NCBI RefSeq assembly: GCF_003334815.1
Contig: NZ_QOWO01000005.1
Length of the DNA: 64,000 bases
Reading direction: 5' to 3' (one strand)
Source of the DNA: Escherichia coli
Lineage (GTDB): Bacteria; Pseudomonadota; Gammaproteobacteria; Enterobacterales; Enterobacteriaceae
In this document: positions 1-64,000 of the stretch, piece by piece
How positions within the stretch are numbered: the first letter of the stretch is position 1
Layout: every line of letters begins with the position of its first letter
The notes under the pieces: generated by a model
Seen by the model: only the letters and a program-made list of their open reading frames with translations
Told to the model about the DNA's origin: nothing
Databases searched by the model: none
Translations under genes and position numbers: made by a program

Positions 1-2183
1 CGATGCGCTGCCAGGAGTTTTTCTTTCAAACCACCGATCGGCAGTACCTGACCACGCAGAGTGATCTCACCGGTCATTGCCACATCGGCACGAACCGGGT
101 TACCGGTCAGGCAAGAAACCAGCGCGGTGCACATAGCAATACCGGCACTCGGACCATCTTTCGGCGTCGCACCTTCCGGTACGTGGACGTGGATGTCACG
201 TTTTTCGTAAAAATCAGGGTTGATCCCCAGTTTTTCCGCACGCGCACGAACCACCGTTAACGCCGCCTGAATGGACTCCTGCATCACTTCGCCGAGCGAA
301 CCGGTATAGGTCAGTTTGCCTTTACCCGGAACACATGCGGTTTCAATGGTCAGCAAGTCACCGCCCACTTCCGTCCACGCCAGACCGGTTACCTGACCGA
401 CACGGTTTTCGTTATCCGCGCGACCATAGTCGAAACGCTGAACACCGAGATAGTCATGCAGGTTATCGCCGTTAATTTCGATATGTTTTAATGACTTATC
501 GAGCAGTAACTGCTTAACCGCTTTGCGACACAGTTTGGAGATTTCACGCTCCAGACCACGCACGCCCGCCTCACGGGTGTAGTAACGAATAATGCCGATA
601 ATGGCGCTATCGTCGACGGTCAGCTCACCTTTTTTCAGTGCATTACGTTCAATCTGCTTCGGCAGCAGGTGACGTTTGGCGATGTTCAGTTTTTCATCTT
701 CGGTATAACCGGAGAGGCGAATCACTTCCATACGATCCAGCAGCGGTGCCGGAATGTTCATGGAGTTCGACGTCGCGACAAACATCACGTCGCTGAGATC
801 GTAATCCACTTCCAGGTAGTGGTCGCTGAACGCTACGTTCTGCTCTGGATCCAGCACTTCAAGCAGTGCAGAGGCCGGATCGCCACGCATGTCAGAAGAC
901 ATTTTGTCGATCTCATCGAGCAGGAACAGCGGGTTTTTCACGCCCACTTTCGCCATTTTCTGGATCAGTTTACCCGGCATAGAACCGATGTAAGTACGGC
1001 GGTGACCACGGATTTCCGCTTCATCACGCACGCCGCCCAGCGCCATACGGACATATTTACGCCCGGTGGCTTTGGCAATGGACTGACCAAGAGAGGTTTT
1101 ACCTACCCCCGGCGGCCCTACCAGGCAGAGGATCGGTCCCTTGATTTTGTTGACACGGCTTTGAACCGCAAGATACTCAAGGATTCGATCTTTCACGCGC
1201 TCCAGACCATAATGGTCGGTATCAAGGATTTCCTGCGCCTGACGCAGGTCTTTTTTGACCTTGCTACGCGCATTCCACGGCACCTGTACCATCCAGTCGA
1301 TATAACCACGCACTACGGTCGCTTCTGCCGACATCGGAGACATCATTTTCAGCTTCTGCAACTCTGCTTCCGCTTTCTCTTTTGCCTCTTTCGGCATCTT
1401 CGCCGCGTCGATTTTGCGCTTCAGGGCTTCGTTTTCGTCCGGCGCGTCGTCCATTTCACCGAGTTCTTTCTGAATAGCTTTCATTTGCTCGTTCAGATAG
1501 TACTCACGCTGGGATTTCTCCATCTGCTTTTTAACGCGGTTGCGAATGCGTTTCTCAACCTGCAGCAGATCGATTTCCGATTCCATCATTGCCATCAGAT
1601 ATTCCAGACGTTCGTTAACGTCGGACATCTCCAGAACAGACTGTTTGTCAGCCAGTTTCAGCGGCATATGTGCAGCAATGGTATCCGCCAGACGCGCCGG
1701 ATCGTCGATGCTATTCAGCGACGTCAGCACTTCTGGTGGGATTTTTTTGTTCAGCTTGATGTAGCCTTCGAACTGGCTGATTGCAGTACGCACCAGCACT
1801 TCCTGTTCCCGCTCATCAATGGTCGGCGACTCCAGATACTCCGCCTTCGCAGAAAAGTGTTCGCCATTGTCAGAGAGCGCAGAAATACGCGCGCGCTGTA
1901 ACCCCTCGACCAGCACTTTGACGGTGCCGTCAGGCAGTTTCAGCATCTGCAATATAGAGGCCACGGTCCCGACGGTGAAAAGATCGTTTACACCCGGCTC
2001 ATCCGTTGAAGCTTCTTTCTGCGCGACCAGCATAATTTTTTTATCATGGTCCATCGCCGCTTCCAGACAACGGATAGATTTTTCCCGCCCGACAAATAAG
2101 GGGATGACCATGTGCGGATAAACCACCACATCGCGCAGCGGCAATACGGGGATTTCAATGCGTTCAGAACGCTCAGGATTCAT
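1..2183 (-). CDS. lon: Lon ATP-dependent protease (partial; C-terminus lies beyond window start)
   Basis: Reverse complement of 2120-2183 translates [25 protein letters not shown]; window begins inside the C-terminal domain (..KEKLLAAHR). Absent from ORF track because no stop falls inside the window. Confidence 0.95.
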
Positions 2184-2286
2184 AGAGCTCTCTCTTAGTT
2201 TAATTTCCGCCAGGTAATCAGATGACACGACTGTGCTTCACGCCATCTATTAACATGTACGTCAGTATATGGGGATGTTTCCCCCA

Positions 2287-2343
2287 CATTCAACGCCGAG
2301 AATAGAGGAAAAATTAAAGGGGAGATAAAATCCCCCCTTTTTG
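2287..2343 (+). ncRNA. sraA: Candidate small RNA in the clpX-lon spacer (SraA-like), ending at a GGGGA/TCCCC hairpin plus U-run
   Basis: Hairpin ggggagataaaatcccc followed by cctttttgg on + strand at about 2320-2345; an sRNA (SraA) is known from the clpX-lon spacer in K-12. Boundaries approximate. Confidence 0.35.
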
Positions 2344-2345
2344 GT
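2318..2345 (-). terminator. Hairpin downstream of clpX (bidirectional; shared with sRNA candidate)
   Basis: GGGGA-gataaaa-TCCCC stem-loop flanked by A/T runs, 26-50 bp after clpX stop. Confidence 0.5.
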
Positions 2346-2370
2346 TAACTAATTGTATGGGAATGGTTAA

Positions 2371-3645
2371 TTATTCACCAGATGCCTGTTGCGCTTCCGG
2401 CTTGCCATAAATCAGCAACGGTTTGCTTTGACCATCAATTACCGACTCGTCGATAACCACTTTTTCGACGTCTTCCATGGACGGCAGATCGTACATGGTA
2501 TCGAGCAGTGCGGCTTCTACGATGGAACGCAGGCCACGGGCACCGGTTTTACGCGCCATCGCTTTCTTAGCGATAGCATCCAGCGCCTCGTCACGGAATT
2601 CCAGATCCACGCCTTCCAGATTAAACAGCGCCTGATACTGCTTGGTCAGGGCGTTTTTCGGCTCTTTGAGGATCTGAATCAGAGCTTCTTCGCTCAGTTC
2701 ATTCAACGTTGCGACAACCGGCAGACGACCAATAAACTCAGGGATAAGACCAAACTTGATCAGATCTTCCGGTTCAACCTGCGCCAGCAGCTCGCCTTCG
2801 CTTGCTTTGTCGGACTTCGCTTTTACCGTCGCGCCAAAACCAATGCCGGAGCCGGTTTCTACACGGTGGGAAATCACTTTATCCAGACCGGCAAACGCAC
2901 CGCCACAAATAAACAGGATCTTAGAGGTATCAACCTGCAAGAATTCCTGCTGCGGATGTTTACGCCCACCTTGCGGTGGAACAGCAGCTACCGTACCTTC
3001 GATCAGTTTCAACAGTGCCTGCTGTACGCCTTCACCGGAAACGTCTCGGGTAATGGACGGGTTGTCTGACTTACGAGAAATCTTGTCGATTTCATCGATG
3101 TAGACAATACCACGCTGTGCTTTCTGGACATCGTAGTCGCATTTCTGCAACAGCTTCTGAATGATGTTTTCAACGTCTTCACCCACATAACCGGCTTCGG
3201 TCAGTGTAGTCGCGTCGGCCATGGTGAACGGAACATCCAGCAGGCGCGCCAGCGTTTCAGCCAGCAGCGTTTTACCGGAACCGGTCGGACCGATCAGCAG
3301 AATGTTACTTTTGCCCAACTCGACGCCATTGCTGGTATCGCCGTTGCGCAGACGTTTGTAATGGTTGTATACCGCGACCGCCAGCACTTTTTTCGCCTGT
3401 TCCTGGCCGATAACGTAATCGTCCAGGTGGTTGCGAATTTCATGCGGCGTCGGTAGCGCACTGCGTTCACGATGCGGTGCAACTTCTTTAATCTCTTCGC
3501 GAATGATGTCGTTACATAAATCAACACATTCGTCGCAGATATACACGGATGGACCGGCAATCAGCTTGCGCACTTCATGCTGGCTTTTGCCGCAAAAAGA
3601 GCAATACAGCAATTTGCCTGAGCCATCTTTGCGTTTATCTGTCAT
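2371..3645 (-). CDS. clpX: ClpX ATP-dependent protease ATPase/unfoldase subunit
   Basis: 424-aa ORF; N-terminal zinc-finger CSFCGK..CDEC, Walker A GPTGSGKT. Confidence 0.97.
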
Positions 3646-3770
3646 GGGTCAAAACCTCTTCTTTGTTCTTTGTGCCGCACACGACGACGCAAATGCCATT
3701 CTCAGGCGCAAGCCGCTTACAGCGTTGTGCCGCCCTGGATAAGTATAGCGGCACAGTTGCGCCTCTGGCA

Positions 3771-4394
3771 TCAATTACGATGGGTCAGAATCGAATCGAC
3801 CAGACCGTATTCCACCGCTTCAGGGGCGGAAAGGAAGCGATCGCGCTCGGTATCACGTTCAATCTGTTCTAATGATTGACCCGTATGAAGCGCCATAAGT
3901 TCATTCATGCGCCCTTTAACTTTCAGAATTTCACGGGCATGAATTTCGATATCGGTCGCCTGGCCCTGGTAGCCGCCCAACGGTTGGTGAATCATCACGC
4001 GCGAATTCGGCAGGCAAAAACGTTTACCTTTTGCCCCTGCGGTCAGCAAGAAAGCGCCCATCGAGGCCGCCTGGCCCATACAGATGGTGCTGACATCAGG
4101 CTTGATAAACTGCATGGTGTCATAGATAGACATCCCGGCAGTGATCACCCCGCCTGGGGAGTTAATGTACAGATAGATATCTTTTTCTGGGTTTTCCGCT
4201 TCCAGGAACAGCATCTGCGCCACAATCAGGTTAGCCATGTGGTCTTCAACCTGGCCAGTCAGAAAAATGACGCGTTCCTTAAGTAGACGAGAATAGATAT
4301 CAAAAGAGCGCTCACCGCGTGAGGTCTGTTCAATGACCATCGGCACCAGCGCCATATGGGGTGCAAAGTTATCTCGTTCGCCGCTGTATGACAT
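3771..4394 (-). CDS. clpP: ClpP ATP-dependent Clp protease proteolytic subunit
   Basis: 207-aa [27 protein letters not shown]...; active-site context GQAASMGA. Confidence 0.97.
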
Positions 4395-4573
4395 TTCCGT
4401 CTCCTGGATAAAATTGAAAAAACCTGCTGTACCGATTGTAACCTTATGGACGGATTATCAGCTAGTCCCTGTGTTATGGGTACGGCATCACCATATTTCA
4501 AGCATAACAATCTTTTGTTGTTACGCTAACACCGAAAGAGGCTTTTCGCACGGTTCCATGCAAAATTCATGAC

Positions 4574-4606
4574 AAAAAAAAGCCCACCACCTGGCGGTGA
4601 CGGGCC
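4574..4606 (-). terminator. Intrinsic terminator downstream of tig
   Basis: GC-rich imperfect stem (gcccaccac..ggtgacgggc) followed on the minus strand by a run of 8 U. Confidence 0.5.
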
Positions 4607-4639
4607 TTTGTGCGAATTTAGCGCGTTATGCTGCGTAAA

Positions 4640-5947
<1,308 letters not shown>

Positions 5948-6204
5948 TCAAAAAATCACAGTGCTCGGTCAACTCTTACCCCGCAAGCACAGGTTGTTGG
6001 CTTCGCGGAACCGGGATGTTCTTATAATCAATCACATTCCCTGTTACCAGAATCATCCCGAAAGCATTCAAATAGGACGCGGCATTATAGCGGCATCACT
6101 TTTATGAGTCGAGAACGGTTATTGCGCGCTGTCGCGTATTTTTTCACAATTCCCGGGCAATTTTCGTCTGAATGCTGGGCAAAAAGCGCAAAATCCAGAC
6201 AAAA

Positions 6205-6229
6205 CAAAACGGCCCGCAGGCCGTTTTTC
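6205..6229 (-). terminator. Bidirectional intrinsic terminator downstream of bolA
   Basis: ACGGCC-cgca-GGCCGT perfect stem flanked by T-run (+) and A-run (U-run on minus). Confidence 0.55.
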
Positions 6230-6281
6230 ATAAAATCTTTAGCAACATACTGGAAAAGCGCCGACAGTTGCAAATGCGTTT

Positions 6282-6599
6282 TTACGCGATGCTTCCTGCT
6301 CCACGACAGGGAGGAGAGGCAAAGACGGTGTCCTGCAACCCTTCCCACTCCTTAATAGTGTAAGTATGCAGAGCCAGCGCATGAACGGTAGTAGAGAGTT
6401 CCTCCGCTAAAGTACTGTAAATCATTCGATGACGATTCAGAAAACGTTCACCCGTAAAACGATCGCTGACCAGCACAACTTTAAAATGGCTTTCAGAGCC
6501 GGCTGGGACATTGTGACGATAGCTTTCATCCACTACTTCGAGGAATACGGGTTGGAACGCCGCCCTTAATTTTTCTTCTATCCGCTCACGTATCATCAT
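6282..6599 (-). CDS. bolA: BolA morphogene / stress-induced transcriptional regulator
   Basis: Track ORF 6282-6632; trimmed to [22 protein letters not shown] (105 aa), the conserved BolA N-terminus. Confidence 0.9.
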
Positions 6600-6903
6600 G
6601 AAATATCTCCTCCGACAACGCTGAGATGTCATCCATCCCTTTAAATACTAGCCGCTTTTACCGTTTCCATTGCAGCTTAACAACAAATATTTAGGTTTCG
6701 TCCTGGTTTTTCCGTCAAGCGTATGAAGTTTACTGATTTAAAGATTGAAACACAGGCCTCGCATCAGTGTTTCTTTTACCAGGGGCGATTATTTCGTCAA
6801 CATGATGAATTTACATGCCTTACCCACTTCCCCTCGCCGTTGGCAATGTTATGATGGCGGGAATTTTTACCAAACACGCTTAAGAGTCTCTGAGAGCCCG
6901 AAC

Positions 6904-7482
6904 ATGTTCAAAAAAATCCTCTTCCCGTTAGTTGCTCTGTTTATGCTTGCAGGATGCGCAAAACCGCCAACAACTATTGAAGTTTCCCCGACGATTACAC
7001 TGCCACAGCAGGATCCAAGCCTGATGGGCGTCACCGTAAGCATTAATGGTGCCGATCAGCGTACCGATCAGGCGCTGGCAAAAGTCACCCGCGATAATCA
7101 AATCGTTACCCTGACCGCCTCCCGCGATCTGCGTTTCCTGCTGCAAGAAGTGCTGGAAAAACAGATGACCGCGCGTGGTTACATGGTTGGTCCGAATGGC
7201 CCGGTTAATCTGCAAATCATCGTTAGCCAACTGTATGCTGACGTGTCCCAGGGCAACGTGCGCTACAACATCGCGACCAAAGCGGATATCGCCATCATCG
7301 CTACCGCGCAGAATGGCAACAAAATGACCAAAAACTATCGTGCCAGCTACAACGTTGAAGGTGCGTTCCAGGCCTCCAACAAAAATATCGCCGATGCGGT
7401 TAACAGTGTGCTGACCGATACCATCGCTGATATGTCTCAGGACACCAGCATCCACGAATTCATCAAGCAGAACGCGCGTTAA
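6904..7482 (+). CDS. yajG: YajG putative lipoprotein
   Basis: Track ORF from 6745; trimmed to MFKKILFPLVALFMLAGC (lipoprotein signal with lipobox LAGC), 192 aa. Confidence 0.9.
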   Translation: MFKKILFPLVALFMLAGCAKPPTTIEVSPTITLPQQDPSLMGVTVSINGADQRTDQALAKVTRDNQIVTLTASRDLRFLLQEVLEKQMTARGYMVGPNGPVNLQIIVSQLYADVSQGNVRYNIATKADIAIIATAQNGNKMTKNYRASYNVEGAFQASNKNIADAVNSVLTDTIADMSQDTSIHEFIKQNAR

Positions 7483-7525
7483 TTTCTGCCCTCTGGCCCG
7501 GTGCAAGCCGGGCCTGTAGACGCCC

Positions 7526-9001
7526 ATGTCCAGTCAATATTTACGTATTTTTCAACAGCCGCGTTCAGCCATATTGCTGATCCTGGGTTTTGCTTCCGGG
7601 CTACCGCTCGCCCTGACATCCGGTACCTTACAGGCCTGGATGACGGTCGAGAATATTGATCTCAAAACCATTGGTTTCTTCTCTCTGGTAGGCCAGGCTT
7701 ACGTTTTTAAATTCCTCTGGTCACCGCTGATGGACCGCTACACGCCTCCATTTTTTGGGCGGCGACGCGGTTGGCTGCTCGCCACGCAAATCCTGTTATT
7801 AGTCGCCATTGCGGCGATGGGTTTTCTCGAACCAGGCACCCAACTCCGCTGGATGGCGGCGCTGGCGGTGGTGATCGCTTTTTGCTCTGCCTCCCAGGAT
7901 ATTGTCTTCGATGCGTGGAAAACCGATGTGCTCCCGGCAGAAGAACGTGGTGCGGGCGCGGCAATCAGCGTTCTGGGTTACCGTTTAGGGATGCTGGTTT
8001 CCGGCGGCCTAGCCCTGTGGCTGGCAGATAAATGGCTGGGCTGGCAGGGCATGTACTGGTTGATGGCGGCGCTGTTGATCCCCTGTATTATCGCGACGTT
8101 GCTTGCACCAGAACCGACCGACACCATTCCTGTGCCAAAAACGCTGGAACAAGCGGTTGTTGCACCTCTGCGAGATTTCTTTGGTCGCAATAATGCCTGG
8201 CTTATTTTGCTTCTTATCGTGCTGTATAAGCTGGGCGACGCATTCGCCATGAGCCTGACAACCACGTTTTTGATTCGCGGCGTCGGGTTTGATGCGGGTG
8301 AAGTAGGCGTGGTTAACAAAACGCTTGGCTTACTAGCGACCATTGTTGGCGCATTGTACGGTGGGATTTTGATGCAGCGCCTGTCACTGTTCCGGGCACT
8401 GCTGATTTTCGGCATTTTACAAGGTGCGTCTAACGCCGGTTACTGGCTGCTGTCGATTACTGATAAGCATCTCTACAGCATGGGCGCAGCCGTCTTTTTC
8501 GAAAACCTCTGTGGCGGGATGGGCACATCAGCCTTTGTCGCGCTGTTAATGACGCTATGTAATAAGTCATTTTCCGCTACTCAATTTGCCCTGCTCTCAG
8601 CGCTTTCTGCTGTAGGGCGAGTTTATGTCGGCCCCGTGGCGGGTTGGTTTGTTGAAGCACACGGCTGGTCGACATTCTATCTATTCTCCGTCGCCGCTGC
8701 CGTACCAGGGCTTATTTTGCTGCTGGTTTGCCGCCAGACGCTTGAATATACACGAGTAAATGACAACTTTATCTCCCGTACCGCATATCCGGCAGGTTAT
8801 GCCTTTGCCATGTGGACACTGGCGGCGGGCGTCAGCCTGTTGGCCGTGTGGTTACTGCTATTGACGATGGACGCGCTGGATTTGACGCACTTCTCTTTCC
8901 TGCCTGCTCTGCTGGAAGTCGGGGTTTTAGTCGCCCTTTCTGGCGTCGTGCTTGGTGGTTTGCTGGATTATCTGGCGCTACGAAAAACGCATCTGACGTA
9001 A
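7526..9001 (+). CDS. ampG: AmpG muropeptide (anhydromuropeptide) permease, MFS
   Basis: 491-aa multi-TM ORF MSSQYLRIFQQPRSAILLILGFASGLPLALTSGTLQAWM... Confidence 0.95.
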   Translation: MSSQYLRIFQQPRSAILLILGFASGLPLALTSGTLQAWMTVENIDLKTIGFFSLVGQAYVFKFLWSPLMDRYTPPFFGRRRGWLLATQILLLVAIAAMGFLEPGTQLRWMAALAVVIAFCSASQDIVFDAWKTDVLPAEERGAGAAISVLGYRLGMLVSGGLALWLADKWLGWQGMYWLMAALLIPCIIATLLAPEPTDTIPVPKTLEQAVVAPLRDFFGRNNAWLILLLIVLYKLGDAFAMSLTTTFLIRGVGFDAGEVGVVNKTLGLLATIVGALYGGILMQRLSLFRALLIFGILQGASNAGYWLLSITDKHLYSMGAAVFFENLCGGMGTSAFVALLMTLCNKSFSATQFALLSALSAVGRVYVGPVAGWFVEAHGWSTFYLFSVAAAVPGLILLLVCRQTLEYTRVNDNFISRTAYPAGYAFAMWTLAAGVSLLAVWLLLLTMDALDLTHFSFLPALLEVGVLVALSGVVLGGLLDYLALRKTHLT

Positions 9002-9457
9002 TCTGTAAATATTATTTAGCTGTAGTAATCACTCGCCGTAATTATTACGGCTAAATAAACATCAGTATCGCTTATTAATATTTGTTCTTTTGTGCGGCTT
9101 AGCGTTTGGAAATTATTGGCGCCATTTATAAATTCTATTTTTCTTACACGATTCAGCTAATGAGTCTTTATTTTCTCATCACCCAGTTGTCACTCTAATG
9201 ATAATTATTTGTTAAATAATTGTTTTATTTCACATTGGTTATACCAATTGCCCGCCCAGACTCCTTCAGCACTCCCCTTTTGTTATAACGCCCTTTTGCA
9301 ACAGCTTCTTAAAATCAACCTGATATGTTTTGCAACATATGTGACCTGGCAGCCAAATCCAAGTAACAGGAATTTAATCATGTTTACAGTAATGTAACCT
9401 TCCCGTAAAATGCCCACACACTTTAAACGCCACCAGATCCCGTGGAATTGAGGTCGT

Positions 9458-10408
<951 letters not shown>

Positions 10409-10417
10409 AGGGGTTGA

Positions 10418-13354
<2,937 letters not shown>

Positions 13355-13365
13355 GAGCGGCGGTT

Positions 13366-14256
13366 ATGATGTTTAAGCAATACCTGCAAGTAACGAAACC
13401 AGGCATCATCTTTGGCAACCTGATCTCGGTGATTGGGGGATTCCTGCTGGCCTCAAAGGGCAGCATTGATTATCCCCTGTTTATCTACACGCTGGTTGGG
13501 GTGTCACTGGTTGTGGCGTCGGGTTGTGTGTTTAACAACTACATCGACAGGGATATCGACAGAAAGATGGAAAGGACGAAGAATCGGGTGCTGGTGAAAG
13601 GCCTGATCTCTCCTGCTGTCTCGCTGGTGTACGCCACGTTGCTGGGTATTGCTGGCTTTATGCTGCTGTGGTTTGGCGCGAATCCGCTGGCCTGCTGGCT
13701 GGGGGTGATGGGCTTTGTGGTTTATGTCGGCGTTTATAGCCTGTACATGAAACGCCACTCTGTCTACGGCACGTTGATTGGTTCGCTCTCCGGCGCTGCG
13801 CCGCCGGTGATCGGCTACTGTGCGGTAACCGGTGAGTTCGATAGCGGCGCAGCGATCCTGCTGGCTATCTTCAGCCTGTGGCAGATGCCTCACTCCTATG
13901 CCATCGCCATTTTCCGCTTTAAGGATTACCAGGCGGCAAACATTCCGGTATTGCCAGTGGTAAAAGGCATTTCGGTGGCGAAGAATCACATCACGCTGTA
14001 TATCATCGCCTTTGCCGTTGCCACGCTGATGCTCTCTCTTGGCGGTTACGCTGGGTATAAATATCTGGTGGTCGCCGCGGCGGTTAGCGTCTGGTGGTTA
14101 GGTATGGCTCTGCGCGGTTATAAAGTTGCTGATGACAGAATCTGGGCGCGCAAGCTGTTCGGCTTCTCTATCATCGCCATCACTGCCCTCTCGGTGATGA
14201 TGTCCGTTGATTTTATGGTACCGGACTCGCATACGCTGCTGGCTGCTGTGTGGTAA
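13366..14256 (+). CDS. cyoE: Protohaem IX farnesyltransferase (haem O synthase)
   Basis: Track ORF from 13321 (GTG); trimmed to [19 protein letters not shown] (296 aa), UbiA-family prenyltransferase. Confidence 0.92.
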
Positions 14257-14271
14257 CAAAACCTCTCTATT

Positions 14272-14297
14272 AAAAAGGTGCTACGGCACCTTTTTTC
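14272..14297 (+). terminator. Intrinsic terminator after cyoE
   Basis: AGGTGC-tacg-GCACCT stem followed by TTTTTT, 16 bp after cyoE stop. Confidence 0.7.
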
Positions 14298-14404
14298 TTA
14301 GCATTAGAAACATATCCCTCTCGAAATATTTACTAAAAAATCCGCATGTTTACCCCATTCGTTTGCCGCTTTACACTAGTCGCGAATTTAAAACAGAGGT
14401 GGTA

Positions 14405-15769
14405 ATGAACGATTATAAAATGACGCCAGGTGAGAGGCGCGCGACCTGGGGTTTAGGGACCGTATTCTCGTTGCGCATGCTGGGCATGTTTATGGTTCTG
14501 CCGGTTCTGACCACGTACGGCATGGCTCTGCAAGGTGCCAGCGAAGCATTAATCGGTATTGCCATTGGTATTTATGGTCTGACTCAGGCCGTTTTTCAGA
14601 TTCCGTTTGGCCTGCTTTCCGACCGCATTGGTCGCAAACCATTAATTGTCGGTGGGCTGGCGGTGTTTGCCGCCGGTAGCGTTATCGCTGCGCTTTCCGA
14701 CTCCATCTGGGGAATTATTCTGGGCCGGGCGCTACAAGGCTCTGGAGCAATTGCCGCCGCCGTTATGGCGCTGCTTTCCGATCTCACGCGCGAACAAAAC
14801 CGCACCAAAGCGATGGCGTTTATCGGCGTGAGCTTTGGCATTACCTTTGCCATTGCGATGGTGCTTGGCCCGATCATCACTCACAAACTTGGGCTGCACG
14901 CGCTGTTCTGGATGATCGCTATTCTGGCAACGACCGGCATTGCGTTGACCATTTGGGTTGTGCCCAACAGTAGCACTCACGTACTTAATCGTGAGTCCGG
15001 AATGGTGAAAGGCAGTTTCAGTAAAGTGCTGGCGGAACCGCGGCTGCTGAAACTCAACTTTGGCATTATGTGTCTGCATATTTTGCTGATGTCGACGTTT
15101 GTTGCCCTGCCCGGACAACTGGCTGATGCAGGGTTCCCGGCGGCTGAACACTGGAAGGTCTATCTGGCGACAATGCTAATCGCCTTTGGCTCGGTCGTGC
15201 CTTTCATTATCTACGCTGAAGTTAAGCGCAAAATGAAGCAAGTCTTTGTCTTCTGCGTCGGGTTGATCGTGGTTGCGGAAATTGTGTTGTGGAACGCGCA
15301 AACGCAGTTCTGGCAACTGGTGGTCGGCGTGCAGCTTTTCTTTGTGGCGTTTAATTTGATGGAAGCCCTCCTGCCCTCACTTATCAGTAAAGAGTCGCCA
15401 GCAGGTTACAAAGGTACGGCGATGGGTGTTTACTCCACCAGCCAGTTTCTTGGCGTGGCGATTGGCGGTTCGCTGGGCGGCTGGATTAACGGCATGTTTG
15501 ACGGTCAGGGGGTATTTCTCGCTGGCGCAATGCTGGCCGCAGTGTGGCTGACAGTCGCCAGTACCATGAAAGAACCGCCGTATGTCAGCAGTTTGCGCAT
15601 TGAAATCCCGGCGAACATTGCCGCAAACGAGGCGTTAAAAGTGCGTTTGCTAGAAACTGAAGGCATCAAAGAAGTGTTGATTGCAGAAGAAGAACATTCA
15701 GCTTATGTGAAAATCGACAGCAAAGTGACGAATCGCTTTGAGATAGAACAGGCAATTCGTCAGGCATAA
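14405..15769 (+). CDS. yajR: YajR MFS transporter
   Basis: Track ORF from 14207; trimmed to MNDYKMTPGERRATWGLGTVFSL (454 aa), multi-TM MFS-like. Confidence 0.9.
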   Translation: MNDYKMTPGERRATWGLGTVFSLRMLGMFMVLPVLTTYGMALQGASEALIGIAIGIYGLTQAVFQIPFGLLSDRIGRKPLIVGGLAVFAAGSVIAALSDSIWGIILGRALQGSGAIAAAVMALLSDLTREQNRTKAMAFIGVSFGITFAIAMVLGPIITHKLGLHALFWMIAILATTGIALTIWVVPNSSTHVLNRESGMVKGSFSKVLAEPRLLKLNFGIMCLHILLMSTFVALPGQLADAGFPAAEHWKVYLATMLIAFGSVVPFIIYAEVKRKMKQVFVFCVGLIVVAEIVLWNAQTQFWQLVVGVQLFFVAFNLMEALLPSLISKESPAGYKGTAMGVYSTSQFLGVAIGGSLGGWINGMFDGQGVFLAGAMLAAVWLTVASTMKEPPYVSSLRIEIPANIAANEALKVRLLETEGIKEVLIAEEEHSAYVKIDSKVTNRFEIEQAIRQA

Positions 15770-15784
15770 AAAACGCGGCGAATT

Positions 15785-15872
15785 GCCTGCTGCGCTACGC
15801 TTATCAGGCCTACAAAGTTTCTGAATTACAAACCTTTGTAGGCCGAATCAGGCGTTCATGCCGCATCTGACA
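15785..15872. repeat. BIME: two REP (palindromic unit) copies in inverted orientation between convergent yajR and yajQ
   Basis: gcctgctgcgctacgcttatcaggcctaca ... tgtaggccgaatcaggcgttcatgccgcatc; classic REP motifs. Confidence 0.8.
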
Positions 15873-15896
15873 TGAACAAAACGCACATAGTCGCGA

Positions 15897-16388
15897 TTAA
15901 TCGCGGAAGTTTTTGAACTGGAACGGCTGACCGAGATCGCCACCACGTACCATCGCCATGACAGCCTGCAAATCATCACGAGATTTGCCCGTTACGCGGA
16001 TTTCATCGCCCTGAATTTGCGCCTGCACTTTCAGTTTGCTGTCTTTGATCATCTTGACGATTTTCTTCTGGGTCGCGCTCTCAATGCCCTGTTTCAGTTT
16101 CGCTTCCACAAACCAGGTTTTACCGCTATGAACGATATTCTCCGGTACATCCAGCGAACTGCCTTCAATGCCGCGCTTCAGCAGCTTGGCACGCAGAATA
16201 TCCAGCAACTGATTGACCTGGAAATCGGACTCGCTCAACACTTTGATGGTTTTGCTGGCGTCGTTCAGCTCAAATGAGGCTTCAACGTTACGGAAGTCAA
16301 AACGGGACTCCACTTCGCGGCTCGCGTTATCGACCGCGTTACGTGCTTCCTGAAGATCAACTTCAGAGACAATATCGAAAGATGGCAT
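15897..16388 (-). CDS. yajQ: YajQ nucleotide-binding protein (UPF0234)
   Basis: Track ORF to 16556; trimmed to [22 protein letters not shown] (163 aa). Confidence 0.9.
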
Positions 16389-16555
16389 CTTTTCCTCTCC
16401 CTTCATTTTTGATGCGAAGCATAATACCCGCAAAGTTAAATAACCGACAGTCCTGCACCAGGACGTATCCCTTAATTGTGCATAGTCGCAACAGCATGCA
16501 CAATTAAGGGATAGCCTTATTGAACACCCGGAGTGGTTGCGGGTGAGGAGGAACA

Positions 16556-18020
<1,465 letters not shown>

Positions 18021-18021
18021 T

Positions 18022-18061
18022 GTCGGATGCGGCAAACGTCGCATCTGACCAGATGCGACGT
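18022..18061. repeat. REP-like palindrome between convergent yajL and thiI (probable bidirectional terminator)
   Basis: gtcggatgcggcaaacgtcgcatctgaccagatgcgacg; GATGCG/CGCATC inverted repeats. Confidence 0.6.
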
Positions 18062-18073
18062 AAAAACCACAAA

Positions 18074-30594: not shown

Positions 30595-31566
30595 TTACGG
30601 CAGAATTGACGGCTGATCCGCCCCTTCTTTTTCCACTTTCTGCTGCAACATGTGTTCGCGCTTCATACCCAGTTTCAGAGCCAACGCAGATGCCACATAG
30701 ATGGAAGATGCAGTACCGATGGAAACACCGATAAGCATGGTCAGCGAGAAGCCTTCCAGTACCGGACCACCGAAGAGGTACAGCATCAGGATAACCATCA
30801 AGGTAGTACCGGATGTGATCAAGGTACGGTGCAGCGTCTGGGTCAAGGACACGTTAAAGATTTCGTAAGGCGTACCGCGACGGATCTTGCGGAAGTTTTC
30901 ACGAATACGGTCCGATACCACGATACTGTCGTTAAGCGAGTAACCGATAACCGACATCAACGATGCCACAATGGTCAGGTCAATCTCGATATGGAATAAC
31001 GACAAAATACCCAGCGTAATGATAACGTCGTGCGCCAGCGCAATAACCACCCCTGCCGCCAGTCGCCACTCAAAGCGGAAACCTACGTACACGAGGATAG
31101 ACAGCAGCGCTGCCATCAACGCCATCGCACCGGTTTGCGCAAGGTCTGCCCCCACGCTCGGACCGACGAACTCAATACGCTTCACTGCTGCATTCTGATT
31201 GGTGGATTCGTTAATCACCTTCAGAACCTGGCTGCCCAACACCTGACCGCCGGTTTCGCCTTCAGCAGGCGGCATACGGACCATGATGTCATGGCTGCTA
31301 CCAAAGTTTTGCAGCATCGGCTCTTCAAAACCGGCTTTTTGCAATGCATCACGCATTACGTCAATTTCAGCCGGTTTTTCGAGCGTAATTTCAATAACCG
31401 TACCACCGGTGAAATCCAGCCCCCAGTTAAAGCCGCGCACGCCCATAATAACGATAGCAGCGATTAACAGCAGACCAGAGATGCCGAAAGCCCAGTAGTC
31501 CCAGCGCATAAAGTCATAGACTTTACGGCCGTGGTTTAGTTGTTCAACAGTATATTCCTGTGCCAC
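30595..31566 (-). CDS. secF: Protein-export membrane protein SecF
   Basis: Track ORF to 31611; conserved N-terminus (M)[21 protein letters not shown] begins at GTG 31566 (323 aa). Confidence 0.93.
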
Positions 31567-31576
31567 ATCGCACTCC

Positions 31577-33424
31577 TCAGATTGACAGCTTCTTGACGCG
31601 CTTGCCGCCATATAGCAGGTTTACGATGGCACGCGTACCGACAATCGCGGTAAACATCGACGTCGCCACACCGATACCGGTAGTAATCGCGAACCCTTTA
31701 ATTGCCCCGGTACCCACTGCGTACAGGATGATGACTTTAATCAGCGTGGTGATGTTCGCATCGAAGATAGAACTGAATGCGCCACGATAACCTTCATCAA
31801 TTGCCTGTTGAACAGTACGTCCGTTGCTCAACTCTTCTTTAATACGTTCGTTGATCAGTACGTTCGCATCGACCGCCACCGCAAGGGTTAAGACGATACC
31901 CGCGATACCTGGCATACTCAGCGTTGCGCCTGGCAACAGCGACATAATGCCGACGATTAAGATCAAGTTGGCAATCAGAGCACTGGTCGCAATCAGACCA
32001 AACTTCTTATAGAAGATGATCATGAACAGAATAGAAACCAGCAGACCGGCAAGGCAAGCCTCCAGCCCCTGTTCAATGTTCTGCATACCCAGGGTTGGGC
32101 CAATGGTACGTTCTTCAACAATCTGAATCGGCGCGATCAACGCACCGGCACGCAGCAGCAGTGACAGCTGACGGGCTTCGTTCGGGTTGTTGATGCCGGT
32201 GATACGGAAGCTGTTACCCAGACGAGACTGGATGTTGGCGATGTTAATCACCTCTTCCTGTTTCACCAGAACCGCACGACCATTTGCATCTTTCTTACCG
32301 CTGTCTTTGTACTCCACAAACAGGGTTGCCATCGGTTTGCCGATGTTGTCCTTAGTGAAGTTAGACATGATGTTACCACCAGCGCTATCGAGCGAGATGT
32401 TAACCTGCGGTTGGTTGTATTCGTCCTGGCTGGAAGTGGAGTCGGTGATATGGTCACCGGTCAGAATTACGCGTTTGTACAGCACAACTGGCTGACCTTC
32501 GCGGGTCTGTTTCACTTCAGAGTCGCCCGGTACGCGACCGGATGCCGCAGCGGCCTGGTCAACGTTGGTGTTTACCAGACGGAATTCCAGCGTTGCCGTC
32601 GCACCCAGAATCTCTTTCGCACGCGCAGTGTCCTGAATACCTGGCAGTTCAACAACGATACGGTCAGCACCCTGACGCTGAACCACCGGCTCCGCCACGC
32701 CAAGTTGGTTTACACGGTTACGCAGGATATTAATGTTCTGCTGCACCGCATATTCACGCGCTTCACTCAGACGAGCATCGCTCATTACCGCACGCAGCTG
32801 GTTGCTGCCCTGGCTGCTAATCACCAGGTCCGGATGGCGCTTGCTCAGATACGCAATGGCTTCATCACGAGCTTTAGCATCGCGGAAAGTGATGCTCAGG
32901 CCGTAGTTGTTTTCTTTACGAACAGTGGTATACGGGATGCCCTTTTCGCGCAGGTCACTGCGTAGGCTATCGATATTTTGTTCCTGGAGTTTGCCAAGCG
33001 CGGTGTCCATATCCACTTCCATCAGGAAGTGAACGCCGCCACGCAGGTCAAGGCCGAGCTTCATCGGCTCAGCGTGAATAGCTGCCAGCCAGCGCGGCGT
33101 TGCCGGGGCAAGGTTAAGCGCCACGACGTATTTGTCACCCATAACGCCCATTAATGCTTCACGAGCGCGCAACTGGGTGTCAGTGGAGTCGAAGCGCGCA
33201 AGAATAGCGCCCTCTTCCAGTGCCACAGACTTAGCAGTTATTTTTTCTTCTTGTAACGTTTTCTGGACCTGGATCAGCGTTTGCTCACTGGCGGCGACTC
33301 CGCGCGCACCAGTGATCTGAACAGCCGGATCCTCACCAAACAGGTTGGGAAGCGCATACAGCAGACCGATGACAATCACCACGATCAGCATGACGTACTT
33401 CCACAAAGGATAACGGTTTAACAC
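31577..33424 (-). CDS. secD: Protein-export membrane protein SecD
   Basis: 615-aa [40 protein letters not shown]; large periplasmic domain plus C-terminal TM bundle. Confidence 0.97.
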
Positions 33425-33451
33425 GGCAATTCCCTTAGGGAAAAATTTTAA

Positions 33452-33784
33452 TTACAGCGCCTTCATGGTGCCTTTCGGCAGGACGGCAGCTACGAAGTCA
33501 CGTTTAATAACTACTTCAGTGGTGTCATTCAGCGCGATAGCAATGTAGCCGTTTTCCGCTACTTTGGTTACGCGACCAACCAGGCCACCGTTCGTCAGAA
33601 CTTCATCACCTTTGGCAATGGAGTCCATCAGCTTTTTGTGTTCTTTGGTGCGCTTCTGCTGTGGACGCAGGATCATGAAATAGAAAATCAGACCGAATAC
33701 CACCAGCATCAAAATCAAAGACATCGGGCTACCTTGCGCCGGTGCACCCGTTGCCGCTACCGCATCAGAAATAAAAAAGCTCAT
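33452..33784 (-). CDS. yajC: YajC Sec translocon accessory subunit
   Basis: Track ORF to 33814; trimmed to MSFFISDAVAATGAPAQGSPMSLILMLVVFGLIFYFM (110 aa). Confidence 0.93.
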   Translation of the reverse strand: MSFFISDAVAATGAPAQGSPMSLILMLVVFGLIFYFMILRPQQKRTKEHKKLMDSIAKGDEVLTNGGLVGRVTKVAENGYIAIALNDTTEVVIKRDFVAAVLPKGTMKAL

Positions 33785-33806
33785 TAAATTTCCCTCATTA
33801 TTAATA

Positions 33807-34949
<1,143 letters not shown>

Positions 34950-34989
34950 TCAGAAAAACAGTCCAACGTTTTAAACCAGCGCCGCGGAA

Positions 34990-36060
34990 TTACTCCCCGA
35001 CGCGCTCATTAATTGCCTGCGGATTGTACGTGATAAACATCGCATCACCGTAACTAAAAAAGCGATATTTCTCTTCTACCGCTGCTTTATAGGCGTTCAT
35101 GGTGTGTTGATAACCGGCAAAGGCCGAAACCAGCATAATCAGCGTCGACTCTGGCAAGTGGAAGTTCGTCACCAGCGCATCGACCACTTTGTACTGGAAG
35201 CCCGGATAGATAAAGATTTGGGTATCGTCGAAGAACGGTTCAATGAGATCGTTTTTCGCTGCCTGAGCCGCGCTTTCCAGCGAACGTACTGAAGTGGTGC
35301 CAACCGCAATCACCCGGTTACCGCGCGCTTTCGCCGCCAGTACCGCGTCTACCACATCCTGCGGTACTTCAGCGTATTCCGAGTGCATGATGTGATCTTC
35401 AATGGTGTCGACGCGCACCGGCTGGAAGGTGCCCGCACCAACGTGCAACGTCACAAACGCCATCTCCACGCCTTTGGCGCGCAATTTTTCCAGCAAAGGC
35501 TCGTCAAAATGCAGACCTGCGGTCGGGGCTGCAACCGCGCCCGGTTTTTCGCTATAAACGGTTTGATAAAGTTCGCGGTCAGCGTCTTCGTCCGGACGGT
35601 CGATATACGGCGGCAGCGGCATATGGCCGATGCTGTTGAGAATATCCAGCACCGAGCGTTCATCATTAAATTCGACTTCAAACAGTGCGCCGTGGCGCGC
35701 GGTCATTGTTGCGTTAATACTTTCGTCATCGCCCAGCAGCAGTTCTGCGCCAGGTTTTGGCGCTTTCGAGGCGCGAATATGCGCAAGAATGCGTTTGTCG
35801 TCGAGCATCCGTTCAACCAGCACTTCAATCTTGCCGCCGCTGGCTTTACGCCCAAACAGGCGCGCCGGGATCACGCGGGTATTATTAAAAACCAGAAGAT
35901 CGCCGGGGTTGAGCTTATCAAGTAAATCGGTGAAAGTACCGTGCGTCAGCGCGCCCGTCGGCCCGTCCAGCGACAGTAAACGACAGCTACTGCGTTCAGG
36001 CATGGGATAGTGGGCAATCAGGGATTCGGGCAATTCAAAGGAGAAATCGGTAACGCGCAT
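34990..36060 (-). CDS. queA: S-adenosylmethionine:tRNA ribosyltransferase-isomerase
   Basis: 356-aa [32 protein letters not shown]. Confidence 0.97.
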
Positions 36061-36152
36061 GACACTGACTCAGACTAAAATAAGAGGCGGGTAGTCTAGT
36101 GCCGGGGCGCTCTCCCTGCAACCTTTACCCCCTTTTGGATAGAATATAATCG

Positions 36153-36734
36153 ATGAATTTTTTAGCTCACCTGCATTTAGCCCATCTCGCGGAAAGCTCG
36201 CTTTCCGGCAATTTACTGGCTGATTTCGTACGCGGAAATCCTGAAGAAAGTTTTCCGCCCGACGTCGTGGCTGGCATTCATATGCATCGACGTATCGACG
36301 TATTGACTGACAATCTGCCGGAAGTCCGCGAAGCACGGGAGTGGTTTCGTAGTGAAACGCGCCGCGTTGCGCCTATTACGCTGGATGTCATGTGGGATCA
36401 CTTTCTTTCCCGCCACTGGTCGCAGCTGTCGCCGGACTTTCCGCTACAGGAATTTGTCTGTTATGCCCGCGAGCAAGTGATGACGATTTTGCCGGACTCA
36501 CCGCCACGTTTTATCAATCTGAACAATTACTTGTGGTCAGAGCAGTGGCTGGTGCGCTATCGCGATATGGATTTCATCCAGAACGTGTTAAACGGCATGG
36601 CAAGCCGCCGCCCACGTCTGGATGCCCTGCGTGACTCCTGGTACGATTTAGACGCTCATTATGACGCCCTCGAAACCCGCTTCTGGCAGTTTTATCCGCG
36701 GATGATGGCGCAGGCGTCACGCAAGGCGTTATAA
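36153..36734 (+). CDS. acpH: Acyl carrier protein phosphodiesterase
   Basis: 193-aa [34 protein letters not shown]. Confidence 0.95.
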
Positions 36735-36738
36735 AACG

Positions 36739-38553
36739 TTAGTTCATCCATACCGTAGCCGAAATGGCAGGCAAAGCCAGAATCCCGTCAGTCAGTTGCC
36801 CATGCCCTTCTTTGCATTGCCATTGCACGGCATTGAGAAACGGTGACGCGGGTAGCACCACTTCACAGGCCTCGCCACGGTTGATTGCCACCAGTACACG
36901 TTGCTGATTCAGCACGCGGACAAATACCACCACGTTATCTTCCGCATACAGCACCTGACAGCCGCCATGACGTAGCGCCTGACTTTTCTTACGCAGCGCA
37001 ATCATTCGCTGGTACAGCGCGAATAACGCCGTATCCTGCTTTTCCACCTGCCAGGGGAACGGTTTACGGCAAAACGGATCGTTTTTGCCATCCAGTCCTA
37101 CTTCATCACCGTAATAAATGCACGGTACACCAGGCCAGGTGAACAGCCAGACCACCGCCAGCGGCAGGCGCGCAATATCCCGACCGAGCAGCGTTTTAAA
37201 TCGCGCAGTATCGTGGCTGTCGAGCTGATTAAACATACGTAATTGTTGTTGATGAGAAAGCCCTGCGCGGTAATTATCCATCCAGGCCATACAGGTTTGG
37301 GCATCAATTTGCTGCGGATCGTAAGAGATATCGGTATTGGCAAGAAATCCCCACAACGGGAATGTGAAGCCACGATAGTTCATGGCGGCATCTTCCACAT
37401 CGGCCTGTAACCATTGCCGTGCATCGCCAAAATGTTCGCCGACAATATACGCTTCCGGCTGGGTTTCTTTCGCCGCTTCGGTGATCCCGGCAACGTGCTG
37501 CATATTATTGCGCGCCCCACCCGCCTCCCCCAGCATATGCACCACATCCAGCCGCCAGCCGTCCATATTCCACGGCGCTTTCAGCCAGTGGCGGACAATA
37601 CTGTCTTCCCCGCGATAAATTTCATTCACCAGACTTTCCGACTGATAATCCAGCTTCGGCAAGCTGGCATAGCCAAGCCAGTCGAGCGCCGTGCCATCAT
37701 CACTAAACGAGTACCAGTCGCGCCAGGGCGATTCGGGGTTGTGACAAGCACCACCCGTGCCACGATTATGCCTGTCAAACCAGGCATGGGAATCGCCACT
37801 GTGGTTAAACACGCCGTCCAGCACCAGCCGCATTCCCAGCTGCTGCGTATTGTGTCGCAAACGCAGCAACGCCCCATCACCGCCAAACTGCGGATCGACA
37901 TGGCGATAATCCTCGGTATCGTATTTATGTACGCTGGGAGCTTTAAACACCGGATTGAGATACAGCGCTGTCACGCCAAGCTTTTTCAGATACGGCAGTT
38001 TTTCGCTTATCCCGTCCAGATCGCCGCCATAGAACGTTGATCCGCCCGCCTGCGCCGTGACCGGTTCATCCCAGTCACGCAAGATGATCTCTTGTCCGGC
38101 TGCATGATGGTAATAGACATGATCCTGTTCAGCTTCACGAGGAAGACTACGCGCAAAACGATCAGGGAAGATCTGATAAAAAATCTGATCCGCAGCCCAT
38201 TGTGGGCCGATATCCGGTACATCGACGGCAAACTGCTCCAGTCGTGCCGGCGGCATTCGGCTGAAGCCCTGCGGTGTAAACCAACGCTGGCGATCGTGCC
38301 ACAGCAGTTTGAAACTGTAACGCCGCCGGGGTTGTCCGCTGGAGAGATCAATCGCCGCACGCCATGCGGTGACGCCAGGCTGCGGCTGACTGCGCTGCTT
38401 ATGCATCGGTACTGACATTTCTTCGTTATCGTGTTCTGTACGCAGCATAATGCGCTGCGGTGGGTCTTCGCCCGTCAGCCACAGTGTAATGAGCAGTTGA
38501 TCTTTGCTTTGTTTAACAAATGGGGGCACCGGCAGGTGCCATGCATTTAACAT
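36739..38553 (-). CDS. malZ: Maltodextrin glucosidase
   Basis: Track ORF to 38556 (MMLNAWH..); second Met at 38553 gives the 604-aa form; GH13 alpha-amylase-family motifs ([19 protein letters not shown]). Confidence 0.95.
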
Positions 38554-38633
38554 CATAATTCCCCTGTGATGAAAATCTGATCACCTTGCCATAGCCTAAT
38601 GCAGGATCACTCATCATCTGAAGGATATTTGGG

Positions 38634-38696
38634 GGAGGAGGACGGGGGCGGATAACTTTCGGAATAGCCGGATCAGGATTTCCTCCTGAACCGGCT
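38634..38696 (-). promoter_or_regulatory. Putative MalT boxes (GGAGGA hexamers) upstream of malZ
   Basis: GGAGGA at 38634-38642 (+ strand, overlapping pair) and TCCTCC at 38691-38696 (GGAGGA on minus), 80-140 bp upstream of malZ start; assignment by consensus only. Confidence 0.3.
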
Positions 38697-38711
38697 TACA
38701 GAACGCAAGGA

Positions 38712-40085
38712 TTACTGGTTTTCAGCCAGCTGACGATCGTGGCGGCGTTTAAACATCCAGCCAATCAACAGCACAACAATCCACGCGAAACCGACATACA
38801 GCGAGATACGCGTATCCGGGTGATAACCAATCAACCCGATAATAAAGAGCAGGAAAATCAGCCCGCCGATGGTCGTTGCTACCCCACCCGGCACTTTAAA
38901 TTTCAGCGCCTTAACTTCTTCTGGCGGCAAACGGCGACGGAAGGCAATTTGCGACAGCAGGATCATAATCCACACCCACACCGTGGCGAAGGTTGCCAGC
39001 GAAGCGATCACCAGGAAGACGTTTTCCGGCATGATGTAGTTCAGATACACCGCAAACAGCAGCGCGGTAGTCATCACCAGCACCGTAACCCACGGAATAC
39101 CGCGACGCGACGTTTTGCTGAAAATTTTCGGCGCGCTGCCCTGCTCTGCCATACCGTGGAGCATACGGCCTACGCCAAATACATCACTGTTAATTGCCGA
39201 CAGCGAAGCAGTCAGCACAACAAAGTTAAGAATGCTGGCGGCAAAGGTAATGCCCATATGCTGGAACGTCAGCACGAACGGGCTACCGGCAGTGCCAACC
39301 TGATTCCACGGGTAGATAGACATAATGACGAACAGCGTACCGACGTAGAACACCAGAATACGCATCGGCACGGAGTTAATCGCACGCGGTATCGATTTCT
39401 CAGGATCTTTCGCTTCACCGGCGGTAATCCCGATAATTTCGATCCCACCGTAAGCAAACATCACCATTTGCAACGACATTACCATGCCAAGCCAGCCGTT
39501 ACTGAAGAAGCCGCCGTTGCTCCACAGGTTATGAATACCGGTCGGTTGCCCGCCGTTGCCAATCCCCCAGATGATGATGCCGAAACCGGCGACAATCATG
39601 ATGATGATGGTGGCGACTTTAAAGAACGAGAACCAGAATTCCAGCTCACCGAATACCTTCACGCTCATCAGGTTTACGGCGCAAATGATCAGCACCACGC
39701 TCAGTACCCAAATCCAGTGCGGCACCGTCGGGAACCAGACACCCATATAGATACCAAAAGCGGTCACATCGGCGATGGCGACAATAAGGATTTCAAAGCA
39801 GTAGGTCCAGCCGGTAATGTAACCTGCCAGCGGGCCGAGGTTTTCCTGCGCATAACGCGAGAAAGAGCTGGCGGCCGGGTTATGTACCGACATTTCCCCC
39901 AGCGCACGCATAATGATATACGCCGCGATACCACCGATAATATAGGCCAACAACACGCTCGGACCGGCCATTTTGATGGCGTCTGCCGAACCGTAAAACA
40001 GCCCGGTGCCAATTGCTGAACCCAGTGCCATAAAGCGTATGTGGCGGGTACTTAGCCCACGCTTTAGCTTGTTCTTACTTTCCAT
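38712..40085 (-). CDS. proY: ProY proline-specific permease (APC family)
   Basis: Track ORF to 40088 (MMESKNK); second Met gives [30 protein letters not shown] (457 aa). Confidence 0.94.
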
Positions 40086-40109
40086 CAATTCCTAACCCAT
40101 CAACACAAT

Positions 40110-40141
40110 AAAAAACCACGGGGCATCGCAGCCCCGTGGTT
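40110..40141 (-). terminator. Intrinsic terminator after brnQ
   Basis: CCACGGGGC-atcgca-GCCCCGTGG perfect 9-bp stem followed on minus by a U-run, about 20 bp after brnQ stop. Confidence 0.8.
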
Positions 40142-40160
40142 AAAACAAATGTTCAGTGAT

Positions 40161-41480
40161 TTAGTGAGCGCTGGAGGTCACCTGACGACCTGCCGCGCGA
40201 TCCCAGATAATGGCCAGAACCACCATCACCACTGTTGGCATTAACCACGCCAGACCTTGTTCGGCCAGCGGTAAACGCTGCGCCCAGGACGGTAAGATAT
40301 CGCTGAATGCAGATGCTTTGATCCCGTCGAGAATACCAAAAAGCAGGCTGATAAACATCGGCGGAGCAATCACGCGGGACGAATTATGCCACCATGAGCG
40401 TGTAAAACTTAATACAACCAGTGCGATACACGGCGGATAAATAGCGGTCAGCACCGGTACGGAGATCTGGATCAGCTGGCTTAAGCCGAGGTTAGAAACC
40501 ACCATCGAGAAGCCGCCGAGGATAAACACCAGCGTACGATAAGAGAGCGGTACGTACTGGGCAAAGAATTCTGCACAAGCACAGGTCAGGCCAACTGCCG
40601 TTACCAGGCAGGCGATGAAGATTAACGCCGCCAGCAGGAAGCTACCGCCGCCGCCAAAGGTGTGCTGAACGTAAGCATGCAGAATAGCAGCGCCGTTTGC
40701 AGACTGATCGACCAGCGACGCGCTGTCTGACCCCAGACGGAACAGCGCCAGGTACAGCAGAGTCAGACCAACACCCGCCATCAGGCCAGCCCAGACGGTA
40801 TAACGGGTCAGCAGACGCGCTTCGGTAACGCCACGAGAACGCGCCGCGTTAACAATAACGATACCAAACACCATTGCGCCCAGCGTATCCATGGTCAGAT
40901 AGCCGTTAACGAAGCCGTTAGAAAACGCAGCGTTTTGATAAGCCTCAGTCGCCGTGCTGATAGAACCCGCCGGCCAGACAATAGCGGCAACAGACAGGAT
41001 GACCAGCGCGATAATTTTCAGCGGCGCAAGGAAGTTGCCCACGGTATCCAGCAGCTTGCCCGGATAGAGCGAAACCAGAATAACGATAGCGAAATAGACC
41101 AGGCTGTAGATAAACAGCGGCAGCGCGGAATCACCCGTCAGCGGCGCAATCCCCACTTCAAAGGAAACGGTAGCTGTACGCGGCGTAGCGAAAAGCGGCC
41201 CCACCGCCAGGTAACAAACCGTTGCCAGCAGTACGCCAGCGACTTTACCGATTGGCGTGCTGAGGCTGTCAACACCGCCGCCAACTTTTGCCAGCGCCAC
41301 TACCGTTAATACCGGCAGGCCAACGGCAGTAATGAGGAAGCCGAATGCCGCAGTCCAGACGTGTTCGCCTGCCTGTAAGCCGACCATTGGAGGGAAAATA
41401 ATGTTACCTGCGCCGACGAACAACGCAAATGTCATAAAGCCCAGAGCGATGATATCGCGCGATCTTAATTGATGGGTCAT
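40161..41480 (-). CDS. brnQ: BrnQ branched-chain amino acid transport system II carrier
   Basis: 439-aa polytopic [37 protein letters not shown]. Confidence 0.96.
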
Positions 41481-41830
41481 AAATCATACTGCCTGTGGAT
41501 GTGGTGTTGTAACGTTAAATTTTTGTGCCAATCCCTGGGGATGATACAGCGGTATATTTAAACAATTTTAGCGGGAAATACTCCCAACCAGGCGCGGCGA
41601 AGAATAGTTTTTCGATTTACCGCGTTAATGCAGTCAGTATGACAGCACCTGAAGCGCAATTTAAACGCTTATAACGTTTTAAAGCAAGGAGGGATCTAAA
41701 AACCAGAGGTATATAGCGATAAGAAATCACCAACCAGTATAAAACACTATTTCCGTGAAAAAGACATGGCTAATCATGCGAACAAAAAATCACCAACCGT
41801 TGTAAAATCTAACGCCCGTATTTTGACTGC

Positions 41831-41860
41831 AAAGAAAATAAGCCAGCATCGACTGGCTTA
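41831..41860 (-). terminator. Intrinsic terminator after phoR
   Basis: AAGCCAG-catcga-CTGGCTT stem with A-rich run on + (U-rich on minus), about 27 bp after phoR stop. Confidence 0.6.
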
Positions 41861-41886
41861 TGGCAATAAAAGATGACAAAGGCGGA

Positions 41887-43182
41887 TTAATCGCTGTTTT
41901 TGGCAATTAAACGTTCCGGGATAACAAAACTGAAACGTGTTCCTTTTCCTACTGTACTCTCAATATTCAGGCGACTTTCGTGATGATTCACAGCATGTTT
42001 CACGATCGCTAACCCTAATCCGCTACCGCCGGTTTGCCGGGAACGCGCTTTATCAACGCGATAAAAACGCTCGGTCAGGCGCGGAATATGCTCCGGTGCA
42101 ATGCCCGGTCCGTTATCTTCAACGCTAAATTCGGCACCGTGCGGCACTCGCTGCCAGCGTACGGTGATATGCGTGCCTTCCGGCGTATGATTCACGGCGT
42201 TATAGACCAGGTTCGAAATCGCACTGCGTAGCTGATTTTCGTTGCCAGACACCTTGAGGCCGTTATCTATCTCAAAGGTAAATGTCTGTTTTTTCTGACT
42301 CAGAGTCTGAGCCTCGCGCTCAACAACGCGCAGCATCATCGGCACATCAACCTTTTCATTGAGCAAATGCGTCGGTGCGGCTTCTATTTTCGACAGCGTC
42401 AGCAATTGCTTCACCAGTCCTTCCATCCGCTGGGTCTGCTCGCGCATGGTGTGCAACGCTTTTTCGCGTACCGCGCCTTCCAGCGGCTGCTCATTCATCA
42501 TCTCCAGGTAACCCTGTAACACGGTCAATGGCGTACGTAACTCATGGCTCACGTTGGCAAAAAAGTTACGCCGCGCCCCTTCCAGTTGATGCATTTGCGT
42601 GACATCACGCGCCACCATCAGCAACTGTTTGTGGGTATAAGGCATGACGCGAATTTCCAGATGCCGCCCGGTGTTGAGCACCAGATTGAGCGGGCGAGAA
42701 AAATCACGCGTTTTCAGATATTGCGTAAACTCCGGGTAACGCAGTAGGTTAAGGATGTTCTGCCCGTTATCTTCCGGCCAGCGCAAACCAAGAATTTGTT
42801 GCGCCAGACCGTTACACCAGAAAATACCGCCCTCTTCCGTGGTCAGCACCACCGCGTCGGGCAGCGACTCCGCGCCGCTACGAAAGCGTTTAATCAGATT
42901 GCCCAGTTCACGGCGGCGTTTTTTATTTCGCAGCTGCATCTGGTGTAAGCCGTATAGTAGCGGTTCCCAGCTACCACGCCCCGGTGGCGGGGTCATACTG
43001 CGATCCACCCACAGCCACCATGAAAGGCGCAATAAATTCCAGAAATGCCAGATAAGCAGTCCTGTTACCGATGCCAGCAAAAACCAGGGCAGGTAACCAA
43101 AAAATGCACCCAGGATGAAAGCCGGGAGGCAGCAAAGTAGCAGCTCCAGCACCAGCCTTTTCCACGACAGCCGTTCCAGCAC
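41887..43182 (-). CDS. phoR: PhoR phosphate-regulon sensor histidine kinase
   Basis: 431-aa ORF; H-box [16 protein letters not shown] boxes ([16 protein letters not shown]). Confidence 0.97.
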
Positions 43183-43239
43183 GTAAGATACTCCAGTTAA
43201 GAAATCATAAGCCCTGCTCTGCGTCCGATGAGCAAGGCG

Positions 43240-43929
43240 TTAAAAGCGGGTTGAAAAACGATATCCTGTACCGCGCACGGTCTGCACCATGCGGTCATGC
43301 CCGCCGGGCTCCAGTGCTTTACGCAGGCGACGAATGTGGACATCGACCGTGCGGTCTTCCACATACACGTTAGTTCCCCAGACGTGGTTTAACAGCTGCT
43401 CGCGGCTGTACACGCGCTCAGGATGCGTCATAAAAAAGTGCAGCAGTTTAAATTCTGTCGGCCCCATCTCCAGCGGCTCTTCGCCCGCCATCACTCGGTG
43501 AGATGTCGGGTCGAGACTTAATCCCTGCATCTCAATCACCTCTTCCACCGCCATTGGCGAAATACGGCGCATTACCGCTTTGATTCGCGCCACCAGCTCC
43601 TTCGGCGAAAACGGCTTGGTGATATAGTCATCCGCGCCGGTTTCAAGGCCGCGCACGCGATCTTCTTCTTCCCCTCTGGCGGTCAACATCACCACTGGAA
43701 TATCCCGGGTCATCGACTCGCGCTTGAGGTGTTTGATGAACTGGATACCGGAGCCGCCAGGTAACATCCAGTCAAGGAGAATTAAATCCGGCCAGGGTTC
43801 ATTCAGTTGATTCACAGCACTGTCATAATCTTCCGCTTCGACCGGCTGAAAGCCATTTTGTTCGAGCACGAAGCAGACCATTTCGCGAATTGGAGCTTCA
43901 TCTTCTACGACCAGAATACGTCTCGCCAT
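43240..43929 (-). CDS. phoB: PhoB phosphate-regulon response regulator
   Basis: 229-aa [21 protein letters not shown]...; receiver domain plus winged-helix OmpR-family output. Confidence 0.97.
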
Positions 43930-43981
43930 GATTTGCCCTGTTGTAATAAATAGGTTGCGATCATTAATGCGACGTCATTAT

Positions 43982-44021
43982 GCGTCAGATTTATGACAGA
44001 TTTATGACAGATTTATGAAAA
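43982..44021 (-). promoter_or_regulatory. Pho-box array upstream of phoB: four 7-bp units on an 11-bp period
   Basis: Minus strand reads CTTTTCATAAAT CTGTCATAAAT CTGTCATAAAT CTGACGC; matches Pho-box consensus CTGTCATA(A/T)A(T/A)CTGTCA(C/T). Confidence 0.85.
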
Positions 44022-44129
44022 GCTCGTCGCACATATCTTCAGGTTATTGATTTCCGTGGCGCAGAAAAAAGCAAATGGCACATCTGTTTGGGTATAATCG
44101 CGCCCATGCTTTTTCGCCAGGGAACCGTT

Positions 44130-45332
44130 ATGCGCATCCTTCACACCTCAGACTGGCATCTCGGCCAGAACTTCTACAGTAAAAGCCGCGAAGCTGAACA
44201 TCAGGCTTTTCTTGACTGGCTGCTGGAGACAGCACAAACCCATCAGGTGGATGCGATTATTGTTGCCGGTGATGTTTTCGATACCGGCTCGCCGCCCAGT
44301 TACGCCCGCACGTTATACAACCGTTTTGTTGTCAATTTACAGCAAACTGGCTGTCATCTGGTGGTACTGGCAGGAAACCATGACTCGGTCGCCACGCTGA
44401 ATGAATCGCGCGATATCATGGCGTTCCTCAATACTACCGTGGTCGCCAGCGCCGGACATGCGCCGCAAATCTTGCCTCGTCGCGACGGGACGCCAGGCGC
44501 AGTGCTGTGCCCCATTCCGTTTTTACGTCCGCGTGACATTATTACCAGCCAGGCGGGGCTTAACGGTATTGAAAAACAGCAGCATTTACTGGCAGCGATT
44601 ACCGATTATTACCAACAACACTATGCCGATGCCTGCAAACTGCGCGGCGATCAGCCTCTGCCCATCATCGCCACGGGACATTTAACGACCGTGGGGGCCA
44701 GTAAAAGTGACGCCGTGCGTGACATTTATATTGGCACGCTGGACGCGTTTCCGGCACAAAACTTTCCACCAGCCGACTACATCGCGCTCGGGCATATTCA
44801 CCGCGCACAGATTATTGGCGGCATGGAACATGTTCGCTATTGCGGCTCCCCCATTCCACTGAGTTTTGATGAATGCGGTAAGAGTAAATATGTCCATCTG
44901 GTGACATTTTCAAACGGCAAATTAGAGAGCGTGGAAAACCTGAACGTACCGGTAACGCAACCCATGGCAGTGCTGAAAGGCGATCTGGCGTCGATTACCG
45001 CACAGCTGGAACAGTGGCGCGATGTATCGCAGGAGCCACCTGTCTGGCTGGATATCGAAATCACTACTGATGAGTATCTGCATGATATTCAGCGCAAAAT
45101 CCAGGCATTAACCGAATCATTGCCTGTCGAAGTATTGCTGGTACGTCGGAGTCGTGAACAGCGCGAGCGTGTGTTAGCCAGCCAACAGCGTGAAACCCTC
45201 AGCGAACTCAGCGTCGAAGAGGTGTTCAATCGCCGTCTGGCACTGGAAGAACTGGATGAATCGCAGCAGCAACGTCTGCAGCATCTTTTCACCACGACGT
45301 TGCATACCCTCGCCGGAGAACACGAAGCATGA
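44130..45332 (+). CDS. sbcD: SbcD (Mre11-type) nuclease subunit of SbcCD
   Basis: Track ORF from 44088; trimmed to [21 protein letters not shown] (400 aa), calcineurin-like phosphoesterase motifs (DWH, GDVFD, GNHD). Confidence 0.95.
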
Positions 45333-48300
45333 AAATTCTCAGCCTGCGCCTGAAAAACCTGAACTCATTAAAAGGCGAATGGAAGATTGATTTCACCCGC
45401 GAGCCGTTCGCCAGCAACGGGCTGTTTGCTATTACCGGCCCAACAGGTGCGGGGAAAACCACCCTGCTGGACGCCATTTGTCTGGCGCTGTATCACGAAA
45501 CTCCGCGTCTCTCTAACGTTTCACAATCGCAAAATGATCTCATGACCCGCGATACCGCCGAATGTCTGGCGGAGGTGGAGTTTGAAGTGAAAGGTGAAGC
45601 GTACCGTGCATTCTGGAGCCAGAATCGGGCGCGTAACCAACCCGACGGTAATTTGCAGGTGCCACGCGTAGAGCTGGCGCGCTGCGCCGACGGCAAAATT
45701 CTCGCCGACAAAGTGAAAGATAAGCTGGAACTGACAGCGACGTTAACCGGGCTGGATTACGGGCGCTTCACCCGTTCGATGCTGCTTTCGCAGGGGCAAT
45801 TTGCTGCCTTCCTGAATGCCAAACCCAAAGAACGCGCGGAATTGCTCGAGGAGTTAACCGGCACTGAAATCTACGGGCAAATCTCGGCGATGGTTTTTGA
45901 GCAGCACAAATCGGCCCGCACAGAGCTGGAGAAGCTGCAAGCGCAGGCCAGCGGCGTCACGTTGCTCACGCCGGAACAAGTGCAATCGCTGACAGCGAGT
46001 TTGCAGGTACTTACTGACGAAGAAAAACAGTTAATTACCGCGCAGCAGCAAGAACAACAATCGCTAAACTGGTTAACGCGTCAGGACGAATTGCAGCAAG
46101 AAGCCAGCCGCCGTCAGCAGGCCTTGCAACAGGCGTTAGCCGAAGAAGAAAAAGCGCAACCTCAACTGGCGGCGCTTAGTCTGGCACAACCGGCACGAAA
46201 TCTTCGTCCACACTGGGAACGCATCGCAGAACACAGCGCGGCGCTGGCGCATATTCGCCAGCAGATTGAAGAAGTAAATACTCGCTTACAGAGCACAATG
46301 GCGCTTCGCGCGAGCATTCGCCACCACGCGGCGAAGCAGTCAGCAGAATTACAGCAGCAGCAACAAAGCCTGAATACCTGGTTACAGGAACACGACCGCT
46401 TCCGTCAGTGGAACAACGAACCGGCGGGTTGGCGTGCGCAGTTCTCCCAACAAACCAGCGATCGCGAGCATCTGCGGCAATGGCAGCAACAGTTAACCCA
46501 TGCTGAGCAAAAACTTAATGCGCTTGCGGCGATCACGTTGACGTTAACCGCCGATGAAGTTGCTACCGCCCTGGCGCAACATGCTGAGCAACGCCCACTG
46601 CGTCAGCACCTGGTCGCGCTGCATGGACAGATTGTTCCCCAACAAAAACGTCTGGCGCAGTTACAGGTCGCTATCCAGAATGTCACGCAAGAACAGACGC
46701 AACGTAACGCCGCACTTAACGAAATGCGCCAGCGTTATAAAGAAAAGACGCAGCAACTTGCCGATGTGAAAACCATTTGCGAGCAGGAAGCGCGCATCAA
46801 AACGCTGGAAGCTCAACGTGCACAGTTACAGGCGGGTCAGCCTTGCCCACTTTGTGGTTCCACCAGCCACCCGGCGGTCGAGGCGTATCAGGCGCTGGAG
46901 CCTGGCGTTAATCAGTCTCGATTACTGGCGCTGGAAAACGAAGTTAAAAAGCTCGGTGAAGAAGGTGCGACGCTACGTGGGCAACTGGACGCCATAACAA
47001 AGCAGCTTCAGCGTGATGAAAACGAAGCGCAAAGCCTCCGACAAGATGAGCAAGCACTTACTCAACAATGGCAAGCCGTCACGGCCAGCCTCAATATCAC
47101 CTTGCAGCCACTGGACGATATTCAACCGTGGCTGGATGCACAAGATGAGCACGAACGCCAGCTGCGGTTACTCAGCCAACGGCATGAATTACAAGGGCAG
47201 ATTGCCGCGCATAATCAGCAAATTATCCAGTATCAACAGCAAATTGAACAACGCCAGCAACTACTTTTAACGACATTGACGGGTTATGCACTGACATTGC
47301 CACAGGAAGATGAAGAAGAGAGCTGGTTGGCGACACGTCAGCAAGAAGCGCAGAGCTGGCAGCAACGCCAGAACGAATTAACCGCGCTGCAAAACCGTAT
47401 TCAGCAGCTGACGCCGATTCTGGAAACGTTGCCGCAAAGTGATGAACTCCCGCACTGCGAAGAAACTGTGGTATTGGAAAACTGGCGGCAGGTACATGAA
47501 CAATGTCTCGCATTACACAGCCAGCAGCAGACGTTACAGCAACAGGATGTTCTGGCGGCGCAAAGTCTGCAAAAAGCCCAGGCGCAGTTTGACACCGCGC
47601 TACAGGCCAGCGTCTTTGACGATCAGCAGGCGTTCCTTGCGGCGCTAATGGATGAACAAACACTAACGCAGCTGGAACAGCTCAAGCAGAATCTGGAAAA
47701 CCAGCGCCGTCAGGCGCAAACTCTGGTCACTCAGACAGCAGAAACGCTGGCACAGCATCAACAACACCGACCTGACGACGGGTTGGCTCTCACTGTGACG
47801 GTGGAGCAGATTCAGCAAGAGTTAGCGCAAACTCACCAAAAGTTGCGTGAAAACACCACGAGTCAAGGCGAGATTCGCCAGCAGCTGAAGCAGGATGCAG
47901 ATAACCGTCAGCAACAACAAACCTTAATGCAGCAAATTGCTCAAATGACGCAGCAGGTTGAGGACTGGGGATATCTGAATTCGCTAATAGGTTCCAAAGA
48001 GGGCGATAAATTCCGCAAGTTTGCCCAGGGGCTGACGCTGGATAATTTAGTCCATCTCGCTAATCAGCAACTTACCCGGCTGCACGGGCGCTATCTGTTA
48101 CAGCGCAAAGCCAGCGAGGCGCTGGAAGTCGAGGTTGTTGATACCTGGCAGGCAGATGCGGTACGCGATACCCGTACCCTTTCCGGCGGCGAAAGTTTCC
48201 TCGTTAGTCTGGCGCTGGCGCTGGCGCTTTCGGATCTGGTCAGCCATAAAACACGTATTGACTCGCTGTTCCTTGATGAAGGTTTTGGCACGCTGGATAG

Positions 48301-48475
48301 CGAAACGCTGGATACCGCCCTTGATGCGCTGGATGCCCTGAACGCCAGTGGCAAAACCATCGGTGTGATTAGCCACGTAGAAGCGATGAAAGAGCGTATT
48401 CCGGTGCAGATCAAAGTGAAAAAGATCAACGGCCTGGGCTACAGCAAACTGGAAAGTACGTTTGCAGTGAAATAA
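45329..48475 (+). CDS. sbcC: SbcC (Rad50-type SMC-like) ATPase subunit of SbcCD
   Basis: 1048-aa ORF; Walker [10 protein letters not shown], long Q-rich coiled coil with central CPLCGS zinc hook, C-terminal signature LSGGE and Walker B; ATG overlaps sbcD stop (ATGA). Confidence 0.97.
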
Positions 48476-48600
48476 CTATTCAGCAGGATAATGAATACAG
48501 AGGGGCGAATTATCTCTTGGCCTTGCTGGTCGTTATCCTGCAAGCTATCACTTTATTGGCTACGGTGATTGGTAGCCGTTCTGGTGGTTGTGATGGTGGT

Positions 48601-49785
48601 ATGAAAAAAGTCATTTTATCTTTGGCTCTGGGCACGTTTGGTTTGGGGATGGCCGAATTTGGCATTATGGGCGTGCTCACGGAGCTGGCGCATAACGTAG
48701 GAATTTCGATTCCTGCCGCCGGGCATATGATCTCGTATTATGCACTGGGGGTGGTGGTCGGTGCGCCAATCATCGCACTCTTTTCCAGCCGCTACTCACT
48801 CAAACATATCTTGTTGTTTCTGGTGGCGTTGTGCGTCATTGGCAACGCCATGTTCACGCTCTCTTCGTCTTACCTGATGCTCGCCATTGGTCGGCTGGTA
48901 TCCGGCTTTCCGCATGGCGCATTTTTTGGCGTCGGAGCGATCGTGTTATCAAAAATTATCAAACCCGGAAAAGTCACCGCCGCCGTGGCGGGGATGGTTT
49001 CCGGGATGACAGTCGCCAATTTGCTGGGCATTCCGCTGGGAACGTATTTAAGTCAGGAATTTAGCTGGCGTTACACCTTTTTATTGATCGCTGTTTTTAA
49101 TATTGCGGTGATGGCATCGGTCTATTTTTGGGTGCCAGATATTCGCGACGAGGCGAAAGGAAATCTGCGCGAACAATTTCACTTTTTGCGCAGCCCGGCC
49201 CCGTGGTTAATTTTCGCCGCCACGATGTTTGGCAACGCAGGTGTGTTTGCCTGGTTCAGCTACGTAAAGCCATACATGATGTTTATTTCCGGTTTTTCGG
49301 AAACGGCGATGACCTTTATTATGATGTTAGTTGGGCTAGGGATGGTGCTGGGAAATATGCTAAGTGGCAGGATTTCAGGACGTTATTCACCACTGCGCAT
49401 TGCAGCAGTGACTGACTTTATAATTGTACTGGCACTGCTGATGCTCTTTTTCTGCGGCGGCATGAAAACAACGTCGCTTATTTTTGCTTTTATTTGTTGC
49501 GCGGGATTATTTGCCCTTTCAGCACCGCTACAAATATTGTTACTACAAAACGCCAAAGGCGGAGAGTTATTAGGTGCCGCAGGTGGGCAAATAGCGTTTA
49601 ACCTCGGTAGCGCCGTCGGCGCATATTGCGGAGGTATGATGCTGACGCTGGGGCTGGCATATAATTACGTGGCGCTGCCTGCCGCCCTGCTTTCGTTTGC
49701 TGCGATGTCGTCGTTGCTGCTGTATGGTCGCTATAAGCGCCAGCAAGCGGCGGATACTCCGGTGCTGGCGAAACCACTGGGGTAG
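48601..49785 (+). CDS. araJ: AraJ MFS transporter (arabinose-inducible)
   Basis: Track ORF from 48517; trimmed to MKKVILSLALGTFGLGMAEFGIMGVL (394 aa). Confidence 0.92.
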   Translation: MKKVILSLALGTFGLGMAEFGIMGVLTELAHNVGISIPAAGHMISYYALGVVVGAPIIALFSSRYSLKHILLFLVALCVIGNAMFTLSSSYLMLAIGRLVSGFPHGAFFGVGAIVLSKIIKPGKVTAAVAGMVSGMTVANLLGIPLGTYLSQEFSWRYTFLLIAVFNIAVMASVYFWVPDIRDEAKGNLREQFHFLRSPAPWLIFAATMFGNAGVFAWFSYVKPYMMFISGFSETAMTFIMMLVGLGMVLGNMLSGRISGRYSPLRIAAVTDFIIVLALLMLFFCGGMKTTSLIFAFICCAGLFALSAPLQILLLQNAKGGELLGAAGGQIAFNLGSAVGAYCGGMMLTLGLAYNYVALPAALLSFAAMSSLLLYGRYKRQQAADTPVLAKPLG

Positions 49786-49805
49786 GTTATAGTCTCGGTG
49801 CTCAT

Positions 49806-50012
49806 TACTTATTGCCGGATGCGGCGTGAACGCCTTATCCGCCCTACGCGGTTCTGGCACATTTTGCAGGCCTGATAAGACGCGGCAAGCGTCGCATCAG
49901 GCATCGGAGCACTTATTGCCGGATGCGGCGTGAACGCCTTATCCGGCCTACGGTTCTGGCACCTTTTGTAGGCCTGATAAGACGCGGCAAGCGTCGCATC
50001 AGGCATGATGCG
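49806..50012. repeat. BIME cluster: about 106-bp unit (two opposed REPs) present twice in tandem between convergent araJ and mak
   Basis: cttattgccggatgcggcgtgaacgccttatccg..ctggcac..ttt.gcaggcctgataagacgcggcaagcgtcgcatcaggcat repeated with few mismatches starting at about 49806 and 49912. Confidence 0.85.
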
Positions 50013-50029
50013 CCAATTGCCTACGTTTT

Positions 50030-50938
50030 TTACTCTTGTGGCCATAACCACGCAGCGCCGCGTACGCCGCTGGAATCACCGTGCTTCGCCTTACGCACCG
50101 GCGTTTCACATTCGCCGCCGAAGACAAATTGTTTAATCAACTGCCCAACCGTTTGATATAAACGGTCTACATTGCTCATCCCGCCCCCCAGGACAATCAC
50201 ATCCGGATCGAGAATATTCACGACATGTGCCAGCGATTTTGCCAGCCGCAGCTCGTAGCGACGCAATGCCAGTTCCGCTACCGGATCGCTTTCTTCAACC
50301 AGGCGGATAATTTCACTGCCTTTCAGCGCATGTCCGCTCAAACGACGATAATCCATCGCGAATCCCGTGCCCGAAATAAAGGTTTCAATACAACCTTGTT
50401 TACCGCAATAACAAGGGACTTCCTCGCGATAACGCAGTTCGTCTTCGTCCATCCACGGTAGCGGATTGTGTCCCCACTCACCTGCCGTGCCATTGCCGCC
50501 GATATGCGCCCGCCCATTGAATGCCACGCCCGCGCCGCATCCCGTGCCGATAATCACGGCAAATACCGTCTGCGCTCCCGCTGCCGCGCCATCTACTGCT
50601 TCTGAAACCGCCAGACAGTTAGCGTCATTTGCCAGCCGCACTTCCCGCTGCAACCTCGCGCTTAAGTCTTTATCGAATGGCTGACCGTTGAGCCAGGTTG
50701 AATTGGCATTCTTCACCACACCGGTGTAAGGCGAAATTGAGCCAGGAATGCCCATACCTACCGTTCCGCGCTGCCCCGTCGCCTGCTCCGCCATATCAAC
50801 CAACGTGGCGATCGTTTCAATAGTCTGCCGGTAATCATCACGCGGCGTGGGCAGACGATGGCGGTACAACTGCTCCCCTGCATCGCCCAGTGCAATCACT
50901 TCAGTTTTGGTGCCGCCTAAATCGATACCTATACGCAC
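50030..50938 (-). CDS. mak: Mak manno(fructo)kinase, ROK family
   Basis: Track ORF to 51076; conserved N-terminus (M)[18 protein letters not shown] begins at GTG 50938 (302 aa). Confidence 0.92.
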
Positions 50939-51062
50939 GGTACTCTCCTTATTTTTTTCAATATCAATAGCGTAGAGACGGACAACCGGATTGGCAATGC
51001 AAGGCCGCCGACAATTCGTTATCATGCCCGCTAAATTTAACGACAAGGCCGTGGAAATTATC

Positions 51063-51974
51063 ATGCTGTGGTTCAAAAATTTAATGGTTTACCGTCTTAG
51101 CCGCGAGATTTCGCTGCGTGCAGAAGAGATGGAAAAACAGCTAGCCTCGATGGCATTTACCCCATGCGGCAGCCAGGACATGGCGAAGATGGGCTGGGTT
51201 CCTCCGATGGGATCGCACAGCGATGCGTTAACGCACGTTGCCAATGGTCAAATTGTTATCTGCGCGCGCAAAGAAGAAAAAATCCTCCCGTCTCCGGTGA
51301 TTAAACAGGCGCTGGAAGCGAAAATCGCCAAACTGGAAGCGGAACAGGCGCGTAAGCTGAAGAAAACCGAAAAAGATTCGCTGAAAGACGAAGTGCTGCA
51401 CTCTCTGCTGCCGCGTGCTTTCAGCCGTTTTAGCCAGACAATGATGTGGATCGACACGGTTAACGGTTTGATTATGGTGGACTGCGCCAGTGCCAAAAAA
51501 GCGGAAGATACGCTGGCATTACTGCGTAAAAGCCTGGGGTCGTTACCGGTTGTACCATTGAGCATGGAAAACCCGATTGAACTGACGCTGACCGAATGGG
51601 TTCGCTCCGGTAGTGCGGCACAGGGCTTCCAGCTGCTTGATGAAGCCGAGCTGAAATCGTTGCTGGAAGATGGCGGCGTGATCCGCGCGAAGAAACAAGA
51701 TCTGACCAGCGAAGAGATCACCAATCACATTGAAGCCGGAAAAGTGGTGACTAAACTGGCGCTCGACTGGCAGCAGCGCATTCAGTTTGTGATGTGCGAC
51801 GATGGTTCGCTCAAGCGTCTGAAGTTCTGCGACGAGCTGCGCGATCAAAACGAAGATATCGACCGTGAAGATTTCGCCCAGCGTTTTGATGCCGATTTCA
51901 TCCTGATGACTGGTGAACTGGCAGCGTTAATTCAAAACCTGATTGAAGGATTAGGTGGCGAAGCACAACGTTAA
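51063..51974 (+). CDS. rdgC: RdgC recombination-associated protein
   Basis: Track ORF from 50991; trimmed to [27 protein letters not shown] (303 aa). Confidence 0.93.
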
Positions 51975-51993
51975 TTGCTGATTTTCCTTTAAT

Positions 51994-52028
51994 GCCGGAT
52001 GCGACGCCTGCCGCGTCTTATCCGGCGT
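51994..52028. repeat. REP element between rdgC and ykiA
   Basis: gccggatgcgacgcctgccgcgtcttatccggcgt palindromic unit. Confidence 0.75.
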
Positions 52029-52131
52029 ACGAAGCCACACCAGGCATATAATTATTCGCTACGGCGAGCAATAATTTTTAGCGCAGCAATATTATGCGTT
52101 TTACGCTGTAACTTGCTCCATGGACGTTGTG

Positions 52132-52413
52132 TCATTGTTTTTCCTCAAGCCGGTGACGCGCTTCACTGCGAATTTTCCGCGTTGCCCCGGTTTTCACTAA
52201 ATCACGTAACAGCGAAAGATCGGGTTGTTCGACAAATAAGAGTAATGATGGATCCTCTTTTAACCACGCCGTTTTCACATCGGCAGCCAGCTGTGGATTA
52301 TTAATAGCCAGCGACCGATCCTGAGGCTCAGTCAATGTCGTTAACAACAACGCCGGGGTATGTGCGTTGCGCAATGCCGTTTGGCGTAAATGATCATTGC
52401 GACTTTGCAGCAA
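52132..52413 (-). CDS. ykiA: Small conserved hypothetical protein (ykiA position)
   Basis: 93-aa ORF at the position of ykiA in K-12 gene order; no recognisable motifs; start codon uncertain. Confidence 0.5.
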   Translation of the reverse strand: MLQSRNDHLRQTALRNAHTPALLLTTLTEPQDRSLAINNPQLAADVKTAWLKEDPSLLLFVEQPDLSLLRDLVKTGATRKIRSEARHRLEEKQ

Positions 52414-52620
52414 TGCACGCCACCATTCATCATCTGATTTATCTTTTATCGTAGCCAGTTCCGCAACAATATCTGGAGATCTTCACTGATATTTATATCA
52501 ACCTTGATAAATTATGAATATATCGGAAATTGAAAAAATCGCAGCAAAGGAAATATTATTATGGGCTAAAGAAAGGATATTTCAGAAAAATGCCCTCCCG
52601 TTCAAGGGGAAGGCGAGGAA

Positions 52621-52905
52621 TTACAGATAGCGGCACAGATAAGAGGTGGGTTCGGCAACTTGCAGATGAAACTCACTGTGACCGGGAACATTAAACACCG
52701 AACCGGCTTCATACACCTGCCAGTCGGTCGCGTCAGGCAGTAACACATTCAGCGCGCCACTGATTACCGTCATCTCTTCCGGCTCAGCGGTGCTGAAGGT
52801 GTATTCGCCTTCAACCATAACACCCACGCTGGCGCGACCAGTGCTGCTGCTGGAAAAGCCGATTGATTTCACTTTGCCGGAAAAGTACTCATTACTTTGA
52901 AGCAT
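52621..52905 (-). CDS. ppnP: PpnP (YaiE) pyrimidine/purine nucleoside phosphorylase
   Basis: 94-aa [33 protein letters not shown]. Confidence 0.93.
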
Positions 52906-52976
52906 AAACTGGCCCTGTTTGGTAGTTGAACATCTACTTCACTATAGGGGCCAGAGGCGCTGGCTGTCACGCAAAA

Positions 52977-53654
52977 TTACACCAGTAATTCCGCAGCCAG
53001 CCGTGCAATCAATACGTTAGACAGCAAGACAGGAACATCGAGCTGTTTTTGCAGTAAATCGCGATGACGTTGGTGAAATCCTAAACAATCCAGCATGATG
53101 ACATCAGCCCCTTTTGCCAGTAATTCTTTCCCGGCATCAATGATTTTTTGTTCTGAATCATGAATGGGGTTACCCAATGAAAATACCGGCGATTTCTGCA
53201 AAATTTGCCATTTTTGCGCCTGAACGGGCAGCATCTCCTCAACCGGAACGATAACCCCCACCTGATGATCTTCAACAATAGAGGAAACCAGTGGAGGCAA
53301 TATTCGCGACGGCTCAAGAAAGATCGTATTACGCGCAGTCATACTACTAATGTTTGCTGTACTCATTAATAAAATGACGTCATAACCCTGATTATCGAGC
53401 ACTTCAACCACACCTTGCAGGTCACGCTCCACTTTGCGACGCGAAACATGGGCCAGCTGGTTGTCATTTAATAATGTGAGAATGGTGTCTTCGCCTGCTT
53501 CTGGCGCGTACTCCGCCATCACTTCTTCACGACTTAACTTCCCCAGCAGGCTATGATGGGAAATATTATCTTCGTCAATGTATTCCGTCAGGAGCGGCAA
53601 AACTTCCTGCATAGGTACAATGCCGATGGTCAGGATCGCCAACGACGCACTCAT
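52977..53654 (-). CDS. aroM: AroM protein
   Basis: 225-aa [33 protein letters not shown]. Confidence 0.92.
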
Positions 53655-53911
53655 TGTTCATCCACCTTACTTTTCTTTCGTCGTTAATTACCGGGCAAGT
53701 GTGAAGCACCACTGCTGACACTTACTTGTGCTACAAATGACAAAAAGCGTAGCAGCAGACGTGCACGGCATAATGTAAAGATTCCAAATGATTCCAGTAA
53801 TGGATTGTTATTGTTTAATATTCTAATTATTAGAAAAACATGAATTATGAAAAATGTGACGCAGATCCCTTGTAGTGGCACTCAGAATCCCTTCCGAGCA
53901 GTCTGATGCGG

Positions 53912-54112
<201 letters not shown>

Positions 54113-54152
54113 TTATTTCACGGGATGAACGTTAAGTATAGGCGCTCGAAAA

Positions 54153-54677
54153 TCAACAATTGATCGTCTGTGCCAGGGCGCTGCGAATTTCAGAAATCAC
54201 CTGGCTGGGTTCGTTTGTTGCGTCGATGATAATATGCGCAACTTCGCGATATAGCGCATCGCGTTCTTCCAGCACTTCCTGAACTTCTTCGCTCAGCGGT
54301 TTTCCCGTTAAGGTTGGCCGTAAATCTTCTTCCGGTGCAGCTTGCAGTCGGTTAACCAGGACTGATACTGGCGCACACAAATAAACCACGATCCCGTTAT
54401 TTTGCATGAAGTGACGATTAAATTCCGTCAGAATAATGCCGCCGCCTGTAGCGATAACGGTGGATGGCGCAGTTACCGCTTCCAGCGCCGCCGTTTCTCT
54501 GGCGCGAAATCCCGCCCACTCTTCCCTTTCGACGATCTCCGCGACCGTCATATTGAGCTGTGATTGCAACCACTGATCGGTATCGACAAACCGACGGTTA
54601 AGCGAATCGGCAAGGGCCATTCCGACCGTTGTTTTACCACAGCCCCGAGGCCCGATCAGAAAAAGAGGTTGTGTCAT
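54153..54677 (-). CDS. aroL: Shikimate kinase II
   Basis: 174-aa [37 protein letters not shown] (P-loop GPRGCGKTT). Confidence 0.97.
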
Positions 54678-54741
54678 CGTGGGTTTTCCCCAATAGGTCG
54701 CAATGCGGCGAAAGCCGGTGTCATGAGAATAGCGATCATAC

Positions 54742-54755
54742 CATCAAACTAGTAC
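54742..54755 (-). promoter_or_regulatory. Possible TrpR operator half-site in aroL control region
   Basis: GTACTAGTTTGATG on minus strand (ACTAGT core); aroL is a known TrpR target. Consensus match only. Confidence 0.3.
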
Positions 54756-54764
54756 AATTTCGAT

Positions 54765-54782
54765 TGTAAAGAAAAAATTCCA
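54765..54782 (-). promoter_or_regulatory. Weak TyrR box upstream of aroL
   Basis: TGTAAAgaaaaaATTCCA, partial match to TGTAAA-N6-TTTACA. Confidence 0.3.
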
Positions 54783-54840
54783 CTTAAAGTGAAAATCTCA
54801 ATACACCCCTTACTATACCAATAAATATTCAAGAATGAAG

Positions 54841-54858
54841 TGTAAATAATAAATTACA
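54841..54858 (-). promoter_or_regulatory. Strong TyrR box upstream of aroL
   Basis: TGTAAAtaataaATTACA, near-perfect match to TGTAAA-N6-TTTACA. Confidence 0.55.
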
Positions 54859-54859
54859 T

Positions 54860-55318
54860 TTAGCCACGACTACGTTGCACTTCCAGCCACCACTTCTCCA
54901 GCTCCGCGGCAAAGGCCTGGCGGTCACGTTGTGAAAGGCTATCTGGTCCGCCGGTCTGGATCCCACTGGCACGTAAGGTATCCATAAAATCGCGCATCGT
55001 CAGGCGCTCACGAATGGTCGCTGGCGTGTAACGTTCGCCGCGCGGATTAAGCGCCGCAGCGCCTTTCTCGATGGCTTCAGCAGCCAAAGGTATATCTGCG
55101 GTGATCACCAAATCGCCCGCTTCACACTGCCGGACAATTTCGTTATCGGCAACGTCGAAACCTGCCGCGACGCGCAGCGTACGAATAAATCGCGATGGCG
55201 GCACGCGTAAACTCTGGTTTGCTACCAGTACCAGCGGCATCTGCATACGTTCCGCCGCGCGATACAAAATCTCTTTAATTACATTGGGACACGCGTCGGC
55301 ATCCACCCAAATTGTCAT
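54860..55318 (-). CDS. yaiI: YaiI (UPF0178/DUF188) protein
   Basis: Track ORF to 55438; trimmed to [26 protein letters not shown] (152 aa). Confidence 0.9.
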
Positions 55319-55437
55319 AAAGTCATCCTTTGTTGGGTAATCCTCTATTGTGTCGCGCTTTTGCCTTCCGGCATAGTTCTGTTTATGCTTCTGCCAGCGA
55401 TTATCAAAACAATGAATTTCACGGCAGGAGTGAGGCA

Positions 55438-56247
55438 ATGGAAAAGAAAATCGGTTTTATTGGCTGCGGCAATATGGGAAAAGCCATTCTCGGCGGTCTG
55501 ATTGCCAGCGGTCAGGTGCTTCCAGGGCAAATCTGGGTATACACCCCCTCCCCGGATAAAGTCGCCGCCCTGCATGACCAGTTCGGCATCAACGCCGCAG
55601 AATCGGCGCAAGAAGTGGCGCAAATCGCCGACATCATTTTTGCTGCCGTTAAACCTGGCATCATGATTAAAGTGCTTAGCGAAATCACCTCCAGCCTGAA
55701 TAAAGACTCTCTGGTCGTTTCTATTGCTGCAGGTGTCACGCTCGACCAGCTTGCCCGCGCGCTGGGCCATGACCGGAAAATTATCCGCGCCATGCCGAAC
55801 ACTCCCGCACTGGTTAATGCCGGGATGACCTCCGTAACGCCAAACGCGCTGGTAACCCCAGAAGATACCGCTGATGTGCTGAATATTTTCCGCTGCTTTG
55901 GCGAAGCGGAAGTAATTGCTGAGCCGATGATCCACCCGGTGGTCGGTGTGAGCGGTTCTTCGCCAGCCTACGTATTTATGTTTATCGAAGCGATGGCCGA
56001 CGCCGCCGTGCTGGGCGGGATGCCACGCGCCCAGGCGTATAAATTTGCCGCTCAGGCGGTAATGGGTTCCGCAAAAATGGTGCTGGAAACGGGAGAACAT
56101 CCGGGGGCACTGAAAGATATGGTCTGCTCACCGGGAGGCACCACCATTGAAGCGGTACGCGTACTGGAAGAGAAAGGCTTCCGTGCTGCAGTGATCGAAG
56201 CGATGACGAAGTGTATGGAAAAATCAGAAAAACTCAGCAAATCCTGA
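55438..56247 (+). CDS. proC: Pyrroline-5-carboxylate reductase
   Basis: Track ORF from 55330; trimmed to [21 protein letters not shown] (269 aa; Rossmann GxGxxG). Confidence 0.96.
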
Positions 56248-56263
56248 TGACTTTCGCCGGACG

Positions 56264-57379
56264 TCAGGCCGCCACTTCGGTGCGGTTACGTCCGGCTTTC
56301 TTTGCTTTGTAAAGCGCCAAATCTGCCGATTTCAACCACTCACGATAGTGACTCATTTGTGGGTTCAGCGGCGCAACCCCCACACTAATCCGTAAAGTTA
56401 CCTGTGGCGTATTCGGCAAACGTAATGTATTTAGCCCTTCATGCACCCGTAACATGGCGGTAATGGCGCTCTCAGCTGGCGTACCGGACATGATTACTGC
56501 AAACTCATCGCCGCCAAACCGACCAATCACATCGCTACCGCGCAGGGTAATTTGTAACTGTCGGGTAAGCGCCACAATCGCTTCATCGCCCACATCATGG
56601 CCCCAGGTATCGTTGATGCTCTTGAAATGGTCGATATCGATAATCAGTAACGTTGCATCGCGATTATGCCGCCGACAGTTATCAAATTCATTGCGTAACA
56701 TAGTTTCCCAATGACGTCGGTTATACACGCCCGTCATGCCGTCGCGGGTACTCATGACCTGCAACCTGCGTTTATGTTCCGCCAGTTTGGTTGCCGTCTG
56801 GTAGCTGACCCAGCCAAACAGCAGAGGATAAATGACAATAATGGGAAGGGAGAGCCACCATTCCAGCGGCGCACTATTGAACGACACGGTAATGCCCGTC
56901 AGCTCGAGGGTGACAAGGCAGGAAACCACCATCAACACCAGACCCGCGACAAACAGACGGGGGCCGCCTGCCCCCATCAAATTCAGACACATAATCATCA
57001 ACATCGCGGTGGAAGGCAGCACGTTTACGCCCATTACGCCTACCCACATTCCCGCTAATACTGCATCGGTTTTTAAGTTGTAAATTTCCCGGCTAAGCGG
57101 ATCGACGGCCCTGCTCGCTATCTGCCAGGCTAAATGCGGCCAGACGAACGCCCAGCCGACCAACACCAGCCACCACCAGCCCGGCGGCGGGTGTGAAACC
57201 AGCGTTGAAGCAATCGGTAAGAACATGCCAGCCAGGCCAACCGCACGGGGTAGTCTGACGCGACGGGCGAAGCGCAGCCCGGACCGCTGATGTTCGTTTT
57301 GAGGAGTTAAAGGAGGTTCCTCCCCGTGCGCCGCCGCTTTTTTGAAAAAGTTTTCATCATTCATTATTTTTGGGAACAT
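56264..57379 (-). CDS. dgcC: Diguanylate cyclase DgcC (AdrA/YaiC), MASE2 membrane domain plus GGDEF
   Basis: 371-aa ORF with N-terminal TM helices and C-terminal GGDEF motif (RFGGDEFAVI). Confidence 0.95.
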   Translation of the reverse strand: MFPKIMNDENFFKKAAAHGEEPPLTPQNEHQRSGLRFARRVRLPRAVGLAGMFLPIASTLVSHPPPGWWWLVLVGWAFVWPHLAWQIASRAVDPLSREIYNLKTDAVLAGMWVGVMGVNVLPSTAMLMIMCLNLMGAGGPRLFVAGLVLMVVSCLVTLELTGITVSFNSAPLEWWLSLPIIVIYPLLFGWVSYQTATKLAEHKRRLQVMSTRDGMTGVYNRRHWETMLRNEFDNCRRHNRDATLLIIDIDHFKSINDTWGHDVGDEAIVALTRQLQITLRGSDVIGRFGGDEFAVIMSGTPAESAITAMLRVHEGLNTLRLPNTPQVTLRISVGVAPLNPQMSHYREWLKSADLALYKAKKAGRNRTEVAA

Positions 57380-57480
57380 TCAGAAACAATTTTCCCAAAT
57401 TATAGAGACGGAGCTAAAGGCAGAAGTATGATATTTCGGGTGAGCCATTTTCGTAGCTCACCCGTTAGCACTATCAGGTA

Positions 57481-57801
57481 TCAGGCGGCTTTCTTGAGGC
57501 AGGCACTCATAAACTTATTACGATCATCACCTTTCAGAGATTGTTGTGTTGCTTGATTATTGCATTCGCGCATCTTTTGCTGCTGTGGCGTCAAACTTTT
57601 TTCGCCAGGCGCAGACTTGCTGTTCTTCAGGCAATCACTCATGTAGGTCTTACGAGCATCCCCTTTCAACGCCTGCGCCGTCGCCTGCTGATTACAGGAG
57701 GTCATACGCTGTTGTTGTGGGGTTAAAGTTCTCTCGGCAGCGCCGACGGTGGTTAAAAAAACCAGACCGAAAAGCAAGGTAACCAGTAATGTTATTTTCA
57801 T
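57481..57801 (-). CDS. psiF: PsiF phosphate-starvation-inducible protein
   Basis: Track ORF to 57819; trimmed to MKITLLVTLLFGLVFLTTVGA (106 aa; signal peptide plus two tandem Cys-containing repeats). Confidence 0.93.
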   Translation of the reverse strand: MKITLLVTLLFGLVFLTTVGAAERTLTPQQQRMTSCNQQATAQALKGDARKTYMSDCLKNSKSAPGEKSLTPQQQKMRECNNQATQQSLKGDDRNKFMSACLKKAA

Positions 57802-57876
57802 AGCACCATCCCTCTTCATGTTTTAACCATGAGCGTATGCGCCCGTGATCTGCCATTAAGTCTGGTTGCTAACAGC

Positions 57877-57912
57877 AAAAAAACCACCCGGCAGCGAAAA
57901 TTCACTGCCGGG
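57877..57912 (-). terminator. Intrinsic terminator after phoA (between phoA and psiF)
   Basis: CCCGGCAG-cgaaaattca-CTGCCGGG stem with U-run on minus strand, immediately after phoA stop. Confidence 0.7.
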
Positions 57913-57919
57913 CGCGGTT

Positions 57920-59335
57920 TTATTTCAGCCCCAGAGCGGCTTTCATGGTGTAGAAGAGATCGGTCTGGTCGGTCAGTCCAACAACATTGGCGGCATGCGG
58001 GCCATACGCCGCAATACGCAACTGACTGCCGGTATGTTCTTGTGAATCCTCTTCGGAGTTCCCGTAACTCATCACCATCACTGCGCCATCTTTGGTATTT
58101 AGCGCCTGGGTGAGGCCCGGAGCTTTGGTATCCGGCGCAACAATCTGGCTGGCGTGGGCGTGATCAGCGGTGACTATGACCAGCGTGTTACCCTCCTTTT
58201 TAGCGAATTCCAGCGCCCGTTGTACGGCTTCATCGAGATCGACCGTCTCGCCAATTTGCCCACAAGGATTCGCAGCATGATCCTGTTTATCGATTGACGC
58301 ACCTTCAACTTGCAGGAAAAAGCCTTTCTCATTTTTACTCAACAATTCAATGGCTTTGTCGGTCATCTGCGCCAGGGTTGGTACACTGTCATTACGTTGC
58401 GGATTTGGCGTACAGGTGACTGCGGGCTTATCGATATTGCCATGGTACGTTGCTTTCGGTCCTAGCCAGCGCACTGGCATATTGCCGTCAGCAAACAGGC
58501 CAAGCAGGGGTTTTTGCTGATTCGCTTCCGTCACCGAATTCAGTGAGGCAGCATCGCTCACCAACTGATAACCACGCGCCTGTGCCTGTTCACGCAGCGT
58601 TTTTCCCTGCCATTCACCAGCGGTTGCCGTTTCAGCAAAGGTTTTTGCGCCGCCGCCAAGCGTAACGTCGGCACGAGCGTTAAGCAGCTGTTCGGTAATC
58701 GATCCTTTTCCGCCTTTTTCCAGAGCGTTACCCGGACATTTTTCACTGGTCGCGCTCGGACCGTAGCATTTGCGCGAGGTCACATGTGCCACCAGCGCAG
58801 CGGGCGTGGCATCCTGCAACTCTGCGGTAGAAACGTTACCGGTCGCCAGACCTGCGGCTTTTGCCATTTCCAGAATCGTTGGGTGATCTTTTTCGTGAAT
58901 ATCGACGCCCAGCGCGCCGTTATAGGTTTTGACACCGGTTGACCAGGCGGTTGCTGATGCAGCCGAGTCGGTGACGTAGTCCGGTTTGCCGGTTTTTTTA
59001 TTCAGCGCATAGTGAGTGTATTGCCCGGTAAGCGGTAAGGCATCTATACCTTTAAAAAAGCCGCCCGCACCTTCGGCATAATTACGTGCGGCAGTAATTT
59101 CCGAGTCCCCCATCCCATCGCCAATCAGCAAAATAATATTTTTTGCAGGTTTATCGCTAAGAGAATCACGCAGAGCGGCAGTCTGATCACCCGTTAAACG
59201 GCGAGCACCGCCGGGTGCAGTAATATCGCCCTGAGCAGCCCGGTTTTCCAGAACAGGCATTTCTGGTGTCCGGGCTTTTGTCACAGGGGTAAACAGTAAC
59301 GGTAAGAGTGCCAGTGCAATAGTGCTTTGTTTCAC
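57920..59335 (-). CDS. phoA: Alkaline phosphatase
   Basis: Track ORF to 59404; conserved start (M)[20 protein letters not shown] is GTG at 59335 (471 aa); active-site DSAASATAW. Confidence 0.97.
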
Positions 59336-59397
59336 TTTATTTTCTCCATGTACAAATACATTAAAAAATAAAAACAAAGCGACTATAAGTCTCGGCC

Positions 59398-59415
59398 GTG
59401 ACAACTTTATGACAG
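59398..59415 (-). promoter_or_regulatory. Pho box of the phoA promoter
   Basis: Minus strand CTGTCATAAAGTTGTCAC, about 60-80 bp upstream of the phoA start. Confidence 0.9.
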
Positions 59416-59435
59416 CTGTTGAAAAGATTAACTTT

Positions 59436-59696
59436 TTACTGACGAGGATGCTTCAATAACTTCTTTACGTAATCGCGCAGCAGCTCCGTATCGTCGTCAG
59501 GAATGCTGGCATCGGGCTTTACCTCGTACAGCGCCCCCTCTACCTGATCAATCAACCGCTGTTGGTCATTTTGCGCCATATTGCGAAGCATTGCAGTGAC
59601 GATAATCTCCAAAGCTTCTACCTGCGCACACAGTTCTTTCGACTCTTCTTCTTTTTGGGCAAGCTTAAATAACAACTCAGCAATGAGATTTTTCAT
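59436..59696 (-). CDS. iraP: IraP anti-adaptor protein (stabilises RpoS during phosphate starvation)
   Basis: 86-aa [36 protein letters not shown]. Confidence 0.93.
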
Positions 59697-60158
59697 GTCT
59701 GTATTTCCTTATCCAAAGTATGGAGAAGTTAACATTATGTTTCACAACTTCATAGTGTCTGGAAGTATTATTTTTATGACAAAGGAAATACTTTGCGCAA
59801 ATATTTTTTGTTTGATTACCAGCGAAACGTTTCTCTTATTTAAATAATTACCCACACAAAATATAGGCTTTTAATTATCAACCTTTATTATAAATAAAAG
59901 TTATGAAATATATTCTCTTCGTTAACTTATAATTAAGAGAAAAAAACTCACCGCATGGCCATTTAAGCCAGGAATAAATTAGCTTCCCGTTCATCATTTT
60001 TGTGATCTTGCGCACATCTTTGAGATAACGCACTTTCTTCACCAGTACGTTGCACGCTTTGTCAGCAGAAGATTGCAACAATCTTTCAGAAGGCCGCGAA
60101 TCCCCCGTTTTGTCGTGGTAATGTATGCACTTTGTGTTAGACGGGATAGGTTTTTAAG

Positions 60159-61253
60159 ATGGAAAAACTGCGGGTAGGAATCGTTTTTGGTGGTAAATCA
60201 GCGGAACATGAAGTGTCTCTGCAATCGGCAAAAAACATTGTCGATGCCATTGATAAAAGTCGCTTCGACGTTGTGCTGCTGGGCATTGATAAACAAGGGC
60301 AATGGCACGTCAGCGATGCCAGCAATTATCTGCTAAATGCAGACGATCCTGCCCATATTGCGTTGCGCCCTTCGGCGACCAGCCTTGCGCAGGTGCCAGG
60401 TAAACATGAGCATCAGCTTATCGACGCGCAAAACGGTCAGCCGTTGCCGACGGTGGATGTCATTTTCCCGATTGTCCACGGTACGCTGGGCGAAGATGGT
60501 TCCTTGCAGGGAATGCTGCGGGTCGCCAATTTACCGTTTGTAGGTTCTGATGTTCTGGCTTCAGCAGCCTGTATGGACAAAGATGTCACCAAACGTCTGC
60601 TACGCGATGCCGGGCTGAACATTGCGCCATTTATTACCCTGACGCGCGCCAATCGTCACAACATTAGTTTTGCCGAAGTGGAGTCTAAACTGGGGTTACC
60701 ACTGTTTGTAAAACCGGCTAATCAGGGCTCTTCTGTTGGTGTCAGCAAAGTAACCAGTGAAGAACAGTACGCAATTGCCGTCGATCTGGCGTTCGAGTTC
60801 GATCATAAAGTGATCGTTGAGCAAGGGATCAAAGGTCGTGAGATCGAATGCGCAGTTCTGGGCAACGACAATCCGCAAGCCAGCACCTGTGGAGAGATCG
60901 TACTCACCAGCGATTTCTATGCCTACGACACCAAGTACATTGACGAAGATGGCGCGAAAGTGGTAGTTCCGGCAGCCATTGCGCCAGAAATCAACGATAA
61001 GATCCGGGCGATTGCCGTTCAGGCTTATCAAACGTTGGGATGCGCAGGCATGGCGCGTGTAGACGTGTTTTTAACCCCAGAGAACGAAGTGGTGATCAAC
61101 GAGATCAACACCCTGCCTGGCTTCACTAATATCAGTATGTATCCGAAGCTGTGGCAAGCCAGCGGTCTGGGTTACACCGATCTGATCACACGTTTGATTG
61201 AACTGGCGCTGGAGCGTCACGCTGCGGATAACGCATTGAAAACCACAATGTAA
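60159..61253 (+). CDS. ddlA: D-alanine--D-alanine ligase A
   Basis: 364-aa [34 protein letters not shown]; ATP-grasp fold. Confidence 0.97.
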
Positions 61254-61254
61254 T

Positions 61255-61292
61255 ATTTTAACGCCCGATAATATTCTTATTGGGCGTTTTCA
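61255..61292. terminator. Bidirectional hairpin between convergent ddlA and yaiZ
   Basis: AACGCCC-gataatattcttatt-GGGCGTT stem followed by TTT; overlaps yaiZ 3' end. Confidence 0.5.
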
Positions 61293-61489
61293 GTTTCTTC
61301 ATCGCGACGACGAATAATCAACCCCGCCAGCCAGAAACTAATCACCCACGTCACCAGACCGACGGCATAGGTCTGCCAACCTTTTGCTTCAAATCCCAGT
61401 AACCCCACCACGCCATTAAGAATGAATATAAGGCCAATGGCGAACGCATAGTAGTGCCAGTCACGGCGGATTTTTACAGGCAGATTCAT
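61277..61489 (-). CDS. yaiZ: YaiZ small inner-membrane protein (DUF2754)
   Basis: Track ORF to 61621; trimmed to MNLPVKIRRDWHYYAFAIGLIFILNGVVGLLGFEAKGW (70 aa, two TM segments). Confidence 0.75.
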   Translation of the reverse strand: MNLPVKIRRDWHYYAFAIGLIFILNGVVGLLGFEAKGWQTYAVGLVTWVISFWLAGLIIRRRDEETENAQ

Positions 61490-61748
61490 GGCAGCTCCGT
61501 TAACGAAAAACAACATCCTTGCATATTCTGCAACAACCGTCTGTGGTGTAGACAACATTTTCGTAATTGTTAATAAATTTAACTTAAGGTTGCCATTTTG
61601 TGACTCACAACGAAGATTCACGCTTCGGGAATATTCCCAACATCAATTTACCATGATTCTGATATTGACAATCTAAATGACCTGTCAGACTTGCCATAAG
61701 CCGCTGGTATCACACCAGAAGAGAAGCAGATGACTTCCGGAGGTTTTT

Positions 61749-62057
61749 ATGGCTGATTTCACCCTGTCAAAATCGCTGTTTAGCGGAAAATATCGCAATG
61801 CCTCTTCAACGCCTGGCAACATTGCCTATGCGTTGTTTGTGCTGTTTTGCTTTTGGGCTGGGGCGCAATTGCTGAACCTGTTAGTGCATGCGCCCGGCGT
61901 CTATGAGCGTTTAATGCAGGTCCAGGAAACAGGTCGCCCACGGGTGGAAATTGGTTTAGGTGTCGGCACCATTTTCGGGCTGATCCCGTTTTTAGTAGGC
62001 TGCCTCATTTTTGCAGTGGTGGCGCTATGGCTGCACTGGCGACATCGCCGCCAGTAA
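61749..62057 (+). CDS. yaiY: YaiY inner-membrane protein (DUF2755)
   Basis: 102-aa [41 protein letters not shown]. Confidence 0.85.
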
Positions 62058-62067
62058 GTTTTACATT

Positions 62068-62103
62068 GTCAGATGCGGCCTGAAACGCCTTATCTGGCCT
62101 GAC
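62068..62103. repeat. Degenerate REP-like palindrome between yaiY and yaiW
   Basis: cagatgcggcctgaaacgccttatctggcctgacat. Confidence 0.45.
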
Positions 62104-62115
62104 ATTCCTGTTTGA

Positions 62116-63210
62116 TCACTGTTTCATACAACGCGCCCGCCGTTCGTCTACGCGCTTCGCAAACCAGGCCGTAGTCAGGTTGCGGGTGATTTTCGGGCTT
62201 TCCAGTTGAATGCCAGGCAACATTTCGCGGGGGAGTGATTTACCCGTTTTCGTTTCGGCAAGTTGATAAACTTTCTTGTACAGCGCCGTCTCCTCAAAAG
62301 AGAAGCTGTCACCTTTCTCTAACTGACGGCGAATTTCGCTGTCGCTCATCCCCAGTTTTGCAGCCAGTTTGCGCGTTGCCAGTTCGGTTTTCCCGGGTTC
62401 TTTACTGTCGTAACGAATTAAATCACCGTCCAGTGCCAGCTTCACGCCGCTGGCCTTACTGACCGCGTTCTGAAACGCGGCATTACGGCTGGCGTACCAG
62501 CCAGCGTTAAAATCAGCAAAACGGTATATCGGTGCGCTATAACTGGCGGGATAATTCAGTAAATGGTAAGTACCAAACCACAACCCGCCGCGGCGACTGA
62601 AGACTTCCTGACGGACTGTACCGTCCATTTTCCACGGATACCCTTTGGTATGCTGTTCGGCAAAAGCAATGCTGACCTGCATCGGCCCACCGGTGCGCAC
62701 CGGATTGAGCGAACCAAACAGCGTCTGCCCCATTGGCACCATGTTGATCAGATCGTCAAAAATCGCGCTCAATTGCTTTTCTGTACGCACCGAATCTAAC
62801 CGTTCGCTATAACTTTTGCCGTTTGGCGATTTGATTTTTAGCGCGGTATGAACCAGAAAAGCAGGAATGTGCATCCGTTCAGCACGACGGTCAATCTCTT
62901 GCCAGGCGATCTTGCTTAAGCCCGGAACGGCCGGATCTGCCTGATAATTTGACTCCTGCTGCGCCACCGCCAGCACCGAGCAGACGTTTTCCAGCGTCGG
63001 TGCCAGCCCCTGACTTTCAAAGGTGGTGGCGAGATCTTTCGCCCAGGCATCGCGGTCTTTCACGCTCGCAGGCATCTTCTGCCGCACGACGCTCGCTACA
63101 TCTATCGCTTTTTCGCCCTTTTTCAACGGTTGCGGAGCCTGACTACTACACCCCGCTAAAACCAGAACCGCCAACAATGACAGCGAAGATAGAGGATTGA
63201 CGCGCGACAT
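62116..63210 (-). CDS. yaiW: YaiW outer-membrane lipoprotein (DUF1615)
   Basis: 364-aa ORF MSRVNPLSSLSLLAVLVLAGCSSQAPQP (lipobox LAGC). Confidence 0.92.
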   Translation of the reverse strand: MSRVNPLSSLSLLAVLVLAGCSSQAPQPLKKGEKAIDVASVVRQKMPASVKDRDAWAKDLATTFESQGLAPTLENVCSVLAVAQQESNYQADPAVPGLSKIAWQEIDRRAERMHIPAFLVHTALKIKSPNGKSYSERLDSVRTEKQLSAIFDDLINMVPMGQTLFGSLNPVRTGGPMQVSIAFAEQHTKGYPWKMDGTVRQEVFSRRGGLWFGTYHLLNYPASYSAPIYRFADFNAGWYASRNAAFQNAVSKASGVKLALDGDLIRYDSKEPGKTELATRKLAAKLGMSDSEIRRQLEKGDSFSFEETALYKKVYQLAETKTGKSLPREMLPGIQLESPKITRNLTTAWFAKRVDERRARCMKQ

Positions 63211-63222
63211 TACTTCTCCTTT

Positions 63223-64000
63223 TTAGCTCAAGGTATGGGTTACTTCCTGAATTTTGTCACCATCCAGCTCATGTTCAAAGCTGCGCAGACGTTTGTAGAT
63301 AGACATCAACTCAACCAGTGTGGTCCATGAGTTAATCAGGTACTGGAAAGCACCGCGAACCTGACCAAAAACGTTGGTAATCTGCGTCATCAGGCCGAGC
63401 GTAATCGTACCGGCAACAATTGACGGAAACAGCAAGAACAAACCGAAAACGTTATCGACCTGCAAATAGAGAATGCGGGCGATGTTGAAATACATATAGT
63501 GAAAATAGAGGCGGAAATAGTTTTTCCGTACGGCGCTAAACAGCTCGCGTACCGTAGGCGGCGTCGCGCGCGTGGCATCGTCTTCACCATAAACCAGCTC
63601 TTTACGGTAGGCAGCCTCTACACGCTGGTTTTTAAACTCCAGCCCCGGCAGTTTGATCCCTACCACTGCCAGCAATCCGGTCCCCATCAGCGACCAGACG
63701 ATTGCGGCAATCACCAGACCATACGGAATGTGCCCGATAATCGGCAGCTCCGGCACATGCGCGGAGAGCGTTACCAGCACCGGCAGGAAGGCGATCAACG
63801 TCATGATGGCGTTGATAAAACTGACGCCCATATTCTCCAGCGTTGAAGCAAAACGCATGGTGTCTTCCTGCACACGCTGTGCGGCCCCTTCGATATGACG
63901 CAGTTGTTGCCAGTTCGCCATGTAATATTCGTTCATCGCTGTACGCCAGCGGAACACGTAGTGACTGACAAAGAAGTTGTTCAGCACACTGATCACCACA
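63223..64000 (-). CDS. sbmA: SbmA peptide antibiotic / microcin transporter (partial; N-terminus beyond window end)
   Basis: Reading frame open to the window edge; C-terminal ...[48 protein letters not shown]; followed 12 bp later by yaiW. Confidence 0.92.

Follow-up and report, generated by a model that had tools for sequence, protein, structure and literature searches.

Bidirectional terminators of Escherichia coli lie between convergent transcription units. Each has a palindromic G+C stem with an A-run on one side and a T-run on the other, so that a hairpin followed by a U-tract forms on each strand, and two convergent transcripts are ended there. The same 2001 screens that yielded SraA also yielded the Hfq-dependent small RNAs MicA (SraD), ArcZ (SraH) and RyhB (SraI), which, like SraA, are small, are encoded in intergenic regions and end in a 3' terminator hairpin. 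SraA has been placed between clpX and lon in a table of Salmonella and E. coli small RNAs (PMC3384567). A compiled table gives its function as 'Unknown' and its Hfq binding as 'ND', and the original screen, as cited there, detected a plus-strand RNA of about 120 nt by northern blotting (PMC4606813 supplement).

The clpX-lon spacer described here has the same kind of palindromic stem with the same flanks as the bidirectional terminators. It departs from typical ones in that only one of its two partners is a gene, the other being a tiny RNA with weak expression, and in that the two directions are unequal, the clpX side being stronger and better conserved. Unlike MicA, ArcZ and RyhB, SraA has not emerged as Hfq-bound or Hfq-dependent in the literature covered, has no conserved seed and no known target, and carries a short U-tail. 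The known sraA locus is probably a bidirectional terminator that chiefly serves clpX, with SraA as a lineage-restricted by-product that has no trans-acting role of its own.

Identity of the locus

The window is the whole stretch of E. coli DNA that was analysed, 64,000 nucleotides of contig NZ_QOWO01000005.1. The element in its clpX-lon spacer is the catalogued sraA locus (psrA3 or t15; Rfam RF02029; EcoCyc G0-8861), with the following features.

3-2183, minus strand: lon coding sequence, cut by the window start (NF008053, 1703.6 bits)
2255-2350, plus strand: full match to the RF02029 sraA covariance model, 95 positions, 106.7 bits
2287-2343, plus strand: annotated sraA gene, 57 nt, identical to the gene sequence in the PMC4606813 supplement
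2371-3645, minus strand: clpX coding sequence (TIGR00382, 719 bits), the message of which is ended by the hairpin

The printed sraA gene sequence (CATTCAACG...TTTTTG) is that of the window at 2287-2343. The interval thus coincides with the 57-nt gene of the annotation, and the element was known before; it is the same as SraA in locus, strand, sequence and coordinates. The lengths alone disagree on the 5' end, since the reported size of SraA is about 120 nt, against 57 nt in the annotation and 95 nt in the Rfam model. A sequence-only reading had noted that SraA is reported in this spacer in K-12, placed the element antisense to its neighbours and named the Rfam family as a check, and all of this was borne out. 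RF02029 matches over all of model positions 1-95 with 106.7 bits, far above its gathering score of 56 (E = 7.9e-18), and clpX and lon are both on the minus strand, as are tig and clpP (3771-4394) further along the locus. The location of the family, in the clpX-lon spacer and opposite both genes, is found here, and the context is the same in 10 orthologous hits. The interval 2287-2343 spans only the 3' part of the model (about 60%), and the 5' part of the match is overlapped by the lon promoter. A 271-nt stretch around the element is 100% identical to that of many strains and is present in 5425 of the 5426 complete E. coli genomes.

The status of sraA differs among the resources. No sraA annotation was found in the RefSeq records sampled (MG1655, W3110 and 60 genomes). 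In the September-2026 RefSeq record of MG1655 (NC_000913.3, 456000-459000), no sraA feature stands between clpX and lon, and the chiX ncRNA is listed. The EcoCyc entry G0-8861 is still used in papers of 2021-2025; sraA was not found in the supplements of PMC12266141 and PMC12306157. Overlap with the signals of the lon promoter and the clpX terminator may be the reason for the absence of sraA from the current RefSeq MG1655 record. For a catalogued small RNA locus in a model organism, the discovery value of the element is little, and its modest value is curatorial.

Two other identities were considered for the spacer. Other Rfam families on the terminator (DapZ, the L20 leader and sraA in reverse) gave only sub-threshold matches at chance level. 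A small protein of 16 codons starting at the ATG at 2255 was rejected because the start codon is kept in only 28 of 67 spacers, it is followed by an immediate stop in 21 of these 28, and the length of the frame varies from 14 to 32 codons across spacers.

The lon promoter within the Rfam model

The reverse complement of 2255-2300 (CTCGGCGTTGAATGTGGGGGAAACATCCCCATATACTGACGTACAT) contains a sigma70-like promoter, TTGAAT-18-TATACT, with these elements.

2256-2259, minus strand: lon transcription start (Cappable-seq and SMRT-Cappable-seq)
2264-2275, minus strand: lon -10 region, invariant, in which TATACT (2269->2264) overlaps the sigma32-type CCCCATAT (2274->2267)
2286-2294, minus strand: lon -35, TTGAAT (2293->2288), invariant across Enterobacterales

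The score of this promoter, 11.4, is at the top of the weight-matrix distribution of the window, and the matrix puts the lon start at 2256-2258. Published coordinates were mapped to the window by w = 2371 - (p - 458,700) and checked against genome records. Cappable-seq gives the lon start at 458,039 of U00096.2, which is window 2256 (relative read score, 188.9), and SMRT-Cappable-seq gives it at 458,812, which is window 2259. The elements, their spacing, the mapped start and the conservation are those of a sigma32/sigma70 promoter, the sigma32 dependence of which is predicted. The sigma32 assignment is based on the consensus published for heat-shock promoters.

TTGAAT-N-CCCCATATACT, read as its reverse complement, makes up the 5' 40 nt of RF02029. 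The lon promoter is an opposite-strand DNA signal rather than an RNA element, and it lies mostly outside the interval picked out from the sequence, where only the -35 element overlaps (2287-2294). The 5' boundary of RF02029 (2255) abuts the mapped lon start (2256), so that the lon promoter and the clpX terminator, read as the reverse complement, are exactly what the model covers.

Minor starts on the lon strand are seen upstream of the main promoter, at window positions 2291-2292 and 2347 (minus strand; 458,004 of U00096.2 in Cappable-seq, and 458,779 and 458,724 in SMRT-Cappable-seq). A weak promoter, TTATCT-18-TATTCT, which overlaps the stem of the terminator, predicts the first of them. On the same strand, the proximal 5' UTR of lon (2184-2214, …CCTGGCGGAAATTAAACTAAGAGAGAGCTCTATG) has about 92% identity and 1.76 bits over 67 Enterobacterales spacers, a conservation that exceeds the need of a Shine-Dalgarno sequence and suggests a possible leader element.

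The terminator hairpin

The hairpin and the tracts on its two sides are as follows.

2307-2315, minus strand: U-tract AAUUUUUCC of the clpX terminator, after the stem, with the mRNA 3' end inside
2316-2340, both strands: bidirectional intrinsic-terminator hairpin with an 11-bp stem and a 3-nt loop
2338-2342, plus strand: U-run UUUUU that would end SraA, shorter and less conserved than the tract on the clpX side

The sequence-only reading had described a GC hairpin and U-run after an A-rich stretch, and the sequence is as described. At 2319-2343 the plus strand reads GGGGAGAUAAAAUCCCCCCUUUUUG (GGGGAGATAAAATCCCCCCTTTTTG), and this is preceded by CATTCAACGCCGAGAATAGAGGAAAAATTAAA at 2287-2318, in which 16 of the 32 nt are A (50%). 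A terminator scan found the hairpin in either orientation: the plus-strand version has 5 pairs (2319-2335), followed by the tail CCTTTTTGGT, and the minus-strand version has 11 pairs (2340-2316), followed by the tail AATTTTTCCT; the scan gave 6 terminator-like sites in 800 nt, as compared with 0.6 expected in shuffled sequences. The stem is perfect on the minus strand, with one G.U pair, and has one A.C mismatch (A2323/C2333) on the plus strand. With this mismatch, the 3' stem-loop of RF02029, 11 pairs and then a U-run, is present at 2316-2340. The 59-nt interval folded alone (-13.6 kcal/mol, z = -1.34) is not unusually stable, 23 of 200 shuffled sequences being as good. The structure in the proposed short structured RNA is in essence that of the terminator alone.

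On the minus strand, the terminator of clpX consists of the 11-bp stem (-15.5 kcal/mol) and the tail UUUAAUUUUU, with U at 8 of 10 positions, located 31 nt past the clpX stop codon. The 3' ends of clpX mRNA fall in the U-tract in two independent datasets. The clpPX transcript ends at 458,758/9 of NC_000913.3, or window 2312-2313, in SMRT-Cappable-seq, and Term-seq gives a 3' end at 458,758 in two conditions with scores of 2765 and 3013, where it is labelled 'antisense: sraA'. The main job of the hairpin is thereby shown to be the ending of the clpP-clpX mRNA on the minus strand at 2312-2313, in agreement with the earlier suggestion that it can terminate clpX. The further suggestion that one element may serve both transcripts is right in that the hairpin is bidirectional, but the two transcripts do not share it equally, the terminator on the clpX strand being better built and better conserved. 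In the Term-seq tables, a 3' end on the SraA strand was not found.

Conservation among Enterobacterales

Loci anchored on clpX were collected from 80 species, and the spacers of 15 Enterobacterales were aligned. The RF02029 threshold was passed by Escherichia, Citrobacter, Enterobacter, Superficieibacter, Klebsiella, Yersinia and Rahnella, and was not passed by Photorhabdus, Providencia, Arsenophonus, Aeromonas, Vibrio and Shewanella. In the 15 clpX-anchored species, the invariant blocks in 'SraA' are TATATGGGGA, which is the lon -10, and ACATTCAA, which is the lon -35. The terminator stem is kept in position, with compensatory changes at 3 pairs across species.

A metagenome scan, in which the -10 and -35 blocks were the search pattern, raised the number of distinct spacers to 69. 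The two strands of the hairpin compare in them as follows; the sequences are phylogenetically related, and the counts overstate the number of independent events.

Better U-tract (69 spacers): clpX (minus strand) 54, SraA (plus strand) 4, ties 11
Mean number of U in the 8-nt tail: clpX (minus strand) 6.41, SraA (plus strand) 4.97
More stable stem (69 spacers): clpX (minus strand) 34, SraA (plus strand) 5, ties 30
Wobble (G.U) stem positions (35 distinct hairpins): clpX (minus strand) 15, SraA (plus strand) 5

A usable plus-strand terminator, CCUUUUUGG, is kept in the clade of E. coli, Citrobacter and Enterobacter. The information content of each segment was computed over 67 spacers; the values for the -10 and -35 blocks are partly by construction because these blocks were the search pattern.

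lon -10: 1.96 bits (partly by construction)
lon -35: 1.90 bits (partly by construction)
A-tract, the U-tract of the clpX terminator: 1.47 bits
terminator stem-loop: 1.35 bits
3' arm of hairpin 1: 0.89 bits
plus-strand U-run: 0.86 bits, equal to background
linker 2295-2308: 0.74 bits
neutral neighbouring segments: 0.72-0.87 bits

The invariance of the -10 and -35 blocks is shown independently by the clpX-anchored set. A conserved single-stranded seed was not found in the linker 2295-2308, the information content of which equals that of neutral spacer segments. In these alignments, the parts that only SraA would need, namely the linker, the plus-strand U-run, the 3' arm of hairpin 1 and the plus-strand promoter, evolve at the background rate. 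Constraint attributable to the small RNA itself was found neither in segment conservation nor in hairpin 1 nor in the plus-strand promoter over the 67 spacers.

Every conserved block of RF02029 coincides with a signal of the opposite strand: the lon -10, the lon -35, and the stem and U-tract of the clpX terminator. Since the blocks are opposite-strand signals and the parts specific to the small RNA drift, hits to the model such as those in Yersinia and Rahnella should not be taken to indicate a conserved regulatory RNA. What looks like 'conservation' in the Rfam sraA family would then stem from the lon promoter and the clpX terminator. Deletion or disruption of 'sraA' would also strike one or the other of these two signals.

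Transcription and function of SraA

No strong sigma70 promoter on the plus strand passes a consensus scan. A weight matrix, which correctly predicts both mapped starts on the lon strand, gives weak plus-strand candidates only.

2250-2279, plus strand: candidate SraA promoter TTAACA-18-GATGTT, score 5.35 (99.5th percentile of the window), start predicted at 2285-2287
start at 2257-2259, plus strand: candidate promoter ATGACA-18-TCTATT by the weight matrix, near the Rfam 5' end
start at 2212-2214, plus strand: candidate promoter TTCATA-16-TAATTT, for a transcript of about 130 nt, close in size to the northern band of about 120 nt

The start predicted for TTAACA-18-GATGTT coincides with the annotated 5' end of sraA, and the candidate lies wholly inside the lon core promoter. 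Only 20 of the 67 orthologous spacers have a plus-strand promoter that reaches the 99th percentile in strength. The Cappable-seq starts considered here are those of the lon strand, and SMRT-Cappable-seq excludes small RNAs.

As for the published record, SraA is listed as detected by RNA-seq in all E. coli conditions, with no differential expression across nutrient conditions. It is induced early in Yersinia ruckeri biofilms, and a change in its expression has been reported in a ydgT mutant. Its level is unchanged in a Klebsiella pneumoniae hfq mutant (-1.02-fold change in delta-hfq), it is absent from the Hfq-CLASH supplements, and its overexpression gave no phenotype in published screens of biofilm, motility or fimbriae. 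In this literature (delta-hfq, Hfq-CLASH and the 'ND' entry of the compiled table), neither Hfq binding nor Hfq-dependent abundance of SraA was found.

The reading that we regard as probable combines these results as follows. The only real structure at the locus is the palindromic G+C-rich stem at 2316-2340, which with its A-run and T-run flanks is a bidirectional Rho-independent terminator. The clpP-clpX mRNA ends at it on the minus strand, at 2312-2313, and directly 5' of it the plus strand carries the lon promoter as its reverse complement (-35 at 2288-2293, -10 at 2264-2275, lon start at 2256-2259). SraA would be a plus-strand RNA of low abundance, initiated inside the lon promoter or slightly beyond it, that is transcribed convergently into the clpX terminator and is stopped at the short U-run at 2338-2342. 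It is most likely a by-product of weak opposite-strand initiation within the lon promoter region, probably without an independent trans-acting role and with at most a minor local effect. Against this reading stand the northern band of about 120 nt, the detection by RNA-seq, the induction in Y. ruckeri, and the clade-kept plus-strand terminator and weak promoter.

The entry of SraA as a small RNA in EcoCyc-based lists and in Rfam, its generic architecture of an unstructured 5' part and a terminator, and the changes in its expression in the Y. ruckeri biofilm and the ydgT mutant are what a genuine trans-acting small RNA might show; its A-rich segment (about 2295-2318) would pair with mRNAs or bind a protein and the terminator would stabilize it. 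We consider this unlikely, as the putative seed in the linker drifts at the background rate (0.74 bits), the 3' U-run has only 5 nt after a stem with an A.C mismatch, neither Hfq dependence nor an Hfq-CLASH signal is on record, overexpression gives no phenotype and the function entry remains 'Unknown'. Action in cis, which we rate as unlikely too, might take one of three forms. The 3' portion of SraA (about 30 nt), perfectly complementary to the 3' end of clpX mRNA, might alter the decay of clpPX; the geometry is observed, the clpX message reaching 2312-2313 and SraA ending near 2343, an overlap of about 30 nt. A form of about 120 nt starting near 2213-2224 might be antisense to the lon 5' UTR, and TTCATA-16-TAATTT is a suitably placed candidate promoter for it. 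Alternatively, the SraA and lon promoters might compete for RNA polymerase, the candidate at 2250-2279 being inside the lon core promoter, and convergent collisions at the terminator might reinforce the insulation between clpX and lon; collision-assisted termination has been described in the literature at E. coli bidirectional terminators. All three forms are weakened by the apparent scarcity of SraA, which seems far less abundant than its partners (read score of 188.9 for the lon start, a strong clpX 3' end and no SraA 3' end called), and by the lack of conservation of the plus-strand promoter and U-run beyond a narrow clade.

At the other extreme, there might be no discrete SraA RNA at all, only the clpX terminator and the lon promoter, with degradation fragments, pervasive antisense transcription or probes without strand specificity behind the reported signals. 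The Term-seq tables without an SraA-strand 3' end, the missing annotation in MG1655, W3110 and the 60 sampled genomes, the lack of a strong plus-strand promoter and the fact that all conservation is explained by signals of the other strand point in this direction. We nevertheless think it very unlikely in view of the northern band of the original screen, as far as its secondary citation in the PMC4606813 supplement goes, of strand-specific RNA-seq studies that count SraA reads, and of the plus-strand hairpin with UUUUU, which is a plausible, if weak, E. coli terminator. A further possibility, which we likewise hold to be highly improbable, is that the SraA and lon promoters are overlapping, mutually exclusive divergent promoters that tune basal lon expression and add collision insulation, or that a form of SraA about 120 nt long regulates the 5' UTR of lon as a cis-antisense RNA. 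In the first case, transcription of SraA would be a local device and not noise, and clpX read-through would be insulated more tightly from lon.

Hairpin 1 and the IS186 hot spot

The 5' stem-loop of RF02029 (model positions 8-38) is present at 2262-2292, where it is built around the following palindrome.

2271-2285, both strands: GGGG-N6-CCCCC palindrome, 'hairpin 1' in the structure line of RF02029

Hairpin 1 corresponds to the lon promoter spacer together with the CCCC of the -10. Among the 15 aligned spacers of Enterobacterales, a compensatory change was not found and variation was one-sided only; the 5' arm, being the lon -10, is the same throughout, and the 3' arm is free to vary. The stability of hairpin 1 is no better than that of shuffled spacers (median z = -0.11, 34 variants). 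The match to the model itself stands, and hairpin 1 was rejected as a conserved RNA structure because of the lack of two-sided change and this median z.

The palindrome has been described as the IS186 insertion hot spot of the lon promoter (SaiSree et al., 2001, as reported in a citing paper). In the genome sequence of BL21(DE3) (NC_012971.2), IS186 is inserted with the target duplication GGGATGTTTCCCC at 2272-2284. This IS186 (L204, 1385-2925) splits the 95-nt Rfam SraA and leaves the annotated 57-nt gene intact. The 129-kb E. coli plasmid pEcFELIX533.1 (NZ_CP137697.1; L205, 90-4057) carries a full lon, the promoter of which has IS186 at this hot spot; the region is joined to hokE/ybdK DNA and looks like a chromosomal segment captured through IS186.

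Follow-up and report, generated by a model that had tools for sequence, protein, structure and literature searches.

At ilvIH and pap, cooperative Lrp sites lie about three helical turns apart, and promoters with such Lrp arrays also include those of the LIV-I transporter genes livJ/livK. The region upstream of Escherichia coli brnQ, like livJ/livK an amino-acid transport gene, resembles these promoters in having several weak candidate Lrp matches upstream of a sigma-70 promoter, with box centres 31-32 bp apart, again about three helical turns. It differs from them in that the brnQ boxes are predicted from sequence, and from typical Lrp sites in that the box centred at -122 from the brnQ start lies in a much better conserved island. 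A further likeness is to the GcvB-repressed mRNAs (oppA, dppA, livJ, sstT, cycA and Salmonella brnQ), with which the brnQ message shares a C/A-rich stretch directly before the start codon. This second likeness concerns the 3' end of the leader (41487-41509) and not the two direct repeats in the same spacer, which lie upstream and would not be transcribed with brnQ.

In the window (the whole 64-kb stretch of DNA that was analysed) the genes phoB-phoR-brnQ-proY of E. coli all lie on the minus strand. The phoR-brnQ spacer, 41481-41886 (406 bp), is bounded by the stop of the phoR CDS (43182..41887, minus strand) and the start of the brnQ CDS (41480..40161, minus strand), and these coordinates bear out the gene context of the original prediction, which had described a 406-bp spacer upstream of brnQ-proY. 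The original prediction also knew of no annotated gene here. This agrees with MG1655, which has the same gene order and a 406-bp gap without annotated feature, and with the RefSeq complete E. coli genomes, where no feature lies under the match among the 30 genomes listed of the 5425 matching. An Rfam scan of 41300-42100 with E-values up to 10 returned a chance tmRNA fragment alone and no family match. Read on the minus strand, the spacer consists in order of the phoR terminator, about 150 bp of upstream regulatory DNA, a sigma-70 promoter and a structured leader of 172 nt. The stretch 41481-41886 is an ordinary, well conserved brnQ regulatory region. Taken jointly with the phased-box regulator model given below, the reading of the spacer as the entire control region of the minus-strand operon brnQ-proY is favoured by a small measure (probability roughly 0.55).

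For comparison a brnQ locus was collected from each of 80 GTDB species, which range from Escherichia to Buttiauxella and Cedecea, and 77 of these loci were aligned over the spacer together with the window sequence. A terminator scan located the intrinsic terminator of phoR at 41838..41861 (minus strand), a hairpin ATAAGCCAGTCGATGCTGGCTTAT with a T-rich tail behind it. Its stem is kept across genera with compensating changes, e.g. GCCAGC/GCTGGC versus ACCAGC/GCTGGT.

The primary start site of Salmonella brnQ was mapped by dRNA-seq, in agreement with primer-extension mapping from 1988 (PMC3293720 supplement). The Salmonella sequence from -50 to +1 is TTTTTAGATCCCATCTTGCTTTAAAACGTTATAAGCGTTTAAATTGCGCTT, in which sigma-70 -35 and -10 motifs are flagged, and the leader is 174 nt long (PMC3293720 supplement). 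E. coli 41702..41652 is almost identical to this 51-nt sequence, and the E. coli start, transferred from the Salmonella mapping, would lie at about 41652 on the minus strand (MG1655 419,419). The same near-identity marks a sigma-70 promoter block at 41659..41707 (minus strand), with the -35 element TTGCTT at 41687-41682 and the -10 element TTAAAT at 41664-41659, both on the minus strand. With a 17-nt spacer between the two elements and a start 7 nt past the -10 element, the arrangement is that of a sigma-70 promoter. Within the block lies a near-invariant TCTGGTTTTnnGATCCC (-55..-39, minus strand), and in the 17-nt promoter spacer a palindrome AAACG-N7-CGTTT (41679-41663, minus strand). Conservation runs from -62 to +5 and takes in ATA, TCTGGTTTT, GATCCC, the -35 element, the spacer palindrome, the -10 element and a GC-rich stretch before the start; between -35 and -10 the identity across the family is 95%. 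A consensus promoter scan of the spacer called no site, the brnQ promoter included, which this simple scanner missed because the -10 element has no A at position 2.

From the alignments the 5' leader of brnQ measures 172 nt and covers 41481-41652 on the minus strand including the start base (body 41481..41651). Parts of the leader are conserved across the aligned species, hairpins among them. A stem at 41592-41625 closes a conserved loop TAAATCGAAAAACTATTCTTCG and shows a UA/CG exchange in 8 of 29 sequences, and a hairpin of variable sequence is found at about 41520-41550 in most genera. RNAalifold returned almost no consensus structure for the leader (-1.56 kcal/mol), and covariation support for the helices drawn by hand is modest. 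Just upstream of the ATG, the CA-rich box CAACACCACATCCACAGGCAGTA (41487..41509, minus strand) is invariant in the alignment, and the last 25 nt of the leader form a CA-rich site of the GcvB type. PMC9299463 lists brnQ among the R1 targets of GcvB, with verification in Salmonella and conservation in E. coli. The CA-rich box fits this targeting and is likely to hold both the pairing site for GcvB R1 and the ribosome-binding site.

Upstream of the promoter, column frequencies in 77 species delimit a 43-bp island at 41757..41799 (-147..-105, minus strand) with the family consensus CGnYTGnTKnTTTTTTGTTCGCATGATTAGCCATRnSTTTTTC. The island is near-invariant in the 77 species, and many of its columns reach 1.7-2.0 bits. 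The sequence CATGATTAGCCATG belongs to this island, which also holds the imperfect palindrome CATGnnTAnnCATG. Spacing is conserved as well. The E. coli length is kept from -147 to -105 in 75 of 76 species and in all 76 for each of the segments -105..-62, -62..-35 and -35..-10, compared with 54 of 76 between the terminator and the island and 17 of 76 in the distal part of the leader, i.e. indels are frequent on the flanks. The stretch from -104 to -63 is only 50% identical to E. coli despite its fixed length. As judged from the alignment, about 140 bp of upstream DNA is held to a constant length even where its sequence varies freely, the pattern expected from a protein complex that depends on a constant helical register. 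Conservation of the island itself appears too tight for Lrp alone, and another factor may bind there.

Candidate boxes were sought with the Lrp SELEX consensus yAGhAwATTwTdCTr (quoted in PMC5554404), whose match score at every position of the alignment was averaged across the species. Three Lrp-consensus-like boxes stand out as sharp peaks, each at a single position, centred at -59 (41704..41718; family consensus YRG n ATAW nnn TCTG), at -90 (TAGTGTTTTATACTG; 41735..41749) and, inside the island, at -122 (TCGCATGATTAGCCA; 41767..41781). Their species-averaged scores are 11.5, 11.0 and 10.4 out of 15, respectively, over a background of 6.8 +/- 1.2, the averages being taken over phylogenetically related Enterobacteriaceae, i.e. 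over non-independent samples. A weaker peak (9.0/15 averaged) lies at -155 under copy 2 of the direct repeat. In E. coli itself the boxes at -90, -122 and -59 score 13/15, 11/15 and 10/15. Box spacings are 31 and 32 bp, and the length between boxes is invariant in 76 of 76 species. The summed score of the phased triple is 32.8, compared with 27.2 +/- 0.9 for column-permuted patterns, none of which reached it in 2000. The peaks persist with Escherichia and Citrobacter left out, and two of them, at -59 and -90, are found again with another Lrp consensus, AGAATwwwATTCT, whose top match is the -59 box (9.3/13). The stretch around -90 is variable except for the footprint T-R-G / AT-rich N9 / C-T-R, which persists. 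Taken by itself, the E. coli sequence gives no significant Lrp match, since 10% of shuffles equal its best score (13/15); the case for Lrp therefore rests on conservation and phasing. A motif-free autocorrelation of the profile gave its strongest offset at 87 bp, from a T-tract-rich TGnT..TTTT..G.TC at -142 and -55, and only z of about 1.9 at offset 31. The -122 box scores 10-11/15 within an island that is conserved far more tightly than the loose specificity of Lrp requires, a sign that some other factor acts there, besides Lrp or in its place. A passage of PMC4474525, citing Cho et al., says that Lrp affects brnQ-proY. Conservation, phasing and this one literature statement would make Lrp the best candidate for an upstream regulator of brnQ, with a chance of about one half.

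Consensus sequences of other regulators were likewise scored against shuffles. Among those scored, Lrp, which the original prediction had named first for a motif search, was the sole consensus with signal above the controls. For CRP, NtrC, Nac, IHF, PhoB, TyrR, ArgR, MetR, PurR, sigma-54 and GcvA (CTAAT) the spacer scored no better than shuffles, and the suggestion of NtrC did not survive, its best match (8/13) being reached by 86% of shuffles. A Fis site was rejected: the match at 41794-41780 is 9/9, but 12% of shuffles equal it and the -3 A is not conserved. Likewise rejected was an NtrC enhancer with the palindrome TGCACC-N5-TGGTGCA upstream of a GG-N10-GC sigma-54 promoter, for which the one sigma-54-like element, TGGCAC-N5-TTTAA (41530-41515), is confined to Escherichia and has no -12 GC. 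The literature search for other regulators at the phoR-brnQ spacer gave one item alone, a gSELEX peak of the RpoN holoenzyme that adjoins the brnQ start (PMC8743547).

The direct repeat was characterised by a repeat search. Copy 1, AAGAAATCACCAACCAGTATAAAA, lies at 41721-41744 (-92..-69 from the brnQ start) and copy 2, AAAAAATCACCAACCGTTGTAAAA, at 41784-41807 (-155..-132); the two are identical at 20 of 24 bases, share the 12-nt exact core AAATCACCAACC and are spaced 63 bp from start to start. When the spacer was shuffled 1000 times with dinucleotides preserved, the best direct match over 24 nt had a mean of 15.9 and a maximum of 19, so that none reached 20, and a 12-nt exact repeat arose in 1.2% of spacer shuffles. 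The repeat that had been reported from inspection of the sequence is real by this measure (20/24 identity, reached in 0 of 1000 shuffles); its positions had been given 1-4 bases off and its spacing as about 62 rather than 63 bp. The core 12-mer occurs exactly twice in the 64-kb window, where 0.39 matches are expected with one mismatch allowed, and a 96-mer spanning both copies occurs at one place per genome. Confined to two copies in 64 kb, the 12-mer is therefore not a dispersed repeat family, and a dispersed extragenic repeat (REP/BIME, ERIC) was rejected on that count and for want of any Rfam family. Both copies lie downstream of the phoR terminator and by homology would be untranscribed upstream promoter DNA.

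Identity between the copies, out of 24, is 20 in this strain, 19 in K-12, 17 in E. albertii and two other Escherichia species, 10-14 in Citrobacter and 3-13 in other genera, i.e. at background level. In the 77-locus alignment the copies fall mostly outside the conserved islands. Copy 1 sits in a stretch of variable sequence but fixed length, about 50% identical to E. coli, and its first 10 nt are overlapped by the -90 box. Copy 2 runs from the weak -155 box into the island, its 3' half overlapping the island's 5' edge; outside Escherichia it survives where it overlaps that edge and not elsewhere. On this comparison the repeat is a young similarity found in Escherichia only and its identical core is not the conserved element; the GGTTGGTGATTT core, from the same alignment, is a similarity particular to the lineage and has no separate conserved role. 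The proposal that the copies are paired regulator sites for the brnQ promoter stands in so far as the DNA is upstream-regulatory, but not for two equivalent operators. The copies are not conserved as a pair, their identity dropping from 20/24 through 17/24 to background beyond Citrobacter; the conserved Lrp-like boxes do not take in the identical 12-mer; and copy 1 alone overlaps a conserved box (-90), copy 2 overlapping a different and better conserved island.

Within the species the 96-mer is found in 5424 of 5426 genomes, and the 63-bp deletion, at about 1 in 5425, is therefore very rare. It was found in strain A39 (complete genome) as a clean deletion of 63 bp with its junction inside the 12-nt core, one hybrid copy being kept and the island being absent; this loss is a recombination between the copies. 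The brnQ repeat is in this respect like the short direct repeats that are substrates for replication slippage or RecA-independent deletion, A39 having lost exactly one 63-bp period. It differs from them in that the deletion is a consequence of the brnQ repeat and not its function. In at least 147 genomes, strain 042 among them, both copies have T changed to C at their homologous position (41792 and 41729), compared with 5 and 2 genomes that have the change in one copy alone. By a rough estimate, the same change at two homologous repeat positions, with about 4 differences in 406 bp, is about a 1-in-1000 event. Inter-copy copying, a mutational hotspot or co-selection could each explain it.

The 36-codon ORF of the original prediction is present at 41766-41876 on the plus strand with the translation given, its start falling at MG1655 419,305, and it does run through the phoR terminator hairpin at 41838-41861. 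Coding had been doubted from the outset, and the conservation check sides with that doubt. Measured from the aligned ATG, frame length lies anywhere between 3 and 58 codons, and about 18 of 77 species have another codon in place of the ATG. Between E. coli and E. albertii the ORF has 16 nucleotide differences, with 10 nonsynonymous versus 4 synonymous codon changes (codon positions 2/8/6); a second Escherichia comparison gave 9 versus 2 (codon positions 5/6/3), and one sister Escherichia species has a frameshift. Neither a third-position excess nor any codon-position bias is present in the Escherichia comparisons. The sequence before the ATG (GAAAAAGAC) contains no Shine-Dalgarno motif, in keeping with the poor one noted earlier, and the promoter scan and start-site data place no plus-strand promoter or start site near the ORF. 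Some GenBank submissions label it 'hypothetical protein'; RefSeq carries no annotation among the 30 genomes listed of 5425. In being short, without ribosome-binding site, not conserved and labelled in this way in some submissions, it is like the spurious intergenic ORFs of gene finders, and unlike them its first 8 codons (MANHANKK, 24 bases) look conserved. They do so because they overlap, as the reverse complement of the island, a conserved DNA element of the opposite strand's regulatory region. The ORF is, by these comparisons, a chance frame beginning in the conserved island and not a gene. For a small lysine-rich protein there speak an ATG start, a frame open in E. coli and the GenBank labels; with a frame of such unstable length and start, mostly nonsynonymous change, a frameshift in a sister species, a terminator hairpin in its path, no RefSeq annotation and neither ribosome-binding site nor known plus-strand promoter, that reading is extremely improbable.

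On the sense strand, a leader peptide from the ATG at 41777 (MISHVFFTEIVFYTGW) was rejected, as it lies upstream of the brnQ start site. Frames that end in the repeats (..FYTGW-stop, ..FYNGW-stop; RFYNGW in copy 2) were rejected on the same ground. Further grounds are that the short sense-strand frames differ in length between species (7 to 53 codons), that some 20 species have no start codon for them and that they lack codon periodicity.

The mechanism that we propose is that a multimeric, DNA-wrapping regulator, most likely Lrp, would bind the phased weak boxes at -59, -90 and -122, with a weak fourth near -155, and that in its bound state it would set the activity of the brnQ promoter. With a spacing of 31-32 bp the boxes would lie on one face of the helix, and a wrapped regulator would explain the constant length from -147 to -10 while half of the sequence drifts. 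The 63-bp spacing of the repeat in E. coli equals two box periods. The shared TAG / TTTTAYA / CNG part of the copies may reflect box-type sequence, and the GGTTGGTGATTT core does serve as a substrate for repeat-mediated deletion. As a whole this phased-box model, with its inferred mechanism, is slightly more probable than its negation.

A tentative alternative, less likely than not, is that the repeat is a neutral by-product with no function of its own, either a small duplication in decay or the product of chance convergence within T-rich upstream DNA, which a couple of substitutions or short-patch template switching sharpened in E. coli. The steady fall of copy identity with phylogenetic distance fits such an origin, as do the 19/24 in K-12, the existence of a strain with a single hybrid copy and the inferred ancestral copy 2, which reads ACGTCTGGTGATTT, the E. 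coli GGTTGG having come from lineage-specific changes. The same T-to-C change in both copies of at least 147 genomes likewise fits inter-copy copying. However, the DNA around the repeat is strictly constrained in length, one of the conserved boxes is overlapped by copy 1 and the 63-bp deletion is seen in about one genome in 5425. On the 12-mer core the neutral explanation agrees with the phased-box model, the conflict between them being limited to the box-like halves of the copies. It is unlikely that the copies are paired operators for one E. coli regulator other than Lrp (NtrC, Nac, ArgP, CRP or an uncharacterised one), each bound by one dimer six helical turns apart. The 63-bp spacing does equal six turns, the repeat is statistically non-random in E. 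coli and at a plausible distance for an upstream activator, the concerted T-to-C polymorphism could reflect co-selection, and an RpoN-holoenzyme gSELEX peak lies beside the brnQ start (PMC8743547). Set against this, conservation of the shared core already fails among Escherichia species, and matches to NtrC, Nac, CRP, PhoB, TyrR, ArgR, MetR, PurR and IHF are no better than in shuffles. In addition, the NtrC half-site resemblance TGGTGA has no palindromic partner, and the sigma-54-like TGGCAC-N5-TTTAA, whose distance to the ATG is 35 bp, occurs in Escherichia only and has no GC at -12.

It is also possible, with odds well below even, that the 43-bp island and neither the repeats nor the Lrp-like boxes is the key element, a dedicated transcription factor bound there contacting the promoter complex at a fixed distance. 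Near-invariance in 77 species, with 1.7-2.0 bits in many columns, goes beyond the need of a degenerate Lrp site, and the imperfect palindrome CATGnnTAnnCATG and the distance to the promoter, constant in all Enterobacteriaceae genera sampled, point the same way. On the other hand, no known consensus among those scored matches the island, its core is in phase with the boxes at -90 and -59, and one natural strain does without it. The island as key element is compatible with the phased-box model. A more specific version, that the island is the platform of a dedicated regulator of branched-chain amino-acid uptake and that the repeats co-evolve, as in the T-to-C change, since both contact this factor, would be a long shot on the present alignment.

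No nucleotide-level account of brnQ transcriptional control was found in the literature searched. The general view of how such promoters work is left unchanged by these results. The analysis drops an ORF that is spurious, and what it finds conserved is something other than the conspicuous repeat. E. coli has two importers of branched-chain amino acids, of which brnQ (LIV-II) is one, and the upstream region of brnQ can now be mapped as a promoter, three phased candidate Lrp boxes, a deeply conserved island and a structured leader with a GcvB-type site. This map offers concrete mutations to those who work on Lrp and on amino-acid uptake.

The two repeat copies upstream of brnQ (41721-41744 and 41784-41807, minus-strand positions -92 to -69 and -155 to -132 from the brnQ start; 20/24 identical and 63 bp apart) are both a site of deletion and a site of paired sequence change. 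In E. coli A39 (locus L084, NZ_CP028737.1), in the region equivalent to window 41724-41798, 63 bp are cleanly deleted, with a junction that falls within the 12-nt core identical between the copies. A single hybrid copy remains, and the deletion takes out the island at -147 to -105 (41757-41799) that is conserved throughout the family. Its frequency is approximately 1 in 5425 complete E. coli genomes.

A substitution also involves both copies. Window 41792 in copy 2 and 41729 in copy 1 are homologous positions, and at least 147 genomes of E. coli, strain 042 among them, carry one and the same T-to-C change, from GGTTGGTGATTT to GGTTGGCGATTT, at both. The change in one copy alone is rare (5 and 2 genomes), which suggests copying between the copies, a mutational hotspot or co-selection. 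Copy 2 also differs between strains at window 41797, G here and A in K-12 MG1655, so that copy 2 of K-12 reads CGATTGGTGATTT and repeat identity in K-12 is 19/24. The window does not come from K-12.

In 37 of 76 Enterobacteriaceae species the sense frame from ATG 41777 (41690-41777, minus strand) runs without a stop up to the -35 region; for the remaining five frames the figure is 1-18 of 76. No codon-position periodicity is seen in this sense frame, and the start codon is missing in about 20 species.

In the brnQ promoter, a near-invariant palindrome, AAACG-N7-CGTTT (41663-41679, minus strand), takes up the spacer that separates the -35 element from the -10 element, and a GC-rich stretch, TGCGCYYC, lies upstream of the start. 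Read counts at the Salmonella start site are low, 3 in wild type versus 12 in a ppGpp-null strain (PMC3293720). The 172-nt leader (41481-41652, minus strand) is strongly conserved. It contains a near-invariant loop, TAAATCGAAAAACTATTCTTCG, closed by a stem at 41592-41625, as well as a hairpin with a GGGA/TCCC stem and, upstream of the CA-rich box (41487-41509), another hairpin whose sequence varies, all on the minus strand. Covariation support for these structures is modest, and no Rfam family matches the leader. Going by older MG1655 numbering, an RpoN-holoenzyme gSELEX peak presumably lies near the brnQ start. A sigma-54-like TGGCAC-N5-TTTAA element at 41515-41530 (minus strand), 35 nt upstream of the brnQ ATG, is without the -12 GC and is confined to Escherichia. 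The gSELEX peak was assigned to the phoR-brnQ spacer (PMC8743547).

At the phoR end, a REP/BIME-type array of palindromic units, approximately 740 bp long, is inserted at the terminator in Escherichia sp. MOD1-EC7003 (L004, locus 1390-2130, equivalent to window ~41850; units GCCTGATGCGCTACGCTTATCAGGCCTAC... and TGTAGGCCGGATAAGGCGTTCACGCCGCATCCGGCA), and a terminator hairpin is re-formed beyond it. Downstream of the phoR stop codon and ahead of the terminator hairpin, a TGTCA-N7/8-CTTTCCA motif (41860-41878; TGTCATCTTTTATTGCCA in E. coli) is kept across genera. Its spacing does not fit a Pho box; it could be a conserved piece of the phoR 3' UTR.

Follow-up and report, generated by a model that had tools for sequence, protein, structure and literature searches.

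The phoB promoter of Escherichia coli is a textbook activator-dependent promoter and a model for the quantitative study of autoregulation in two-component systems. PhoB~P molecules occupy 11-bp direct repeats in a head-to-tail arrangement (PMC4415409). The Pho box consensus is given as CTGTCAT-A(AT)A(TA)-CTGT(CA)A(CT), and the wild-type phoB box, TTTTCATAAATCTGTCAT, is present in Table 2 of the same publication (PMC3465305). The Pho box has to lie at a strictly constrained distance from the core promoter (PMC10294691), and a structural model puts the alpha-CTD just upstream of the PhoB dimer (PMC3348028). Binding to the wild-type phoB site was observed in both ChIP-chip and ChIP-seq experiments, and the level of phoB RNA went down from 32,731 to 34 in a phoB deletion (PMC3465305, PMC10294691).

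The phoB promoter combines a high-affinity activation site (about 0.25 uM) with a weak repression site (4-4.9 uM) at the -10; the latter caps the level of PhoB, whose overproduction is costly (PMC6194859). The information content of a PhoB site was shown to predict its affinity, and affinity sets the time of expression onset, not the final level of expression (PMC4447250). For example, variants of the phoA promoter with very different affinities had comparable activities at fully induced PhoB (Gao & Stock 2015, PMC4447250).

At pstS and ugpB, tandem Pho boxes make arrays with more than two half-sites at an 11-bp period, and the promoter-proximal box replaces the -35. The pstS promoter has two Pho boxes, that is, four contiguous in-phase half-sites. 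The ugp promoter is described as having 'multiple PHO boxes' (PMC4415409). In Vibrio cholerae, multiple Pho boxes of the phoBR promoter fine-tune its autoregulation (Diniz et al. 2011, as cited in PMC6194859).

The array described below resembles these systems in part. It shares with pstS and ugpB the period and the replacement of the -35; however, the arrays of pstS and ugpB are fixed, conserved and composed of whole boxes, while here three strong half-sites (one and a half boxes) appear to have come from a recent duplication in one strain. Like the V. cholerae promoter, as it is cited by Gao & Stock, it is auto-regulated through several PhoB sites of differing strength, but the V. cholerae promoter belongs to another species and has, according to the same citation, a fixed and different arrangement, not a copy-number variant of one repeat.

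The closest described system is the wild-type K-12 phoB promoter (Gao & Stock 2018, PMC6194859; Makino et al. 1986/1988, as cited there), with which our locus has in common the genomic position, the flanks, the CATAAT hexamer, the 10-bp gap, the 29-bp repression site and PhoB itself. The K-12 promoter sequence given by Gao & Stock 2018 has two TCATAAATCTG units (...GAGCTTTTCATAAATCTGTCATAAATCTGACGCATAATGACG..., PMC6194859). Our locus, on the other hand, has three such units, the box is CTGTCATAAATCTGTCAT instead of TTTTCATAAATCTGTCAT, and an additional register with a high score is situated 11 bp upstream. The textbook phoB Pho box and the type of mutation are familiar; the three-copy allele is new and previously unrecorded.

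The window that we analyzed is a stretch of 64,000 bases of E. coli DNA. It carries phoB on the minus strand (43240-43929), coding for a protein identical to K-12 PhoB (WP_000113933.1), and the divergent neighbor sbcD on the plus strand (44130-45332). The gene phoR (41887-43182, minus strand) is co-transcribed with phoB and so comes under the same altered promoter.

Read in the direction of phoB (minus strand, 44021-43982), the array is TTTTCAT-AAAT-CTGTCAT-AAAT-CTGTCAT-AAAT-CTGACGC, with an exact 11-bp period. The preliminary description of this DNA, made from the sequence, had reported four 7-bp units at an exact 11-bp period with the middle two identical, and both the sequence and the coordinates proved to be exact. 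At 43986-44018, Tandem Repeats Finder detected an 11-bp unit in 3.0 copies (100% matches, score 66). Together with the exact unit positions, this gives three perfect tandem copies of TCATAAATCTG on the minus strand, at 43986-43996, 43997-44007 and 44008-44018, compared to two copies in the wild type. Any of the copies could be the 'extra' one: an 11-bp deletion starting anywhere from 43986 to 44008 produces identity with strain 52F4.

A comparison of 'four versus three' half-sites includes the weak CTGACGC unit. Counted canonically, a single Pho box, made of two good half-sites, and a weak half-site next to it are present in the wild type; the window has three good half-sites and the same weak one.

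The alignment with K-12 showed a single 11-bp gap and otherwise complete identity across the 200-bp phoB-sbcD spacer, which has 189 bp in K-12; these figures are also the distances between the start codons of the two genes. The K-12 sequence with one unit fewer, which the preliminary description had quoted, was correct by this alignment as well as by the published promoter (PMC6194859). Its estimate of about 11 extra bp confined to the phoB-sbcD spacer also held, the difference being one extra CTGTCATAAAT unit compared with K-12 and all the other complete E. coli genomes.

For the copy number census we used complete RefSeq E. coli genomes, in collections without the source genome of the window. 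A 301-nt spacer query matched 5,425 of the 5,426 genomes. Two copies of TCATAAATCTG were found in 5,422 of the 5,425 genomes, one copy in 3 and three copies in 0, so the alternative raised beforehand, that the four-unit array is the wild-type promoter, did not hold. The matches to the 301-nt query spanned at most 290 bases in every sampled match; none was at 99% identity and the best one was at 96.3% (290/301). For an 86-nt query centered at the array, the best match among the complete E. coli genomes was at 87.2% (75/86), with 0 genomes at 90% or above.

Two peculiarities were seen among the complete genomes. The one genome of the 5,426 that had no match to the phoB-sbcD spacer did have matches to the flanking 24 kb, and in another genome the phoB-sbcD locus sits on a record typed as a plasmid.

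Beyond complete E. coli genomes, we searched for the 25-mer CTGTCATAAATCTGTCATAAATCTG, which exists only if the unit is triplicated. It had no exact match in 100,044 species-representative genomes and none in 241 million metagenome records. The three-unit string was not found in the open-access literature searched, and we found no report there of a mutation in the phoB-sbcD intergenic region.

The closest relative of the window is 52F4, an isolate from a Swiss calf. Over the 64,000 bases, the two sequences are set apart by one SNP and by the 11-bp insertion, which is the only indel. The SNP is at position 16116 (plus strand) in yajQ, with G in the window and A in 52F4. The G is the common allele, present in many genomes, and 52F4 is the unusual one; a mutagenised or error-prone genome flagged by a private SNP is ruled out by this observation. 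In 6.3 kb there are 3 SNPs between the window and K-12; along with the best match to 52F4, this also rules out K-12 or a laboratory construct as the origin of the window. Since one common SNP and the insertion are the only differences from 52F4 over 64 kb, the expansion should be very recent and private. The 11-bp gain thus suggests a slipped-strand expansion, recent and private, within an assembly that is clean elsewhere.

The one-copy allele, TTTTCATAAATCTGACGC, was found in three complete genomes (NZ_CP104665.1, NZ_CP114227.1 and NZ_OZ039171.1), the carriers being 2021CK-00607 (human urine), N4220121 (wastewater) and 30348_1#89. N4220121 and 2021CK-00607 are identical over 8,086 bp, while 30348_1#89 (NZ_OZ039171.1) has 156 differences from the other two in 8,086 positions (1.9%). 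Judging by these distances, a unit was lost independently at least twice, and the one-copy alleles sit on two or more backgrounds. The repeat slips in both directions, from two copies to three in the window and from two to one in the three genomes.

These data fit a slipped-strand tandem duplication, the origin proposed in the preliminary description. We observed a clean, in-register gain of one unit in a pre-existing perfect repeat of 2 x 11 bp (from 2.0 to 3.0 perfect copies, with clean junctions), no other indel in 64 kb, and the reciprocal loss of one unit in the three genomes, in independent lineages. Changes of exactly one unit, up or down, in a perfect repeat of this kind are characteristic of replication slippage. 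The lacI (CTGG)3 hotspot, reportedly described by Farabaugh and colleagues in 1978, is said to be the classic case of slipped-strand gain and loss of one unit. As at lacI, a perfect short array shows clean one-unit changes in both directions. At phoB, however, the unit has 11 bp, the ancestor had only two copies, the array is in an operator rather than in coding sequence, and the changes are very rare (3 + 0 in 5,425 genomes).

An allele with 0 occurrences in the 5,425 genomes, in the 100,044 species representatives, in the metagenome records and in papers would also result if the extra unit came from an error of assembly or consensus calling in a short tandem repeat, or from deliberate editing. 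We give this explanation little credence. Errors in sequencing are typically indels in homopolymers, not clean in-register duplications of 11 bp. The absence of any other indel in 64 kb with respect to the closest relative argues against an error-prone assembly, and the one-copy alleles, present on two backgrounds, demonstrate natural changes in the number of units of the same repeat.

The wild-type 24-mer TCATAAATCTGTCATAAATCTGAC, which served as a positive control in the wider searches, had matches in 82 species representatives and in 95 metagenome contigs. The species belong to Escherichia, Citrobacter, Enterobacter, Klebsiella, Salmonella, Kluyvera and Buttiauxella, and the range extends out to Hafnia and Photorhabdus, where PhoB is 82% identical to that of E. 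coli. The upstream unit was T-rich (mostly TTTTCAT) and was CTGTCAT in 0 of 177 loci; the downstream GCATAAT was invariant in 177 of 177. The two-copy architecture is among the most conserved non-coding features of the region, and the three-copy state is unrecorded.

The flanks of the 24-mer and of the -10 sequence GCATAAT diverge, but these two elements are kept letter for letter all the way from Escherichia to Hafnia and Photorhabdus, which is unusually strict for an operator. Such conservation fits a promoter in which the activation site, a weak third half-site and the repression site overlap.

One of the matches came from CACSKA010000001.1, a 799-kb contig titled 'Chryseobacterium sp. 18061'. 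It has the enterobacterial phoB promoter 24-mer and its PhoB is 95% identical to that of E. coli; the title therefore looks like a mislabel or a contamination. A further upstream half-site in other Enterobacteriaceae was considered as well, and rejected as a natural three-unit array: the GGTCAT or GGTAAT sequence that many species have there begins 9 bp ahead of the next TCAT instead of 11 bp and is out of phase.

Because the two-copy state is exactly conserved across the whole bacterial family, departures from it are probably selected against. A phase-variable (contingency) promoter repeat was rejected, with two copies in 5,422 of the 5,425 genomes and the exact 24-mer in 82 species. That the one-copy and three-copy variants are both extremely rare speaks against phase variation at this locus and in favor of purifying selection that keeps two copies.

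Since the gain is internal to a perfect repeat, the sequence downstream of it, i.e. the 10-bp gap to the -10, the -10 itself and the repression site, is unchanged. The phoB -10 hexamer CATAAT (43977-43982, minus strand) shares one base with CTGACGC, the layout following the legend of Fig. 4 in Gao & Stock 2018 (PMC6194859). The low-affinity auto-repression site AATGCGACGTCATTATGCGTCAGATTTAT, 29 bp long, overlaps the -10 at 43966-43994 (plus strand, antisense to phoB); it is intact and matches exactly the phoB-rp oligo of PMC6194859. The site arrangement behind the coupled positive and negative control known for this promoter is preserved, with the activation box or boxes upstream and the exact published 29-mer at the -10.

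Four half-sites are found upstream of the -10, all on the minus strand. TTTTCAT (44015-44021), the upstream half of the wild-type Pho box, is now one helical turn farther from the -10. The consensus half-site CTGTCAT at 44004-44010 has taken its place as the upstream half of the productive box, and the CTGTCAT at 43993-43999 makes the downstream half, at the wild-type distance of 10 bp from the -10. The fourth, CTGACGC (43982-43988), is weak and in phase, and its register, TGTCATAAATCTGACGCA, scores 12.99 bits both before and after the duplication.

In the window, CTGTCAT-AAAT-CTGTCAT (44010-43993) is a perfect consensus Pho box, with two 7-bp repeats and a 4-bp A/T-rich spacer. The box replaces the -35 and ends 10 bp before the -10, with AAATCTGACG following 43993 and then CATAAT at 43982-43977, as in K-12. 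The bases equivalent to a -35, ATAAAT, are the same in both alleles. The productive box is TTTTCATAAATCTGTCAT in the wild type and the consensus CTGTCATAAATCTGTCAT in the window, with the old box one helical turn upstream. In terms of predicted PhoB sites, the duplication amounts to a change of the productive upstream half-site from TTTTCAT to CTGTCAT plus the old half-site one helical turn farther upstream.

The sites were scored with a PhoB weight matrix built from 58 ChIP-seq sites, with the phoB promoter site left out (Fitzgerald et al. 2023, PMC10294691 Table 1). The productive 18-bp register, -80..-63 from the phoB ATG (43992-44009, minus strand), scored 22.89 bits in the window (TGTCATAAATCTGTCATA), 20.93 bits in the wild type (TTTCATAAATCTGTCATA) and -1.08 bits in the one-copy allele. 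The value of 22.89 bits ranks second to pstS (23.16) among 59 sites, the matrix maximum being 23.37. The distal register, -91..-74 (44003-44020, minus strand), holds the old box TTTCATAAATCTGTCATA in the window and scored 20.93 bits, compared to -1.08 in the wild type and -4.12 in the one-copy allele. The weak register, -69..-52 from the phoB ATG on the minus strand, scored 12.99 bits in the window, 12.99 in the wild type and 11.04 in the one-copy allele. Scores of 15 bits or more were rare in the window, at 4 of about 128,000 positions.

The second dimer register that the preliminary description had suggested is therefore present as a predicted strong site by its weight-matrix score. It is the wild-type box moved 11 bp upstream, and its downstream half-site is common to the proximal site. 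At 21 bp from the -10, the distal register does not have the spacing of an activating box. The duplication had also been seen beforehand as a shift that preserves the phase. The phasing is indeed kept; the main consequence, though, is a consensus box at the productive position with the old box displaced upstream.

With moderate confidence, we interpret the allele as a real, recent and private slipped-strand expansion in a phylogroup-A-like E. coli strain, by which the auto-regulated phoBR promoter went from two copies of TCATAAATCTG to three; the promoter is predicted to be still functional, with a higher affinity and an earlier onset. PhoB~P would still activate from the same register, with a somewhat higher affinity, and a third in-phase PhoB protomer might be bound upstream. 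The auto-induction of phoBR would start at a lower level of PhoB~P, that is, earlier, and the final level of PhoB would still be capped by the intact repression site. The extra unit probably makes the activator site stronger rather than breaking the promoter. What the sequences show is the difference itself, its uniqueness, the signature of its origin and the site scores; the occupancy by PhoB, the direction of the change in expression and any effect on fitness are inferred.

The productive register gains only 2 bits over 20.9, and with a wild-type site that already has high affinity the effect could be negligible. The expansion could thus be real and yet neutral or almost neutral, a private and short-lived polymorphism that leaves phoBR expression without measurable change, if the wild-type box is near saturating. 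Such an outcome, which we hold to be rather unlikely, would agree with the saturation of even weak promoters by induced PhoB, as seen for the phoA variants (Gao & Stock 2015), and with an allele known from a single sequence, with no spread. However, affinity shifts the time of onset according to the same work, and the two-copy array in 5,422 of 5,425 E. coli genomes and 82 other species suggests that changes in copy number are not neutral in the long term.

The two strong registers (20.93 and 22.89 bits) overlap by one half-site, and a dimer on the distal register would stand 11 bp farther from the -10 than required and could compete with the productive one. Activation would be weakened or mistimed if PhoB~P dimers were drawn to the distal register, or if three protomers or AT-rich DNA disturbed the contacts of sigma-70 region 4 or the alpha-CTD. 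Both the strict constraint on the spacing between the Pho box and the core promoter (PMC10294691) and the alpha-CTD position modeled just upstream of the dimer (PMC3348028) make such an effect conceivable. The DNA immediately upstream of the productive box changes from the GC-rich GTGCGACGAGC to the AT-rich TTTTCATAAAT, with an effect that is unpredictable. On the other hand, of the two registers it is the productive one that is stronger, and RNA polymerase would lend it further stability, and the -35-equivalent ATAAAT is the same in both alleles. Natural Pho promoters such as pstS also work with four contiguous in-phase half-sites. We consider a loss or delay of activation to be distinctly unlikely.

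For the one-copy strains, the fall of the productive register from 20.93 to -1.08 bits suggests that auto-induction of phoBR has probably been lost. The repeat could then be viewed as a low-frequency, slippage-driven dial with three states: at one copy the box is lost and there is no auto-induction, two copies are the wild type, and three copies, with a consensus box and one more protomer site, give a hyper-sensitive or faster Pho response. The three-copy state would be an adaptive cis-regulatory gain of function selected in a niche with fluctuating phosphate. We regard this extended scenario as unlikely; if it were true, the locus would provide a natural experiment on the trade-off between speed and cost in positive autoregulation.

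Under the preferred reading, that of a functional promoter with a stronger activator site, the natural allele alters the activation side only and leaves the -10 and the repression site intact. It would serve as a direct test of the Gao & Stock model, in which the affinity and number of activator sites set the onset of auto-induction without changing the steady-state PhoB level. Together with the one-copy alleles it makes an allelic series of 1, 2 and 3 units. The observation is of limited reach: it concerns a single mutation, of a familiar mechanistic type, in a single strain, and equivalent constructs could be made within a day.

On the side of sbcD, the preliminary description had expected a shift of the divergent sbcDC promoter. 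The spacer is indeed longer by 11 bp, i.e. by one helical turn (200 bp vs 189 bp), but the sbcD angle is weak, because published RNA-seq shows that sbcD is not PhoB-dependent (274 vs 271, PMC10294691). An earlier ChIP-chip study listed a small effect for sbcD (log2 -0.64, PMC3465305). A possible sbcD -10 is TATAAT at 44093-44098, the only good -10-like hexamer before sbcD, and the extra unit is 75 bp upstream of it. No consequence for sbcDC is expected.

A new promoter created by the duplication was ruled out. The consensus scan of 43850-44250 gave no sigma-70-like consensus promoter on either strand, and on the sbcD strand no usable -10 lies 16-18 bp from the duplicated ATGACA. The only open reading frames touching the region have 22 and 43 amino acids, and neither spans the array. 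Inside phoB, in antisense orientation, the intragenic PhoB site ATTCACAGCACTGTCATA (43810-43827, plus strand), known from ChIP-seq (Fitzgerald et al. 2023, coordinate 417245), is unchanged and scored 16.58 bits.

Follow-up and report, generated by a model that had tools for sequence, protein, structure and literature searches.

The repeat array between araJ and mak in the Escherichia coli DNA analysed here (a stretch of 64 kb, referred to as the window) is the BIME-2 element of the mak-araJ spacer of the E. coli K-12 reference genome, and the number of its units varies across E. coli between one, two and three. Family identity and anatomy were established from the window, and the unit-number polymorphism from a census of 5,426 complete E. 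coli genomes. Taken jointly, the data are very likely explained by a K-12 BIME-2 whose unit number changes by unequal exchange or slippage, whose hairpins form modest 3' barriers and whose polymorphism is close to neutral. The array is real but ordinary: both the element and its kind of polymorphism are known.

Anatomy of the araJ-mak array

Tandem Repeats Finder reported a tandem array at 49807-50006 with a period of 102, 1.9 copies, 94% matches and 2% indels (score 363). Two pairs of direct repeats were found in the same interval, one of 42 nt (49807-49848 and 49911-49952; 98% identity, spacing 104) and one of 56 nt (49849-49904 and 49951-50006; 96% identity, spacing 102). Both analyses gave a unit of 102-104 nt, not the ~106 bp of the initial annotation, which had correctly described a tandem arrangement of two units with four REPs between convergent araJ and mak genes. 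Between the head-to-tail copies there are 3 substitutions and one 2-nt indel. Each unit is made of a Y-type REP, a tail-to-tail linker of 18 or 16 nt and an inverted Z2-type REP, so REP orientations alternate along the array (+,-,+,-). The spacer between the two stop codons measures 244 bp (49786-50029) and contains the whole array, which is extragenic; RefSeq annotation under the matching sequence names the flanking genes araJ and mak. The features are as follows.

48601-49785, plus strand: araJ (MFS transporter), mapped from MG1655 annotation 411297-412481; stop codon 28 nt before REP 1
49398, minus strand: Rho-dependent RNA 3' end (MG1655 411684, + strand), antisense inside araJ; Adams 2021, Supplementary file 2
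49807-50006, no strand: BIME-2 array of two tandem units, 'B' (49807-49910) and 'C' (49911-50006); Tandem Repeats Finder and direct repeats
49814-49847, plus strand: REP 1, Y type, GCCGGATGCGGCGTGAACGCCTTATCCGCCCTAC; regular expression and ViennaRNA, -14.5 kcal/mol against -21.3 kcal/mol for REP 3
49848-49865, no strand: tail-to-tail linker (S-type) of unit 1, 18 nt, without IHF consensus; read from the sequence
49866-49902, minus strand: REP 2, Z2 type, inverted, GCCTGATGCGACGCTTGCCGCGTCTTATCAGGCCTGC; fold of -21.3 kcal/mol
49869-49948, minus strand: match to Rfam RF02564 (naRNA4), spanning REP 3, the head-to-head linker and REP 2
49903-49917, no strand: head-to-head linker between units, 15 nt, ATCGGAGCACTTATT; allele comparison
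49918-49951, plus strand: REP 3, Y type, canonical; fold of -21.3 kcal/mol
49952-49967, no strand: tail-to-tail linker of unit 2, 16 nt, 2 nt shorter than that of unit 1; read from the sequence
49968-50004, minus strand: REP 4, Z2 type, inverted, canonical; fold
50030-50938, minus strand: mak (fructokinase), mapped from MG1655 annotation 410144-411052; gene end 25 nt from REP 4

All four REPs fold as hairpins (-14.5 to -21.3 kcal/mol, ViennaRNA). The two Y hairpins correspond to GCCGGATGCGGCG...CCTAC and the two Z2 hairpins to GCCTGATGCGACGC...CCTAC. One degenerate position was found in each of the first two REPs: in REP 1 a G>C change in the 3' arm (CCGCCC) makes the stem weaker, and REP 2 carries CCTGC. 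The CTAC/GTAG tetranucleotide is kept in three of the four REPs. Minimum free energy folds of the whole-spacer RNA gave z-scores of -5.4 and -5.7, values that follow from the presence of four palindromes and add nothing further. In the window, 8 REP tail motifs were counted where 0.51 would be expected; none of 100 shuffles reached 8, and half of these motifs (4/8) fall in the array. The others form a convergent pair at 15800/15838 (15800-15851) and two singles, at 30075 (30075-30088) and 52017 (52017-52030). Two open reading frames run through the array, one of 80 aa (49809-50051, minus strand) and one of 77 aa (49923-50156, plus strand); both were taken as by-products of GC-rich repeats.

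The array is the K-12 reference BIME-2 of this spacer

Over 3,301 bp, the window agrees at every base with the reverse complement of MG1655 409500-412800, which places the array at about 411078-411268 in that genome; the two-unit form is the state of the K-12 reference genome. In the BIME classification of Gilson and Bachellier, as summarised by Ton-Hoang 2012 (PMC3333891), BIME-2 elements combine z2 and y REPs with a short S linker and occur in tandem multi-copy arrays whose number varies between loci and strains. The array has Y and Z2 REPs, alternating orientation, a short linker, tandem copies and a strain-variable unit number, and it is extragenic, in keeping with a family that typically occupies 3' untranslated regions. 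In agreement with this assignment, Table DS3 of Sutormin 2018 (PMC6379681) lists a 'BIMEs2' interval of 190 bp at 410303-410493 in W3110 coordinates. Since mak ends at 410276 and araJ at 410521 in W3110, this interval is flanked by the two gene ends and the entry corresponds to the araJ-mak array. The full-length Y+Z2 model of Rfam naRNA4 (RF02564) also matched the minus strand with 79.8 bits, above the gathering score of 59.5.

Membership in a known element family, as proposed by the initial annotation, was thus borne out by REP types, the Rfam match and the published table. The same annotation had presented the local duplication as the point of interest; this emphasis is misplaced, because BIME-2 elements are by definition tandem and multi-copy (PMC3333891), so that two units are the normal form of the family as well as the K-12 state. 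The BIME-2 family, its strain-variable unit number and the sequence of this array, which is that of the K-12 reference, were already published. The analysis adds a census of one locus and, through it, a natural series of one, two and three units on identical flanks, usable for studying REP dosage in mRNA decay, read-through and gyrase action. It also provides a correction: IHF binding does not apply to BIME-2 elements, and the array does not rank among the strong gyrase sites. The repeat family has been described since the 1980s-90s, and the overall importance of the finding is small, as it concerns an element of the best-studied bacterial genome that belongs to a known repeat family.

Unit number varies across E. 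coli

The locus, searched with a 1,001-bp query, was present in 5,390 of the 5,426 complete genomes, in records spanning ~1,001, ~899 or 1,025 bp, with one of 1,872 bp. Allele counts required one contiguous alignment, imposed by stringent E-value limits, and were as follows.

Two-unit junction as in the window: 1,374/5,426 (25%)
268-bp two-unit form, older, diverged and Nissle-like: 1,028/5,426 (19%)
Contiguous one-unit spacer: at least 2,548/5,426 (47%)
IS1397-family junction in the Z2 loop: 94/5,426 (1.7%)
Three units: 1/5,426 (PigCaeca_1)

The one-unit count depended on the threshold, with 917 genomes at E<=1e-85, a limit that cuts at 96% identity, and 2,548 at 1e-72 with an 80% coverage filter. 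About 380 genomes lie outside these classes and comprise divergent or decayed one-unit alleles together with 36 genomes without a full-length locus. The three-unit allele of PigCaeca_1 was 100% identical to a synthetic three-unit construct along 407 nt. These frequencies describe the database and not natural populations, because laboratory K-12 derivatives and clinical clones are strongly represented in the collection. The expectation that copy number differs between strains was confirmed by the presence of one unit, two units (in two forms) and three units in this collection. A fixed array of exactly two units in all E. coli, which the initial annotation had named as the alternative, does not describe the 5,426 genomes.

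The alleles are distinguished by spacer length: 142 bp for one unit and 244-246 bp for the K-12 type of two units. The 268-bp form, found in strain p4A and Nissle 1917, has a linker longer by 24 nt and two units that have clearly diverged. Decayed one-unit alleles have spacers of 127-139 bp. The one-unit allele of strain 98198 (locus coordinates 686-1658) and of 93 other genomes is interrupted in the Z2 loop by an IS1397-family element of ~973 bp, annotated as incomplete. The junction reads GACGCG, the IS, then GCAAGCGTC, and lies exactly at the loop of the Z2 REP; its identity in all 94 genomes suggests one clonal event.

Further sequence changes were noted in single genomes. The annotation of GPEC1366 (locus coordinates 529-900) gives mak as a pseudogene with a frameshift. 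In 2015C-3101, GTAGATACTGATAAG replaces GTAGGCCTGATAAG in the Z2 REP tail and breaks the stem. In the one-unit BIME of Escherichia sp. MOD1-EC7003 (8293-8466, after mak), the head of the Z2 REP contains six copies of GCCTGAT (ATGCCTGATGCCTGAT...); this 7-nt microsatellite is a second repeat instability, on a smaller scale, in the same element.

Allele structure points to exchange between units

K-12-type alleles with two units all have a single junction in common, GGCAT-CGGAGCAC-TTATTGCC. Three sequence types of unit (A, B and C) were recognised among them: K-12 is B-C, ATCC 8739 is A-C, and both 33-6 and NMBU-W12E19 are A-B. Such mosaics built on a single junction point to exchange between units. 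Flanks of 700 bp were 100% identical between 13C1065T (B, one unit), MG1655 (B-C), ATCC 8739 (A-C) and PigCaeca_1 (B-C-C).

We propose that units would be gained and lost by in-register unequal homologous exchange, or by replication slippage, between direct repeats of ~100 bp. If two sister B-C arrays paired out of alignment and crossed over once within the Z2 REP, where B and C are identical, the reciprocal products would be B and B-C-C. Both predicted products, B and B-C-C, were found on flanks 100% identical to those of K-12. As these products fit unequal exchange or slippage, a special enzyme is unnecessary. The exchange mechanism is inferred from its products, and the TnpA-REP transposase (RAYT; yafM in K-12) could generate identical in-register products.

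Catalysis of the change in unit number by TnpA-REP, in place of homologous exchange or slippage, was considered on this ground. In vitro, the protein cuts BIME substrates and recombines them; those who described it put it forward as a source of BIME-2 copy-number variation (PMC3333891), and the retention of the CTAC/GTAG tetranucleotide in most REPs of the array is compatible with its action. However, its activity was demonstrated in vitro, a 2026 preprint found that REP arrays stay stable on plasmids, and the alleles observed are exactly those that simple unequal homologous exchange predicts. We therefore regard catalysis by TnpA-REP as unlikely and retain homologous exchange or slippage as the source of the polymorphism.

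Concerning the direction of change, five positions distinguish unit C from unit B, and C recurs in the A-C allele, so that a one-unit B allele on K-12 flanks is more simply explained by deletion. Parsimony over about 25 alleles, rather than a full phylogeny, favours the loss of a unit from the two-unit state over a recent duplication of a single unit as the origin of the difference on identical flanks. A three-unit A-B-C ancestor could have given A-B, A-C and B-C by single deletions. The three-unit search should have been able to detect such an allele and returned only the B-C-C genome; A-B-C is therefore absent from the collection.

Related species carry one-unit, decayed or different arrays

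One unit was found in three other Escherichia lineages. E. whittamii (4725-4893) has a decayed two-unit array homologous to the 268-bp form of E. coli, with which it shares unit-specific loop sequences and the linker. Both of its outer REPs are truncated and only the inner Y-linker-Z2 module is intact, scoring 75.9 bits with the naRNA4 model. This homology indicates that two-unit arrays are old at the araJ-mak locus.

In E. albertii NBRC 107761 (3472-3700), araJ is apparently absent and a lone degenerate REP-like hairpin follows mak, beyond which the sequence presumably enters an sbcC-like 3' end. Several Citrobacter species have plain hairpins without REP at the mak spacer. Citrobacter koseri NCTC10786 (1-308) has a separate BIME-like array of at least 4 units, with a Citrobacter-type REP pair, directly after mak. 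With one-unit lineages, a decayed two-unit array in E. whittamii and an E. albertii locus apparently lacking araJ, the polarity of unit number given by the outgroups is mixed and not clean.

IHF and gyrase at the array

The initial annotation had stated that arrays of this kind bind DNA gyrase and IHF. The IHF consensus WATCAANNNNTTR, searched with at most one mismatch, was not found in 49786-50029; the nearest occurrence was at 50146, inside mak. This result fits the assignment of IHF binding to the L linker of BIME-1, and the suggestion was therefore misapplied to this array.

Some BIME-2 elements are enriched in gyrase cleavage sites, and Y REPs are cleaved more than Z2 REPs (PMC6379681). 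Gyrase binding and cleavage do not define every member of the class. Topo-seq data for the W3110 interval recorded 1 site with ciprofloxacin and 0 with rifampicin plus ciprofloxacin, microcin B17 or oxolinic acid, compared with 35/13/3/10 cleavage sites at tldD-yhdP and 6-35 at strong BIME-2s (PMC6379681, Table DS3). As about 0.2 sites per 190 bp are expected by chance, the single ciprofloxacin site is close to chance level. The array is not among the strong gyrase BIME-2s, and the published data for the locus offer no support for the gyrase suggestion.

These counts bear directly on the idea that the array is a functional gyrase site at which unit number sets gyrase recruitment and tunes supercoiling between the convergent genes. 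The preference of the enzyme for this class and for Y REPs, two of which are present, agrees with such a role. Only a subset of BIME-2s is bound, however, and the near-chance count at this array compared with the strong members of the class makes a gyrase function quite improbable.

Transcription through the array and its likely function

No intrinsic terminator (GC-rich hairpin followed by a T run) was detected on either strand within 49600-50200 by consensus scan, and no promoter consensus was detected in the spacer. A literature search combining araJ with REP found no relevant paper. A 2026 preprint describes REPs as local, context-dependent terminators and stabilisers, which between convergent genes work in both directions and go along with higher expression of the two genes (bioRxiv 10.64898/2026.03.23.713779). 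Term-seq tables for three conditions (LB, M63) contain no 3' end within MG1655 411000-411299 (Adams 2021, PMC7815308). A role of the array as an mRNA 3' stabiliser, also put forward by the initial annotation, accordingly finds no support in existing data for the locus, where 3' ends are not listed in the array; low expression may be the cause of their absence. Expression of araJ needs arabinose.

The same tables list the Rho-dependent 3' end inside araJ (Rho score 4.5, p = 1.4e-8; Adams 2021, PMC7815308), which lies ~415 nt beyond the array for transcripts running in the mak direction. Its position past the array indicates that transcription in the mak direction crosses the whole BIME-2, and because of this read-through the array can be no more than a leaky terminator for such transcripts. 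Both convergent mRNAs carry the hairpins in their 3' untranslated regions, where these would modestly hinder 3'-5' exonucleases and read-through, depending on context. The most likely function of the four hairpins, judged from their position and the general behaviour of REPs, is modest 3'-end protection and a partial block of read-through for both mRNAs. The second unit probably adds little, and the copy-number polymorphism is then probably close to neutral.

The head-to-head linker occurs only in alleles with two or more units and resembles the linker of the Rfam naRNA4 consensus, naRNA4 being defined as a two-hairpin unit of this kind (PMC4550694). Scores obtained with the model followed unit number: one unit gave 39.2 bits, three units gave two hits, and the gathering score was passed only with at least two units. 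A second unit might on this basis complete a head-to-head Y-linker-Z2 module encoding a naRNA4-like, HU-binding RNA involved in nucleoid organisation. However, the Rfam model in effect describes any BIME-2 repeat unit, and the 268-bp form, carried by 19% of genomes, falls below the gathering score on account of its long linker. The nucleoid role of naRNA4 is itself disputed: the 2026 preprint reports that the naRNA4/HU model is unsupported, REP325/naRNA4 acting locally as a terminator and stabiliser and causing no measurable nucleoid compaction (bioRxiv 10.64898/2026.03.23.713779), and the lack of discrete 3' ends in the Term-seq tables also argues against such an RNA. The need for two or more units stems from the model itself and is no evidence for an RNA gene, and we consider a naRNA4-like product extremely unlikely.

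Selection on unit number, with lineage-specific numbers acting as a dial for araJ and mak expression through mRNA stability or a block of read-through, was weighed as another explanation of the allele distribution. REPs between convergent genes correlate with higher expression, and differences in REP content between strains have been proposed as regulatory diversity. Compensatory changes between alleles preserve stem pairing, both in Z2 REPs (GACGC/GCGTC versus GACAC/GTGTC) and in Y REPs (GGCGT/ACGCC versus GGCGC/GCGCC). These variants are nevertheless found family-wide in REPs and are also explained by gene conversion (PMC3333891). All unit-number states coexist on identical flanks, and decayed REPs (HB42, E. 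whittamii) and REPs disrupted by the IS (94 genomes) are tolerated. The apparent absence of araJ in E. albertii and the lack of REP at the locus in several Citrobacter species weighs in the same direction, and selection of this kind appears rather improbable.

A polymorphism that is non-neutral because the second unit adds a module, doubles the hairpin barrier and shifts mak or araJ mRNA stability or read-through is very unlikely. If it were true, lineages with one, two and three units would differ in the expression of a sugar kinase and a transporter, and the locus would be a natural allelic series for the tuning of expression by REP dosage. A near-neutral polymorphism of modest 3' barriers remains the reading that we prefer.

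Comparison with known repeat elements

An inverted REP pair within an intergenic spacer is also characteristic of BIME-1, an element made of Y and Z1 REPs and otherwise called RIP or RIB. BIME-1 elements are single-copy and have a long L linker that binds IHF (PMC3333891). Identity with BIME-1, or with an IHF-binding RIP, was rejected: where BIME-1 has a Z1 REP and a long L linker with an IHF site, the second REP of the araJ-mak array is Z2 and its linkers are 16-18 nt long, without IHF consensus.

The preference of IS1397 for REP loops as targets is known (references in PMC3333891), and the 94 genomes with an insertion in the Z2 loop fit this preference; the insertion is absent from the window. 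The REP325/naRNA4 element, a BIME-2 located between yjdM and yjdN, shares the Y-linker-Z2 module with the araJ-mak array, the linker being AUAAGUGCUCCGAU in the array and ACGGUGCCGACU in the naRNA4 consensus. REP325 comprises six units inside an operon, whereas the araJ-mak array comprises two units between convergent genes. Compared with the BIME-2 family as a whole, the array shows the same alternating Y and Z2 REPs, short tail-to-tail and head-to-head linkers, extragenic position, tandem arrangement and variable unit number. Nothing of substance differs; the araJ-mak array is a small member, with 2 units in a family whose arrays reach 12 REPs.

Follow-up and report, generated by a model that had tools for sequence, protein, structure and literature searches.

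The stability of RpoS, the general stress sigma factor, is set by anti-adaptors, among them IraP, which blocks RssB and in this way keeps RpoS stable. The known input of IraP in E. coli is ppGpp. The closest described system is the iraP region of Salmonella, whose promoter is PhoP-activated and has been assigned to 'architecture IV' (Tu, 2006; Zwir, 2012). There, two PhoP boxes and a PhoP-dependent start give an iraP transcript with a 218-nt leader, and two further genes, for an MdtG-like MFS transporter and an extensin-like protein, are retained upstream. Three other kinds of described element offer comparisons: class II CRP/FNR promoters, in which the regulator site is centred near -41.5 of an active start; relic promoters of gene loss, in which a promoter and its transcription-factor site outlive the deleted gene; and the rbsD operator, which ends approximately 11 bp before the start codon, a position consistent with repression.

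The E. coli spacer between iraP and ddlA shares with Salmonella the Shine-Dalgarno sequence of iraP, the proximal extended -10 motif, a distal ATAAAAATA motif, an RbsR-like palindrome equally far from the ATG, and an AT-rich block of the type CATAAC...ATTAT. Unlike Salmonella, E. coli lacks the PhoP boxes, and has in their place a deletion junction and an orphan CRP/FNR promoter. In kind, the spacer is an ordinary divergent promoter region, a known type of feature. Our reading of its origin, to which we give a probability of roughly three in four, is that it is a composite divergent regulatory region that arose through the loss of two genes in the Escherichia lineage and whose remnants would be in use. 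Earlier literature already contains the CRP site, the FNR peak and the promoters of iraP. New are the view that the CRP/FNR site belongs to an orphan promoter that was retained, a conserved candidate operator of the RbsR type with its possible link to RpoS, and the case for a spurious PGAP open reading frame. Two of the functions discussed below are inferred, namely that RbsR controls iraP and that the CRP/FNR site was co-opted.

Composition of the spacer and its promoters

The window, that is, the whole 64,000-nucleotide stretch of E. coli DNA that was analysed, is 99.96% identical to E. coli K-12 MG1655 and colinear with the reverse complement of positions 397082-461070 of that genome. Its iraP gene lies on the minus strand, as does phoA, and ddlA is read from the plus strand (Table 1). 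By the MG1655 annotation, the gap between the two is the largest intergenic gap in the window, although its first place is narrow (459 bp for cyoA-ampG and 406 bp for phoR-brnQ), and it is found in 5423 of 5426 complete E. coli genomes. Its GC content is 34.2%, against 51.6% for the whole window, and an equally low value occurs in only 17 of the 6354 sliding 462-bp windows of the 64 kb. The lowest value of any 151-bp stretch in the window, 21.9%, is reached at 59800-59950; this part includes ttattataaataaaagttatgaaatatattctc (59886-59918), which had been quoted in the preliminary description of the region. The iraP-side part (59697-59960) has 28% GC and the ddlA-side part (59961-60158) 42%. 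What that description had said of the spacer, namely that it is the largest one, strongly AT-rich, with a GC-balanced segment beside ddlA, is thus borne out by the measurements. Its further statement that no feature is assigned there is correct for the curated MG1655 record and incorrect for PGAP, which annotates an open reading frame at 59878-60081.

Table 1. Features of the iraP-ddlA region in coordinates of the window.
Feature	Position	Strand	Details
iraP	59436-59696	-	
iraP-ddlA spacer	59697-60158		462 bp
iraP Shine-Dalgarno sequence	59706-59710	-	AAGGA, 9 nt before the ATG at 59696
Proximal iraP promoter	59719-59734	-	extended -10 TGTTAACTT (59734-59726); start site A 59719; 23-nt leader
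Distal iraP promoter	59763-59800	-	start 59763; 67-nt leader; AT-rich discriminator
RbsR-operator-like palindrome	59819-59838		ccagcgaaacgtttctctta; centre 59828.5
FITBAR-predicted NagC site	59843-59865		aataattacccacacaaaatata; computational, position 400463 in U00096.2
AT-rich block of the ancestral MFS-iraP spacer	59865-59935		CATAAC...ATTAT...GTGATTATT; from alignment
67-codon open reading frame	59878-60081	-	TTG start; PGAP 'hypothetical protein' WP_001300163.1
Putative deletion junction, fast-evolving filler	59936-59971		contains A7 run 59941-59947
Relic core promoter of the presumably lost MFS gene	59972-60000	-	AAAATGATGAACGGGAAGC and -10-like TAATTT (59981-59976); predicted start ~59969
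CRP/FNR-family site	60001-60016		TGTGATCTTGCGCACA; centre 60008.5
Filler, poorly conserved	60017-60076		60% identical in E. albertii
ddlA promoter and leader	60077-60158	+	TG 60116-60117; TAATGT 60119-60124; predicted start ~60130
ddlA	60159-61253	+	

Transcription starts were taken from published Cappable-seq data obtained in minimal medium with glucose, in which the MG1655 plus strand corresponds to the minus strand of the window. Coordinates were converted by the relation window x = 460306 - U00096.2 y, which was checked against the FITBAR position and the Footprint-seq centre. Two starts precede iraP, the distal one at U00096.2 400543 (score 297.7) and the proximal one at U00096.2 400587 (score 167.6), and a published sigma70 ChIP-seq peak is located at ~59722. 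By these published data, iraP is transcribed from two sigma70 promoters with these starts. The proximal motif TGnTAAC(t/g)T and the distal motif cATAA(A/G)AATAATAC are both kept across genera, the distal start is preceded by a ATAAAAATAATAC element, and TAAGGAAAT upstream of iraP is invariant or nearly so in all genera aligned. At the distal promoter, the RNA polymerase hexamers are probably the -35-like TTGCGC (59800-59795) and the -10 element TAAAAAT (59776-59770). The AT-rich discriminator at this start fits the activation of iraP by ppGpp, which has reportedly been observed. A minor start on the iraP strand is also seen at 59745 in the Cappable-seq data.

Neither iraP leader has a notable predicted RNA fold (z-scores of -1.4 for the 67-nt and -0.8 for the 23-nt leader), and a consensus promoter scan was uninformative, with 3 promoter-like sites against 2.5 expected.

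On the other side of the spacer, the 82 bp adjoining ddlA form a block that is kept directly upstream of this gene in many genera. The block includes an extended -10 motif, TGnTAnnnT (60116-60124), which is kept across genera, and a published sigma70 ChIP-seq peak at ~60090 is 2.8-fold higher anaerobically. An extended -10 promoter within this block would serve ddlA, its start being a predicted one. Of the two promoters that had been expected in the spacer, that of iraP is borne out by mapped starts and that of ddlA by its conserved motif and the sigma70 peak.

Genes missing from the locus and the CRP/FNR site

The ddlA neighbourhoods of 80 species and two Salmonella loci were compared. In 64 of the 80 species loci, iraP and ddlA are separated by a gene for the MdtG-like MFS transporter; it encodes 398 residues, has the orientation of iraP, and its product scores 546.5 bits against the MdtG model, under the cut-off of 571. 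Approximately half of the loci that bear it also have an Extensin-like_C gene, placed between it and ddlA, and both genes are present in Salmonella. Neither of them occurs at the locus in E. coli, E. albertii or Escherichia L074, and the MFS gene is also absent in Citrobacter sp. R56 and in the loci L058, L063 and L064. Judged from this distribution, the extensin-like and MFS genes, present in most Enterobacteriaceae, were apparently lost in Escherichia. Their loss would have produced the present composite spacer, and its unusual size and composition would be due to it.

The blocks of the spacer can be assigned to this ancestral arrangement. Cross-genus conservation detected by BLAST is limited to two of them, from 59701 to ~59845 and at 60077-60158, the latter corresponding to the whole 77-bp spacer between ddlA and the extensin-like gene in Salmonella. 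The AT-rich block at 59865-59935, which is 82-90% conserved within Escherichia, can be aligned with the spacer that follows the MFS gene in Salmonella and Citrobacter, as well as with that of Citrobacter sp. R56; its Salmonella counterpart lies within the 218-nt leader of the PhoP-dependent iraP transcript. Next to it, the stretch 59936-59971 occupies the place of the MFS 5' UTR, open reading frame and terminator and, in Salmonella, of the PhoP-box promoter. No homology to this stretch was found outside Escherichia, and its identity in E. albertii is 42%. Near the ddlA side, ~60065-60077 (GCAATCTTCTGC on the minus strand) matches the DNA just 3' of the stop codon of the extensin-like gene in other genera. 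A tblastn search of the spacer with both proteins gave no coding remnant above noise. By these alignments, the AT-rich block is inherited from the ancestral MFS-iraP spacer, with a presumed decayed deletion junction beside it.

A different origin of the AT-rich tract has to be weighed here. The preliminary description had taken its A/T tracts for curved DNA of the H-NS-bound type, and the tract could accordingly be H-NS-silenced, curved and possibly foreign. Its GC content of 22-28% would suit such an origin, as would an IS1 insertion into it in strain Ec-U7, in which iraP is thereby set apart from the CRP/FNR site. FNR ChIP occupancy at the spacer is 0.44 in the wild type and rises significantly, to 0.96, in a delta-hns delta-stpA strain, which lends indirect support to an involvement of H-NS at the spacer. 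However, the spacers of Salmonella and Citrobacter contain a homologue of the AT-rich block, which is therefore ancestral rather than foreign. In addition, both iraP starts are strong in minimal medium, which speaks against silencing of the region. A search for helically phased A-tracts found AA/TT periodicity at 10-11 bp no higher than in shuffled sequences, so of the earlier description the AT-richness stands and the curvature is left unsupported. H-NS reportedly acts on iraD and iraM rather than on iraP. We therefore consider silenced foreign DNA unlikely, and prefer descent of the block from the ancestral spacer.

The CRP/FNR-family site has one mismatch to TGTGA-N6-TCACA and is the sole site in the spacer with at most two. 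In Footprint-seq, CRP binds it in vitro with a Kd of 1.2 nM, and the site is listed among 'novel' high-affinity CRP sites assigned to ddlA/iraP. An FNR ChIP-seq summit at U00096.2 400,328 falls at window position 59978, and iraP was described as directly FNR-repressed, with the remark 'TSS not in peak region' (Myers et al., 2013). A second FNR summit from ChIP-seq/ChIP-chip corresponds to 59962, and the two summits lie 30-46 bp off the site. There is another FNR-like motif at 59812-59825, with 2 mismatches, and FNR could act from there.

On the minus strand, the site is followed by a core promoter that aligns with the promoter of the MFS gene in Salmonella, Citrobacter, Enterobacter, Leclercia and Kluyvera; the homologous stretch runs from 60016 to 59975 (TGTGCGCAAGATCACAAAAATGATGAACGGGAAGCTAATTT) and has TGTGACATGTTTCACAAAAATGATGAACGGGGAGACAAAAT as its Salmonella counterpart. 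In other genera, an orthologous CRP-type site is located ~129 bp upstream of the MFS ATG, and where the extensin-like gene separates the two genes it tracks the MFS gene, not ddlA. Because the site stays with the MFS gene elsewhere, that of E. coli appears to be the orphaned site of a lost gene, and the site and core promoter point towards iraP.

Within Escherichia, this relic is better conserved than its surroundings. The core is 93-97% conserved, or 91-97% together with the CRP site, against 42-60% for the flanks, and E. coli and E. albertii differ at 4 positions in the 45-bp relic and at 45 in the adjacent 96 bp. In the CRP/FNR site itself, the Escherichia sequences compared vary only within the internal spacer and, in strain N56, at position 12, the outer end of the right half-site; the other nine half-site bases are invariant. 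A distance of 27.5 nt separates the centre of the site from the -10-like hexamer, of which A2 and T6 are kept in all three Escherichia species. Since the relic is conserved beyond its flanks, we infer that it is under purifying selection in Escherichia and that the site was co-opted as a distal input to the expression of iraP and/or ddlA.

Like class II CRP/FNR promoters, the element combines a TGTGA-N6-TCACA-type site of high CRP affinity with a -10-like hexamer at class II distance, and in other genera its ortholog precedes a transporter gene. Unlike them, it has no gene downstream in E. coli, and the nearest real starts are 121-245 bp off. In the minimal-medium Cappable-seq data, no minus-strand start was found between 59763 and 61417, where one was expected at ~59969 for the relic promoter, and hence no active minus-strand start has the site near its -41.5 position. 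CRP is weakly active in the glucose minimal medium used for these data.

The site and relic may therefore be a decaying leftover with no function, to which binding is incidental, while iraP and ddlA run from their proximal promoters only. This is a real possibility, although we hold it to be the less probable case. The missing start speaks for it, and so do the remark of Myers et al. (2013) on the peak region and the non-canonical distances of the site from the distal iraP start (245 bp) and the predicted ddlA start (~121 bp). The -10 element of the relic has moreover drifted from GATAAAAT to GCTAATTT. Against decay stand the concentration of differences outside the 45-bp relic, which points to purifying selection after the loss, the still high affinity for CRP in vitro, and the response of iraP expression to fnr. 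A literature search for CRP-dependent iraP expression gave nothing usable. The spacer relic resembles other gene-loss relics in that a promoter and a transcription-factor site have outlived the gene. It differs from them in its occupancy in vivo and in a conservation above that of its flanks, features that suggest it was reused and did not simply decay. If co-option is correct, the locus would be a clean case of a promoter that outlived its gene and was apparently retained by selection. The orphan site would also explain two published oddities, a 'novel' CRP site of high affinity that lacked an evident target, and an FNR peak under which no start lies.

A candidate RbsR operator upstream of iraP

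The palindrome upstream of the distal iraP promoter has its centre at -65.5 relative to the distal start, and 132.5 bp separate this centre from the iraP ATG. It is identical to the MG1655 rbsD operator (tcagcgaaacgtttcgctga) at 17 of 20 positions, 14 of them contiguous (CAGCGAAACGTTTC), and at 16 of 18 for the 18-mer. The two have in common the palindromic layout and the central CG; the left half-site is perfect and the right half degenerate (TCTCTT vs TCGCTG in the rbsD operator). In the 64-kb window, this is the sole site with at most three mismatches to the rbsD-operator 18-mer, and by our own calculation a match this close is expected by chance ~0.1-0.2 times per genome.

The palindrome is also kept in position. 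The exact 11-mer GCGAAACGTTT is found 117-134 bp upstream of the iraP ATG in 23 of the 63 iraP-bearing species loci, and it does not occur elsewhere in the 410 kb of those loci. At four mismatches or fewer, the palindrome is present in 31 of the 63 loci, and also in Salmonella. It is 95-100% conserved within Escherichia; the Citrobacter freundii group, Leclercia, Buttiauxella and Cedecea lack it or have a degraded copy. From its sequence and conservation, the palindrome is a candidate binding site of RbsR or a close LacI-family relative that would modulate iraP.

Proteins of the LacI family mostly repress, and RbsR reportedly activates add and udk. The iraP palindrome, unlike the rbsD operator, is found ~65 bp before a transcription start, where activating or modulating sites are more usual, and bound RbsR (or a close relative) would most likely activate iraP.

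Work in Salmonella gives this arrangement a possible role. In a 2024 study, both iraP and rbsR came up in transposon screens for growth on succinate, and the delta-rbsR and delta-iraP mutants share a Succ+ phenotype. Without rbsR, RpoS protein was lower in the exponential as well as the early stationary phase, and the transcription of rpoS did not change. For the link from RbsR to RpoS, the authors proposed an indirect route acting post-transcriptionally or post-translationally, with over-expression of rbsD, which lowers RpoS, as an alternative. A direct input of RbsR to iraP would supply the missing route for these RbsR-dependent RpoS levels: RbsR would raise IraP, IraP would block RssB, and RpoS would be spared. 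The site could in this way explain how RbsR controls RpoS, and why rbsR and iraP mutants of Salmonella share low RpoS and growth on succinate. Were it a working RbsR site, sugar sensing would be tied directly to RpoS proteolysis. The fuller proposal, that RbsR directly activates iraP so that ribose sets RpoS stability, with the CRP/FNR promoter retained as a parallel carbon and oxygen input, is tentative, and we regard it as possible rather than probable. The Salmonella phenotype needs activation by RbsR, which is unusual for the LacI family.

The palindrome could instead be the site of another LacI-family regulator, such as Cra, PurR or a GalR-type protein, or of an unrelated factor. Its AAACGTTT core is common to LacI-family operators, its right half-site is the degenerate one, and the FNR-like motif at 59812-59825 overlaps its flank, all of which would be compatible with such a factor. 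PurR has the consensus GCAAAC and Cra the consensus CTGAAAC. All 9 positions of the left half (CAGCGAAAC), however, agree with the rbsD operator, among them -5 to -7, at which the consensus sequences of PurR and Cra depart from it. Of the 16-mer, 15 positions are shared with the rbsD operator and only 10 with the Cra consensus. The Salmonella rbsR phenotype is likewise consistent with RbsR. We thus find a different regulator rather doubtful, and retain RbsR or a close relative as the candidate.

Genomic SELEX with RbsR has reportedly given 5 peaks (Shimada, 2013). Upstream of purH, add and udk, the best matches to the rbsD-operator 18-mer have 7-8 mismatches, vs 2 for the palindrome. These published RbsR targets are at the background match level, so they provide no calibration for weak sites.

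Minor transcripts, predicted sites and the 67-codon frame

The size of the spacer had been thought to leave room for an additional small transcript. The start-site data offer nothing for it, with no start on the iraP strand beyond the distal one as far as 61417 in minimal medium. An Rfam scan of 59200-60500 (E<=10) returned only chance microRNA and lncRNA matches, and a terminator scan found 0 terminators in the spacer. The suggestion is thus not supported for the strand and medium covered by these data. One variant deserves separate mention: under cAMP-high or anaerobic conditions, the relic CRP/FNR promoter might give rise to a small RNA or to an iraP transcript with a long leader. The class II-like geometry of the relic would allow it, and in the homologous spacer of Salmonella a far-upstream promoter does produce such a long-leader transcript. 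Besides the missing start and the lack of a terminator or Rfam match, it is weakened by the DNA directly downstream of the relic promoter, which holds no conserved sequence; the small frames there (MAMR* and a 13-codon TTG frame) are not conserved in Escherichia L074 or E. albertii. Such a transcript is in our opinion quite improbable, and a distal input to the existing promoters is the preferred use of the relic.

The NagC site predicted by FITBAR between the palindrome and the AT-rich block is only 63% identical in E. albertii and is probably non-functional.

The 67-codon frame is annotated by PGAP in most E. coli RefSeq genomes, and its protein cluster counts 677 sequence variants, which is what could be said for a genuine 67-residue protein. 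All members are 'hypothetical proteins' of E. coli and Shigella, no NCBIfam family was matched, and the frame, which begins at a TTG, is absent from the curated MG1655 record. In strains N56 and LR-58-2, PGAP marks it as 'frameshifted' or 'internal stop' because of an A7/A6 polymorphism in the run at 59941-59947, and it is also broken in Escherichia L074 and E. albertii. No transcription start was found upstream of it in the minimal-medium Cappable-seq data. The frame spans the CRP site and the relic promoter, DNA that is conserved in other genera. A genuine protein is hence extremely improbable. As the preliminary description had suspected, the frame is non-coding: it runs by accident across non-coding elements and is a spurious PGAP call, so that WP_001300163.1 and its variants look like an annotation artefact. 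The TTG at which it begins falls, in the alignment, on the start codon of the missing extensin-like gene.

Gene loss around iraP

In Salmonella enterica and S. bongori (comparison loci L084 and L085), phoA is missing between iraP and psiF, and both retain the extensin-like gene and the MFS transporter gene that have been lost from E. coli; the deletions around iraP in E. coli and Salmonella are therefore opposite. The ATG of the Salmonella extensin-like gene aligns with the TTG that PGAP takes as the start of the 67-codon ORF, and judged from this alignment the spurious ORF starts at what is the relic of a genuine start site.

Citrobacter sp. R56, Klebsiella sp. BIGb0407 and two uncultured Enterobacteriaceae (L010, L058, L063 and L064) likewise have no MFS gene between iraP and ddlA. 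Because the junction in Citrobacter sp. R56 differs, with about 125 bp more sequence kept, comparison of these loci suggests that the gene was lost repeatedly and independently.

Coordinates of the features discussed (L-numbers denote comparison loci)
Feature	Window	Other sequence
Start codon of the 67-codon ORF, with the aligned ATG	60079-60081	Salmonella L084 1117-1119
IS1A of strain Ec-U7	~59916/59917	L088 2289-2986
ddlA promoter region	~60090	
FNR-like motif	59812-59825	
Second operator-like sequence at rbsD		MG1655 L083 441-458
mak-araJ repeat, first copy	49807-49904	MG1655 411076-411275 (pair)
mak-araJ repeat, second copy	49911-50006	

Oxygen, FNR and operator-like sequences

In published ChIP-seq data, sigma70 occupancy at the ddlA promoter rises 2.8-fold anaerobically, from 408 to 1136, and the iraP peak drops slightly, from 685 to 573. 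ddlA may be responsive to oxygen or to FNR. The best match to the FNR consensus in the spacer, TTGATTACCAGCGA, has two mismatches; it overlaps the flank of the RbsR-like palindrome, lies at about -55 relative to the distal iraP start, and may correspond to the second FNR motif in the count by Myers et al. In MG1655 the main rbsD operator is preceded, at a distance of about 80 bp, by a weaker second operator-like sequence, ATGTAAAACGTTTCGAGG (six mismatches).

Ec-U7 and the rest of the window

In E. coli strain Ec-U7, the AT-rich tract of the iraP-ddlA spacer carries an IS1A, which lies between the iraP promoters on one side and the CRP/FNR site with ddlA on the other; with this element present, PGAP calls a shortened version of the 67-codon ORF. 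Over its 64 kb, the window differs from MG1655 by 14 mismatches and 11 gap positions, and the two are thus not identical. The mak-araJ spacer holds a repeat of about 100 bp in two adjoining copies, about 95% alike, which were seen as secondary BLAST hits.
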